A stretch of DNA of 42,974 nt from positions 1 through 42,974 of IMG/VR virus record IMGVR_UViG_3300022177_000066; one strand, given 5' to 3'. Shown here piece by piece: positions 1 through 42,974 of the stretch. The translations under genes were made by a program, and so were the position numbers. Positions within the stretch are counted from its first letter, which is position 1. The number at the start of each line of letters is the position of its first letter. The notes under the pieces were generated by a model that did no database searches, was not told the DNA's origin, and saw only the letters and a program-made list of their open reading frames with translations. The DNA is from a virus. Lineage: Duplodnaviria; Caudoviricetes.

Positions 1-7
1 AACAGAT

Positions 8-48
8 GCCTCCTCTTACAATTTCACTGTATATGATTATACCATATT
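8..48 (-). promoter_or_regulatory. Extended -10 promoter and RBS for a gene starting left of the window
   Basis: Minus strand TGGTATAAT (36-44) followed by GAGGAGGC (8-15). Confidence 0.5.
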
Positions 49-144
49 GAAGTATTTATATGGAATGTTTTCGGGCATTTTCAGGTCGCAACTAAAACTC
101 CACAGTATCCACTACGCTCTGCACTTCGTCGAAATTGAGATGGG

Positions 145-918
145 CTATTTGGAGCTTTTCCTCAACGGCTGAGTTAAGGCTCTTTCGATATCCCATCCTC
201 TCATCAATCTTTTCTTGAGCTGATGGTAGGTCATGCCGTAATCTGCGGCAAATTCATGAACAGTTTTGGTTATACCCTTATAGGTTAACTCTTCGTTTGT
301 ATGCGCTGGTTGGGTTATTGCTTTTTCAATGTCCCACCCTAAGTGCAGTCTGCCAAGGAGTAAGCCGTATTTAATGTTATATTTTTCAGCCGTTTCAGAT
401 AGCGTTAACGTCTCTCCGTTGTAAGCAATCAGCCGGTTTGATCTGGTGTTGTTGGCTTGTGTTTTCATGTCCACCCACCTGCAATTTTCTTTGCAGTAGT
501 TTCCATTATAATCTATTCTATCCAAGCTTAAATTGTCTACGTAGCCTTCTTGCATGTCGTTCCAGAAGCCCTCAAATGTTTTCCACTCATCGCAGTATGT
601 GATGCCTCTTCCGCCATAGTCCTTGTATGATTTATTGTTCGGGTTGTCGCACCTTTTTCTCATGTTCTGATAGGCTCTATGCGGTCTTGTGAATGACATC
701 CCGTGGGTAGTCCTGACTTTCTTAATGCTTTCCTGGAAATTGCAGCCACAGCTTTCAGTGTGTCCTCTCCTTACGTCTCGGCCTCTGATTACTTTTGTGT
801 TGCCACACTCGCAAAGGCATTCGTAAAACAGCTCTTTGCCCGGCCTGTCAACTTCCCTTATCACTGTAAGCTTGTTGTATTTCTTTCCTATCATTGGTAT
901 TTTGCGTGACATCTGCAC
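145..918 (-). CDS. HNH-type homing endonuclease-like protein with duplicated C-terminal DNA-binding repeat
   Basis: CLCECG and SCGC N-terminal motifs, YGGRGI, LSLDRIDYNGNYCKENCRW..Q.NN; two ~45 aa repeats ending GWDIEKAITQP and GWDIERALTQP; RBS GAGGAGG; start at 918 GTG or 912 ATG. Confidence 0.75.
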   Translation of the reverse strand: MQMSRKIPMIGKKYNKLTVIREVDRPGKELFYECLCECGNTKVIRGRDVRRGHTESCGCNFQESIKKVRTTHGMSFTRPHRAYQNMRKRCDNPNNKSYKDYGGRGITYCDEWKTFEGFWNDMQEGYVDNLSLDRIDYNGNYCKENCRWVDMKTQANNTRSNRLIAYNGETLTLSETAEKYNIKYGLLLGRLHLGWDIEKAITQPAHTNEELTYKGITKTVHEFAADYGMTYHQLKKRLMRGWDIERALTQPLRKSSK

Positions 919-919
919 C

Positions 920-976
920 GCCTCCTCAGAATAGTGGTCTATTGCTATTATACCATATTAGACCATACATTATCTA
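920..976 (-). promoter_or_regulatory. Own sigma-A promoter of the HNH gene with flanking inverted repeat
   Basis: TAGATA-18bp-TATAAT with extended TG; TGGTCTA (935-941) and TAGACCA (959-965) bracket the -10. Confidence 0.55.
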
Positions 977-1153
977 AGAACACAGTATTGTGCGTATGTT
1001 TTAATTGAATTAAGCGGAGCAATTTATGAAATATCACTTCAAAACGCTTATATTTCAATTGTGAGCAACTTTGCATCCCGGGCAAGCAAGACTATTCCGA
1101 TAGCTTTAATTCAACTCTAAAGGCGTTTCTGCGAGCCTTTTTTCAAAAAATAT

Positions 1154-1176
1154 AAAAAAGCCGGGTCTCCCCGGCT
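1154..1176 (-). terminator. Intrinsic terminator after endolysin
   Basis: AGCCGGG-gaga-CCCGGCT stem followed by a T-run on the minus strand. Confidence 0.85.
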
Positions 1177-1732
1177 ATTTGACTATCCTGTCCAGCATGG
1201 CGAACAGCTCACCCCTGGTGATCTTGTCGTCGAACCTCTTCTCGCTTATCTGGATTCCTTTGGCCTTCAGGCTCTCGAAATGCTTTTCCGCCCAGTGCGG
1301 CTCCTGCTTTTTCTCTTCGCTCACTTTTATCACCCTTCCGTTTTGTAGATCATAGTATGTAAGCCCTTGCGTGTATTGGAAATGAGGCCTGTCCTTGATG
1401 GTCTTGAAGTCTCCGCCCCATTCAAGGCCTATGCGCTTGCCTATCTCGCCGGCTTTATCGAAGAGGTCCAGCCTATCCCATGCCGGCTTTCCATTTACAA
1501 GCGGCACAATGTCGAAGGCAAGTCGGTAGTTGTGGTAGGATTGCCCGCCCTTGGCGTTAGTAACCTTCTTGCCCGGCTTAGTCCTTCCCTGGGCGTACAG
1601 GGCGTCTTGCTCCGCTATACTCCTATAGGTCTGGGTGACGAGGATATTTATCCCCGCCGCCGCACATTCGGATATGAGTTTTTCGGCTTTCTGTTGCACA
1701 TACGGATGAAGCTCTTTCAACTCTCTGCTCAT
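1175..1732 (-). CDS. Endolysin, M15 family L-Ala-D-Glu peptidase with SLH-like C-terminal tail
   Basis: TYRSIAEQDALYAQGRT, SYHNYRLAFD and DRPHFQ motifs; C-terminal HWAEKH...ITRGELFAML resembles SLH. Confidence 0.9.
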   Translation of the reverse strand: MSRELKELHPYVQQKAEKLISECAAAGINILVTQTYRSIAEQDALYAQGRTKPGKKVTNAKGGQSYHNYRLAFDIVPLVNGKPAWDRLDLFDKAGEIGKRIGLEWGGDFKTIKDRPHFQYTQGLTYYDLQNGRVIKVSEEKKQEPHWAEKHFESLKAKGIQISEKRFDDKITRGELFAMLDRIVK

Positions 1733-1742
1733 TAGTGCCCTC

Positions 1743-1988
1743 CTACGTAAGTCTTGTGGCTGCTACAGTGCTAAGTGAAGTCTTGATTTCATCCACATCG
1801 TCTTTTATGCATTCGATGGCATCTAACTTAGCAACCATTTCCTGCATCATGGTCTGGTTGTTATTTATAATGGCCTGCAGACGCTCTTCCCTTTGCCCCG
1901 AAGTCTTGAGAGTGTGCCAAAGGAGCAAGACGAACAATACCGCTGTCAATCCCTGGTTGGCCGCCATTTCAAACACTTGTGTTTCCAT
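1743..1988 (-). CDS. BhlA/UviB-family holin-like protein
   Basis: MAANQGLTAVLFVLLLWHTLK..QREERLQ pattern, one TM helix, adjacent to endolysin. Confidence 0.8.
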   Translation of the reverse strand: METQVFEMAANQGLTAVLFVLLLWHTLKTSGQREERLQAIINNNQTMMQEMVAKLDAIECIKDDVDEIKTSLSTVAATRLT

Positions 1989-1999
1989 GCAATCCCCTC

Positions 2000-2884
2000 C
2001 TATTTTTTAATAATGACTTGCTGTGTTGCCTCGTCCCACTCAATCTTTGCGCCCAGCGCCTCAGCGATGAAGCGCACAGGCACGAAAGTCCGGCTGTCCT
2101 TAATGAAAGGCGCTGTGTCTATCGGCTTTGTTTCGCCGTTGACTTCCATTGTGTCCTTGCCTATAGTCAGTTTTATCTCGTTTTGATATACCATTTCCGG
2201 CATCATCAAGACCCCCCATCCGCTTTTTTCATCCTTGCCATTATTAAGTATGTCCATACTGTTTTCCTTGATGAATTCCTTGAAGCCCTCCGGCGTGATT
2301 CTGTGGCTCTCCTTGAGAAGTGCCGCCATTCCCGCGGGAACCTGCACGGCTCCCGATGTGTGCGTAAGCGGTATGTACGTGCCCGACTTTGTGAGACTAT
2401 CGAGCCCCTCGTAGCAAAGGCCCAGCATCTTGCTGCCGTAGCTTGAGTAGTTTGCCTTGCCGTCTACGAACCTGTCGTATGCGCCTATGGCAATCCAACT
2501 TGGGTCCATGGCCGGGTAGGCGTCTATCTCCTTGCCTTCGTTGTCTGCCGAGTCAAGCATTATGCAGCCTGAGTCCCTGAGCTCTTTTGAGAGCCTCTGC
2601 AGCTCGCTGTTCCAGTTGCCCTTTCTAAGGGAGCAGCACACAACGTCCGCACCCATGTCCAGGCACTCCTGGAATGCCGCTTCGAAGCTCATGCCGCCCT
2701 TCATGACATTGAGCTCGACTATCTCACAGCCCGGGGCGACTTCCTTTATTATGCTGGCCCCGTTGTGGTGGGCGCCCTTTTCGAAGCCTATTATGGCCAC
2801 AAGCACGTCTTTGCCGGTGTAACCCAGGTCTTGCCACTTTGTGATATTGAGCCTGTCATACACATTCTTATTCTTGTTCGTCAT
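2000..2884 (-). CDS. Divergent S8 (subtilisin-like) peptidase fused to a copper-amine-oxidase N-terminal (stalk) domain
   Basis: GYTGKDVLVAII, VAPG, SADN, YPA, YSSYG, HTSGA..AGMAALL and GWG motifs; C-terminal APFIKDSRTFVPVRFIAEALGAKIEWD. Confidence 0.75.
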   Translation of the reverse strand: MTNKNKNVYDRLNITKWQDLGYTGKDVLVAIIGFEKGAHHNGASIIKEVAPGCEIVELNVMKGGMSFEAAFQECLDMGADVVCCSLRKGNWNSELQRLSKELRDSGCIMLDSADNEGKEIDAYPAMDPSWIAIGAYDRFVDGKANYSSYGSKMLGLCYEGLDSLTKSGTYIPLTHTSGAVQVPAGMAALLKESHRITPEGFKEFIKENSMDILNNGKDEKSGWGVLMMPEMVYQNEIKLTIGKDTMEVNGETKPIDTAPFIKDSRTFVPVRFIAEALGAKIEWDEATQQVIIKK

Positions 2885-2898
2885 GACTCCGCCTCCAC

Positions 2899-2926
2899 AA
2901 AAAGAGCCGCCTAAGCTTCAGGCGGC
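2899..2926 (-). terminator. Intrinsic terminator-like hairpin between tail and lysis genes
   Basis: GCCGCCT-gaagctt-AGGCGGC followed by TCTTTTT. Confidence 0.65.
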
Positions 2927-3084
2927 ACTAATATATTAACTATTGGCTGTATCTCTTCTTGCGCGAGGTCACCTTCGAGCACAAGCCCCTGAAGTTTCAC
3001 AAGCAGATAGTCCTTGTCTAAAAGCCCTGTCTCGGCCATTCGCATGAAGCTGTCTAATATTATTTCCTTTGGCGCTATAAGCAT
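2911..3084 (-). CDS. Small hypothetical protein (57 aa, MLIAPKEIILDSF...), not in ORF track
   Basis: RBS AGGAGGG, ATG 3084, TAG 2911-2913; fills the gap after the tail fibre gene. Confidence 0.7.
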   Translation of the reverse strand: MLIAPKEIILDSFMRMAETGLLDKDYLLVKLQGLVLEGDLAQEEIQPIVNILVPPEA

Positions 3085-3094
3085 ATTATCCCTC

Positions 3095-5755
3095 CTAAGA
3101 ATTAAGGACGATGAGCATCGCCACTTGGTCTTGTAACGTCATGATGTCCTTTGTGTTTTCAATCGCCTTTGCGTTTATGTCGCCTATCGAGCTTGCCTGG
3201 TTGATTGCGTACGTGCCTGTCAGTTGAGGTATGGTGCTCTCATCGGTTTTTATCGGCGCGTATATGACGAACAGCGTGGCGTCCGCAACCTCGACAGTTT
3301 TTGTTGCATCTGTATAGATTTTCACGCTCTTTGCGTCAGCCGCCAATGTGTACCTAGTGGACGGTATCTCCACATACTCGCCGCCCTCCATAGCTGTGAT
3401 TTTGTCTATTGCGGATACTGGAGTTGTCCAGCTCAAGCCTCCGCCAGCTGTGGCGTATTCGAGCATGCGCTTGAAATATGGCTCGAGATATATCGTTCCT
3501 CGCGGATAGATGCTTATAGGCGGAATATCCGGCAAGTCTGTAGTTACGGGTTGCGCCAACTGGTAAATCAACGATTTCCCTGCAAGGGCTGTTCTGGCTT
3601 GCTCTAATGTTGTACCTTTTGCGAATATGGCGTAAAAATATAGAGTGTGTGCTTCAGAAGTTATTTTCCCAATATTAGATTCAACATCGAAAGGGTAAGT
3701 TGCTGTATTATAATCGCTCAAATAAAACGCCTTTTCATTATCGCCATCAAACGCATTATAGTATTTATAGTCACTTGGCTTGCTTATCCTTGCATAAGTT
3801 ACATTTGTTACAGTTACAACATCAGCTACATCAACACTCTGTAACACACGACCTTTATTATTCCTAGTCAAACTCCAACCACTATCACCCACGCTAATTT
3901 CATCTTTAGTACCATTCGGAACGCTTCTCAAAGGCTCATCTAACGCTATAAAAGCCTCGTTTTGTTTGTAGGGTTCGTAGGCTGTTCTTGTAGTTCCCAT
4001 TTCAAGCATGACATTACTAATTTCAATCGCACCAGAGGAATCTGATTTCATTCTCAGGTAAAGCACATCTGTTGTTGGTGTTTTATATGTCAACGCATTA
4101 GTCAACACAATAGAGCCTGTGGCATCAAGTACCTGTATTTCACCCTTAGTAACAGTAGCACTCAAAATGTAGTTTTGCCCTTTTATTACCTTGACAGGAA
4201 AACTCGCTGATATACTTCCAGCGACTTGTTTTGTGGCTGGATTATACCATGATGAAGCTATTAAACCAGAAGCTGATAAAGAATTGATGCTTAGTATATT
4301 CTTCCCAACTGACCTAATCCTGCCACCGCCATAAAATGTTGATTTTAAACCATAAGCCATGTTGTTGATTTCTATGCTTGCATTTGCACCTGTTGTGTAA
4401 TCACCCTCAATGAGTGCATAAAATTCAAAATTTACATATTTCCCATCTGTTTCATTGTTGTCAATTACAAATCTAATTTGATTACTTGATATAGTGCTTT
4501 GTGTTGTTAACACAACTCTATTCATTCCTAGTACATTTGAAAGTACAGCAGAACCAAAAGCAGATGTAGCAGACATGAATAACTTGTTTGTACCTGACAC
4601 ATCATATCCAGTAACTTTATACACTAATGTGTACTGAGTGCTTGGTTTTAAGTTTACAGGTAGGGTAGCACTTTCGGAACCGTCTAACTCAACTAAATGT
4701 ATTCCACTTGCACTTTTAGTCGAACCTGTTCCGTATACTGTCCAATTTGCATAATCCACGCCATTATTGGCATAGTTAAAAAGACTTCTCCCGCCAAGTT
4801 TTGCGGTAAGTTGCCCATTAGTGATTGATGACGCGTAATCCAGATCCGCCCCAGCGTCGGATTTCCCTTTGCCGACAGCAACGATGCTTTCATTATTCGT
4901 GATGTTCGGCGTCCTCTGGGCTGTCATTACGGCGTTTAGCAGATTGTCGTATGCCGTTGTCGTGATCGTGTCTATGTGTTGCCATGCGGCCGCTGTCGAG
5001 TTGTATCTGTACATATATCCGTTATCTATGCAGCGGGTAGTCCATCCGTTTTCGGGTGCTGGGTATGTGCTTGCAATGGCGGCGAAATTTGCCACAGGTG
5101 TTTTGGGTATCACGTATGAATCCTGTATCATTTTTGTGTAGCCTTCTTGCCTAATGCCCTCTGCTGACACTCTAATGCTTTCGTTATCCTGTCTTGTGAT
5201 TTCATTTGCAAGTCTGGTATCTTCGTTGGCCTGCCTTGTTACTTCATTGGCTTCCCTGGAAGCTTCATTGGCTAGTCTTGTTGTCTCATTAGCTTGCCTG
5301 GTGGCTTCTGTGCCCAGGAATGCCGTACAGTCCGATATGAGCTGAGTCAGCACCGGGTAGTCGTCTGCATCTGCAATTGGGTTAGCCCCGTCTGTGATGT
5401 CCGCTATCACCGTGAAAGGCACCTGGATTACGCTTGTGAGCCTTTCGTTCTCAGGCCCGAACAGCGACACCTGCATGAGCACTTGCCCCTCTACGGCCAG
5501 TATGTTGCTTGCCAGCACGTACTCGCATGCTCCACTTTGTGCATCTGTTATGGTTCCCATTGCGTTGATGGACACTCCATCTGCTCTCTGGAAAGCGAAG
5601 TTCACAGTCAGCCCCGTTAGATCCACGGCCTGGGCATTCCGCTTGAATGCTATCACTACCTTGCACGACTTTGTGTCGTTTTGTACGAATGTTTTGCGTT
5701 GAAGCAGGACCGGCTTATCGAGGTCCATGGTTATGTTATAGTCATTTGTAATCAA
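3095..5755 (-). CDS. BppU-family upper baseplate / tail fibre protein
   Basis: N-terminal FVQNDT...DLTG...RADG BppU-like domain, heptad ANE.TR repeats, YEPYK motif, position at end of tail module. Confidence 0.75.
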   Translation of the reverse strand: MITNDYNITMDLDKPVLLQRKTFVQNDTKSCKVVIAFKRNAQAVDLTGLTVNFAFQRADGVSINAMGTITDAQSGACEYVLASNILAVEGQVLMQVSLFGPENERLTSVIQVPFTVIADITDGANPIADADDYPVLTQLISDCTAFLGTEATRQANETTRLANEASREANEVTRQANEDTRLANEITRQDNESIRVSAEGIRQEGYTKMIQDSYVIPKTPVANFAAIASTYPAPENGWTTRCIDNGYMYRYNSTAAAWQHIDTITTTAYDNLLNAVMTAQRTPNITNNESIVAVGKGKSDAGADLDYASSITNGQLTAKLGGRSLFNYANNGVDYANWTVYGTGSTKSASGIHLVELDGSESATLPVNLKPSTQYTLVYKVTGYDVSGTNKLFMSATSAFGSAVLSNVLGMNRVVLTTQSTISSNQIRFVIDNNETDGKYVNFEFYALIEGDYTTGANASIEINNMAYGLKSTFYGGGRIRSVGKNILSINSLSASGLIASSWYNPATKQVAGSISASFPVKVIKGQNYILSATVTKGEIQVLDATGSIVLTNALTYKTPTTDVLYLRMKSDSSGAIEISNVMLEMGTTRTAYEPYKQNEAFIALDEPLRSVPNGTKDEISVGDSGWSLTRNNKGRVLQSVDVADVVTVTNVTYARISKPSDYKYYNAFDGDNEKAFYLSDYNTATYPFDVESNIGKITSEAHTLYFYAIFAKGTTLEQARTALAGKSLIYQLAQPVTTDLPDIPPISIYPRGTIYLEPYFKRMLEYATAGGGLSWTTPVSAIDKITAMEGGEYVEIPSTRYTLAADAKSVKIYTDATKTVEVADATLFVIYAPIKTDESTIPQLTGTYAINQASSIGDINAKAIENTKDIMTLQDQVAMLIVLNS
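5154..5310 (-). repeat. 21-bp (7 aa) tandem repeats encoding a coiled-coil stalk
   Basis: EATRQAN ETTRLAN EASREAN EVTRQAN EDTRLAN EITRQDN ESIRVSA. Confidence 0.8.
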
Positions 5756-5767
5756 AAGCCTACCTCC

Positions 5768-6871
5768 TTATATGTTGGTTTTGACAGGCTTGTTAATATC
5801 CTGCTTGATTCTGTCCAGCACGTTTGGTATCTTGTCTCCGAAAGTCACCTGGAGCTCCAATCCTCTTGCTGAGTAGTTTTCAACCACCTCAGTAATTACA
5901 GTGTCCAAACGCTTGTTGAGGTCGCTGTTTACAACCGTGACCTTATAGCCCAAATCCCAATCCGTACCATACTGAAAGGCGCTGTGGGTCAACACGGTGC
6001 TTTCGAAGGTCTCTTTGATGCCAGCCTCCAGGAGTTTTTCATTCCCTCTGCTCGCAAGCTCTCCTGAATCGGCTATGTCTCTTGCATCTATGAAGCTTTC
6101 TATCCTGTCTATGCCTGTGCCTCCAGAGCCGACTTCTACAATAGTTCTGGCTACGCCTTCACCCTGACCTGCCACAAGTGCATCCGATACCAGACTATAA
6201 GTATCATATATGTAGGTCTGGTTCTTGATATCGTCATAGTCCTTGCTGAATATCACGGGAGGGTTCGCGCCGTTGTCTATTGTCACATCGAATGTCTCAG
6301 CCACATCGAATATCACTTTCTTGTTTGCCAAATCAAGATATCCGAATACGCCTATATTGTTTTCTGTGCAGATCTTCTCGACTTCATCCATCAGATTATA
6401 GTATCGGCTGTCCCAGCTTATCGTGTTGCCACGGCTCTGGTTAGGAGCGTTTTGCACAAAGCTTATGTTTCGGTCTGCATCCGCAGCACTTATCATGCTG
6501 TCTGCTATCATGTCCTTTATGACCGTTTCGGCGCTCTTGGAAGTCCTGCTCCATTGGGCCTGTCCTGCCGGCGGGATTACTATCCTCTGCTGCAATATGC
6601 TTTTTAGGCACCTGCCTCCGACTATGAGCTGCTCTCTACCGGACTCGGTTATCTCTACCCGCAGATACTTCACAATGCCGGCTTTGTGAGCGTTATTGTC
6701 GAATATCACGAAATTTTTTACCGCAAACGTATCAAGGAGCCCCTGGAAGTACGGCAGGTATATCTCGAATGTGCCTACTCCTGTGAAGCTCCTTTTGTAT
6801 ATTGCGGTTTCATATTGTTCTATGTCTGCTACAAGTTCAAAATTGCTGCTTATTACTCGTATAGGATGCAA
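5768..6871 (-). CDS. Siphovirus ReqiPepy6 Gp37-like tail/baseplate protein
   Basis: AGQGEGVAR...DRIESFIDARD, YGTDWDLGYKVTV, ITEVVE motifs. Confidence 0.8.
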   Translation of the reverse strand: MHPIRVISSNFELVADIEQYETAIYKRSFTGVGTFEIYLPYFQGLLDTFAVKNFVIFDNNAHKAGIVKYLRVEITESGREQLIVGGRCLKSILQQRIVIPPAGQAQWSRTSKSAETVIKDMIADSMISAADADRNISFVQNAPNQSRGNTISWDSRYYNLMDEVEKICTENNIGVFGYLDLANKKVIFDVAETFDVTIDNGANPPVIFSKDYDDIKNQTYIYDTYSLVSDALVAGQGEGVARTIVEVGSGGTGIDRIESFIDARDIADSGELASRGNEKLLEAGIKETFESTVLTHSAFQYGTDWDLGYKVTVVNSDLNKRLDTVITEVVENYSARGLELQVTFGDKIPNVLDRIKQDINKPVKTNI

Positions 6872-6882
6872 TCATATCACCC

Positions 6883-7293
6883 CTATTCAGGCTTTACAGG
6901 GAACTGAACGCTGTCTATATTGTCCGCTGTGACTGTCTCTGGTAAATCCCTTAATGCCTGTCTGTATACTGTGTAAGCTGTTTTGAGTTCTGAACTTATC
7001 GGTGCATCTGGGAGTTGTGTGAAGTCGCATTCTGCAAGCAGTCTGTCTCTTTGATGCCTTATTGCCGTGAGCTTTTCGCTGAATATCTTTTCTATATTCG
7101 GCTTGGATATTACATCTATAACTATTCCATTTTTCGATATTATTTCTACATCAGGCCATTCTGCTATAACTCTGTCAGCCATCGCTTTTCCTTCTGGCGT
7201 TGTTTCATCTATCACTAAATTCTGTTCATTATACCAGTCAGTATCTGGAAATGTTGAATTTCTCTCAATACATCCATCTTTTTTAATTATCAT
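6883..7293 (-). CDS. Tail fibre assembly chaperone-like protein
   Basis: IRHQRDRLLAECDFTQLPDAP..YRQALRDLP...FPVKP; start moved to ATG 7293 behind GGAGGTG. Confidence 0.8.
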   Translation of the reverse strand: MIIKKDGCIERNSTFPDTDWYNEQNLVIDETTPEGKAMADRVIAEWPDVEIISKNGIVIDVISKPNIEKIFSEKLTAIRHQRDRLLAECDFTQLPDAPISSELKTAYTVYRQALRDLPETVTADNIDSVQFPVKPE

Positions 7294-7310
7294 TATTCGT
7301 ACACCTCCCC

Positions 7311-8426
7311 CTAACCGAAAACTTTCCACGCAATTTTAATGTCATAAACCGTTCCATTGCCGTAACCATAGAACGTAACCTTCAAATCGCTGCCATCAAT
7401 TACAATAGATTTTACGTAAAATCTATTGTCTGTGGTGTTAAAAAAATCACTGTCTGACAAGTAGCTTGTAGCTTCATATGAGAAAAATTTAGTGCCGTTG
7501 TAATAACTTAAAGCCCCAACCCCTTGATTGAGATCTGTGCCAAAACTTGTTTTCAAGCTAAATGATGACCGCCCAATTATTGCTTCTCCATATCTGCCGT
7601 AAGAATTCCCTATTGGTATTGTCTTTGTTATCGTATAGTACGTACCACCCGTAAAACTAATTGTGCTTGTATAATATCCATTAGCTATAGAACGCCTGCT
7701 ATCCACATACGTTTTAACAGCTTTTTGAGTAGGAAGCAAAATGTCTGAAGTTCCTAATGCTGCGTTAATTGATGGGTATGCACCTCTTAGATAATAAGCT
7801 TCAACGGGATTGCCGCTTATAATCGCCATCAGGCTTGGATTAGCTTCAATGTCACTTATCTCTTGCGCCGTAAGTTCATTCTTAAACAATTGATACATAT
7901 AAGCTTCTTGCGGCACACTGCCTTCTGGATACCACTCAGGTTTAGTTTTGTACCTCGCATATTGCCTTTCATCGGTAATATTCGCATCAAGCACAACCCC
8001 ACTCGCTGCAGGTATAAGCACTTGTGCTATAGGTATCTCATATACTATGCTGTCTTGAGTTAGTGCTGGAGCTGTTGGCGTTTCGGCTGGCGTGCCTTTA
8101 AGGACTGTAGCTTTAATATTCCTGGCTTCCGCATTGAGGTCAAGCCTTAGCACAACCCTGTCTATCCTATTATATGTTGCATCTGCAGCATCGTGCGTGA
8201 GCGGCATAGTCGTGTCACTCTCATAGTAATGGCCGCTGATAAAAGCCCTACCCGCTTTGAGGGTAGAAGCCATGTTTGTGTCCGTGCTGTATAATTCAAG
8301 TGCATCCAGCTCCTCTGCCCACACCCCGTTTGTAACCATTGTTGCAAAGTATTCTGCAAAGTCGGCCGCGGAATATGTTCTTGCGTCTCCCTGGGTGCCG
8401 TCAAAAAATCTACTTGTTTCCGGCAA
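7311..8426 (-). CDS. Minor tail / receptor-binding structural protein
   Basis: DARTYSAADFAEYF..NGV, GRAFISG and RIDRVVLRLD..ITDER conserved N-terminal region; variable AT-rich C-terminus. Confidence 0.65.
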   Translation of the reverse strand: MPETSRFFDGTQGDARTYSAADFAEYFATMVTNGVWAEELDALELYSTDTNMASTLKAGRAFISGHYYESDTTMPLTHDAADATYNRIDRVVLRLDLNAEARNIKATVLKGTPAETPTAPALTQDSIVYEIPIAQVLIPAASGVVLDANITDERQYARYKTKPEWYPEGSVPQEAYMYQLFKNELTAQEISDIEANPSLMAIISGNPVEAYYLRGAYPSINAALGTSDILLPTQKAVKTYVDSRRSIANGYYTSTISFTGGTYYTITKTIPIGNSYGRYGEAIIGRSSFSLKTSFGTDLNQGVGALSYYNGTKFFSYEATSYLSDSDFFNTTDNRFYVKSIVIDGSDLKVTFYGYGNGTVYDIKIAWKVFG

Positions 8427-8429
8427 TCA

Positions 8430-9287
8430 TCACACCCCCAAATATCTGTTTTTCCATTTTATTTTCACGTTTGCTCCTGCTGAATCGTTGTCATCATCAA
8501 AATTAAGCTCATTAAGGCCTGTTGCAAGGTCGAAGAAAGTGCTTTGAAGGTCTACATAGTGGAAGGCGTTGGACTCGGCTCCTGCGCCGTCTATGAGCCT
8601 CACAGCCTTATTTCCGAATCCTGTAGTGATTACAAGCTTGTCTCCGTCAACAAGCGTCTTGTTGACTTTGATGTATTCGCCTGTGGTTTCGTTCGTGACC
8701 GTAGGATTAACCGCCGGCCCAAAGAACTCTATAGTCACAGGCGCATCAACATGGCCGTCATTGTATATCTTCTTGGATTTTTCTTTCACCCTGAAGTTCA
8801 TCGGAAGCAACAGCGGAAAGCTCAGGCCGCCGCTGTACGATGCCATCTCAATCTCCCTCTGCCTTGCGTCCCTCCAGTATGGATCATGCGCTATGAGGTT
8901 GATTTGCACCTTGCAGAGCGTGTCGGAATCCTCTGGCGCAACATGGAAGTCGGGCATGCCGCTTACTATGCAGTCCACTTCGCGGGTATAGTGCAAAAAG
9001 TCAGCCTGCAGAACGCCCTGCCCAAGCTTTGGGTTGAACATTTTCAGCAGCCTGTCTCGCTTGAAATACTTGTCGTTATCATCCTCATACACAAAGGCCA
9101 CAGTGAGCGTTATAAGGCGCGAATCAAGCGTGTTGAACAGATAGGTCTGCCCATCCTGCAAAGGCGCTTTCTGGGCCTCTATGTTGAGATTAAGGCCGCT
9201 TACTCCCTGCACGTCGATGAGGAGGTATTCGGAGTCCAGACTGAAATCTATCTGTTCATTATTAGAGTTTATATATGTCATCTGCAT
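8430..9287 (-). CDS. Distal tail protein (Dit, siphovirus tail component)
   Basis: Directly after tape measure; DGQTY..R.ITL, FNPKLG.G.L, DPYW, NDGHVDAPV, FFDLATGLN motifs. Confidence 0.8.
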   Translation of the reverse strand: MQMTYINSNNEQIDFSLDSEYLLIDVQGVSGLNLNIEAQKAPLQDGQTYLFNTLDSRLITLTVAFVYEDDNDKYFKRDRLLKMFNPKLGQGVLQADFLHYTREVDCIVSGMPDFHVAPEDSDTLCKVQINLIAHDPYWRDARQREIEMASYSGGLSFPLLLPMNFRVKEKSKKIYNDGHVDAPVTIEFFGPAVNPTVTNETTGEYIKVNKTLVDGDKLVITTGFGNKAVRLIDGAGAESNAFHYVDLQSTFFDLATGLNELNFDDDNDSAGANVKIKWKNRYLGV

Positions 9288-9290
9288 CCG

Positions 9291-12200
9291 CTACACCCCC
9301 CACTGCATTGCAAGGCTTCTTGTCAGTTTCTCTTGCTCCATTCTTATCTTCACGGCATCGAGAGCCTCTGGGCTGTTGAAAGTATTCTGCATTGTCACCG
9401 AAGGCTTAGAGGCCTTTGATATGGCCTGCGCAAGCTTGCCGTAGTCCAAGTTGAAAGTATTTGTTATTTTCTGTTCTACTGCTTGCGGTGCGAATTGGAT
9501 TGACCTTGCAAGGTTTGCGACCATGTCGAATATGCTGTTTGTTTCTGAGTTGCTGGCCACCTTTTCTCCGCCGTTGAACCACATAAGCTCCGGCCCCTCT
9601 TCTCCTACGAGGTGCCATCCTGGGGTAGCGGAAAGAGTGCCGCTTGCGTAGCCGTCTGGCATGCCATTAGCTTTGTCCCTGGCTCTTCTTGCTTCTTTTT
9701 CAGCTTTATCCTCTGCTGAGCCGGTAGCTGGTTTGTTACTACCACCGCCTCCACCACCGCCTCCGCTTTTGTATATCTCTTGGCCTAGCGAGTTCTTGCC
9801 CTGATAGATACTGCCGTCTGACATAACCTGCCCAACATACTTGTATGCATTGGCCAGGCTTCCAAGCGAACCCGATGTCTTGTCAATTTCGCCTTGAAGT
9901 TTTGCCTGCTCTATCTGCAAGTCAAGCAATTGGTTCTTGTAGTTCAGCGCCTCGCTAGAGGTCTCGCCGTATTTGGCAATTATTTGCGAAAGGGCCTTTT
10001 CTGTGTTGGCAATCTCTATTGAAAGTGCCTTGTGCTGCTGCTCCTGCACCTCCATTTGCTTTGCAAGGTCTTCCGAGCTGCCCTCGAGCGACTTGTTTTG
10101 AATCCTCCATAGCTCGTATTGCTTTTGGATTATAGACACAGTGCTTTGCACGTATCCGTTGACCTTGCTTAGAGCTTCGCCTATCTTGCTGGCCAGCTCC
10201 TCCGATTTGCCGGATACAGCTGCCTTCGTGTAGTCCATTCCAAGTACGAGGCCTTCACCTACAAACTGGCCTATCTCTGTCGTAACCTTCGATGGAGATT
10301 GAATGTTGAGGACCTTCTTAAGCCATGCAGGAATGCTTTCCGCAAGCTCTGACACCTTGCCTTTTACAGCACTGATTTTATTCTGTATGCCGTCTATAAT
10401 GCCTTGCACAATATCCTTGCCCGCCTGGAGCATTTGCGGTACCCCGCCTTTTATTGCCGATACAAGCTGCTTTATTATCTCTCTGCCAGTTGCTATTATT
10501 GCGACACCGGCAAAAGCCAGCGCATATTTGAAGCCGTTGACGATTATTTTGCCCAGGTTGTCCATGAAGGCTTGCTTTTGCTCTTCGGTTCCCTTGGTAG
10601 CCGTCTGGATCATGTTTTTGCCTGAATCCTTAATTTCTTGTTTAGAGCCAAGCCCCTTGAAGAAGTTAATAAAAGAATTTCCCCAGCCTTTTAACGATTC
10701 AGTTATCTTTGAAGGCACACTAGATAGGTCGGTTAGGAATGTCTTCTTCATTTCGTCAAACTTATCCTTTCCTGCCTCTTTCATCTTGGTATAGCCATCG
10801 GATACTGCTTTCTTCCAGTCGCTGAACTTATCAGCCATCTCCTTGGGGATGCCCTTGAACCAATCGGTTATCGTCTTTCCCCACTTAGCAAATTGCCTTT
10901 TGTTTTCCTCGTTTTGGCTCTTAGTCCATGAAGCTATAGCCGTTCCCCACTCGGCCATTTTCGATTTAATAGTTGCAGGGATTCCGGCAAACCAGCTTGC
11001 GATAGCCGTTTTCCATTCATCAAGCTTTTGTGATATGGAAGCTTTTATTTCAGTCAGTTTGCTGGCGATAGCCTCCTTCCATTGCGGAACCTTGTCGGAA
11101 ATGAGTATTTTCAACCCATCCAGTGCAGTTGAGAATATCCTCTTTATTCCCTCCCAAAGGTTAGCAAATACTGTCTTGAGTACTTCCGTTCCAAGATTGA
11201 AAGCGGCTTTAATGCTCTCCCAACCAGCTTTAAATACTGACTTAAGATTTCCCCATCCGTTTGAAACCAAGGTCTTAACAGCAGACCACAATGTTCCCCA
11301 GTCTCCTGAGAAAGCAGCCTTAAAAACATTGAATATGTCCTTGATGGACTGCATTCCCGCCGTAAAAACAGTTTTTATGAAGTCGACAGAAACATGAACT
11401 GAGTTTTTAACACGTTCCCAAACATTAGCAACTCCGTCTCTGAACGTCTCACTGTTTTGGTACAGCAGATATAAAGCCGCACCCACAGCCGCCAATGGAG
11501 CCAATACACTTGCGGCGAATGTTATTACCGAACCAATTGCAGTACCTACTGCCGCTATTGGAGCTACCGCTGCCGTGGCTGCCGCACCTACTGCTGTCGT
11601 CGCAGGAGCCGCTACCGTGAAAAGTCCTATAATAGAACCTATGGCGCTTGACAGTGCTCCTAGTATCATCAATACAGGCCCTATCGCCGCTACTATGCCG
11701 GCTATTGTCACTATTGTCTTTTTAGTCCCTTCGTCAAGCTCTCCAAACCACTTAAGCGTTTCGTTGAGCTTTTGAACTATCGGCGTAAACACCGGGAGCA
11801 GATGCTGTCCAAAGCTTGCCCCGAGCTCCTTTAGCGATTCCTGGAATATACGCATCTGGTTCGCAGTGCCGTCTGAAGTTCTGGCGAAGTCTCCATGAGC
11901 GTTTTTAGTCACGTCCATGACGTATGCATACCTGAGTGCTACAAGCTCACCTTGCGTCATTTCTTTGATTGGCTTTTGAATTCCTTGTGCTAAAGCAAAG
12001 GCCTCGAGATTGCTCTGATTCATAACAATGCCTAAACCCTTAAGTGCTTCAGTTTCGCCTGTATACACACCTGCAAGCGCCGTCTGTGCTCTGTCTAAGC
12101 TGATATTCTTGAAAGAAGCCATGTCCCCGGCTAGTCCAACAAGTGACATGGACATGTCAGCCGCTTTATCTGTAGGCAGTCCCATGCTCACTGCCATATC

Positions 12201-12572
12201 TCCAAAAAGTGCACTCATATCAAGTGCCGTCCCTTGCGCTATGCCTGAAGCCTCCAGCGTCTTTTGTGACCACGCTTCAACTTCGCTTGCACTCTCATCG
12301 AAAACTTCATTGACCTTGTTCAGTGACTCGTTGAAATCACTTGCAAGCTTTATTCCGGCTGCGCCTGCCGCCAATATGGGAACCGTAAATCCAACAGCCA
12401 TGGTAGCGCCCACAGTTTTAAGCGAACTGCCTAACCCTGTGAGCTTGTCCCCAAGACTTGCACTCTGACTTTCAAGCACTCCGAGTTGCATACCTGCGGT
12501 CTTGAGCGCCGAGCTATATTTACTTGTATCCATATCGAGATACGCAACTACCGTACCTGCGTCTATTGACAT
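9291..12572 (-). CDS. Tail tape measure protein
   Basis: 1093 aa, Ala/Gly-rich helical, periodic Trp/Phe repeats, IQSPSKV and YASGT..VGEEGPEL motifs. Confidence 0.92.
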   Translation of the reverse strand: MSIDAGTVVAYLDMDTSKYSSALKTAGMQLGVLESQSASLGDKLTGLGSSLKTVGATMAVGFTVPILAAGAAGIKLASDFNESLNKVNEVFDESASEVEAWSQKTLEASGIAQGTALDMSALFGDMAVSMGLPTDKAADMSMSLVGLAGDMASFKNISLDRAQTALAGVYTGETEALKGLGIVMNQSNLEAFALAQGIQKPIKEMTQGELVALRYAYVMDVTKNAHGDFARTSDGTANQMRIFQESLKELGASFGQHLLPVFTPIVQKLNETLKWFGELDEGTKKTIVTIAGIVAAIGPVLMILGALSSAIGSIIGLFTVAAPATTAVGAAATAAVAPIAAVGTAIGSVITFAASVLAPLAAVGAALYLLYQNSETFRDGVANVWERVKNSVHVSVDFIKTVFTAGMQSIKDIFNVFKAAFSGDWGTLWSAVKTLVSNGWGNLKSVFKAGWESIKAAFNLGTEVLKTVFANLWEGIKRIFSTALDGLKILISDKVPQWKEAIASKLTEIKASISQKLDEWKTAIASWFAGIPATIKSKMAEWGTAIASWTKSQNEENKRQFAKWGKTITDWFKGIPKEMADKFSDWKKAVSDGYTKMKEAGKDKFDEMKKTFLTDLSSVPSKITESLKGWGNSFINFFKGLGSKQEIKDSGKNMIQTATKGTEEQKQAFMDNLGKIIVNGFKYALAFAGVAIIATGREIIKQLVSAIKGGVPQMLQAGKDIVQGIIDGIQNKISAVKGKVSELAESIPAWLKKVLNIQSPSKVTTEIGQFVGEGLVLGMDYTKAAVSGKSEELASKIGEALSKVNGYVQSTVSIIQKQYELWRIQNKSLEGSSEDLAKQMEVQEQQHKALSIEIANTEKALSQIIAKYGETSSEALNYKNQLLDLQIEQAKLQGEIDKTSGSLGSLANAYKYVGQVMSDGSIYQGKNSLGQEIYKSGGGGGGGGSNKPATGSAEDKAEKEARRARDKANGMPDGYASGTLSATPGWHLVGEEGPELMWFNGGEKVASNSETNSIFDMVANLARSIQFAPQAVEQKITNTFNLDYGKLAQAISKASKPSVTMQNTFNSPEALDAVKIRMEQEKLTRSLAMQWGV

Positions 12573-12655
12573 TTATTCACCTCCTATTAAGGCATTTCAA
12601 TCATTCTAGCCATTATTTCTACGGCGGCCTTATTTTCACCATATCTTCACCCCAC

Positions 12656-12679
12656 AAAAAAGACGCTCAAATGAGCGTC
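12656..12679 (-). terminator. Intrinsic terminator closing the inserted antirepressor cassette
   Basis: GACGCTCA-tt-TGAGCGTC followed by TTTTTT on the minus strand. Confidence 0.8.
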
Positions 12680-12689
12680 CTAAGATATT

Positions 12690-12974
12690 TTACTTTGTCA
12701 TTGTAAGTATATTTTTCATTTCCATTCCGTCAGCGATACCTTTTTGATACATTATTGTCTGCATAAGAGCATCCAGCGAACCCACAACGCTATCAAATTC
12801 AGTTAACACTGTTCTTTCTTCTGCAGGCATTTTTGCGCTTATATCTTCAAACAACTGCATGAATTTTTTGTTTAACTTAGAATATTCTTCATTATTACTA
12901 AGCAAGGCTCCTAATTCCTCTGTTCGCTTCATCATAAATCCTTCGAAACTGCTTTTGAAATCGATGCCTAACAT
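12690..12974 (-). CDS. Hypothetical helical protein coupled to the antirepressor
   Basis: 94 aa, overlaps the upstream stop; YQKGIADG motif typical of small clostridial mobile-element proteins. Confidence 0.7.
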   Translation of the reverse strand: MLGIDFKSSFEGFMMKRTEELGALLSNNEEYSKLNKKFMQLFEDISAKMPAEERTVLTEFDSVVGSLDALMQTIMYQKGIADGMEMKNILTMTK

Positions 12975-13891
12975 GATGCCACCGCCTTTTCTCCATACAC
13001 TACATAATATTTTCTGTCCTTGCCTGTGGATGTAGTATAGTCAATAACGGTAGGATATCCATTTTCAAAGAGCCATGTTTTGGCCCTCTCTATGACTGGC
13101 TCTGCGTATTTTATTACCGTCCCCTGCCAGCTACCTGAAGATTCCCAAACGGCTTGCTGTTCGTCTTCAGGTACATCTATCATTTTCAAGATTTCCGAAA
13201 TAGCATTGAACGCTGGCTTGCCGTTATTTGTGAACATATTAAGCCTTGCGGCTATCTGTTTTGTATCATAGAATCTGACTTGCGCTTCTACCTCTATAGG
13301 CAGTTCAATGCCCGCCTTGCGGAATATTGTCTTTGCTGTAAGTAGTTTGACTTTACTATCTATACCCACACTATCCATAAGGCCATTTAGCATCTGTGTG
13401 CTTTCTTGGGCTATTCTAAGGCCTTCCAGTTCATCAGCTTTACTGCGGAGCATTTCGGGGCTTGCCTTTTCAGTTATGAAAGCACCTGTTTTATTGACTT
13501 CCTCTTTAACTTCAAAGTATTCATCGAGAAGTTGGTCATACCTATCCCACGACAAATCATCATCGAATATTTTTATTAGTTTTGCATATCCTCTTTCTGA
13601 AAATAAATACACATTTTTTGAAGCGTTCAGAGAACCTCGTGTAAATATTCCGCTATCCTTCAGAAGGATAGCAAACTTATCTCCCTTCAAGTCTATCAAG
13701 TCGACATTTTCCTTAAATCTTTTTATGTTATTATTTATCAATTCATTGACTTTGTACAACGTTTTGTTATGAAGTGTGGCAATATCTTTTGCCAGCATCG
13801 CTCTCTTGCCTTCACCAAATCCGCCCGCTATGCAGGGTATTTCCACACCACATACTGTAGTAGTGCCTTTTAGCATAAGTTCATTTTTCAT
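12968..13891 (-). CDS. ORF6N-domain antirepressor-like protein
   Basis: GGFGEGKRAMLAKDIA.LH..VNELINNN..RF...DLIDLK and VYLFSERGYAKLIKI. Confidence 0.85.
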   Translation of the reverse strand: MKNELMLKGTTTVCGVEIPCIAGGFGEGKRAMLAKDIATLHNKTLYKVNELINNNIKRFKENVDLIDLKGDKFAILLKDSGIFTRGSLNASKNVYLFSERGYAKLIKIFDDDLSWDRYDQLLDEYFEVKEEVNKTGAFITEKASPEMLRSKADELEGLRIAQESTQMLNGLMDSVGIDSKVKLLTAKTIFRKAGIELPIEVEAQVRFYDTKQIAARLNMFTNNGKPAFNAISEILKMIDVPEDEQQAVWESSGSWQGTVIKYAEPVIERAKTWLFENGYPTVIDYTTSTGKDRKYYVVYGEKAVASC

Positions 13892-13919
13892 GTTCTGTTC
13901 CTCCTTGGTTTATTAGAAT

Positions 13920-13949
13920 TTGACTAAATACACCAAAGCAGGATATAAT
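13920..13949 (+). promoter_or_regulatory. Sigma-A promoter for a small antisense RNA
   Basis: TTGACT-18bp-TATAAT pointing away from any + strand ORF. Confidence 0.75.
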
Positions 13950-13953
13950 ATAA

Positions 13954-14022
13954 GTGTCTAGGTTATATCATAGTCTGCTTTGGTAGACACGCCTGTTATC
14001 CTTCTGGGTAACAGGTTTTTTA
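13954..14022 (+). ncRNA. Putative ~65 nt antisense RNA to the antirepressor leader
   Basis: Promoter, then hairpin GTGTCTA/TAGACAC with 23-nt loop, then terminator CCTGTTATC-cttct-GGGTAACAGG plus T-run. Confidence 0.65.
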
Positions 14023-14220
14023 GTTTTTTCTAAAATATTCAATCGGCTTACCTAATCCTTTTGCTATCTTTGCAAGAGTGTCAATTCTTGCTTCTGTTTC
14101 TCCTTTCTCGATTCTTGATATTGTAGACCTCCCTACGCCTGATCTTTTTGATAGTTCATCAATTGTTAATCCTTGCCTCGCTCTTTCAAGCAACATTTTC
14201 TCGTTATCAACCCTAAACAA
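14020..14220 (-). CDS. Cro-like XRE HTH regulator (second switch)
   Basis: 66 aa; RARQGLTIDELSKRSGVGRSTISRIEKG. Confidence 0.9.
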   Translation of the reverse strand: MFRVDNEKMLLERARQGLTIDELSKRSGVGRSTISRIEKGETEARIDTLAKIAKGLGKPIEYFRKN

Positions 14221-14253
14221 ATTGTCAACTCCTCTCTATTTTCGCAAATTTAT

Positions 14254-14306
14254 GTTCGTTTCACGAACTTTAATTTCATTTTAGTTCATTTATGCAACAT
14301 TGTCAA
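14254..14306. promoter_or_regulatory. Leftward promoter and palindromic operators of second switch
   Basis: Minus TTGACA-17-TAAAAT (14306-14278); palindromes GTTCGT-ttc-ACGAAC (14254-14268) and GTTCATTTATGCAAC (14284-14298). Confidence 0.7.
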
Positions 14307-14363
14307 TGTTTATATTTTAGTTTTGTTCGTCATATACTACAATTAAACAAAGGGGTGTTGCTT

Positions 14364-15245
14364 ATGACTTTTGGCGAAATATTGAAACGACTGAGGAATA
14401 TAAATAAAATAACCCAATCAGAATTTGCTCAAGTTTTAAATAAAAGCAGATCTACAATAGCAGGCTATGAAATTAATGACAGGCTTCCAGACCAAGAAAC
14501 CATGCTGAAAATCTCTGAGTGTTTTGGTGTTTCATTAGAAAATCTAATCAAAATTTCAGAAAATGACACTAGCATATTGGAGCATCTAGGTGGATATATT
14601 AATGGTAAAATTTCTGATTCTTATACAATTGTAAAATCAGTTAGTGAATTATCTAATTTAACAAATATACCCTTGGATACTCTTAACAAAATCATTGATG
14701 GTTCCGAAATCCCGACTCGTGAGCAAATAAAGCTAATTGCGATTTTCGGACCATTTAAGTACATAGACTTACTTGCAAATAGCATATATGGGCTTAAGGA
14801 GCATTACTCCACACTGCATAATATAAAGAACAAATCAGCTAGCGATTACTTGAGAATAGGCTTGGTTGATGCTATGAATTTTTACCCAACATATTTTTAT
14901 CAGTATTTAATAAATTTCTATAATCAAACTAATTTTTTTGACAAGAATAGTGATTATTTTGATTTAGTCGATAGTTTCGCGTTAGAAACTTTACATTATT
15001 ACTCATTAGAAGACAATGAAGCCGTTATCAAAAATATGGGATTTAGTGCTATAAACATAGAATCCGGATTTATTATTGTTCCCAGTGAATATTTAGAAGA
15101 ATACATACTTAGAGTTTTTAACAGAAATCATGAAATTGGAGAACAACACTTTATTAATTTAGAAAATCTGCCTAATGAAGCAATCCTTGAAATTGAAAAT
15201 TTCGTAGAATATATACGCCAAAAATACAGAAAGACCACTGAGTAG
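14364..15245 (+). CDS. XRE-family repressor-like protein with second HTH and unknown C-terminal domain
   Basis: MTFGEILKRLR..ITQSEFAQVLNKSRSTIAGYE; second HTH SVSELSNLTNIPLDTLNKIIDG; start behind AGGGGTG; AT-rich. Confidence 0.8.
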   Translation: MTFGEILKRLRNINKITQSEFAQVLNKSRSTIAGYEINDRLPDQETMLKISECFGVSLENLIKISENDTSILEHLGGYINGKISDSYTIVKSVSELSNLTNIPLDTLNKIIDGSEIPTREQIKLIAIFGPFKYIDLLANSIYGLKEHYSTLHNIKNKSASDYLRIGLVDAMNFYPTYFYQYLINFYNQTNFFDKNSDYFDLVDSFALETLHYYSLEDNEAVIKNMGFSAINIESGFIIVPSEYLEEYILRVFNRNHEIGEQHFINLENLPNEAILEIENFVEYIRQKYRKTTE

Positions 15246-15262
15246 GGGTCTTTTCTGTATTT
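15222..15262. terminator. Bidirectional terminator at the right edge of the cassette
   Basis: AAATACAGAAAGACC / GGTCTTTTCTGTATTT inverted repeat between convergent genes. Confidence 0.75.
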
Positions 15263-15268
15263 ATGCCA

Positions 15269-15535
15269 CTAGGGTCCCTGCATCCATTTGATTGTATCTT
15301 TGTTGTTTTGAGCATTTGCCTCATCTGCCCAAGTTGGCGTGTTTACGAAATTTCCTTCTTTGTCTCGCTCCTCAAGCATTTGCTGAATGTAGAAACACGC
15401 CTCATCAAAGCAAAAAGCCGTGTATTCATCCTCTATTCGAAGAATCCTACTCGGCTTTTCCCTGTACATCTTGCTTTGATTCAGTATCCTCACTATCTGC
15501 TTGCTTTGGACGAAACCTTTCAAGCCCCTTAGCAC
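15269..15535 (-). CDS. Tail assembly chaperone frameshift extension (gpT-like)
   Basis: Overlaps the chaperone 3' end in the +1 frame, weak independent start; PSRILRIEDEYTAFCFDEAC motif. Confidence 0.65.
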   Translation of the reverse strand: MLRGLKGFVQSKQIVRILNQSKMYREKPSRILRIEDEYTAFCFDEACFYIQQMLEERDKEGNFVNTPTWADEANAQNNKDTIKWMQGP

Positions 15536-15884
15536 CTGCCTGCGTATAGCTTATTATGGCCATAAGTTGCTCGTCCGTCAGCTCTAAGCCTGCTTCCTCT
15601 ATTTGCTCCACAGTTGGCTCTGCAAGTGATTCCTCGGCTATGATTCTCGCTATGCTGTACACTTCTTTGATGTCTACATCGCCGCTTACGCCCTTGCTGA
15701 ATACTTTCTGTGCGCTTCCCAGCATTGAGTTAGGTATCTTGCCTTTTGACGCGAGACCTAGCAGAGAAGGCCTTTTGAGTCTTGCTATGAACGGTTCATC
15801 GTCCCACCCAGGAATCTCCGTCATCTGACCCTGGGCCTTCTTTTTAAGTTCGCCTAAACTAGTTATTTTAAGTCCTGTACTCAT
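15447..15884 (-). CDS. Tail assembly chaperone (gpG-like)
   Basis: Between major tail and tape measure genes; RLKRPSLLGLASKGKIPNSMLG, LTDEQLMAI. Confidence 0.75.
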   Translation of the reverse strand: MSTGLKITSLGELKKKAQGQMTEIPGWDDEPFIARLKRPSLLGLASKGKIPNSMLGSAQKVFSKGVSGDVDIKEVYSIARIIAEESLAEPTVEQIEEAGLELTDEQLMAIISYTQAGAKGLERFRPKQADSEDTESKQDVQGKAE

Positions 15885-15900
15885 ATATTAGTTCCTCCTA

Positions 15901-16470
15901 TTATGCTGGTAGCGTGTCTAAAAAGTCGATTGTTACTGGCTTTTCATTCTTTTTCGCTCTTGACTCCATAGCGAGTTTTGAAGCTGTGAATTTACCATCT
16001 TCAAACTGATAATCAACCGGCTTTCCTTTGCAATGCTTGAATGCGAACTGCGCATATCCGAGCACTTCGCCATCTGTATCCTTTTCCTCTGTGAAAATAT
16101 TCAATGTGAATGGAGTCCTCGATACCGCTACTCCTTGAGTTGGAGCCTCGTATTTTGTCACTTTAGTCGTTTCTACGGGATCGAATGTAAGTGTTCCTCC
16201 GTCTATCAAGGCAAAAAGTTCCGGCACCATAACAGCCGACTCAAGGTCCAAGTCATAACCCACAACTATGTCCTCTGTCCTATCGAGTCCAAGTATCTGG
16301 TTCTTAACTCTGAGTATCTCCTCTTTCCCCTGAGATATCTTGGGCTTGGCATTAGCCTTGTCGCTTGTACCCATTCTATATGTCTTTGGCGTGGTTTCCT
16401 CTGTAATAACTTCCACCCTTACCACATTGACAAGGGGTTTTCCTGTCAAATTTATTGCAGCCATCGGCAT
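15901..16470 (-). CDS. Major tail (tube) protein
   Basis: 189 aa beta-rich; position after the tail-completion genes. Confidence 0.7.
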   Translation of the reverse strand: MPMAAINLTGKPLVNVVRVEVITEETTPKTYRMGTSDKANAKPKISQGKEEILRVKNQILGLDRTEDIVVGYDLDLESAVMVPELFALIDGGTLTFDPVETTKVTKYEAPTQGVAVSRTPFTLNIFTEEKDTDGEVLGYAQFAFKHCKGKPVDYQFEDGKFTASKLAMESRAKKNEKPVTIDFLDTLPA

Positions 16471-16476
16471 TACCTC

Positions 16477-16818
16477 CTATATTTTCTTGAGTATTTGATA
16501 TTGCAGGCTAGTAGTGTGCGCCTGCTTCTCCTCTTCCATCATCACGGGCGTTTCGTAGCCTGTGAATCTTGCCTCGGATATTTCCTTCATGGCGCTGCGG
16601 ATGCTTTTCACATAATCGCCCAGCGTGCTATATTTACCTGCGGGATGATATATTATTACATCCATAAGCGCATAGCCTACTTGATTTGTACCTGCAAAAG
16701 CATTGGCACCTGAGTCTTTAAGAACTACATAAGAACTTGTGCAAAGCCCTGTATGCTGTCCTGGCGAAAACACCGCAAAGCCTTTATCCTTGAGATGCAA
16801 ATATATCTTCTTCCACAT
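16477..16818 (-). CDS. Putative tail terminator / completion protein
   Basis: Synteny; VFSPGQHTGLCTSSYVVLK. Confidence 0.55.
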   Translation of the reverse strand: MWKKIYLHLKDKGFAVFSPGQHTGLCTSSYVVLKDSGANAFAGTNQVGYALMDVIIYHPAGKYSTLGDYVKSIRSAMKEISEARFTGYETPVMMEEEKQAHTTSLQYQILKKI

Positions 16819-16826
16819 GTTGCCAC

Positions 16827-17171
16827 CTACTTTTCAAGTATCTTGTGCATGCCTTCGAGCATCTTCTTGCTGTTGGCATGTATTACAGGAAATATCACGG
16901 CGTATTTCTTTTCATGGGCAAATTCGAGGTATTTAAAATAGTCCACATTGCCCGAGAGATACACTCTGCACTTTGCACCTTGCCATTCCATACCGCCCTG
17001 CATCGTCGGCCTCGCCAAGGGGGTTCTGTCTTTCCATGGAGCAATTTTCTTTGCTTCCCTCTCCAGCTTTTTGCCTGCGGTATCACAATACACGCCTACA
17101 GCAGCCTTCATCTTGATGTCAGCTTCTCCAAGCCCTTTGAGTAGGCCTGATGTGTCGAGTTTTAATCCCAT
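16827..17171 (-). CDS. HK97 gp10-like tail completion protein
   Basis: AKKIAPWKDRT..AR, VDYFKYLEFAHEKKYAVI. Confidence 0.7.
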   Translation of the reverse strand: MGLKLDTSGLLKGLGEADIKMKAAVGVYCDTAGKKLEREAKKIAPWKDRTPLARPTMQGGMEWQGAKCRVYLSGNVDYFKYLEFAHEKKYAVIFPVIHANSKKMLEGMHKILEK

Positions 17172-17537
17172 CTACACCACCCTTTCCAAAGACATGTTGA
17201 AATAAGCATTTTCAAACTTGCCAAGGTCAGTAATTTTGTATCGCAAGCCGTTGTACTCAAAATAATCTCCCGGCTGAATCTGAGATGTATCTTCATCAAC
17301 CCATGTCATGAGTCTGTATTCCGCTTCTCCCGCCGCCTTTACAGTGGAGCCGGCAGTGTCTATTTTGATTCCCATGTACTTGTCCTGCTTATAAAAATAG
17401 CCTGTAATGATAATCCCAAACGGACTCTCTACCGGCTCGCCAAACTCATTTTCGCCGTTTCTAAGGATGCTCACAAGGCCGCCAACCTCTTTGATTATAG
17501 CTTTGATTTCCTGCGCTGATATTTGCTCTACGTTCAT
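17172..17537 (-). CDS. Putative head closure / head-tail adaptor
   Basis: Synteny; NEFGEP and IQPGDYFEYNGLRYKI beta-rich pattern. Confidence 0.55.
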   Translation of the reverse strand: MNVEQISAQEIKAIIKEVGGLVSILRNGENEFGEPVESPFGIIITGYFYKQDKYMGIKIDTAGSTVKAAGEAEYRLMTWVDEDTSQIQPGDYFEYNGLRYKITDLGKFENAYFNMSLERVV

Positions 17538-17920
17538 ATCTCATCAACCCTCATCATCGAGTAGAATCCGCCACCGGATGACTTAAACACATCCAGTAAG
17601 CCCACAGTCCTCATATCCTCGATTATGTCATTGTATGCTCCCGCCTCTATAGCTGCTGCTATCTTTCTTCTCATCTCGCTGGCCACGGAAATCCAGTATT
17701 CACGATTGGATGGCTTCTTAAGTCCTCCTGGAAGCTCTATGCTGTCCACTCTGCTTTTCGCTATCAGACCCTCATATACCGCGAGGTCCTGAGCATTAAG
17801 GTTGCTTTCCAAGAGCAATTCTATCTGTGCATCAGTAAAGAAAGGCCACTTGTCCTCCAACAGCTTAAATTTGATATATGCAATAGCCTTAATCTTTTGA
17901 TCCTCTGTTAAGATTCGCAC
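17534..17920 (-). CDS. Putative head-tail connector protein
   Basis: Synteny; PFFTDAQIELLL...AVYEGLIAKS, PSNREYW. Confidence 0.55.
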   Translation of the reverse strand: MRILTEDQKIKAIAYIKFKLLEDKWPFFTDAQIELLLESNLNAQDLAVYEGLIAKSRVDSIELPGGLKKPSNREYWISVASEMRRKIAAAIEAGAYNDIIEDMRTVGLLDVFKSSGGGFYSMMRVDEI

Positions 17921-18066
17921 TCAGCATCATCTGCCTTTTTAGTTGTTTTCTTTGTAGCCACTTTCTTTTCTTCTTGCTCAACTGCGTAAAAACCAAGAGG
18001 CTCATAGATTTCTCTATAAGCCCCCTTTGACACCTCTATTGTATTATTTCCATCAGTATATTTCAT
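17908..18066 (-). CDS. Small hypothetical protein (52 aa, MKYTDGNNTIEVSKGAY...), not in ORF track
   Basis: RBS AGGAGG, ATG 18066, TAA 17908-17910; typical post-capsid small gene. Confidence 0.7.
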   Translation of the reverse strand: MKYTDGNNTIEVSKGAYREIYEPLGFYAVEQEEKKVATKKTTKKADDAECES

Positions 18067-18078
18067 CTATAGAACCTC

Positions 18079-19113
18079 CTACGCCACATCAGCTATGAAT
18101 ACTTCGTCTATCCTCTCAAAAGATGGCAGTGTTATCATAGTGGCCTTAGTTTCGACATTCACAGGGTCAGTGTGTTTTATGGTAGTAAGCGCTATTCCCG
18201 TTTCTACGATTGAAACTATAGCATCAGTGCCAGACATAAGATCTGACTCCTCAGGAGTAGTTCCAAACCAAGTTTTGCCCAGATTTCCTTCAGGGAACAG
18301 CGTGAATGTATCATCTGGGAAATAATTCTTTTGAGTTCCGGTTTCATCTATGAATTTCTTCGAGTTTATGGCTACTTTGAGGCCTATCTTCGCCATTAGG
18401 TATTGCTCCAGCATGGAATCAGTGAGTATTATATTGTCACCGCTAGTTGCGTTCATATCCATCTTTATGGCTTTGTTGCCAAGCAGATATGACCATGTCT
18501 TTCTAGTGCATGTGGCCCTAACAGGTCTGACACCAGTATCGCCTTCAACCTTGTCCATCCAGCCCAGTATGTCTGCTATTGGATTAGACTCTGTAAGGTT
18601 GCTCCATACGGTAGATGCATTGCCCTTATGCTCTGCAGGCATTTTGTAGTCGTAGTTAAGCGCTACACCATTAGCCGATATAGCAATCATTCCCGTAGAA
18701 AGTAGCTGCATCCTCATTCTTTCTGCTTGGGCCTTTGCGCCTTCCACAAGAGTCATTTTATCGTCAAATATCTTGTTGACTATCATGTCGATATAGCTTT
18801 GATTGCCAGAGTTCATTACCTTGTTGAGTTCCTGCCTGTCTTTCTCCTTGACGAGCATCCCCTCTTTGAAGAAAGGCATTTCAGTCTCAACCTTGCTAAA
18901 GCCCACTCTGTCTCTGAGTGCTGCTTTGGTATCGAATGCTGCAGGCTTCAATACTGCAGGAAGACCTTTCGAACCCTTTATCCATGATAAATCTAGTCCC
19001 ATCTGCTTTGAATTCGGGAAAAGAGTCTGTCCAAGATATGGAGGTTGCCCCTGCCCTAGCGCAGTGTAGTAACTCGCTATTTCTTTTGCTGTTACGATAT
19101 CAAATATATTCAT
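18079..19113 (-). CDS. Major capsid protein (lambda gpE-like family)
   Basis: YLGQTLFP..KQMGLDLSWIKG, EMPFFKE, LGKTWFGTTPEE, DPVNVETKA. Confidence 0.9.
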   Translation of the reverse strand: MNIFDIVTAKEIASYYTALGQGQPPYLGQTLFPNSKQMGLDLSWIKGSKGLPAVLKPAAFDTKAALRDRVGFSKVETEMPFFKEGMLVKEKDRQELNKVMNSGNQSYIDMIVNKIFDDKMTLVEGAKAQAERMRMQLLSTGMIAISANGVALNYDYKMPAEHKGNASTVWSNLTESNPIADILGWMDKVEGDTGVRPVRATCTRKTWSYLLGNKAIKMDMNATSGDNIILTDSMLEQYLMAKIGLKVAINSKKFIDETGTQKNYFPDDTFTLFPEGNLGKTWFGTTPEESDLMSGTDAIVSIVETGIALTTIKHTDPVNVETKATMITLPSFERIDEVFIADVA

Positions 19114-19128
19114 TATTCATTCCCCTTT

Positions 19129-19506
19129 CTATTTCATGAATTTTATTAGTGTGAGAACTGCTGTAGCTTCTGCCACAGGTGCTTCTGGCAGCTTGTTTAA
19201 GTCTATGAAACCATGAATAACCATAGAACCTTCCTTCGCCCCATAAGTTACATCAACATCATAGAGCAGTACCCCCTCTGCAGTTGCTCCCAGCAGTGCA
19301 GTGTTCTTGGACACAACCGGTTCGGTTGGATTTGCAAGGACAGCCTTAGTAGAGCCTCCTACCACAGTCCCTGCCGGAACTATTTTCTTTCCGTCTGAGT
19401 TGGCAACAACTCCGCTATCCGAAACCATTACATTTATACCTATAAAATCTGTGAATTTCAGTATTTCTTTGTTAGAGCTATAGCTGTTTACAACAAATTT
19501 ACTCAT
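19129..19506 (-). CDS. Head decoration protein-like
   Basis: DGKKIVPAGT, GVLLYDVDVTYG..HGFID..KLP; between scaffold and capsid. Confidence 0.7.
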   Translation of the reverse strand: MSKFVVNSYSSNKEILKFTDFIGINVMVSDSGVVANSDGKKIVPAGTVVGGSTKAVLANPTEPVVSKNTALLGATAEGVLLYDVDVTYGAKEGSMVIHGFIDLNKLPEAPVAEATAVLTLIKFMK

Positions 19507-19521
19507 TTGATTTCCTCCTTG

Positions 19522-20115
19522 TTATTTGAAATATGGGTTCTCTGTAGCCTGTGATTGCTGATTCTGCTTTGCAAGTCTTTCGCCCAAGCTTTCTTTTCCA
19601 TCGCCTTGGCCTTTCCTTCCGAAATTACCTGCCCCGCCTGTTCCACCGGAGCTTTCAGCATCAAACAGATATGAGTCAGATTCTTTAAGCTTGGATATCT
19701 GCTCGTCAAGGCCTGTCAGCTTATCCCCATCAAGCTTGATGCCTTCAAGATCAAGCAGCGCTTTTACAGCTTTGGTGTTCTTGACTTTTCCATACTTCAA
19801 AGCACTTTCGAGTGCAAAAGAAAAAGACTGGTCGGCTATCTTCTTTTCATAGTCCGCTACAGTCTTAGTATTAGCACCTTCAAGCTCCTTGATTTTGTTT
19901 AATAGTTTCTCGTTACCCTGGGCTTTTCCTTTGAGTTCTTCAAGCTGGGTAGTCCTTTCATCGAGCATCTTCTTGTATTCCTTTTTCTGGTCGTTGACCT
20001 CGTCGAAGCGTTCTTTTGGCACATAACCTTTATAGTTTGCCTCAACGCCAACCTTTATTTCCTCAAATTTGTCTGCAAGCCCCAATTTCTCAAGTAATTC
20101 TTTAAGCCAATTCAT
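19522..20115 (-). CDS. Capsid scaffolding protein (Phage GP20-like)
   Basis: YVPKERFDEVN, coiled coil, KNTKAVKALLD..GLDEQI..LKESDSYLF. Confidence 0.88.
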   Translation of the reverse strand: MNWLKELLEKLGLADKFEEIKVGVEANYKGYVPKERFDEVNDQKKEYKKMLDERTTQLEELKGKAQGNEKLLNKIKELEGANTKTVADYEKKIADQSFSFALESALKYGKVKNTKAVKALLDLEGIKLDGDKLTGLDEQISKLKESDSYLFDAESSGGTGGAGNFGRKGQGDGKESLGERLAKQNQQSQATENPYFK

Positions 20116-20140
20116 TTCATTACCTCCAATAGTCTATTTT

Positions 20141-20207
20141 CACTTTTTAACGTGCTAGTGTACCACGATAGAATACTTCTCTTTTACGCCTGAACTTTTA
20201 GAAGGCG
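20141..20207 (-). ncRNA. Tandem hairpin/pseudoknot leader of scaffold gene (GP20-type cis RNA motif candidate)
   Basis: CGCCT/AGGCG with loop TTCT able to pair downstream AGAA; CGTG/CACG with loop CACT able to pair downstream AGTG; A-rich linkers. Confidence 0.5.
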
Positions 20208-20209
20208 AT

Positions 20210-20238
20210 AAAAAAGACACCTTCATTCGAAAGTGCCT
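20210..20238 (-). terminator. Terminator-like hairpin after the MuF/immunity pair
   Basis: GGCACTTTC-gaat-GAAGGTGTC followed by TTTTTT. Confidence 0.7.
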
Positions 20239-20507
20239 TATTCTCCCACATGCCACCACCAATTTTCTTTTGGCTCTTTGTGAGTTTTATATTCAATTTT
20301 CATCAGATGTTCATGGGCTAATTTGCCTTTTGATTTAAGCTCATTGTCTGCTTCCTCGACCTTGCGAAGCTCTCCACTGTTCAACTCTGATATGATTTTT
20401 TCAAGCTCATCCCTAACCATCAAAGTGTCTACAAGTTCAAATGGGCTTACTTTTTCAAAGTCTTTAATCCCTCCGATGTACGAAATTACTTCTCGCCTTA
20501 TTTCCAC
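20238..20507 (-). CDS. Candidate immunity protein for MuF toxin
   Basis: 89 aa helical, ends PKENWWWH; starts 1 nt after the MuF stop. Confidence 0.55.
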   Translation of the reverse strand: MEIRREVISYIGGIKDFEKVSPFELVDTLMVRDELEKIISELNSGELRKVEEADNELKSKGKLAHEHLMKIEYKTHKEPKENWWWHVGE

Positions 20508-20508
20508 A

Positions 20509-22011
20509 TCAATACATCTCCTTTAGCTTGCCAAGCAACTCATATCCCTTTCCCTTATTCACATAGTTATCGAATTTTTCGGGAGGGAATGCTGTTTCCA
20601 TAGTTCCTTCCTGAGACATCATTACTATCCACTCGCCATCACTGAAAACAACGTACTTATCAAGATATCTATACACATCGGCTTCCTTGTTATCAATGAT
20701 ACCCAGTATTTTGTCATTGTAATCCTGGGCTGTCCAGTTATCTGGTATGTGTTTTCTTATCCTTCTTGTGGATACGTGTTGCTCTAGCTTACCACTCTTC
20801 CATTTAGGTCCTTCAGCTAAAGTCTTTTCTCTAGCCACTATAATCCTATTCTTTTCTGTGTTCAACTCAGACCATGGCATATCAAAGTAGCTGTCTTTAA
20901 AGACACCCGCTTTGTGCAAATAGTATTTATGCGTCCCCAGGACAGCCTTCTTGTAACTGTCGCTGCGCTTGTCAAACCAGTCTGAATAGGACTCTTTCTT
21001 TCTGAACTTGTAAATATCGCCATCCTGTTCACCAAATCCTGCAAACTCTCTGCCGAATTCGCCATACCATGCATCCAGCGTTGGATTGCTTTCGCCTCTT
21101 ACCCACCGTCCGAGCTCTTCGCCTATCTCGTCAAAGTCCTTGGGTATGTATGCTGCCTGCGTGCATAGGCACATCGGATGTGGAAGTGGCACCTTATCTA
21201 CCGGGAATACTCCTGCACCTAATCCTTCGTCATGCTTTGCGTACTCGTCGCAAACATCGGGGCCGAAGGGTTTTATCTGTCTCTCGTAATGAGAGTTTGA
21301 CAGCATCCACTCTACACCCTCGACAAATGGGTTCTTGGCATAGCTTTTCATGTTGGCGTTAAAAAAGGCATGGTTGATACTCGTTCTCGCCATCCTCTGG
21401 GCATTGTAGTCTATCTGCTTTCTAGTGTTCGGGTAGACATTCGACCACTCCCAATCCTTCTTGGCTTCTGGATCCAGATACACCTCAAGATCTTTTGCTA
21501 AGTCGTAAGCTGATTTCTTCTCTGCTATGCCTCTAGCTATGATGTAATCTATGTCCTTTTCCATGCCCTTTGTGTCTGCCCATATCCTCTCTGACAGGCC
21601 CATGCGGTCCTTGTACATATTGCCCGAGAGTATTTCGTTCATGGCGTCTTTTGGCACTTTCGAAAAAGCATTTCTGAATGTTTCGCCTAGTCCGAGGCTG
21701 TACTTTGTGTCTATCTCTTCGAGGAATGATAACTGCGACTGTACTGCAGCGTTTGCTGCATCCTCTATTATCTTCTTGTTTCTTGCGTAAAGCTGTTTTC
21801 TGACTTCCCTGAGCTCTGCATCTATTGCTTTCTTGTAGTCGAGCATGAAGCGCTCAGTTAGACTTGCCCTTTTTGCGCCCACAGCTTTCCTCTCAAGAGA
21901 TTTCGAAACATCCTTGAAGATTTCTTTTATCTCATTACGAATCGCCCTTGTGAGCCTTATTTTTTCGCTCTGGGCTTGTTTCATAAGTTCCTTGTATCTG
22001 TTGCTGGCCAT
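20509..22011 (-). CDS. MuF / minor head protein with C-terminal toxin-like extension
   Basis: After portal; LSERIW, AQRMARTSINHA, DVCDEYA, PLPHPMCLC, SYSDWF..VLG; extra ~105 aa C-terminal domain. Confidence 0.8.
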   Translation of the reverse strand: MASNRYKELMKQAQSEKIRLTRAIRNEIKEIFKDVSKSLERKAVGAKRASLTERFMLDYKKAIDAELREVRKQLYARNKKIIEDAANAAVQSQLSFLEEIDTKYSLGLGETFRNAFSKVPKDAMNEILSGNMYKDRMGLSERIWADTKGMEKDIDYIIARGIAEKKSAYDLAKDLEVYLDPEAKKDWEWSNVYPNTRKQIDYNAQRMARTSINHAFFNANMKSYAKNPFVEGVEWMLSNSHYERQIKPFGPDVCDEYAKHDEGLGAGVFPVDKVPLPHPMCLCTQAAYIPKDFDEIGEELGRWVRGESNPTLDAWYGEFGREFAGFGEQDGDIYKFRKKESYSDWFDKRSDSYKKAVLGTHKYYLHKAGVFKDSYFDMPWSELNTEKNRIIVAREKTLAEGPKWKSGKLEQHVSTRRIRKHIPDNWTAQDYNDKILGIIDNKEADVYRYLDKYVVFSDGEWIVMMSQEGTMETAFPPEKFDNYVNKGKGYELLGKLKEMY

Positions 22012-23411
22012 TACTCACCAGCTCCCTCGTCAAGTCCTTTCATGTACGAATCTTCCAGAAGGTTCTTCTCGAGCGCTATCTGCTTGAGCTCCTCATCCAC
22101 TTGCGCATCGTCCATGGCTGGATTCCATTTCTTCAGGTATGTTTTTCTGCTCATAGCCTGCGTATTGATTGATTGCATGTCGAGAAGTTTTTCGTCCTGC
22201 TCATCCTCAAGCAATGGATATATGTTCTCTACTTGGATAGCCATGTCCGGCAACTCCGGCAGGCTTTCGAGATTGTAGGCTTTCGTCATTTCGATGATTG
22301 CCCACACCATCCACTCAAGCGCCGGCCTCCAAGAAGTGTACTTCTCCTCACACCTCGTCACAAGTTGCCAATACAGTGCCTTCATGGATTTGCCTGAGGT
22401 CATTACACCCTTGAGCTCGTCAAGGTTAAGCCTCGGCACATTTAGCACCTCATGCATTTCTGTGACTGCTCTGGACAATGTCTTTTCCAGTTTGTCGCCA
22501 TAGCTGAACTGGCTTTCCAGCTTCTTCATGTCTACGTTGCCATTTGCCTCGATTGCCTGCTGAAGGTCTATGAGCGCCCCTGGAGCTATCTTGATATACT
22601 TTAGGCTGTCCTCTGAAGCGTTTGTTGCTACAGTCTGCGGGAACATGTTGAACCTAAGAGCATCCACATCGTCGCTAGAGAGCCTATTGAACGCCTTCTG
22701 GTTGTCCATAAGCTCTGCGACATCGGATTCGCCCTTGAGGTCTCCGGTGAGACCGTCGTTAAGAATAACATAAGCCGGGATGAATGAAAGGCCTGTATCG
22801 TAGTCCGCGAATCTCTCCTCTACCGCCCTGCCGTAACCGTCATATATGCCCTCATTGAGTATGCACCTTGCATTGTCCATGTGGTATCTTTGCTTCCAGA
22901 TGCGCTGCTTGCTCTTGTCCTCTGTCTGGTTCATCTGATAGAAGAACACTATAGACTGAAGCTCATCGACATCCTCATCCTGAGGCTCGAACACAAATTC
23001 AAGGCTAGGCTTGAAATGAACTCTTATTGGCTGGCCTGCTCCTCCCGAGAGCTTTAGCGCAACTCTTTTTCCCACAAAGCAGTCTCTTGCACCTTTAACA
23101 AGCTTATCCGAAAACAATCCGTCCTTGAGAACCTTATTTACATACTCCTGCACTACCTGTGCACCTTCCTCGTTTTCTGATACTATCTTGAATTCAGGAG
23201 TTTTCCCAAAGAGGAAGCGAGCTTCTTCCTTGATAAGCTTCTTGGTCCAGTTCGTTTTCTTTTTCGTTGGCTTATAGTCAAGGTCTACCGGGATAGTCCA
23301 ATCTTGTCCTTTGCCCTCGTAGAATTCGTATAGCGAAATTATCTCACTCATATCTCGCAAGACTTCATCTCCATAAAGCCCTTCGAGCTCCTGTCTTATT
23401 ATTTCTATCAC
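22011..23411 (-). CDS. Portal protein (SPP1 gp6-like)
   Basis: LYEFYEG, EARFLFGKTP, FIPAYVILNDGLTGDLKGESD, SGKSMKALYW; GTG start overlaps the terminase stop. Confidence 0.88.
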   Translation of the reverse strand: MIEIIRQELEGLYGDEVLRDMSEIISLYEFYEGKGQDWTIPVDLDYKPTKKKTNWTKKLIKEEARFLFGKTPEFKIVSENEEGAQVVQEYVNKVLKDGLFSDKLVKGARDCFVGKRVALKLSGGAGQPIRVHFKPSLEFVFEPQDEDVDELQSIVFFYQMNQTEDKSKQRIWKQRYHMDNARCILNEGIYDGYGRAVEERFADYDTGLSFIPAYVILNDGLTGDLKGESDVAELMDNQKAFNRLSSDDVDALRFNMFPQTVATNASEDSLKYIKIAPGALIDLQQAIEANGNVDMKKLESQFSYGDKLEKTLSRAVTEMHEVLNVPRLNLDELKGVMTSGKSMKALYWQLVTRCEEKYTSWRPALEWMVWAIIEMTKAYNLESLPELPDMAIQVENIYPLLEDEQDEKLLDMQSINTQAMSRKTYLKKWNPAMDDAQVDEELKQIALEKNLLEDSYMKGLDEGAGE

Positions 23412-24691
23412 TATCTCGCCCCCTTTCCTGAGTAGTTTCTCATTGCTCTTGGTATTCTGATTATTGTATAGCAAAAATACCGATCAGAGTCGAGGCAGTG
23501 GTCGTTTTCTTTGACCGGCTTGTCCTCTCCTCGCTCAGCTGCCTTTGAGTCCCATATGTAAGAGCTGAACTCTTTGAATGTCTCCTGGCAGCAATCGTTG
23601 AATTTTATAAGTTCTTTTGTAAGAAGCGCCGCCATGAATCTGATGCCGTCCAAGACATCATTTTGGGCCTTTTGAACCTTAATCTTTCGTTTCCTGAGCT
23701 CCGCTATGAATGAAGCTGCCGAAGGATCTATTATGACAGCCTTGACCGCCAGGGTTCCTATGAAAGACTCAAGATCATCGGCAAACTCACTGTCTGTCTT
23801 TTGCTTGCCCTCATCCCTGCCCGAGTAATGGTATTCTTTCACCTTATACCATATACCGCTGCAAAGGCCCCACAAGCCGAATGTTGTAGGGTTTTGCGTT
23901 CCGTAGTCTATTGCCACATAATATTGCGTGTATGCCCTGTCAACTGTCGGCACAACGTGCTTCTCCTTCGAGAACATGTCATATATGATGCCCTCTGCAA
24001 CAACCCAAAGGCCTAGTATATACCGCTGGAAAAATACCCCCGAATACATCCTTCGGTATCTCTCTTTGATTTTCTCTGAGAGCGACAGGTTATCGTCCAT
24101 CGTGAAATGTAGGTAGAGTATGTTCTTCTCATGCGCCCTGTCTATCCAGTTGAGCTTGAACCAGTGATAAGGCCCTTCGGGGTTACAGTTGAAAAACCAC
24201 TTCGAACCTTCCACAGAACAACGGCCTGTAGCCTGGTTGACGAAGCTTTCAGGCATTAGCACTACCTCGTCGAAGAAGCAGCCAGCTAATGTTATACCCT
24301 GTATAAGGTCCTGCGACCTTTCATCCTTACCGCCAAAAATATAGAAGAAATTGCTTTTGCCGCCTTTACTTATAATCACAAGATTGTCCGCACGTTTATC
24401 CTGGACTTTGTATCCTCTGGATCTAAGCATGAGCTTGAGCCAGAACAGGACGTTCCTTCTAAATGACCCTATCGTCTTTCCGCACATCCCGAAGTTTTGC
24501 TGCTCGAACTCCTCCATCGCCCACATGACGAATGAAAGCGACATCGAAAGGGTCTTTCCGGAACGTATGGCACCGTCGGCTATTATGCCGTCCATATGGC
24601 TCACAGGCGATTCGCCCATCCACCAGGTCAGTATTTTCTTTTGCTTTCTGCTGAACGGCTTAAACTTGAATACTGCCTTCCTAAGCTTCAT
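23411..24691 (-). CDS. terL: Terminase large subunit, PBSX family
   Basis: Walker A DGAIRSGKT, Walker B FFDEV, NCNPEGP, nuclease IDYGTQNP, DHCLDSDRY. Confidence 0.95.
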   Translation of the reverse strand: MKLRKAVFKFKPFSRKQKKILTWWMGESPVSHMDGIIADGAIRSGKTLSMSLSFVMWAMEEFEQQNFGMCGKTIGSFRRNVLFWLKLMLRSRGYKVQDKRADNLVIISKGGKSNFFYIFGGKDERSQDLIQGITLAGCFFDEVVLMPESFVNQATGRCSVEGSKWFFNCNPEGPYHWFKLNWIDRAHEKNILYLHFTMDDNLSLSEKIKERYRRMYSGVFFQRYILGLWVVAEGIIYDMFSKEKHVVPTVDRAYTQYYVAIDYGTQNPTTFGLWGLCSGIWYKVKEYHYSGRDEGKQKTDSEFADDLESFIGTLAVKAVIIDPSAASFIAELRKRKIKVQKAQNDVLDGIRFMAALLTKELIKFNDCCQETFKEFSSYIWDSKAAERGEDKPVKENDHCLDSDRYFCYTIIRIPRAMRNYSGKGAR

Positions 24692-25592
24692 CGTCCCACA
24701 CCTCCGACGTTTCTGCCCTCAGTGCGTCTATGAAGCCATCATCTTCAATTTCATCTGCATCCTCTTTGAGCTTGAGTTTGTCGAGCTCCAGACGTTCCTT
24801 GGCCATGCTGAGCTTCTCTTCTTCTACCTTGCGCTTAAACTTATCTGGCAATATATCGAAGTACAGCTCCAGTTTCTCAAGAGCCTTCATCCTGTCCTCG
24901 AACTTGATTGAAACGCCGTCCTTGCCTTGCTTGACCTCTTTGATTATCGTGCCGTCAAGTGCAGCGCTTTCGTTGAAGTCGACGTAGTTGACCGTCTTCA
25001 TGACCGGATTGCCATCATCATCCACGATGGGGCCGAAAGCTCCCATGGCCTGCACTTCCTTCTGGCCGAATGTAACATAGTCGCTTATGTCTGCGAAGGC
25101 TATTGCTATATACTTTTTCAGCACATCCATTGCATCGATACGCAATTCTTCCTTCATCACATTTTTAAGTCTTGTGATTTCATCTGCAATCTTAGGATTC
25201 TTTAATAGAACGCATCCTTGAACATGAGCGCTCGCTTTCGAGTACCCCGCCTTGATGGCCGCCATTGTAGCATTGAAGCTTTTCAGGTAATACAAACAAA
25301 AAAGACGCTGATTTTCAGTGAGTTCAGCGCCCTCTATGTCATCTTCAGTTATCTTCTCTCGGAGAGTCTTTTGAGGTTCCTTTTGGGGCTTCGCTTTTCT
25401 TTTGGAACGTTCCGTATTCTTTTGGAGCGTTCCATTGATTTTGCTGTCCCATTTATCTTTGTTCTTCCAACCTCGAACCGTCCCTGGAGACAGCTTTAAT
25501 ATCTCTGCTATTTCAACTAAATCTATGTCCCCCTTGTGCTCTTGATATACCTCAAAAGCCTTATCTCTGTCTGGACTTCTCTGCCTTGCCAA
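24681..25592 (-). CDS. terS: Terminase small subunit with N-terminal HTH
   Basis: MARQRSPDRDKAF..GTVRGWKNKDKW; LTENQRLFCLYYLKSFNATMAAIKAGYS; DRMKALEKL. Confidence 0.92.
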   Translation of the reverse strand: MARQRSPDRDKAFEVYQEHKGDIDLVEIAEILKLSPGTVRGWKNKDKWDSKINGTLQKNTERSKRKAKPQKEPQKTLREKITEDDIEGAELTENQRLFCLYYLKSFNATMAAIKAGYSKASAHVQGCVLLKNPKIADEITRLKNVMKEELRIDAMDVLKKYIAIAFADISDYVTFGQKEVQAMGAFGPIVDDDGNPVMKTVNYVDFNESAALDGTIIKEVKQGKDGVSIKFEDRMKALEKLELYFDILPDKFKRKVEEEKLSMAKERLELDKLKLKEDADEIEDDGFIDALRAETSEVWDDEA

Positions 25593-25632
25593 TTACATCA
25601 CCACCACCTCGCAGTACTACGTTTTCTGCATG

Positions 25633-25654
25633 AAAAAAGAGCCCGGAGGCTCTT
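25633..25654 (-). terminator. Intrinsic terminator upstream of terS
   Basis: AGAGCC-tccg-GGCTCT followed by TTTTT. Confidence 0.75.
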
Positions 25655-25668
25655 GTATTTATTTACTG

Positions 25669-25980
25669 CTACAATATTTTCTCTGCATCTAGTCGTTGCG
25701 AAAACATCCTTCTTACTTCATAAAGGGTATTATATTCTCTTTCTAATTCTTTTGTATCTGCACCGTATGTTTCTGGTATAGAATTTACTACATTGCCTAG
25801 TTTTTGCTCTAAACCTTCAAAATCCATTTGCACAGCATCAGCAATAATGTAATCCATAAGCTGAGCTTTTAAAGATTCTTTTATTTCATTCATGCGTCTG
25901 TCTATCCTGTTTAGCAACTCATTGTAAGCTTCGATTGTCATTTCTTTTTCTGTTGTTCTTAAAACAGTATATATACTCAT
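25669..25980 (-). CDS. Moron-like hypothetical protein (103 aa)
   Basis: RBS GGAGGTG before ATG 25980; own promoter and terminator; AT-richer than flanks. Confidence 0.7.
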   Translation of the reverse strand: MSIYTVLRTTEKEMTIEAYNELLNRIDRRMNEIKESLKAQLMDYIIADAVQMDFEGLEQKLGNVVNSIPETYGADTKELEREYNTLYEVRRMFSQRLDAEKIL

Positions 25981-26004
25981 AATCTCACCTCCCTTCCCAC
26001 TCCC

Positions 26005-26058
26005 AGTATACTCCAATGGCAATTTATTTCCACAGGAACCATTCGCCATTTTTCGACA
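26005..26058 (-). promoter_or_regulatory. Promoter with tandem Spo0A-like boxes
   Basis: Minus: TGTCGAA-aaa-TGGCGAA (26058-26042), TGTGGAA (26034-26028) at the -35 position, TATACT -10. Confidence 0.55.
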
Positions 26059-26103
26059 CTGAAAAGGAGGTAGCGGGACTAAGCCCGCCTGAGTCAGGAG
26101 GAT

Positions 26104-26268
26104 TTATTTCACGCATTTCGGAAACATGCACTTAAACACCGTATCATAGTTACTCTTGAGATAATAATGCGAAAGCCACTCGCAATGTCTGCATTTGTGG
26201 TTTTCTGCAGCGCTTATCTTGCCATTTATTTGTTTCTTCTTGGTCTCAATATATTTATCAGTATTCAT
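26104..26268 (-). CDS. Small Cys-rich hypothetical protein (54 aa)
   Basis: CRHC...CMFPKC; RBS AGGTGG. Confidence 0.55.
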   Translation of the reverse strand: MNTDKYIETKKKQINGKISAAENHKCRHCEWLSHYYLKSNYDTVFKCMFPKCVK

Positions 26269-26490
26269 ATTGCACCACCTTGTCACAAATAATCGGTTTT
26301 TCTGTTTCTGCGACAGTCGCCCGGGTCTCCAGGCCGAGGATTACCGAAAACCTTATCTATCGCACTTGCTGCCCCTTTCCTCCCAGGTGTACCCACACCT
26401 ACCAATCAGCTCCACTCTTATTTAATGGCGCCTGGTACTCAGTGCAGTTTTGCACCCTGCCCCAAACTAGTGGAACGGGCATATTACTGC

Positions 26491-26566
26491 TGGCACAGGT
26501 GGCAGGATTCGAACCTGCGACACGCGGTTTTGGAGACCACTTCCCTACCGACTGGGCGACACCTGC
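26491..26566 (-). tRNA. tRNA-Trp(CCA)
   Basis: 76-nt cloverleaf: acceptor GCAGGTG/CACCTGT, anticodon loop CT-CCA-AA, T-arm GCAGG-TTCGAAT-CCTGC, encoded 3' G-CCA. Confidence 0.9.
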
Positions 26567-26612
26567 ATAATAAAGGCCCAAGTTCTCTAGGAATACCCGG
26601 GCACGATCTACC

Positions 26613-26638
26613 AAAAACAAAAGGCCCTTTCGGGCCCC
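26613..26638 (-). terminator. Terminator-like hairpin just downstream of the late promoter
   Basis: GGCCC-gaaa-GGGCC followed by TTTTGTTTTT. Confidence 0.7.
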
Positions 26639-26717
26639 TGTCTGATGGGATTTTCTGTTTGGATTTAGAATCCGTCTTGTAATTAGAGTTTGCTTTTCGG
26701 GCAGAACTCTATAATGT

Positions 26718-26778
26718 TATATTATCACAAATTTACCACGATTTATGCTCATTTTACGCCCAACTTTCGTCCACGTTT
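26718..26778 (-). promoter_or_regulatory. Putative late promoter with activator direct repeats
   Basis: ~11-12 bp phased repeats TGGACGAAA / TGGGCGTAA / TGAGCATAA then TGTGATAATAT with no -35; immediately after the late activator gene. Confidence 0.55.
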
Positions 26779-27303
26779 TCAAGATACATCGAGCAATTTA
26801 GCCACGGATTCTACTATTTCATCCCTTCTTCTGGACGCAGTTTGTCTACTCATCAGAAGCATCCTGGCTATATATTCAAAATTACACCCATCCCCATAGC
26901 GGTATTCTATGTATTGCTTGTATGTTTCATCAAACTTTCGCACGGCATAATCAACGTGCTCAATCTTTTCATCGAGCTCTCTTATCTTAGCCTTTCTCTT
27001 GAGCTTCTTCCTGAGTTCAGTTTCAAGCTCTTTCTTGAGTCTGCCTACTTCATCCATGAGTAATATAGTCTGCCTTTCAGGTATTCCGGTCAAGTCCCCA
27101 CTTGTTTGCACTCTTTCCCTGCTGTAATCTATTCCACCTATTCCATCGACATCCGTCTCTACGCATCGAATGTCATGTTTTATGCCTTCAACTCTTTTTT
27201 CTATGGCTGCTATCTCGTTCAGTATCTTTTCTTTTTTCTTTATGAATCTATAATGCCTGTAAAGCATCCCTTCTGTTTTTCTGAAAACATCCCCTGTTAT
27301 CAA
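26779..27303 (-). CDS. Late transcriptional regulator (RinA/ArpU-like, sigma-4-type HTH)
   Basis: FRKTEGMLYRHY, IDYSRERVQTS, C-terminal IEYRY..NFEYIARMLLMSRQTASRRRDEIV; last early gene. Confidence 0.75.
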   Translation of the reverse strand: MITGDVFRKTEGMLYRHYRFIKKKEKILNEIAAIEKRVEGIKHDIRCVETDVDGIGGIDYSRERVQTSGDLTGIPERQTILLMDEVGRLKKELETELRKKLKRKAKIRELDEKIEHVDYAVRKFDETYKQYIEYRYGDGCNFEYIARMLLMSRQTASRRRDEIVESVAKLLDVS

Positions 27304-27318
27304 ATAATCTCCCTCCTG

Positions 27319-27486
27319 TTATTTCTCTATCTGTCCGCCTGCCCACGCATGATTGATAAGGCTCACTCCCAGCAATCCAAGTTCATGACTTTCGAGCTCT
27401 CTTTCTCTTTGCCAGCCTTCCTCGTTTATGTAATATTCTTTGGCTGACACGACCTTGTTGCCCTCTTTGATTATTTCGATTTTCAT
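27319..27486 (-). CDS. Hypothetical protein (55 aa, MKIEIIKEGNK...), not in ORF track
   Basis: TAATG overlap with the upstream gene; RBS GGAGG. Confidence 0.6.
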   Translation of the reverse strand: MKIEIIKEGNKVVSAKEYYINEEGWQRERELESHELGLLGVSLINHAWAGGQIEK

Positions 27487-27752
27487 TAGTCATTATCCTC
27501 CACAGATTCGTAAGTCATTTCAAATATGTCTGGCTTGCATGGGTAGAATTCTCCCTTTATACCCTTGATAATATAATCGCCTTCATCAGCTCTTAAAGTA
27601 CCCTCTAGCGTATGCACATAGAATCTCTTTAGGTTTAGATAGCTTGCAAAAGAACAATTATCCAACCCGCAAAACTCAAATATTTCGCAATGGTTTTCGC
27701 CCCTCCATTGCACAGCTTCAATTTCAACCGGTTTCTTTCTATACTTCGCCAT
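27486..27752 (-). CDS. Conserved phage hypothetical protein
   Basis: MAKYRKKPVEIEAVQW...TLEG..GDYIIKG.KGEFYPCKPDIF family signature. Confidence 0.85.
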   Translation of the reverse strand: MAKYRKKPVEIEAVQWRGENHCEIFEFCGLDNCSFASYLNLKRFYVHTLEGTLRADEGDYIIKGIKGEFYPCKPDIFEMTYESVEDND

Positions 27753-27897
27753 TATCTTTAAACCTCCTCATAATGCTCGTATTTAATATGTCATTTCCAC
27801 ATTGCTTATATCCCTGGCCATATCCTTTTCTGTAGGCAGCTGCACACAGTACAGCAATAAATACTGTGCTCCAGGCTATCCAAAATATACTTCCCAT
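27739..27897 (-). CDS. Small membrane protein (52 aa, MGSIFWIAW...), not in ORF track
   Basis: N-terminal hydrophobic helix then YRKGYGQGY; fills an operon gap. Confidence 0.55.
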   Translation of the reverse strand: MGSIFWIAWSTVFIAVLCAAAYRKGYGQGYKQCGNDILNTSIMRRFKDNGEV

Positions 27898-27899
27898 CA

Positions 27900-28121
27900 C
27901 TATTTCGCCTCCAATTTCTTCATCACTCCGACCATCAACTTTCCCATTCTCCCGGGACCGAATCCAAACTGCTCGTGAAGCGCTTCCCTGTAAACCTCCA
28001 TCACTTCTTCCTGGGCCCTAAATATTATGTTGTTGATGGTGTTTTCGAACTCAGCAACGCTCATCTTCGAAAGCCGCTTTTTCATCTCCTTGGATGATTG
28101 TCGACTTTGCTGCCTATTCAT
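27900..28121 (-). CDS. Hypothetical protein (73 aa)
   Basis: ATGA overlap with rusA; ALHEQFGFGPGR motif. Confidence 0.65.
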   Translation of the reverse strand: MNRQQSRQSSKEMKKRLSKMSVAEFENTINNIIFRAQEEVMEVYREALHEQFGFGPGRMGKLMVGVMKKLEAK

Positions 28122-28525
28122 GATATCGCCTCCAGAACAATCTCCACTCGGGGCCTTTCCGCATAGTGCTTGCTCATTATCAACTCCACTACCTGCGAAT
28201 CGTCCTTGTATGCTATCCCGTTCAAGCTGTCCAGTATAGCCTTGCATATGTTGTCCAAATCTGGTTTTTTCTGCGGCCTTATCTCCCCGGCAATCATTTC
28301 TACTGTTTTCTTCTTAGATGCACTCTTTGGCATCTGGAAATGTGCTTGAATTTCGCATCTGATTGCCCCTGAGAGCGTTTTTGATTGGTTTGTGATATAG
28401 TAGCATTCCTTGACCCAGTTTTCGTAATTTACGGTTGTTTCCGGCGTGTAAGCAAAGCCGTGTTTCGTCATTCGTGGCCTTGCTTTCGCCTTCGGTTCTC
28501 CCGGAACCTCGAATTCAATCCTCAT
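28118..28525 (-). CDS. rusA: RusA-family Holliday junction resolvase
   Basis: GEPKAKARPR, KKPDLDNICKAILDSLNGIAYKDDSQVV. Confidence 0.92.
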   Translation of the reverse strand: MRIEFEVPGEPKAKARPRMTKHGFAYTPETTVNYENWVKECYYITNQSKTLSGAIRCEIQAHFQMPKSASKKKTVEMIAGEIRPQKKPDLDNICKAILDSLNGIAYKDDSQVVELIMSKHYAERPRVEIVLEAIS

Positions 28526-28679
28526 TTCTTTGCTTTACCTCCTCTTCTTTTTTTCCGAGCCGAATATTGCACTCCTTGGCTGCATTCCATATAGCTTCAT
28601 CCAGGCTCATGCCTGCATGATATAGTTCCTCTGCAATCTCTGCCGCTTTTCCGGCTATAGCATCATATAGTATCCCCAT
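28515..28679 (-). CDS. Hypothetical protein
   Basis: In-operon ORF, ATG 28679 behind GAGGG. Confidence 0.55.
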   Translation of the reverse strand: MGILYDAIAGKAAEIAEELYHAGMSLDEAIWNAAKECNIRLGKKEEEVKQRNED

Positions 28680-28681
28680 GC

Positions 28682-28978
28682 TTATTCCCTCACGTCCTCT
28701 GTAAACCACTTTTCTATGAGCGGCCACAACCTTTTTTCGAGCTTCTTCCTGACTCTGAACTTTCTGGTGTGCTTCCTGATTCCACCTAATCTTATTATTT
28801 CAGCCCGGAGCTCCATGCTCTTTCTTATACGCTTGCTTATTCTCTCCTGGACTTCGAATATTTCGGCTGCGGCTTCTTCTGTTTCGCTTACTTCCAGGTT
28901 CCTTCTAACAAATTCGGTCTTCATTCGCTTAACTATGTCGGCCAGCTTCATAGCCAGCTTCTTGAATATATCCGTCAT
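28682..28978 (-). CDS. Hypothetical basic protein
   Basis: RBS GGGAGGT; in operon. Confidence 0.65.
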   Translation of the reverse strand: MTDIFKKLAMKLADIVKRMKTEFVRRNLEVSETEEAAAEIFEVQERISKRIRKSMELRAEIIRLGGIRKHTRKFRVRKKLEKRLWPLIEKWFTEDVRE

Positions 28979-28992
28979 GCCTTATACCTCCC

Positions 28993-29130
28993 TTAATCTT
29001 CCTCGTACCATGAATATTTGCAATCGTTGCATGTATAGTCCGTTCTGACTATATACGGCTTATCGTCTGGACTGAAGCTGTATTCTGATATGTCATGTGC
29101 CCCACAGTTGGGGCATTCATCCTTATTCAT
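28993..29130 (-). CDS. Small zinc-ribbon protein (45 aa, MNKDECPNCG...CNDCKYSW), not in ORF track
   Basis: RBS AAGGAGG, CxxC...CxxC. Confidence 0.7.
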   Translation of the reverse strand: MNKDECPNCGAHDISEYSFSPDDKPYIVRTDYTCNDCKYSWYEED

Positions 29131-29172
29131 ACTCGGATTCCTCCTTATTGCGCTATTTGCTTGTATTGTGAA

Positions 29173-29358
29173 TTATTTCAACTCCCTCAATATTTCTTCT
29201 AGGGTCCATTCATTGTTAACAAACTCCGATTTAGTCATGTTAAATCTCCCAGCCTCTACGTATCCGTCTGCGTTAGGGCTGTAATAGAATAGCTTTAGAA
29301 ATTCAGTCCCATTTTTCCTCTTGCATTTAACCCATTCGAAAATCTTTTGACTTTTCAT
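29173..29358 (-). CDS. Hypothetical protein
   Basis: RBS GGAGGTG; in operon. Confidence 0.6.
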   Translation of the reverse strand: MKSQKIFEWVKCKRKNGTEFLKLFYYSPNADGYVEAGRFNMTKSEFVNNEWTLEEILRELK

Positions 29359-29361
29359 CTG

Positions 29362-29907
29362 CTACACCTCCACCGAATCCCAGTCGAAATTTTCTAGTAT
29401 CTGCAAAAGCTTTTCCACCTTAGGAGCCCTCCATGCTGTCATAGCATATGTATGGGCCCTTGGCGAATAATGATAGTGGTTTTGCCTTATGTGCTCCTTG
29501 GCCTCGGCTTTGGTGAGGAACATAGTGTTGCTCTTTACAACGTGAACCTCCTTGACCGGCACGAGGTAAGCATCCTTGTCGATATATTCCTTTACCCACT
29601 CTTCCATCAGCGACGAGGCGTGATAGAAGCCGTCGAACTCCTCTGCCGCCTCCTCAAATTTCTCTTTCGCTTCATCGGAAAGCTCGTCAAAATCCTCTTC
29701 TTTGATTTCTGCAATAAACTCTTCGACGCTAAGTGATCTAAAGCCGCTTGCTGGGAGCACTATCTCGTAACTGTCCTGATAATCTTCCGCAGTGACTATT
29801 TTCTCGTAATCACCTACTGTCCAAAACCTCGGTGCTGCCTGGTGGTCATGGTCTTGTGTTTTTAGTTCCTGCTGAAGCTCCTTTAGGAATCTTATATCGT
29901 CGCTCAT
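29362..29907 (-). CDS. Conserved phage hypothetical protein
   Basis: QAAPRFW and FLTKAEAKEHIRQNHYHYS..HTYAMTAWR motifs. Confidence 0.7.
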   Translation of the reverse strand: MSDDIRFLKELQQELKTQDHDHQAAPRFWTVGDYEKIVTAEDYQDSYEIVLPASGFRSLSVEEFIAEIKEEDFDELSDEAKEKFEEAAEEFDGFYHASSLMEEWVKEYIDKDAYLVPVKEVHVVKSNTMFLTKAEAKEHIRQNHYHYSPRAHTYAMTAWRAPKVEKLLQILENFDWDSVEV

Positions 29908-29944
29908 GATTATTCCTCCTTTACCATTTATTCAGATTGCGTAA

Positions 29945-30238
29945 TTACCTTGTCACCTTGTAGCCTTCGCCTTCTAAAAACTTTATAGCCGCTTCCACCT
30001 TGTCAACATATCTCACGACTTCTTTCTTGCTTTCAAACTCCGCGTATCCTAGCATCACTAATCTATTTACCGTTTGCGCATTAATACGCTCGTACCATCG
30101 TGTTTCTGTTCCGGGTTTACTATATTTCTCAGGTACATAAACGTAGGGCGTCGCTATGTCTTTTCTTCTATGCATAGTCTTGTTATTCCTGAGTAGCTCA
30201 AGTCCTTGTTCTAATACAGGCGTTAATTTCATTTCCAC
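29945..30238 (-). CDS. Hypothetical protein
   Basis: In-operon ORF overlapping the upstream gene. Confidence 0.6.
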   Translation of the reverse strand: MEMKLTPVLEQGLELLRNNKTMHRRKDIATPYVYVPEKYSKPGTETRWYERINAQTVNRLVMLGYAEFESKKEVVRYVDKVEAAIKFLEGEGYKVTR

Positions 30239-30471
30239 TCACTCCTTTTCCGGAACACTTTCCCATCGATAACTTCAAGATCTTCACTCTCTTCCAAATA
30301 TATGTTTACGCTTTGCATGAAATTGAAATAATAATCCATTGCACAATCCATGCCACAAAAGTATTCACATTCTAAAGCGCTGTACTCTATGTCCATATCT
30401 GGCGTTAGTTCTTTTCCGCATCTTTTGCATTTGAGGGGTCCATCGCTGTGTTCTGTGCATATAATATTCAT
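30229..30471 (-). CDS. Zn-finger-like hypothetical protein
   Basis: CKRC...YFCGMDC (TRASH/MYM-like spacing). Confidence 0.6.
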   Translation of the reverse strand: MNIICTEHSDGPLKCKRCGKELTPDMDIEYSALECEYFCGMDCAMDYYFNFMQSVNIYLEESEDLEVIDGKVFRKRSEWK

Positions 30472-30474
30472 GCC

Positions 30475-30888
30475 CTACACCTCCAAACTAATCTGCTTCG
30501 GCTCTGTTTTCTCAATGATTTCTTGCACACGCTTTTTTGCAACCTTGAGACAATCTAGGTAGCTGTCGAACTCCCCCGTCAACGGCGTTGGCGTCTCTTT
30601 TACAGTTACTTCATTGCTCTTTATGACGTACAAGCGGGTGCTTGTCTGGCATAACATCCAACCATTTCCCTCGTCCCACTTTGTTCGCTGCTTTGCTGTT
30701 TGGTCCTCAACCCATTTCACAGCCTGACTTTCTTCTTCAAATATTTCAACTTTTTCAAAGAGCCGCCATGCCATCAATGAGTATTGAGGGCTGCCGTTTT
30801 CTTCTCTGTCTTGGATGTAGTACAGCGTATCGCGATATCTAAAATATGGGCACCGTCCGTCATGAGCCTTGAATTTCACATCCAACAT
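30475..30888 (-). CDS. Hypothetical protein
   Basis: RBS AAGGAGGGG; in operon. Confidence 0.65.
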   Translation of the reverse strand: MLDVKFKAHDGRCPYFRYRDTLYYIQDREENGSPQYSLMAWRLFEKVEIFEEESQAVKWVEDQTAKQRTKWDEGNGWMLCQTSTRLYVIKSNEVTVKETPTPLTGEFDSYLDCLKVAKKRVQEIIEKTEPKQISLEV

Positions 30889-30899
30889 ATTGCCCCTCC

Positions 30900-31319
30900 T
30901 TAGAATGGAATATCATCGTCGTCCAGCGCCTCAAATCCTTCTGGATCTAGTCCCGTGTACTTGCCCTGGCCTGCTGGTTGCCCTCCGTCAATTTTCTTGT
31001 CAGCATATTCCAAGAACTCAACCCTATCGGCAACAACTTCAGTCGCCCAGCGGCTATTCCCATCCTTGTCCTCGTATTTTCTTATCTGCAGCCTTCCGCT
31101 CACGCCAACCTGCCTTCCCTTTTGAAGATAGTTCGCACAGTTTTCAGCTGCTTTCCCCCAGACCTGCACAGGTATGAAGTCTGCCTCGTAGTTGCCTTCC
31201 TTGTTTTTAAACGTTCTATTCACGGCAACCGTAAATGTTGCCACTGCTTTTCCAATCCCTGGTGGATATTTAAGGTCGGGGTCTTTAGTGAGTCTGCCTA
31301 TCAAAATAACGCTGTTCAT
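30900..31319 (-). CDS. ssb: Single-stranded DNA-binding protein
   Basis: [27 protein letters not shown], acidic tail DDDIPF. Confidence 0.96.
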
Positions 31320-31729
31320 TATTCCACCTCCAAGAGTTCAGGATTTTCGTATATATTGCCGATTACTCTACATTCAGCAAGCACTTCATAGCTTTCCGCC
31401 GAAAGTCTGTTGCTCACCTCGAATGATGCTGTTTCTTCGCACCAGGCAACAACACCGATGCACCCTTGTTCATACCAACCACTTTCAGTGCTCGTAGAAT
31501 CTTCAAAGCAAACTATATCGCCCTCATAAACAGAGTTTCCATTTACATCTATAGCCCCTGTATGCTGCCCTATGGTTTCTGGATCATTGATTGCAAACTT
31601 AAAACCATCATCTCTCATAATCCAATGCTCTATGAGTTTCCCATCAATAAATTGCAGGCTATATACGTATGACCCATACACGAAACTTTCAAGTGCATCC
31701 TGATAACCTCTAAACTTGATTTCTCTCAC
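31319..31729 (-). CDS. YopX family protein
   Basis: [35 protein letters not shown]. Confidence 0.9.
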
Positions 31730-31744
31730 GCTTATCGCCTCCTA

Positions 31745-32074
31745 TTATTTCCCGCTCCGCACAGCCTCTATATCTCCCTCGACTATGCGTAGCTGTATTT
31801 TCTTGATGTTGATTGCTTCTTGCGCTGATTTGTACATAGCTTCTGCTATGTCCCACTTCATTTTCAACTCTGATATTTCCTCATGGCCACGCACAATATC
31901 GCTCATAATTGTACTGGGAGTTCCTTTTGCTCTTTCCGATAAAACCTCTTGGCACACTCGCATTCTATATACTCTTTTAGTTTCTGCAACTTCTCTCCCT
32001 CTAGTGCCTAAGAGACTAAGCGCTGTATTTAACTCCCGGTTAATTTCGTTTCTTTGCTGCACTAGCTCTAGCAA
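31745..32074 (-). CDS. Conserved helical phage protein
   Basis: Coiled-coil, G.P.TIMSDIVRG..EISELK..DIAEA.Y motif. Confidence 0.7.
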   Translation of the reverse strand: MLELVQQRNEINRELNTALSLLGTRGREVAETKRVYRMRVCQEVLSERAKGTPSTIMSDIVRGHEEISELKMKWDIAEAMYKSAQEAINIKKIQLRIVEGDIEAVRSGK

Positions 32075-32292
32075 TCACCCACCCCCTCGAATCCGTTGAA
32101 CCACTCATCGTCAGTCAATTTGTTCTCTAGCATGTGCGCCAATTCGCCTAGCCTCCGGCATACCTTGCAGAAGTTTTCTTCCTGCGATAGCTGCTCTCCT
32201 AGTGTTCTATCTGGATGCATGTACCACTCTATGGCTCTGTGATAGCGCTTGAGGTTTCTGTTATATTCTTGCTTGATTTGCATTTCTGTCAT
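32068..32292 (-). CDS. Hypothetical protein
   Basis: RBS AGGAGG; in operon. Confidence 0.65.
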   Translation of the reverse strand: MTEMQIKQEYNRNLKRYHRAIEWYMHPDRTLGEQLSQEENFCKVCRRLGELAHMLENKLTDDEWFNGFEGVGDC

Positions 32293-32303
32293 TTTTGCGC
32301 CTC

Positions 32304-34205
32304 CTAGAATGGGCAGTCGTCGGTTGTTGGCACTTCTATGAATCCCATCTGCTCCCGTTTCTCTTTCCAGCTGTATTCCTTGCCAGGATCATCACTGTCC
32401 CCATAAAACCTTTTACTTGCCCTTTCAAAGTACACTCCTACAGATTTGTCCTGATGACCTATGGGGCGGTTCTTAAATAAATCTATTACGCAATCGTATG
32501 GGCATCCTTCTTGTACCACTTCACCTTTTTTGTTGAGAGTATCTTCCTTTTCGCTCGGCAACACCCGATGTACTGCTGTGACATAATGCGCTAAGTTGGT
32601 TATATCTCCGCTGCCGGCGACGTCCATCTTTGTCAGCCTCTGAATGGTTTCTGTTTTTCTCGGGTGTGCTACTAGATGCACTACCGAGTTAAATCTTGCG
32701 GCAAACCTGACTAGGCTTTTCACGAAGTCCTTTTGCTTTGAAAACTTTTCATACTCCGTACCCTCAAGATCTATTGTCATTAGATTGTCGAGCACGAACA
32801 CTTTTACGCCGTACTTTCTTGTCAATTCCTCCATCTTTTGCAGTATCCTCGAGGCTCTCATGTCTAAATCGTTGTCATATATGAATATCCTGCCTCTGTA
32901 CCAATCGCGCATCTTTTCTTTTACAGCCTTCGAAACGTAGTATGTTGTCGGTTGGTTCGCTCCATTGTCCTTTTCTGTTACGTTCTGCGGGCCCGCCATG
33001 GGGTATTCTATCCAGTTTCTTAATTGTGGTTTTGTAAGCTCACCTGACATTATGAAAGCATTGTATCCTTGGCTTAGAGCTTCGCATACACACACCTGAT
33101 TGACGAATGTACTCTTGCCACTGCCGTTTATTCCGGTAATAACATTGACCGTTCCGAGCACCCAACCGGCAATCCACTTATCCAGGCCGTTTATGCCGCT
33201 TTTGATTTTCTCGGCTCCCGATATGTCGTAATCCTCCACATCAGCCATGTCTATTACGTCTGTTATGGGGACGTCTCTTGCATCTTCAATTGCCTTAAGC
33301 ACGCTCTCTTTGCCTTCCTTGAACAGATGAATATTTAAATCGCTATGTTCTGACCTCACGTAATAACATCTGTATTCACCAAGCCTTGGGATTACTTCCT
33401 TCCTCATTTCCTCACCAGCCTGGTCGTTATCGGCCCATATAATAATCTTGTCGAACTGCTCAAGCCAATCCCAATTGCGCTCTATCCAATGATAATTATT
33501 AGCCCCAAAAGGTACAGATACGGCGTTCTGGAATCCCGCCTCTATTGCTGCCAATCTGTCTATCTCGCCCTCCGTAATCAGCAGTGGCTTTGTGGTGTCC
33601 ACTTGGTGCATGCCGTAAAGTATTGGAGTTGTGTCCTTGTCTTTTTGGCACCACGTTTTCATTTCTCCCGACTTAAGCTTTCTGCTCGGCCTGTACTTTA
33701 CAAGCAGGAGTCTGCCGTTTTCATCCTTATATTCAAATACTATGTTGCCCTTTGCATCCTGCCTCACTCCTGCATAGTCCAGCGTCTTCCGGCTTATGCC
33801 CCTAAGACTCAGGTACTTCTCAGCCCTTGGCATCTCTTCGTTCTTCTCGGGCTCTGGGAATCGGTATGGCTGTTTGTCCTTGTTGACCATGGGGCGCTCG
33901 TCCTCGTCAAACTCGTATGCTGTGCCTGTTTGCCTGAAGAGCTCTCGAGCAGATTCTATGAAGCTCATACCTGTTTGCATGTAGTAGTCTATTATGTCTA
34001 GGCTTACTCCGCACCCAAAGCATTTGAAGCCGTTGCTCTTCTTGTTCCACTTGAAGCTTCCCGTCTTTTCGCTGTGAAATGGACAGCAGCCCGTGAGCTG
34101 TCGCTCGTTCCATTTTTGGACACTCAGGCCGTCGGCTATTATGCTTGCCGCCCGCTCCCCTAGAGCTTTTTTAGCGCCTTCGATTAGATCCTTTGGGATG
34201 TTCAT
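32304..34205 (-). CDS. Fused primase-helicase (CHC2 Zn finger, Toprim, DnaB/SF4 helicase; T7 gp4/Twinkle-like)
   Basis: CCPFHSEKTGSF..FKCFGC; ITEGEID..SVPFGA..DNDQAG; Walker A GINGSGKS, VLDNLM, LVAHPRK, GSGDI. Confidence 0.9.
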   Translation of the reverse strand: MNIPKDLIEGAKKALGERAASIIADGLSVQKWNERQLTGCCPFHSEKTGSFKWNKKSNGFKCFGCGVSLDIIDYYMQTGMSFIESARELFRQTGTAYEFDEDERPMVNKDKQPYRFPEPEKNEEMPRAEKYLSLRGISRKTLDYAGVRQDAKGNIVFEYKDENGRLLLVKYRPSRKLKSGEMKTWCQKDKDTTPILYGMHQVDTTKPLLITEGEIDRLAAIEAGFQNAVSVPFGANNYHWIERNWDWLEQFDKIIIWADNDQAGEEMRKEVIPRLGEYRCYYVRSEHSDLNIHLFKEGKESVLKAIEDARDVPITDVIDMADVEDYDISGAEKIKSGINGLDKWIAGWVLGTVNVITGINGSGKSTFVNQVCVCEALSQGYNAFIMSGELTKPQLRNWIEYPMAGPQNVTEKDNGANQPTTYYVSKAVKEKMRDWYRGRIFIYDNDLDMRASRILQKMEELTRKYGVKVFVLDNLMTIDLEGTEYEKFSKQKDFVKSLVRFAARFNSVVHLVAHPRKTETIQRLTKMDVAGSGDITNLAHYVTAVHRVLPSEKEDTLNKKGEVVQEGCPYDCVIDLFKNRPIGHQDKSVGVYFERASKRFYGDSDDPGKEYSWKEKREQMGFIEVPTTDDCPF

Positions 34206-34216
34206 GCTTTTACCTC

Positions 34217-35011
34217 CTAGCTTGCATCCACCTTGAGTTTTTTAACCGGCACTTGACCAGCATCATTTTGTTCTTTGCCTATATAGCCCTCGTAGTACTT
34301 GCCGCCTTCTTCATATTCTGAACATATAAGGTGTTTTGCCCCGTAGACTTTTTGTCCGAAAAATTCAGCCAATCCTCTTTCTTTGACCGGGTAGTCCGTA
34401 TTCTTTGTAGCCTCTACGACCTGCTTATGTCTATCAAGCAATGTCTTGCAGTATTCTTCATCGTATTTGTTGTTTTTCATGGCAGTTTCAATTGCCTTTT
34501 GCATATCCTTTGTATAAGCTCTATGTCTTTTAAGATTTAGTGTCATATAATGGTCGAATACCGAAACGTAATTGCTATTGTTTTTAATATTGTTTTTAAT
34601 ATTGTTTTTTTGGTTAACTAATTCGCTCCCTGTAGTCCCCTCTAATTCGCTCCCTGTAGTCGTAGCTTTTGAGAGGGGAGTTAACGTTTTAGCTCCCTCA
34701 TTCCATTCTGTATACACCTTATTAAAAGCTATTTCCCTGCCCTTACTGAATGTCGGAGGACTGATTTCAATCAATATGCTTCTTTCGAATAGCTCCCTGA
34801 TCTCCCTTGCTATCTGCTTGGCATTAATCCCAGTGGCTTTTGCTATGAATGACTCTGACAGCTCGTGCGATTTCTTGTCCCATCCATACGTCGAGCGCCA
34901 TATAATCATTAATATTCGGAATTGTGTACCGTTGAGCTTTGTTTTTGCTATAACTTCCATAATTTCATTGGCTATTGGCGTGTATCCGTTTTCTTTCTGT
35001 GGGCTGCACAT
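34217..35011 (-). CDS. Replication initiator, lambda O-like N-terminal domain
   Basis: ENGYTPIANEIME..LNGTQFRILMIIWRSTYGW.KK; internal iterons. Confidence 0.85.
   Translation of the reverse strand: MCSPQKENGYTPIANEIMEVIAKTKLNGTQFRILMIIWRSTYGWDKKSHELSESFIAKATGINAKQIAREIRELFERSILIEISPPTFSKGREIAFNKVYTEWNEGAKTLTPLSKATTTGSELEGTTGSELVNQKNNIKNNIKNNSNYVSVFDHYMTLNLKRHRAYTKDMQKAIETAMKNNKYDEEYCKTLLDRHKQVVEATKNTDYPVKERGLAEFFGQKVYGAKHLICSEYEEGGKYYEGYIGKEQNDAGQVPVKKLKVDAS
34577..34661. repeat. Probable phage replication origin: iterons plus AT-rich repeats
   Basis: CTAATTCGCTCCCTGTAGTC twice (34618-34637, 34642-34661) next to three TATTGTTTTT(AA) repeats; further GCTCCCT half-sites to ~34740. Confidence 0.8.
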
Positions 35012-35311
35012 CTATTCATCGGCTCCTCTCCTTTCTATGTTTTCATCTGGCCCCGGCATAGTCCCTGTAATAGTCTTATATATCCGCTCCAGGCAGTCCC
35101 GGCATATCCATTTACTTGCTATGTACATGCCGGTTATATGCTTGTCTGAGCTGTCACAGAAAATACAATTCTCCATTTCGTCATCCTCATCTTCCTGAGC
35201 TTCTTCTTCGTCATCCATATCCCATAGGGCTTGTCTAATGGCAAAACCTATGTCATTGCCAACTACTGCAACGCTTTTATACTCCCTGTCTTTCGGATAC
35301 ACTATTTTCAT
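35012..35311 (-). CDS. Protein with C-terminal treble-clef Zn finger (CsfB/Gin- or AbrB-C-like)
   Basis: CIFCD..GMYIASKWICRDC after an acidic linker. Confidence 0.65.
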   Translation of the reverse strand: MKIVYPKDREYKSVAVVGNDIGFAIRQALWDMDDEEEAQEDEDDEMENCIFCDSSDKHITGMYIASKWICRDCLERIYKTITGTMPGPDENIERRGADE

Positions 35312-35339
35312 CTTTCAACCTCCTATGTATGCCGGGGGC

Positions 35340-35960
35340 TTATGCCCCGGCCTTCTCTAATCTTGCACACAAGGCATCGTATTGCTCTTTTTTCATATCC
35401 TCAGCCTGCGTCACGCCGTAGTCTTTCAGCATGGCTTTCTTTACGTCTGCTATGTCGACTCCTGCATGCTTGGCAATGGCCCATAAGCGCGATACCTGCT
35501 TTTCTGAGAGCTTTTGCCCGTTGCCTTGACCGTTTGCTTGGCTCGCATTATTGTTCGCCTTAGAACCACCTTCTGCGGCGTTTCCGTCGTCGTCTTCTTC
35601 GCTTGCCACACCCAATACTGCCGAAAGCATATATCGCCGGCCATAGGTTATGGCGCTGCCGGCTCCCTGAGGTGATATCTTGTCAGCTTTGAGCACCAGC
35701 GGCTCACTTTCTATCCATTCGCCCGACTCGTGCATAAGTAGCGTTGTAATTGTTATTCTCTCCCCATCGCCTCCGCAACTCTGCATGTACGAAAGACCAT
35801 GCTTTGCCAATACCGGCTTAACAGTGTTAATTATTTCGTCTAGCGTTGCGTATTTGCTTCTAAAGTGCGGGTTGGTAGCTGTCTTTTTAGGTTGCGTTAC
35901 CTCGGCTTGGAATTTTGCCAGTGCTACCGCCAGATTTGTTATGTTTTCCGACTTATTCAC
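35340..35960 (-). CDS. ERF-family single-strand annealing protein
   Basis: NPHFRSKYATLD, HESGEWIES, QGAGSAITYGRRY.L...G...EEDDDG. Confidence 0.92.
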   Translation of the reverse strand: MNKSENITNLAVALAKFQAEVTQPKKTATNPHFRSKYATLDEIINTVKPVLAKHGLSYMQSCGGDGERITITTLLMHESGEWIESEPLVLKADKISPQGAGSAITYGRRYMLSAVLGVASEEDDDGNAAEGGSKANNNASQANGQGNGQKLSEKQVSRLWAIAKHAGVDIADVKKAMLKDYGVTQAEDMKKEQYDALCARLEKAGA

Positions 35961-35962
35961 GG

Positions 35963-36499
35963 CTACACCTCCACAGTCACACTTATACTCTCCACTTCCT
36001 CTATTGCTATTCCATCTACAACCTCGCCAGTCTCAGGAGCTACCACAGCGCCATTGTCAGCGACTTTGAATGCCTTCTTGATGGTTGCCTTGTCCAGTTC
36101 CTTCTTGACTCTCATAAGCCCATCCAATTCATTTTCTTCGATATATGCCATTACTCTTTCATCGTCATATATCCACTTCTTTGTTTTCCTGCTTGATACC
36201 TTGCCCCAAGGCGTGCTGAGCTTGAACTTCGGATCAGCTTCACGTTGTTCACGGTAGAAACTTTCCAGTATGCTCTGGAAGTAAGCCATATCACCTTCGA
36301 TACTTTTCAGCTCTCTGTCCTTCCATGCGTCTATTCTGTCTATCTCAGCCTGCGCTATGTCGTTGATTTCCATTTCTTTTTTATTGAGGGCCTGCAGCTT
36401 TCTGAAGGCCCAAGTAGCTCCGTTCATATCATTGATTTTGAAGCTCTCTTTTTCAAGTTGATTGACCTCTTGCAACTCTATTCTGTCCAGTGCGTTCAT
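35963..36499 (-). CDS. Mu Gam-like host-nuclease inhibitor
   Basis: ATWAFRKL..EIDRIDAW, LSTPWGKVSSRK, KELDKATIKK, ETGEVVDGI. Confidence 0.8.
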   Translation of the reverse strand: MNALDRIELQEVNQLEKESFKINDMNGATWAFRKLQALNKKEMEINDIAQAEIDRIDAWKDRELKSIEGDMAYFQSILESFYREQREADPKFKLSTPWGKVSSRKTKKWIYDDERVMAYIEENELDGLMRVKKELDKATIKKAFKVADNGAVVAPETGEVVDGIAIEEVESISVTVEV

Positions 36500-36805
36500 C
36501 TATACCGCCTCCTTAATTTCGTCTGCTTCTCTTACCTCTACGTCATATCTTGCCAGCAACTCTGGCTCTGTATAAGCGGCCTTGAACTCTATGCCGTCCA
36601 CTATGCAGCTGAACCAGTGTGGATGGAACGCCTCTGCGTTGTGGCTATATTCCGTTGGATATCCGGCTGATACCTGCTCAAATGTTTCATTTTGCAATAT
36701 GAGATATGCCCTGCCATCCCATGTGATATTTGCCGATATGACTCCTTCCTCAGCTACTGCCTTATCATGGGCCGATTTCATTTGCTTTGCGTATTCAATC
36801 ATCAT
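36500..36805 (-). CDS. Hypothetical protein
   Basis: RBS GGAGGTG before ATG 36805. Confidence 0.65.
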   Translation of the reverse strand: MMIEYAKQMKSAHDKAVAEEGVISANITWDGRAYLILQNETFEQVSAGYPTEYSHNAEAFHPHWFSCIVDGIEFKAAYTEPELLARYDVEVREADEIKEAV

Positions 36806-36822
36806 TTTCGCCACCTCCAAAA

Positions 36823-36890
36823 TGTGGTATAATTTAATTGAGTTTTTTTGTTAGTGCCCCTTTTTAGCCCTGCCAGGCTGAGGGGCTTTT
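36823..36890 (+). ncRNA. Putative small antisense RNA with promoter and terminator inside the early operon
   Basis: TGTGgTATAAT (36823-36833) then GCCCC..AGCC/GGCT..GGGGC hairpin plus TTTT (36856-36890). Confidence 0.5.
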
Positions 36891-36978
36891 ATATTGCCAA
36901 GAGAAAACAGTACATTATGGCAAACATCGCTCCCGTTAGCATCATAAAGCCTAAGACTTCTCTGGCTCTTGTCCACAT
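36889..36978 (-). CDS. 29-aa hydrophobic peptide MWTRAREVLGFMMLTGAMFAIMYCFLLAI, not in ORF track
   Basis: Strong RBS GAGGAGGTG; single TM helix. Confidence 0.6.
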   Translation of the reverse strand: MWTRAREVLGFMMLTGAMFAIMYCFLLAI

Positions 36979-37136
36979 GCGCTCACCTCCTCTCTTGTGA
37001 TGCCGGGAATCGGTGAAACGAATATGCCGATATTGAGTGGTGTTTCTTTCAGAGCTTTATCGAGCTGCTCTTCTGTGTAGATTCCGTATTCGTGGAGCTC
37101 TTTCCACAGGGTGTCTACTTGTTCTTTGATAGTCAT
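36951..37136 (-). CDS. Hypothetical protein
   Basis: RBS AGGAGGTG; YGIYTEEQLDKAL..LNIGIFV motif. Confidence 0.7.
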   Translation of the reverse strand: MTIKEQVDTLWKELHEYGIYTEEQLDKALKETPLNIGIFVSPIPGITREEVSACGQEPEKS

Positions 37137-37147
37137 TTCGTCACCTC

Positions 37148-37555
37148 CTATTCTTCCGTTTCAGCAAAACTCAACGTGAACCATTCCCCCTCTTGGAACA
37201 CCAGCTCATGGAACTCTCCATCTTTCTCAATCTCTATAATCAAACAATCACTTGTCATGCCGCTTTCGGGATCGTTTGAGTCTGCATCCACAATGCCTAT
37301 TATTTTTCCGCCTCTTAAATGGCTTATTTCATCAGCACTATAGAACGGGTTGAGTTGTTTTGTGGGCCTGTCTATGGATACATTGATTTTCCCTAGCATC
37401 TCATTGAAGGCTGTTGTGAGAAGGTATTGGGCTTGCCACTTTTTTATGCTGTCGCCATCTCCATTTGTTAGTATTAGCTCTGCGGCGTTATTCATGGCTT
37501 CTAAAATTGCTATAGCTAAGTCATTGCCGTGTATCATTTTCTCGCTGTTTGTCAT
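37148..37555 (-). CDS. Hypothetical protein
   Basis: RBS GGGAGG; in operon. Confidence 0.65.
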   Translation of the reverse strand: MTNSEKMIHGNDLAIAILEAMNNAAELILTNGDGDSIKKWQAQYLLTTAFNEMLGKINVSIDRPTKQLNPFYSADEISHLRGGKIIGIVDADSNDPESGMTSDCLIIEIEKDGEFHELVFQEGEWFTLSFAETEE

Positions 37556-37557
37556 TG

Positions 37558-37824
37558 TTAATTCCTCCCTATGTTGTACTTGTTTTCAATAAGCCTTTCG
37601 ATTTCATTGTCTACTAGCTTGAACAGCAACCCTTCCTTTGATTCGCCCATTGCTCTGGCTTTGTTGATTATGGCTTGCACTTCGCCCGTAGGCATTGGTG
37701 GGTCACTGAGGAAGCTGAGGTCGAATAAGTAATTGAACTCCTCTGACGCTTGAAAACAAAACTCTAGTTCTCCATTACTCCTTATAAATTCAGCCAGTTT
37801 CTTGATTTCTTGTTTAGTTAGCAT
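37558..37824 (-). CDS. Hypothetical protein
   Basis: RBS AGGAGGG; overlaps the antirepressor stop. Confidence 0.65.
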   Translation of the reverse strand: MLTKQEIKKLAEFIRSNGELEFCFQASEEFNYLFDLSFLSDPPMPTGEVQAIINKARAMGESKEGLLFKLVDNEIERLIENKYNIGRN

Positions 37825-38572
37825 CGAGCCCTCCTATAAGCAACCTAAATGTCTCCCTTCCCTTCGGCGTTATGAGTGTTTGCACTCCAGCCCATTTAGT
37901 CTTTTCGTTAATGCATTCCTTCAAGTCAAAAAGTCCGTTGTTTTTATCCGCATAAGGCATTAGCTTACCCTTCTTATCTCTAAAAACATATTTCCGCTCT
38001 ATTAAAAATCCTATGAACTCACTCTCTTTTACCTTTAGGGCTTTTGCTGTTTCCCTAAAGTTGGTAAGAAGGTTTCTATCTACCAATTCGTCAAAATAGT
38101 CTGCCTTAGGCTGCATTATTTGATTGCTAACTTTTAGGTGTGAGTTTTCAGCTTGCAAGTGCAGGTTTTTCATTTTTTCTTCTTTCAGCGTTGTTGCAAG
38201 TTGGATTAAAACATCTGGATTCAAAAGAGCTTCCTCAATTTTTTGTTGCGTCATATATGCCCCATGCTTACGGATTGTCGGAAGCACATCGTCAAAAACC
38301 CACCGCTCGAATTTTTCTGCCGAAGGAAGTTTTGACTTAACTATCAATCGATATAAATCACCCTCGGGGATAAAATTGATTTCTTGCTTACCGCCACCCG
38401 TAAGGACCTCGTGTTTCACGACCCCCTTCGCATGCCTATTGATAGCATCATGCGGATTCGAGTACCCAAGCATAACAGCGCACTCGGTAGCTGGAAAATA
38501 TTCTTTTTCGCTTACAATCAGAATTCCCAACTCTCCAAATTCTGAATTTCGAAATATCTGCAAATTATTCAT
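37814..38572 (-). CDS. Phage antirepressor, Bro-N plus KilAC (ANT) domains
   Basis: LQIFRNSEFG, LGYSNP, IPEGDLYRLI..SKLPSAEKFERWV..VLPTIRKHGAY, PKADYFD, QTLITPKG. Confidence 0.92.
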   Translation of the reverse strand: MNNLQIFRNSEFGELGILIVSEKEYFPATECAVMLGYSNPHDAINRHAKGVVKHEVLTGGGKQEINFIPEGDLYRLIVKSKLPSAEKFERWVFDDVLPTIRKHGAYMTQQKIEEALLNPDVLIQLATTLKEEKMKNLHLQAENSHLKVSNQIMQPKADYFDELVDRNLLTNFRETAKALKVKESEFIGFLIERKYVFRDKKGKLMPYADKNNGLFDLKECINEKTKWAGVQTLITPKGRETFRLLIGGLDAN

Positions 38573-38598
38573 GTTTAACCGCCTTTCTGGGTATAAAT

Positions 38599-38823
38599 TT
38601 AATGTAACTCAGAATCACTCAACATTTCGTTGTTTGTTTCATCAAAAAAAATTTCATCCACAGTGACTTCAAGGATATCGGCTATTTTTTTTGCAAGTTT
38701 AAACCCTGGATTTCTCGCTCCGGTTTCAATCATAGAATAGTAATTCTTATTAATCCCAAGCAATTCAGAGAATTCTTGTTGGTTGTAGCCTTTTTTAATT
38801 CTTGCGATTTTTAGATTAATCAT
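38599..38823 (-). CDS. Cro-like XRE regulator
   Basis: NLKIARIKKGYNQQEFSELLGINKNYYSMIETGARNP; divergent from CI. Confidence 0.9.
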   Translation of the reverse strand: MINLKIARIKKGYNQQEFSELLGINKNYYSMIETGARNPGFKLAKKIADILEVTVDEIFFDETNNEMLSDSELH

Positions 38824-38842
38824 TTTTTCACCGCCTTTCAAT

Positions 38843-38967
38843 TAACGTTTTGTTGTTTCTGTATCTAAAGTATATCTAACGTTTCGTTGTTTGTCAATCA
38901 ATTTGTTGAAAATAATTAACTTTTTGTTGGGTTATGTTTAAAAGGAGATAACGATATGTTACAATTA
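38843..38967. promoter_or_regulatory. Main lysis/lysogeny switch: leftward promoter and AAC-N5-GTT operators
   Basis: Minus TTGACA-17-TATACT (38897-38869); operators at 38844, 38878, 38918 and 38950, plus a distal copy at 38621. Confidence 0.8.
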
Positions 38968-39363
38968 CAAGTAAAACCAACGATTGGTGGGATGAATTTG
39001 TTTGGAGATAGGCTGAGACAATTAAGAGAAAACAAACAGATGTATCAGAAAGATTTAGCAAAAATACTCGGCGTATCAGCAGGAGCAATCGGGATGTACG
39101 AAACAAATAAAAGGGCCCCCGATTTTGAAACGCTCAACAAAATTGCCGATTACTTCGATGTTACGGTAGATTATTTACTTGGAAGAACTAACGATAAGGA
39201 GATTAAAGTGTACGACAAAGACCAAATACCAGAGAAATTCAAAAATTTAGGGCTTGAGTATATTGAAATTGCAAAAGAATTGGAATTGAGTGATATATCT
39301 GTTGAAGAAATGAAAAAATTTATAGAGCTTATGAAAATAGCTAAAAAGAAAGAGCAGGAATAA
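38956..39363 (+). CDS. CI-like XRE repressor without S24 autopeptidase domain
   Basis: FGDRLRQLRE..YQKDLAKILGVSAGAIGMYE..RAPD..IADYFDVTVDYLLGRT; alternative start 38992. Confidence 0.9.
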   Translation: MLQLQVKPTIGGMNLFGDRLRQLRENKQMYQKDLAKILGVSAGAIGMYETNKRAPDFETLNKIADYFDVTVDYLLGRTNDKEIKVYDKDQIPEKFKNLGLEYIEIAKELELSDISVEEMKKFIELMKIAKKKEQE

Positions 39364-39386
39364 GTTTTTACTTACCCTGCTCTTTT
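39349..39386. terminator. Bidirectional terminator after CI
   Basis: AAAGAGCAGG...CCTGCTCTTT inverted repeat. Confidence 0.75.
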
Positions 39387-39496
39387 CTATAGTCTTGATT
39401 CTCGTATGTATCGCCAGTAACAGTGCATTTCTTTATGTATTGCGATATGTTTGAGTCTGGTTTTTCCCTATCGAGCATCTCTTTTTCTTCGCTCAT
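39368..39496 (-). CDS. Small ORF (42 aa, MSEEKEMLDREKP...) convergent on CI, not in ORF track
   Basis: RBS AGGAGGGG and extended -10 TGATATAAT (39533-39525) on the minus strand. Confidence 0.5.
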   Translation of the reverse strand: MSEEKEMLDREKPDSNISQYIKKCTVTGDTYENQDYRKEQGK

Positions 39497-39558
39497 AAGT
39501 CCCCTCCTGATGTGTTATGTATCTATTATATCATACCTTTAGTGGTGAATAACAAAAG

Positions 39559-39581
39559 TGATAGAATCGAACACCTGTTTG
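39559..39581 (+). promoter_or_regulatory. Extended -10 promoter overlapped by a LexA (SOS) box
   Basis: TGATAGAAT immediately followed by CGAAC-ACCT-GTTTG (39568-39581), matching the Firmicute GAAC-N4-GTTY pattern. Confidence 0.65.
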
Positions 39582-39710
39582 TTTTATTGTACCGCTATTG
39601 CACATGGAAATCAATAGTAAAAACTGCCACGTTTAAAATTGGGGCTGGTTGGTATATATGGAATGGATATTATATGTATTCACAAATTACATAAAAGGAG
39701 ATTTGATTCC

Positions 39711-41204
39711 ATGAAGATTAACGATGGTAATTATGTGCCGCCCCAAAACCCCAAGCCCAAGAAATCTAAAATGAAAGGCTGGGGAATATTTTTAATTGTT
39801 ATTGGTGTACCAGGATTATTTTCCGAAAATGTTTCAGGGGCCTTATTATTTATTGTTCTAGGTTTAATCTTATATTTCTATGGTAGGCAGGCCAACGGCG
39901 AACCCTCTATATTTTCCAGCTTCATAAAATTAGATGAAATGAAAAAAAGAATGACAGATCTAGAACAGGAAAGCAATCAACTAAGATCCGAAAACGAACA
40001 GCTCAAGCAAATACATCTTACAGAAGAACAAACACAGTACATAGATTTGAAAAATGAAATCGACAGTCTTCTGAGTGAGAAAAACAGTTTATCAAGTGAT
40101 TTATCAAGCCTCTTGATGCAAAAGGACTCATTAGACAAAGATATTGTGCATCTCGAGGAAGAGCAACTACTGCAATCTTTTGGTTTCTACGAAACCCGAT
40201 ACGATTTAGAAAATTCAGATGCCTATAAAGTTAAACTAGATGACATTAGAAATGAACAGAAAGAAATGATTAAAACGAATAAGGCGGCTTCTTTCTACAG
40301 TGGCTGGGAAGTAAACGGCAGCAAAAAAGAAGGGCTGCAAATGACAAAAGACAATGTCAAACTCGCTATTAGGTCTTTCAATAACGAATGTGATGCATGC
40401 ATGACCAAAGTCAAATTTAATAATATTGAGGCCTTGGAAAAACGAATTATCAAATCATTTGAAACGCTGAATAAGTTAAATGAACGGGCTAAAGTGTCCA
40501 TAACAAGACCGTATTTAAATAAGAAGCTCGAGGAGTTATATCTACTCTACGAATACCAAGTTAAAAAACGTGAAGAATGGGAGGAACAGCAACGGATTAA
40601 AGAAGATATGAGAGAAGAGCAACGAGCTCTGCGAGAGATAGAGGCTGCAAAAGCGAAAATAGAAAAAGAGGAACAACATTTTAATCAAGCTATAGAAGCT
40701 TTAAGATCAAAGCTCGATGAAGCTCTTGATGCTGACAAACTAAAGCTTGAAGATAAAATCAAGGAATTGGAAAGAAAATTGGCCCTTGTCGAGAAGGACA
40801 AGCAAGATGTCTTTAATAGAGAGCAAAACACACGAGCTGGCTATGTATACATAATTTCAAACCTGGGTTCATTTGGTGAGGATGTTTATAAGATAGGTAT
40901 GACCAGAAGGCTTGAACCTATGGACCGAGTAAAGGAACTTGGAGACGCATCTGTTCCATTCACTTTCGATGTACACGCCATGATATTTAGTGAGGACGCA
41001 CCCTCTTTAGAAAATGCCCTACATAACCATTTCAACCATAGAAGGGTGAACCAAGTTAATCCAAGAAAGGAATTTTTCAAAGTTAATTTGCACGAAATAG
41101 AGCGAGTTGTTAAAGAGCATCACAACAAAGTCGTTGAGTTTACAAAATTAGCCGAGGCTGAGGAATACAGAATCAGCCTTAAAAAATCACAGGTGCATCA
41201 ATAG
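39711..41204 (+). CDS. Membrane-anchored DUF4041 protein with C-terminal T5orf172/GIY-YIG-like domain
   Basis: Two N-terminal TM helices, long coiled coil, RSFNNECD, RAGYVYIISNLGSFGEDVYKIGMTRRLEP.DRV.ELGDASVPF.FDVH..RKEFF; RBS AAGGAG. Confidence 0.85.
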   Translation: MKINDGNYVPPQNPKPKKSKMKGWGIFLIVIGVPGLFSENVSGALLFIVLGLILYFYGRQANGEPSIFSSFIKLDEMKKRMTDLEQESNQLRSENEQLKQIHLTEEQTQYIDLKNEIDSLLSEKNSLSSDLSSLLMQKDSLDKDIVHLEEEQLLQSFGFYETRYDLENSDAYKVKLDDIRNEQKEMIKTNKAASFYSGWEVNGSKKEGLQMTKDNVKLAIRSFNNECDACMTKVKFNNIEALEKRIIKSFETLNKLNERAKVSITRPYLNKKLEELYLLYEYQVKKREEWEEQQRIKEDMREEQRALREIEAAKAKIEKEEQHFNQAIEALRSKLDEALDADKLKLEDKIKELERKLALVEKDKQDVFNREQNTRAGYVYIISNLGSFGEDVYKIGMTRRLEPMDRVKELGDASVPFTFDVHAMIFSEDAPSLENALHNHFNHRRVNQVNPRKEFFKVNLHEIERVVKEHHNKVVEFTKLAEAEEYRISLKKSQVHQ

Positions 41205-41212
41205 GTTAATCC

Positions 41213-41241
41213 AAAGAGCGAATACCGCTCTTTTTCTTTTT
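41213..41241 (+). terminator. Intrinsic terminator before the integrase
   Basis: AAAGAGCG-aatac-CGCTCTTT followed by a T-run. Confidence 0.75.
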
Positions 41242-41279
41242 GTCAAAAAAGCTATAATAATATGCAGGAGGTGTAAGTT

Positions 41280-42974
41280 ATGAAAGCAGCACTTTATGTA
41301 AGAGTGTCCACGCATTACCAAGTGGATAAAGACTCCCTGCCCTTCCAGAGACAGGAGCTTGTCAACTATGCAAAGTACGTGCTCGGTATAGACGACTATG
41401 AGATATTCGAGGATGCTGGATATTCCGGCAAGAATACAGATAGGCCTAAATTCCAGGAGATGATATCTAGGATTCGTGCTGGCGAGTTCACGCATATGCT
41501 TGTCTGGAAGATAGACAGGATATCGAGAAACCTTCTGGACTTTACAAAGATGTATGAAGAGCTCAAGAAATGCAATGTGGTTTTCATTTCTAAGAACGAA
41601 CAGTTCGATACATCCAGCGCCATGGGTGAAGCGATGCTCAAAATCATCCTCATTTTCGCTGAGCTGGAACGTAAGCTCACAGGTGAGCGTGTATACTCCA
41701 TCATGCTTTCAAGAGCTGAAAAAGGCCTTTGGAACGGCGCACCGGTGCCTCTTGGGTACACATGGGTTGAGGACGAAGAAACTAAATTCCCTGCCGTGTG
41801 TCCGGATGAGGCGAAGACTGTCAAATTCATATATGATTCCTATGAAGAATTGCGCTCTACAAGTGAGGTTAAGCACAGACTTGAGCTACACAATATAAGC
41901 ACTAAAAAGGGCCGTACATGGACCACTAAGACGATTGCAGACATACTCAGGAACCCTTTCTATGTCGGCACATACAGATACAACTATAGGGAGTCGGCTC
42001 GGGGCAAAATAAAGCCTGAGAAGGAATGGATTGTGGTTGAGGATAATCACGAAGCCATAATATCAAAAGAGCAGCAGGAAAGAGTCTGCAGCATACTCGA
42101 CTCGAATTTCTGTGGCAAAAACGTTATTAGGACTCAGCATGTACATGTATTCGTTCAGCTTCTGCATTGTGAGAAGTGCGGAAGGAACCTTATATCCACA
42201 ATAGACAGCCCTAGGAAAAACGGATACAGGCCGTCCCTGTATAGATGCTACACATACGTGAACAGCAAGAAAGAGCATAGGACGTGCAAATGCGCTATCA
42301 GCGAAGCAGCACTCGGAAACTTTGTGCTGAACTATATAGCGAATATGGTCAGGGCTCATGACGAAGCGAAGGCTACTGGCAAGACAAACAAAATAGAAAG
42401 GCTTCTATTGCGCGGAGATAACTTCAAAGACATAGCTGGCATACACAAGGAAGACCTCCAGCACATCCACAAGGCTTTTGTCAGCACATCAGATATACTA
42501 TTTGACAAGATTGAAATTGAGGATGAGTCGAAAACTGTCGAGAAGGACTTCGCCATCGACACACTGAAGGAAGAAAAGAAGAAATACGAAAGGGCCATGC
42601 AAAGACTTGAGGATCTATATCTGTTTTCGGATGATGCCATGTCAGAGAAGGACTACCTGGTAAGAAAACATGACCTCACCGCCAAGATTGAAAGTGCAAG
42701 CAAAAAAATAAAGGACAGGTCCGTCGAATACTCGAAGAACCTGCCCGGTCACGATTTGAGTTTCATTAAGAGAGCTTCCCAGTATCTCTTGACTCAAAAT
42801 CTGTTGAAAATAAAACATATTGATTACAACAAGGTTGTAACGTCTATAGATAAGCAGCTGCTTAAGGATTTTATGCAAAGTGTCGTCAGCAGAATTACAG
42901 TTCGGGAGAACAAACAAATAGCATCAATAGAGTTCACAAACGGCATGAAACATAGATTTATTTACAGGGGTTAG
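41280..42974 (+). CDS. Large serine recombinase (integrase)
   Basis: YVRVST catalytic Ser, DAGYSGKNTDRP, DRISRN, recombinase domain ILRNPFYVG, Zn ribbon CEKCG, coiled coil. Confidence 0.95.
   Translation: MKAALYVRVSTHYQVDKDSLPFQRQELVNYAKYVLGIDDYEIFEDAGYSGKNTDRPKFQEMISRIRAGEFTHMLVWKIDRISRNLLDFTKMYEELKKCNVVFISKNEQFDTSSAMGEAMLKIILIFAELERKLTGERVYSIMLSRAEKGLWNGAPVPLGYTWVEDEETKFPAVCPDEAKTVKFIYDSYEELRSTSEVKHRLELHNISTKKGRTWTTKTIADILRNPFYVGTYRYNYRESARGKIKPEKEWIVVEDNHEAIISKEQQERVCSILDSNFCGKNVIRTQHVHVFVQLLHCEKCGRNLISTIDSPRKNGYRPSLYRCYTYVNSKKEHRTCKCAISEAALGNFVLNYIANMVRAHDEAKATGKTNKIERLLLRGDNFKDIAGIHKEDLQHIHKAFVSTSDILFDKIEIEDESKTVEKDFAIDTLKEEKKKYERAMQRLEDLYLFSDDAMSEKDYLVRKHDLTAKIESASKKIKDRSVEYSKNLPGHDLSFIKRASQYLLTQNLLKIKHIDYNKVVTSIDKQLLKDFMQSVVSRITVRENKQIASIEFTNGMKHRFIYRG

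Follow-up and report, generated by a model that had tools for sequence, protein, structure and literature searches.

Enterobacterial phages control antirepressors by antisense RNA (P22 sar, P1 c4), and sequestration of a ribosome-binding site (RBS) induced by an antisense RNA has a precedent in a staphylococcal plasmid; the locus described here appears to combine both in an apparent clostridial prophage. In P22, the immI region carries mnt, arc and ant in that order and is positioned among the late genes, Mnt and Arc are ribbon-helix-helix proteins, and sar pairs over the ant ribosome site. In P1 and P7, c4 RNA arises by processing of a transcript of the same strand, and its pairing sites are short and lie apart from each other. 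According to the available part of PMC13397905, sar is a short intergenic antisense RNA that lowers Ant translation, and its sequence includes the complement of the start region. In pSK41, the cis-antisense RNA RNAI lies upstream of the RBS and is proposed to induce an RBS-sequestering stem-loop, and in pT181 (RNAI) and pIP501 (RNAIII) the antisense RNA takes an upstream element and the middle element pairs with the downstream one (both in the accessible text of PMC5703833). In IS200, the cis-antisense RNA art200 lies across from a structured 5' UTR in which the SD is hidden by the fold, as the available portion of PMC4513863 describes. In Streptococcus pyogenes, dRNA-seq detected four antisense RNAs, 82-89 nt long, ahead of prophage integrases (PMC6431027, in the part available), and PMC3649979, in its accessible text, notes antisense starts within prophage genes of C. 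difficile but does not name the present site. The accessible part of PMC5737381 holds nothing relevant to the switch. No description of such a switch on a Gram-positive phage antirepressor was found in the literature, with subscription papers and some supplements little covered.

The window, that is the whole stretch of DNA analysed here, is 42,974 nucleotides long and belongs to a temperate phage with a serine recombinase and with head and tail genes on the - strand. The closest named ORF6N proteins come from Clostridia (Caminicella, Dethiothermospora, C. botulinum, Vallitalea), which makes a clostridial host likely. A separate cassette at 12690-15245 contains the switch, with 34.9% GC vs about 45% in the flanks, between the tail-tube-side genes and a tape-measure-like gene. 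As in immI, repressor, small regulator and ant stand together, apart from the main immunity region, in which repressor, cro and a Bro-N-KilAC antirepressor occupy 37814-39363 (37.8-39.4 kb), the main repressor being at 38956-39363. The phage thus has two ant-like genes, the ORF6N gene of the cassette and the Bro-N/KilAC gene of the main region. The cassette comprises the following features.

12660..12681, - strand: terminator-like stem at the end of the cassette operon, just ahead of the tape-measure-like gene (terminator scan).
12690..12974, - strand: 94-aa gene overlapping the ant stop, with a weak DUF6809 match below cut-off (ORF, domain search).
12968..13891, - strand: gene of a 307-aa ORF6N-domain protein, ant (PF10543; phrog_2011, phrog_4608).
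14020..14220, - strand: 66-aa Cro/XRE-like HTH gene, first in the cassette operon (ORF, domain search; RNA-run contig over 14032-14182).
14246..14276, no strand assigned: imperfect inverted repeat, 11/13 matching, with a 5-nt spacer; candidate operator (sequence reading).
14278..14306, - strand: predicted sigma-A-type promoter (11/12) of the cro-ant-DUF6809 transcript (consensus score).
14364..15245, + strand: divergent HTH_3 repressor-like gene; the ORF opens at 14292 and the start at 14364 is inferred from its SD (ORF, domain search).

The ORF6N protein is a putative antirepressor by its PHROG and family label, and the 94-aa gene is likely translationally coupled to ant. The repeat at 14246-14276 lies around the predicted transcription start of the cassette and is a candidate operator for the cassette repressor. 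Insertion of the cassette may interrupt late tail transcription. In the surrounding DNA, a 9/12 promoter at 12612-12639 (-) follows the cassette terminator. Two overlapping ORFs of 145 and 88 aa at 15269-15884 (-), after the tail tube gene, are possibly a frameshifted tail-chaperone pair. At 2000-2884 (-), a subtilase-family peptidase fused to a copper-amine-oxidase N-terminal domain adjoins an M15 peptidase lysis gene.

Between the cro-like gene and ant, the mRNA leader holds three elements with a promoter and a terminator of the opposite strand embedded among them, and this arrangement is a real feature of the DNA.

13899..13909, - strand: element C, which holds the Shine-Dalgarno sequence (SD, 13905-13899) (sequence, folding).
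13932..13943, - strand: element B (anti-SD), which pairs with A or C and lies inside the antisense promoter spacer (sequence, folding).
13944..13972, - strand: inner stem, 13972-13963 with 13953-13944, and 9-nt loop 13962-13954 (folding).
13974..13984, - strand: element A (anti-anti-SD), 5' arm of the outer stem (sequence, folding, L001 comparison).
13920..13949, + strand: antisense promoter, -35 at 13920-13925 and -10 at 13944-13949 (consensus score; both boxes identical in the related locus L001).
13956..14021, + strand: predicted cis-antisense RNA of ~66 nt, start inferred (promoter, terminator, folding).
13991..14021, + strand: intrinsic-terminator-like stem 13991-14016 and T/U run, which would end the antisense RNA (sequence, folding).

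The sequence elements, like the gene order and the conservation pattern, are read directly from the DNA. Reading places A, B and C at 13984-13974, 13943-13932 and 13909-13899, exactly where the initial annotation had them, and the terminator that it had assigned to the sRNA is also present, as a stem with a T run 35-65 nt downstream of the promoter. The ATG of the ORF6N gene is at 13891, downstream of C on the - strand. The near-consensus + strand promoter of the annotation (TTGACT at 13920, 18 nt, TATAAT to 13949) scores 11/12 and ties for best among 21 sites in 12000-17000. Of the pairings it had claimed, B:C indeed has 11 pairs with one bulge, and folding confirms that A:B and B:C exclude each other. 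Its 7-pair register of the inner stem is not preferred; the favoured one has 10 pairs (13972-13963 with 13953-13944), and the 3' arm of this stem is also the antisense -10.

The folds were computed, and they behave as expected of a switch. The A:B hairpin of the - strand has a z of -6.0, and 0 of 200 shuffles fold as well. In the free mRNA, modelled with five different 5' ends, 9.7-10.0 A:B pairs are expected and the SD is 0.67-0.70 unpaired. When the region covered by the antisense RNA, or A alone, is held unpaired, 10.6 B:C pairs form and the SD is 0.05 unpaired; a two-strand fold of leader and sRNA gives the full duplex plus B:C directly. Folding with and without the sRNA, as the annotation had proposed, takes the leader from a dominant A:B with a mostly open SD to B:C (SD unpaired 0.70 to 0.05). 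Of these two computed, mutually exclusive folds, the one formed in the absence of the RNA exposes the RBS and the other closes it. Among leader shuffles that preserve the SD, -10 and -35, 0/300 satisfied strict switch criteria and 7/300 loose ones. Of 52 SD-bearing starts in the window, the ORF6N start alone has an antisense promoter of at least 10/12 and also the top switch score; one other start passes the loose criteria, without a promoter. An Rfam search of the window returned no relevant family, with two weak unrelated matches (E 0.35 and 0.73), and blastn of the leader against named phages gave short chance-like matches only.

The initial annotation had the sRNA display the complement of A in a large loop, and this is where folding departs from it. 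Only an RNA that starts at 13954 or earlier lets the large-loop fold compete; with a start at 13955-13959 the MFE structure has a free 5' tail, a 6-bp hairpin with anti-A and the terminator, and the large loop was rejected as the main form of the sRNA. The antisense RNA of L001 takes the same tail, small hairpin and terminator. Related antisense RNAs of S. pyogenes start 7 nt past the -10 hexamer (start table of PMC6431027, in the part available), which puts the predicted start here at 13956. The predicted RNA is then composed of a free 5' tail (13956-13972), a hairpin SL1 (13973-13988, holding anti-A) and the terminator. It starts ~50 nt upstream of the SD and its 3' end falls within the final codon of the cro-like gene upstream, and it is thus predicted to be a short counter-transcribed RNA complementary to the leader and outside the RBS. 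Because A:B straddles the antisense start, A:B cannot belong to the sRNA.

The shape of the RNA suggests how it would meet its target. The tail is complementary to the A:B loop (-12.8 kcal/mol, 8 pairs), from which loop invasion or capture of nascent A would follow, and the 9-nt loop (13962-13954) is the predicted toehold for the tail. Blocking this loop alone does not flip the fold, so the toehold route would require strand invasion. The free 5' tail on the 9-nt loop seems the more likely entry point; a hairpin-loop kiss is possible, since the stem-loops of pSK41 RNAI are needed and its tail is dispensable (PMC5703833, accessible text). Alternatively, the sRNA might block the SD directly: A resembles C, so anti-A also pairs with C, as in a two-site design like P4 CI or P1 c4, and the 5' half of the sRNA pairs with the SD region at -13.9 kcal/mol. 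The cis target, however, binds at -62.1, the anti-A segment is inside SL1, and cofolding places B, not the sRNA, on C, and we consider direct blocking quite unlikely.

Our modelling suggests that the leader is probably an antisense-RNA-gated translational attenuator, which would silence the putative antirepressor through RBS sequestration. The core of the initial annotation, in which the sRNA takes A without overlapping the SD and the freed B hides the SD by pairing with C, gains support as a model from the folding and from the pattern of changes in L001. In the scheme below, we infer transcription, start sites, the toehold and antirepressor activity. The cassette transcript would run through cro, leader, ant and the DUF6809 gene. 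A would be made before B, so A:B would form by default and leave the SD open (ON). The ~66-nt antisense RNA would take nascent A before B emerges; alternatively, its free 5' tail would settle on the 9-nt A:B loop and then zip down the 5' arm. Released B would pair with C and the SD would be hidden (OFF). No U run follows C in the window (in L001, a 4-U run lies in the SD-ATG spacer), so the output would be translation and not termination, and a terminator output for the window B:C was rejected. The divergent HTH repressor would likely control the cassette promoter, with the antisense RNA adding a threshold against leaky or read-through transcripts. In this way the cassette would act as a second immunity region like immI of P22 and likely help to keep the phage dormant.

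The conservation of the leader can be judged from L001, the sole independent close homologue found, whose ORF6N protein is 78% identical over residues 1-126 and whose leader also lies within a repressor/cro/ant cassette adjoining tail genes. Viral pattern searches for close homologues returned the record of L001 alone, and the sole DNA recovered by a metagenome pattern search was that of the window itself. In 401 genomes of one class, a pattern search matched in 11, with no switch before an ORF among the matches, and a protein search of 301 genomes matched in 19, the best being L407, which has the leader of L001. L407 and L573 share that leader and L432 is the window's own DNA, so none of the three is independent. 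The L001 cassette (L001:1285-4608) also contains three antirepressor-family genes and an Arc-like gene, and its ORF6N protein is only 134 aa.

MAFFT misaligned A between the window and L001, and pairs were compared anchored on the -10 instead. Of the 19 A:B pairs shared by the two, 5 are changed on both sides, 2 on one side and 0 are broken. In B:C, 10/10 shared pairs are kept, 3 via G-U, and the single B change incompatible with C in L001 falls on the bulge; the -10 and -35 boxes are identical. The covariation that the annotation had proposed to look for is present in A:B, with its 5 double changes, and in B:C the pairing is preserved with no double compensation in this comparison. The changes in L001, judged from two sequences only, are those expected of an element under two pairing constraints.

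These changes also bear on a reading in which A and B form a DNA inverted repeat serving as a protein operator at the antisense promoter, or in which A:B weakly terminates transcription behind cro; the likeness to C would then be a by-product. A:B folds about equally on either strand (-23.0 vs -21.8; in L001 -24.5 vs -27.3), double changes would fit a DNA palindrome also, and a short U-rich stretch follows A:B. An operator, however, would be expected to conserve its sequence, yet the arms differ at 7/19 pairs between the window and L001, and the tract after A:B is U-poor. Moreover, only the mRNA strand preserves the B:C pairing that depends on G-U: in L001, B:C has -12.7 on that strand vs -4.5 on the opposite one, and the B:C region of the window at -15.3 vs -11.9, the latter in a different structure. 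An operator or terminator role of the repeat is very unlikely in our view.

For expression of the predicted sRNA, the four S. pyogenes antisense RNAs detected by dRNA-seq give indirect support. One RNA run has a share of 0.05 and its single contig covers 14032-14182, i.e. cro only, a span that does not bear on the sRNA. Chance, or a decayed structure with no present function, could be argued from this, with no transcript of the sRNA seen in that run, and from the loose switches in the shuffles and at the one other start. It would leave unaccounted for that promoter, terminator and both pairings, A:B and B:C, occur together and that L001, though divergent, retains every one of them, and we regard it as extremely improbable. 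Among 97 distinct leaders of ORF6N homologues, a strong switch is found in 2 (L001, L405) and a weaker one in L192; the module is not tied to the ORF6N protein, and most relatives do without it.

Similar layouts were found before other genes. A first pattern, which combined the antisense -10 and -35 with the SD and left pairing free, gave 90 distinct matches. Clean switches number 8 among these: six precede integrase-like genes, and the other two are those of the window and L001. From two further patterns, taken together, came 109 distinct matches; in 29 the downstream gene is integrase-like, and the genes tested downstream of integrase-type leaders were tyrosine integrases in 5/5 cases. In the alignment of these leaders, 27/28 rows were used and L088 was left out as unrelated. 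A:B covaries in the 27 leaders, with double changes at 7 pairs, against 0/500 shuffles and 0-1 in slid controls, a count inflated by relatedness, with B partly fixed by the search pattern and mid-A lost in some members. The set (alignment A3: L091, L062, L067, L059, L118, L238, L259, L276, L299, L305 and others) is conserved and uncatalogued, and precedes tyrosine integrases of several distinct N-terminal types. Its leaders have an antisense terminator, an A:B hairpin, an embedded promoter and an SD hairpin, and the variants without mid-A have the SD closed by default.

A third pattern, the terminator-loop motif from antirepressor leaders, indicates about 730 IMG/VR stretches of similar layout (estimated from 11/64 parts), including antirepressor genes in the tail region of C. 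difficile phages. An SD and an ORF are present in 51/90 distinct matches. On blocking, B:SD formed in 37/51 leaders vs 82/204 spacer shuffles vs 11/47 other starts, and clean switches were seen in 15/51 vs 13/204 vs 5/47, respectively; B:SD has a high shuffle background and 22 of the 37 B:SD-forming leaders already form B:SD unblocked. Scans of 33/51 downstream proteins assigned 15 to antirepressor or Rha-like families and gave no match for 14, the rest being one integrase, one RecE, one anti-restriction protein and one family of unknown kind. A U run follows B:C in 12/51 leaders of this broad layout and in 18/29 integrase leaders, and such relatives may, by analogy, terminate transcription like pT181.

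The layout is common to the window, the integrase leaders and the antirepressor leaders with the CCGACCAAAG terminator: antisense terminator, A, loop, -10, B, -35 and SD follow in the same order. A shared layout of this kind need not mean common descent. The terminator of the window has no CCGACCAAAG-type loop motif, the HMM of the integrase leaders does not match the window leader, and an alignment of 20 sequences of the broad family gave no consensus structure. A sequence-only model of this alignment, R1, assigns E 0.04 to L001 and E 1.5 to the window, both driven by promoter and SD. Rfam searches with the integrase and antirepressor leaders likewise returned nothing relevant.

Several further loci show parts of the layout. 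A 10-nt loop motif is strongly conserved in antisense terminators (L433-L555, L023, L024, L178, L405, L410, L413, L414) that sit before antirepressors and many small genes of no known function, and the scanned loci have no Rfam match; conservation of the loop suggests a recognition or protein-binding role. Weaker versions precede cro-like or small uncharacterised genes in L047, L049, L061, L066 and L102, where the first letters of the antisense RNA form a similar short word, spaced from the -10 just as they are in the window and integrase leaders. CRISPR-DR14 arrays lie beside antirepressor genes in the tail-region cassettes of L408, L413 and L023, and in L416 and L417 below-threshold Rfam matches to BsrG (type I toxin-antitoxin) flank the ORF6N gene on both sides.

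In lactococci and streptococci, six integrase leaders were examined, of which three have the antisense promoter, terminator and long hairpin. SD access in these three changes little on blocking (0.27 to 0.16, 0.38 to 0.22, and a rise from 0.10 to 0.20), and for this reason they are cousins and not the same switch. The same leaders lend weight to another reading, in which the main effect of the antisense promoter comes from convergent transcription, or from RNase III decay of the cro-ant transcript set off by the duplex, with B:C secondary. The near-consensus promoter faces the operon, the perfect 66-nt complementarity would give a long duplex, and convergent transcription is important in pIP501 (PMC5703833, in its accessible part). 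This reading leaves unexplained why B in L001 stays compatible with both A and C, and why 0/300 shuffles pass the strict criteria; as the main mode of action we consider it rather unlikely, and it is compatible with RBS sequestration and does not exclude it.

RBS sequestration, if true, would account for low translation of antirepressors and integrases in such prophages and would give a function to the antisense RNAs upstream of streptococcal integrases. The unit of ~130 nt is amenable to testing in a single reporter and would be a compact riboregulator for Gram-positive hosts; no Rfam family catalogues the layout of the estimated 730 or so IMG/VR stretches. A wider hypothesis, to which we give slightly less than even weight, is that clostridial prophages use a portable, uncatalogued attenuator with an antisense promoter in its switch arms, placed before antirepressors, integrases and some cro-like genes, all of which would have to be silent in a lysogen. 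In tail-region cassettes it would supply the RNA component of what amounts to a P22 immI of Gram-positive phages. The variable A and loop would define specificity groups, and a resident sRNA might silence in trans the antirepressor of a matching superinfecting phage.

Comparison with known systems places the locus between phage and plasmid precedents. Like P22 immI, the cassette lies among structural genes and joins a divergent repressor, a small DNA-binding gene, an antirepressor and an antisense RNA; unlike P22, both regulators are HTH_3 proteins and the Ant proteins belong to different families. Membership in sar was rejected, as the predicted RNA avoids the ant RBS, starting ~50 nt upstream of the SD, and has no Rfam match. 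P1/P7 c4 (RF01695) similarly applies antisense control to an antirepressor operon via short repeated elements, and membership was rejected with no Rfam match to that model. The antisense RNAs SP119_SR034/071/086/106 of S. pyogenes also have a promoter near the SD of a prophage gene, their own terminator and a long mRNA hairpin; they differ in that the target is an integrase, the promoter straddles the SD and the available part of PMC6431027 proposes no refolding mechanism. The Lacto-int motif is a relative in kind, with an antisense RNA layout before a prophage integrase (PMC2864571, accessible text). In IS200, art200 and its mRNA structure act independently (PMC4513863, in the part available), whereas in the window the two would be coupled.

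The statement of the initial annotation that the switch is built differently from sar and c4 holds, and it is less unprecedented than implied, given pSK41 RNAI and pT181 (PMC5703833, in the text available). The pT181 and pIP501 systems share its three-element pre-emptor logic, and the pT181 stem contains the RBS; their output is transcription termination, whereas the window lacks the U run after B:C (same source and portion). The annotation had overlooked pSK41 RNAI, as well as the immI-like setting of the cassette and the repeated occurrence of the layout in further prophages. Closest in mechanism is this pSK41 RNAI, which has two stem-loops and an unstructured 5' tail of ~18 nt, and which differs in controlling a plasmid replication initiator, in its length of ~83 nt and in a target ~100 nt upstream (PMC5703833, accessible part). 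The window leader would thus work by a pSK41-like mechanism without being a RepA_N initiator leader: it would act on an ORF6N gene of a phage, and its switch arms themselves incorporate the antisense -10 and -35.
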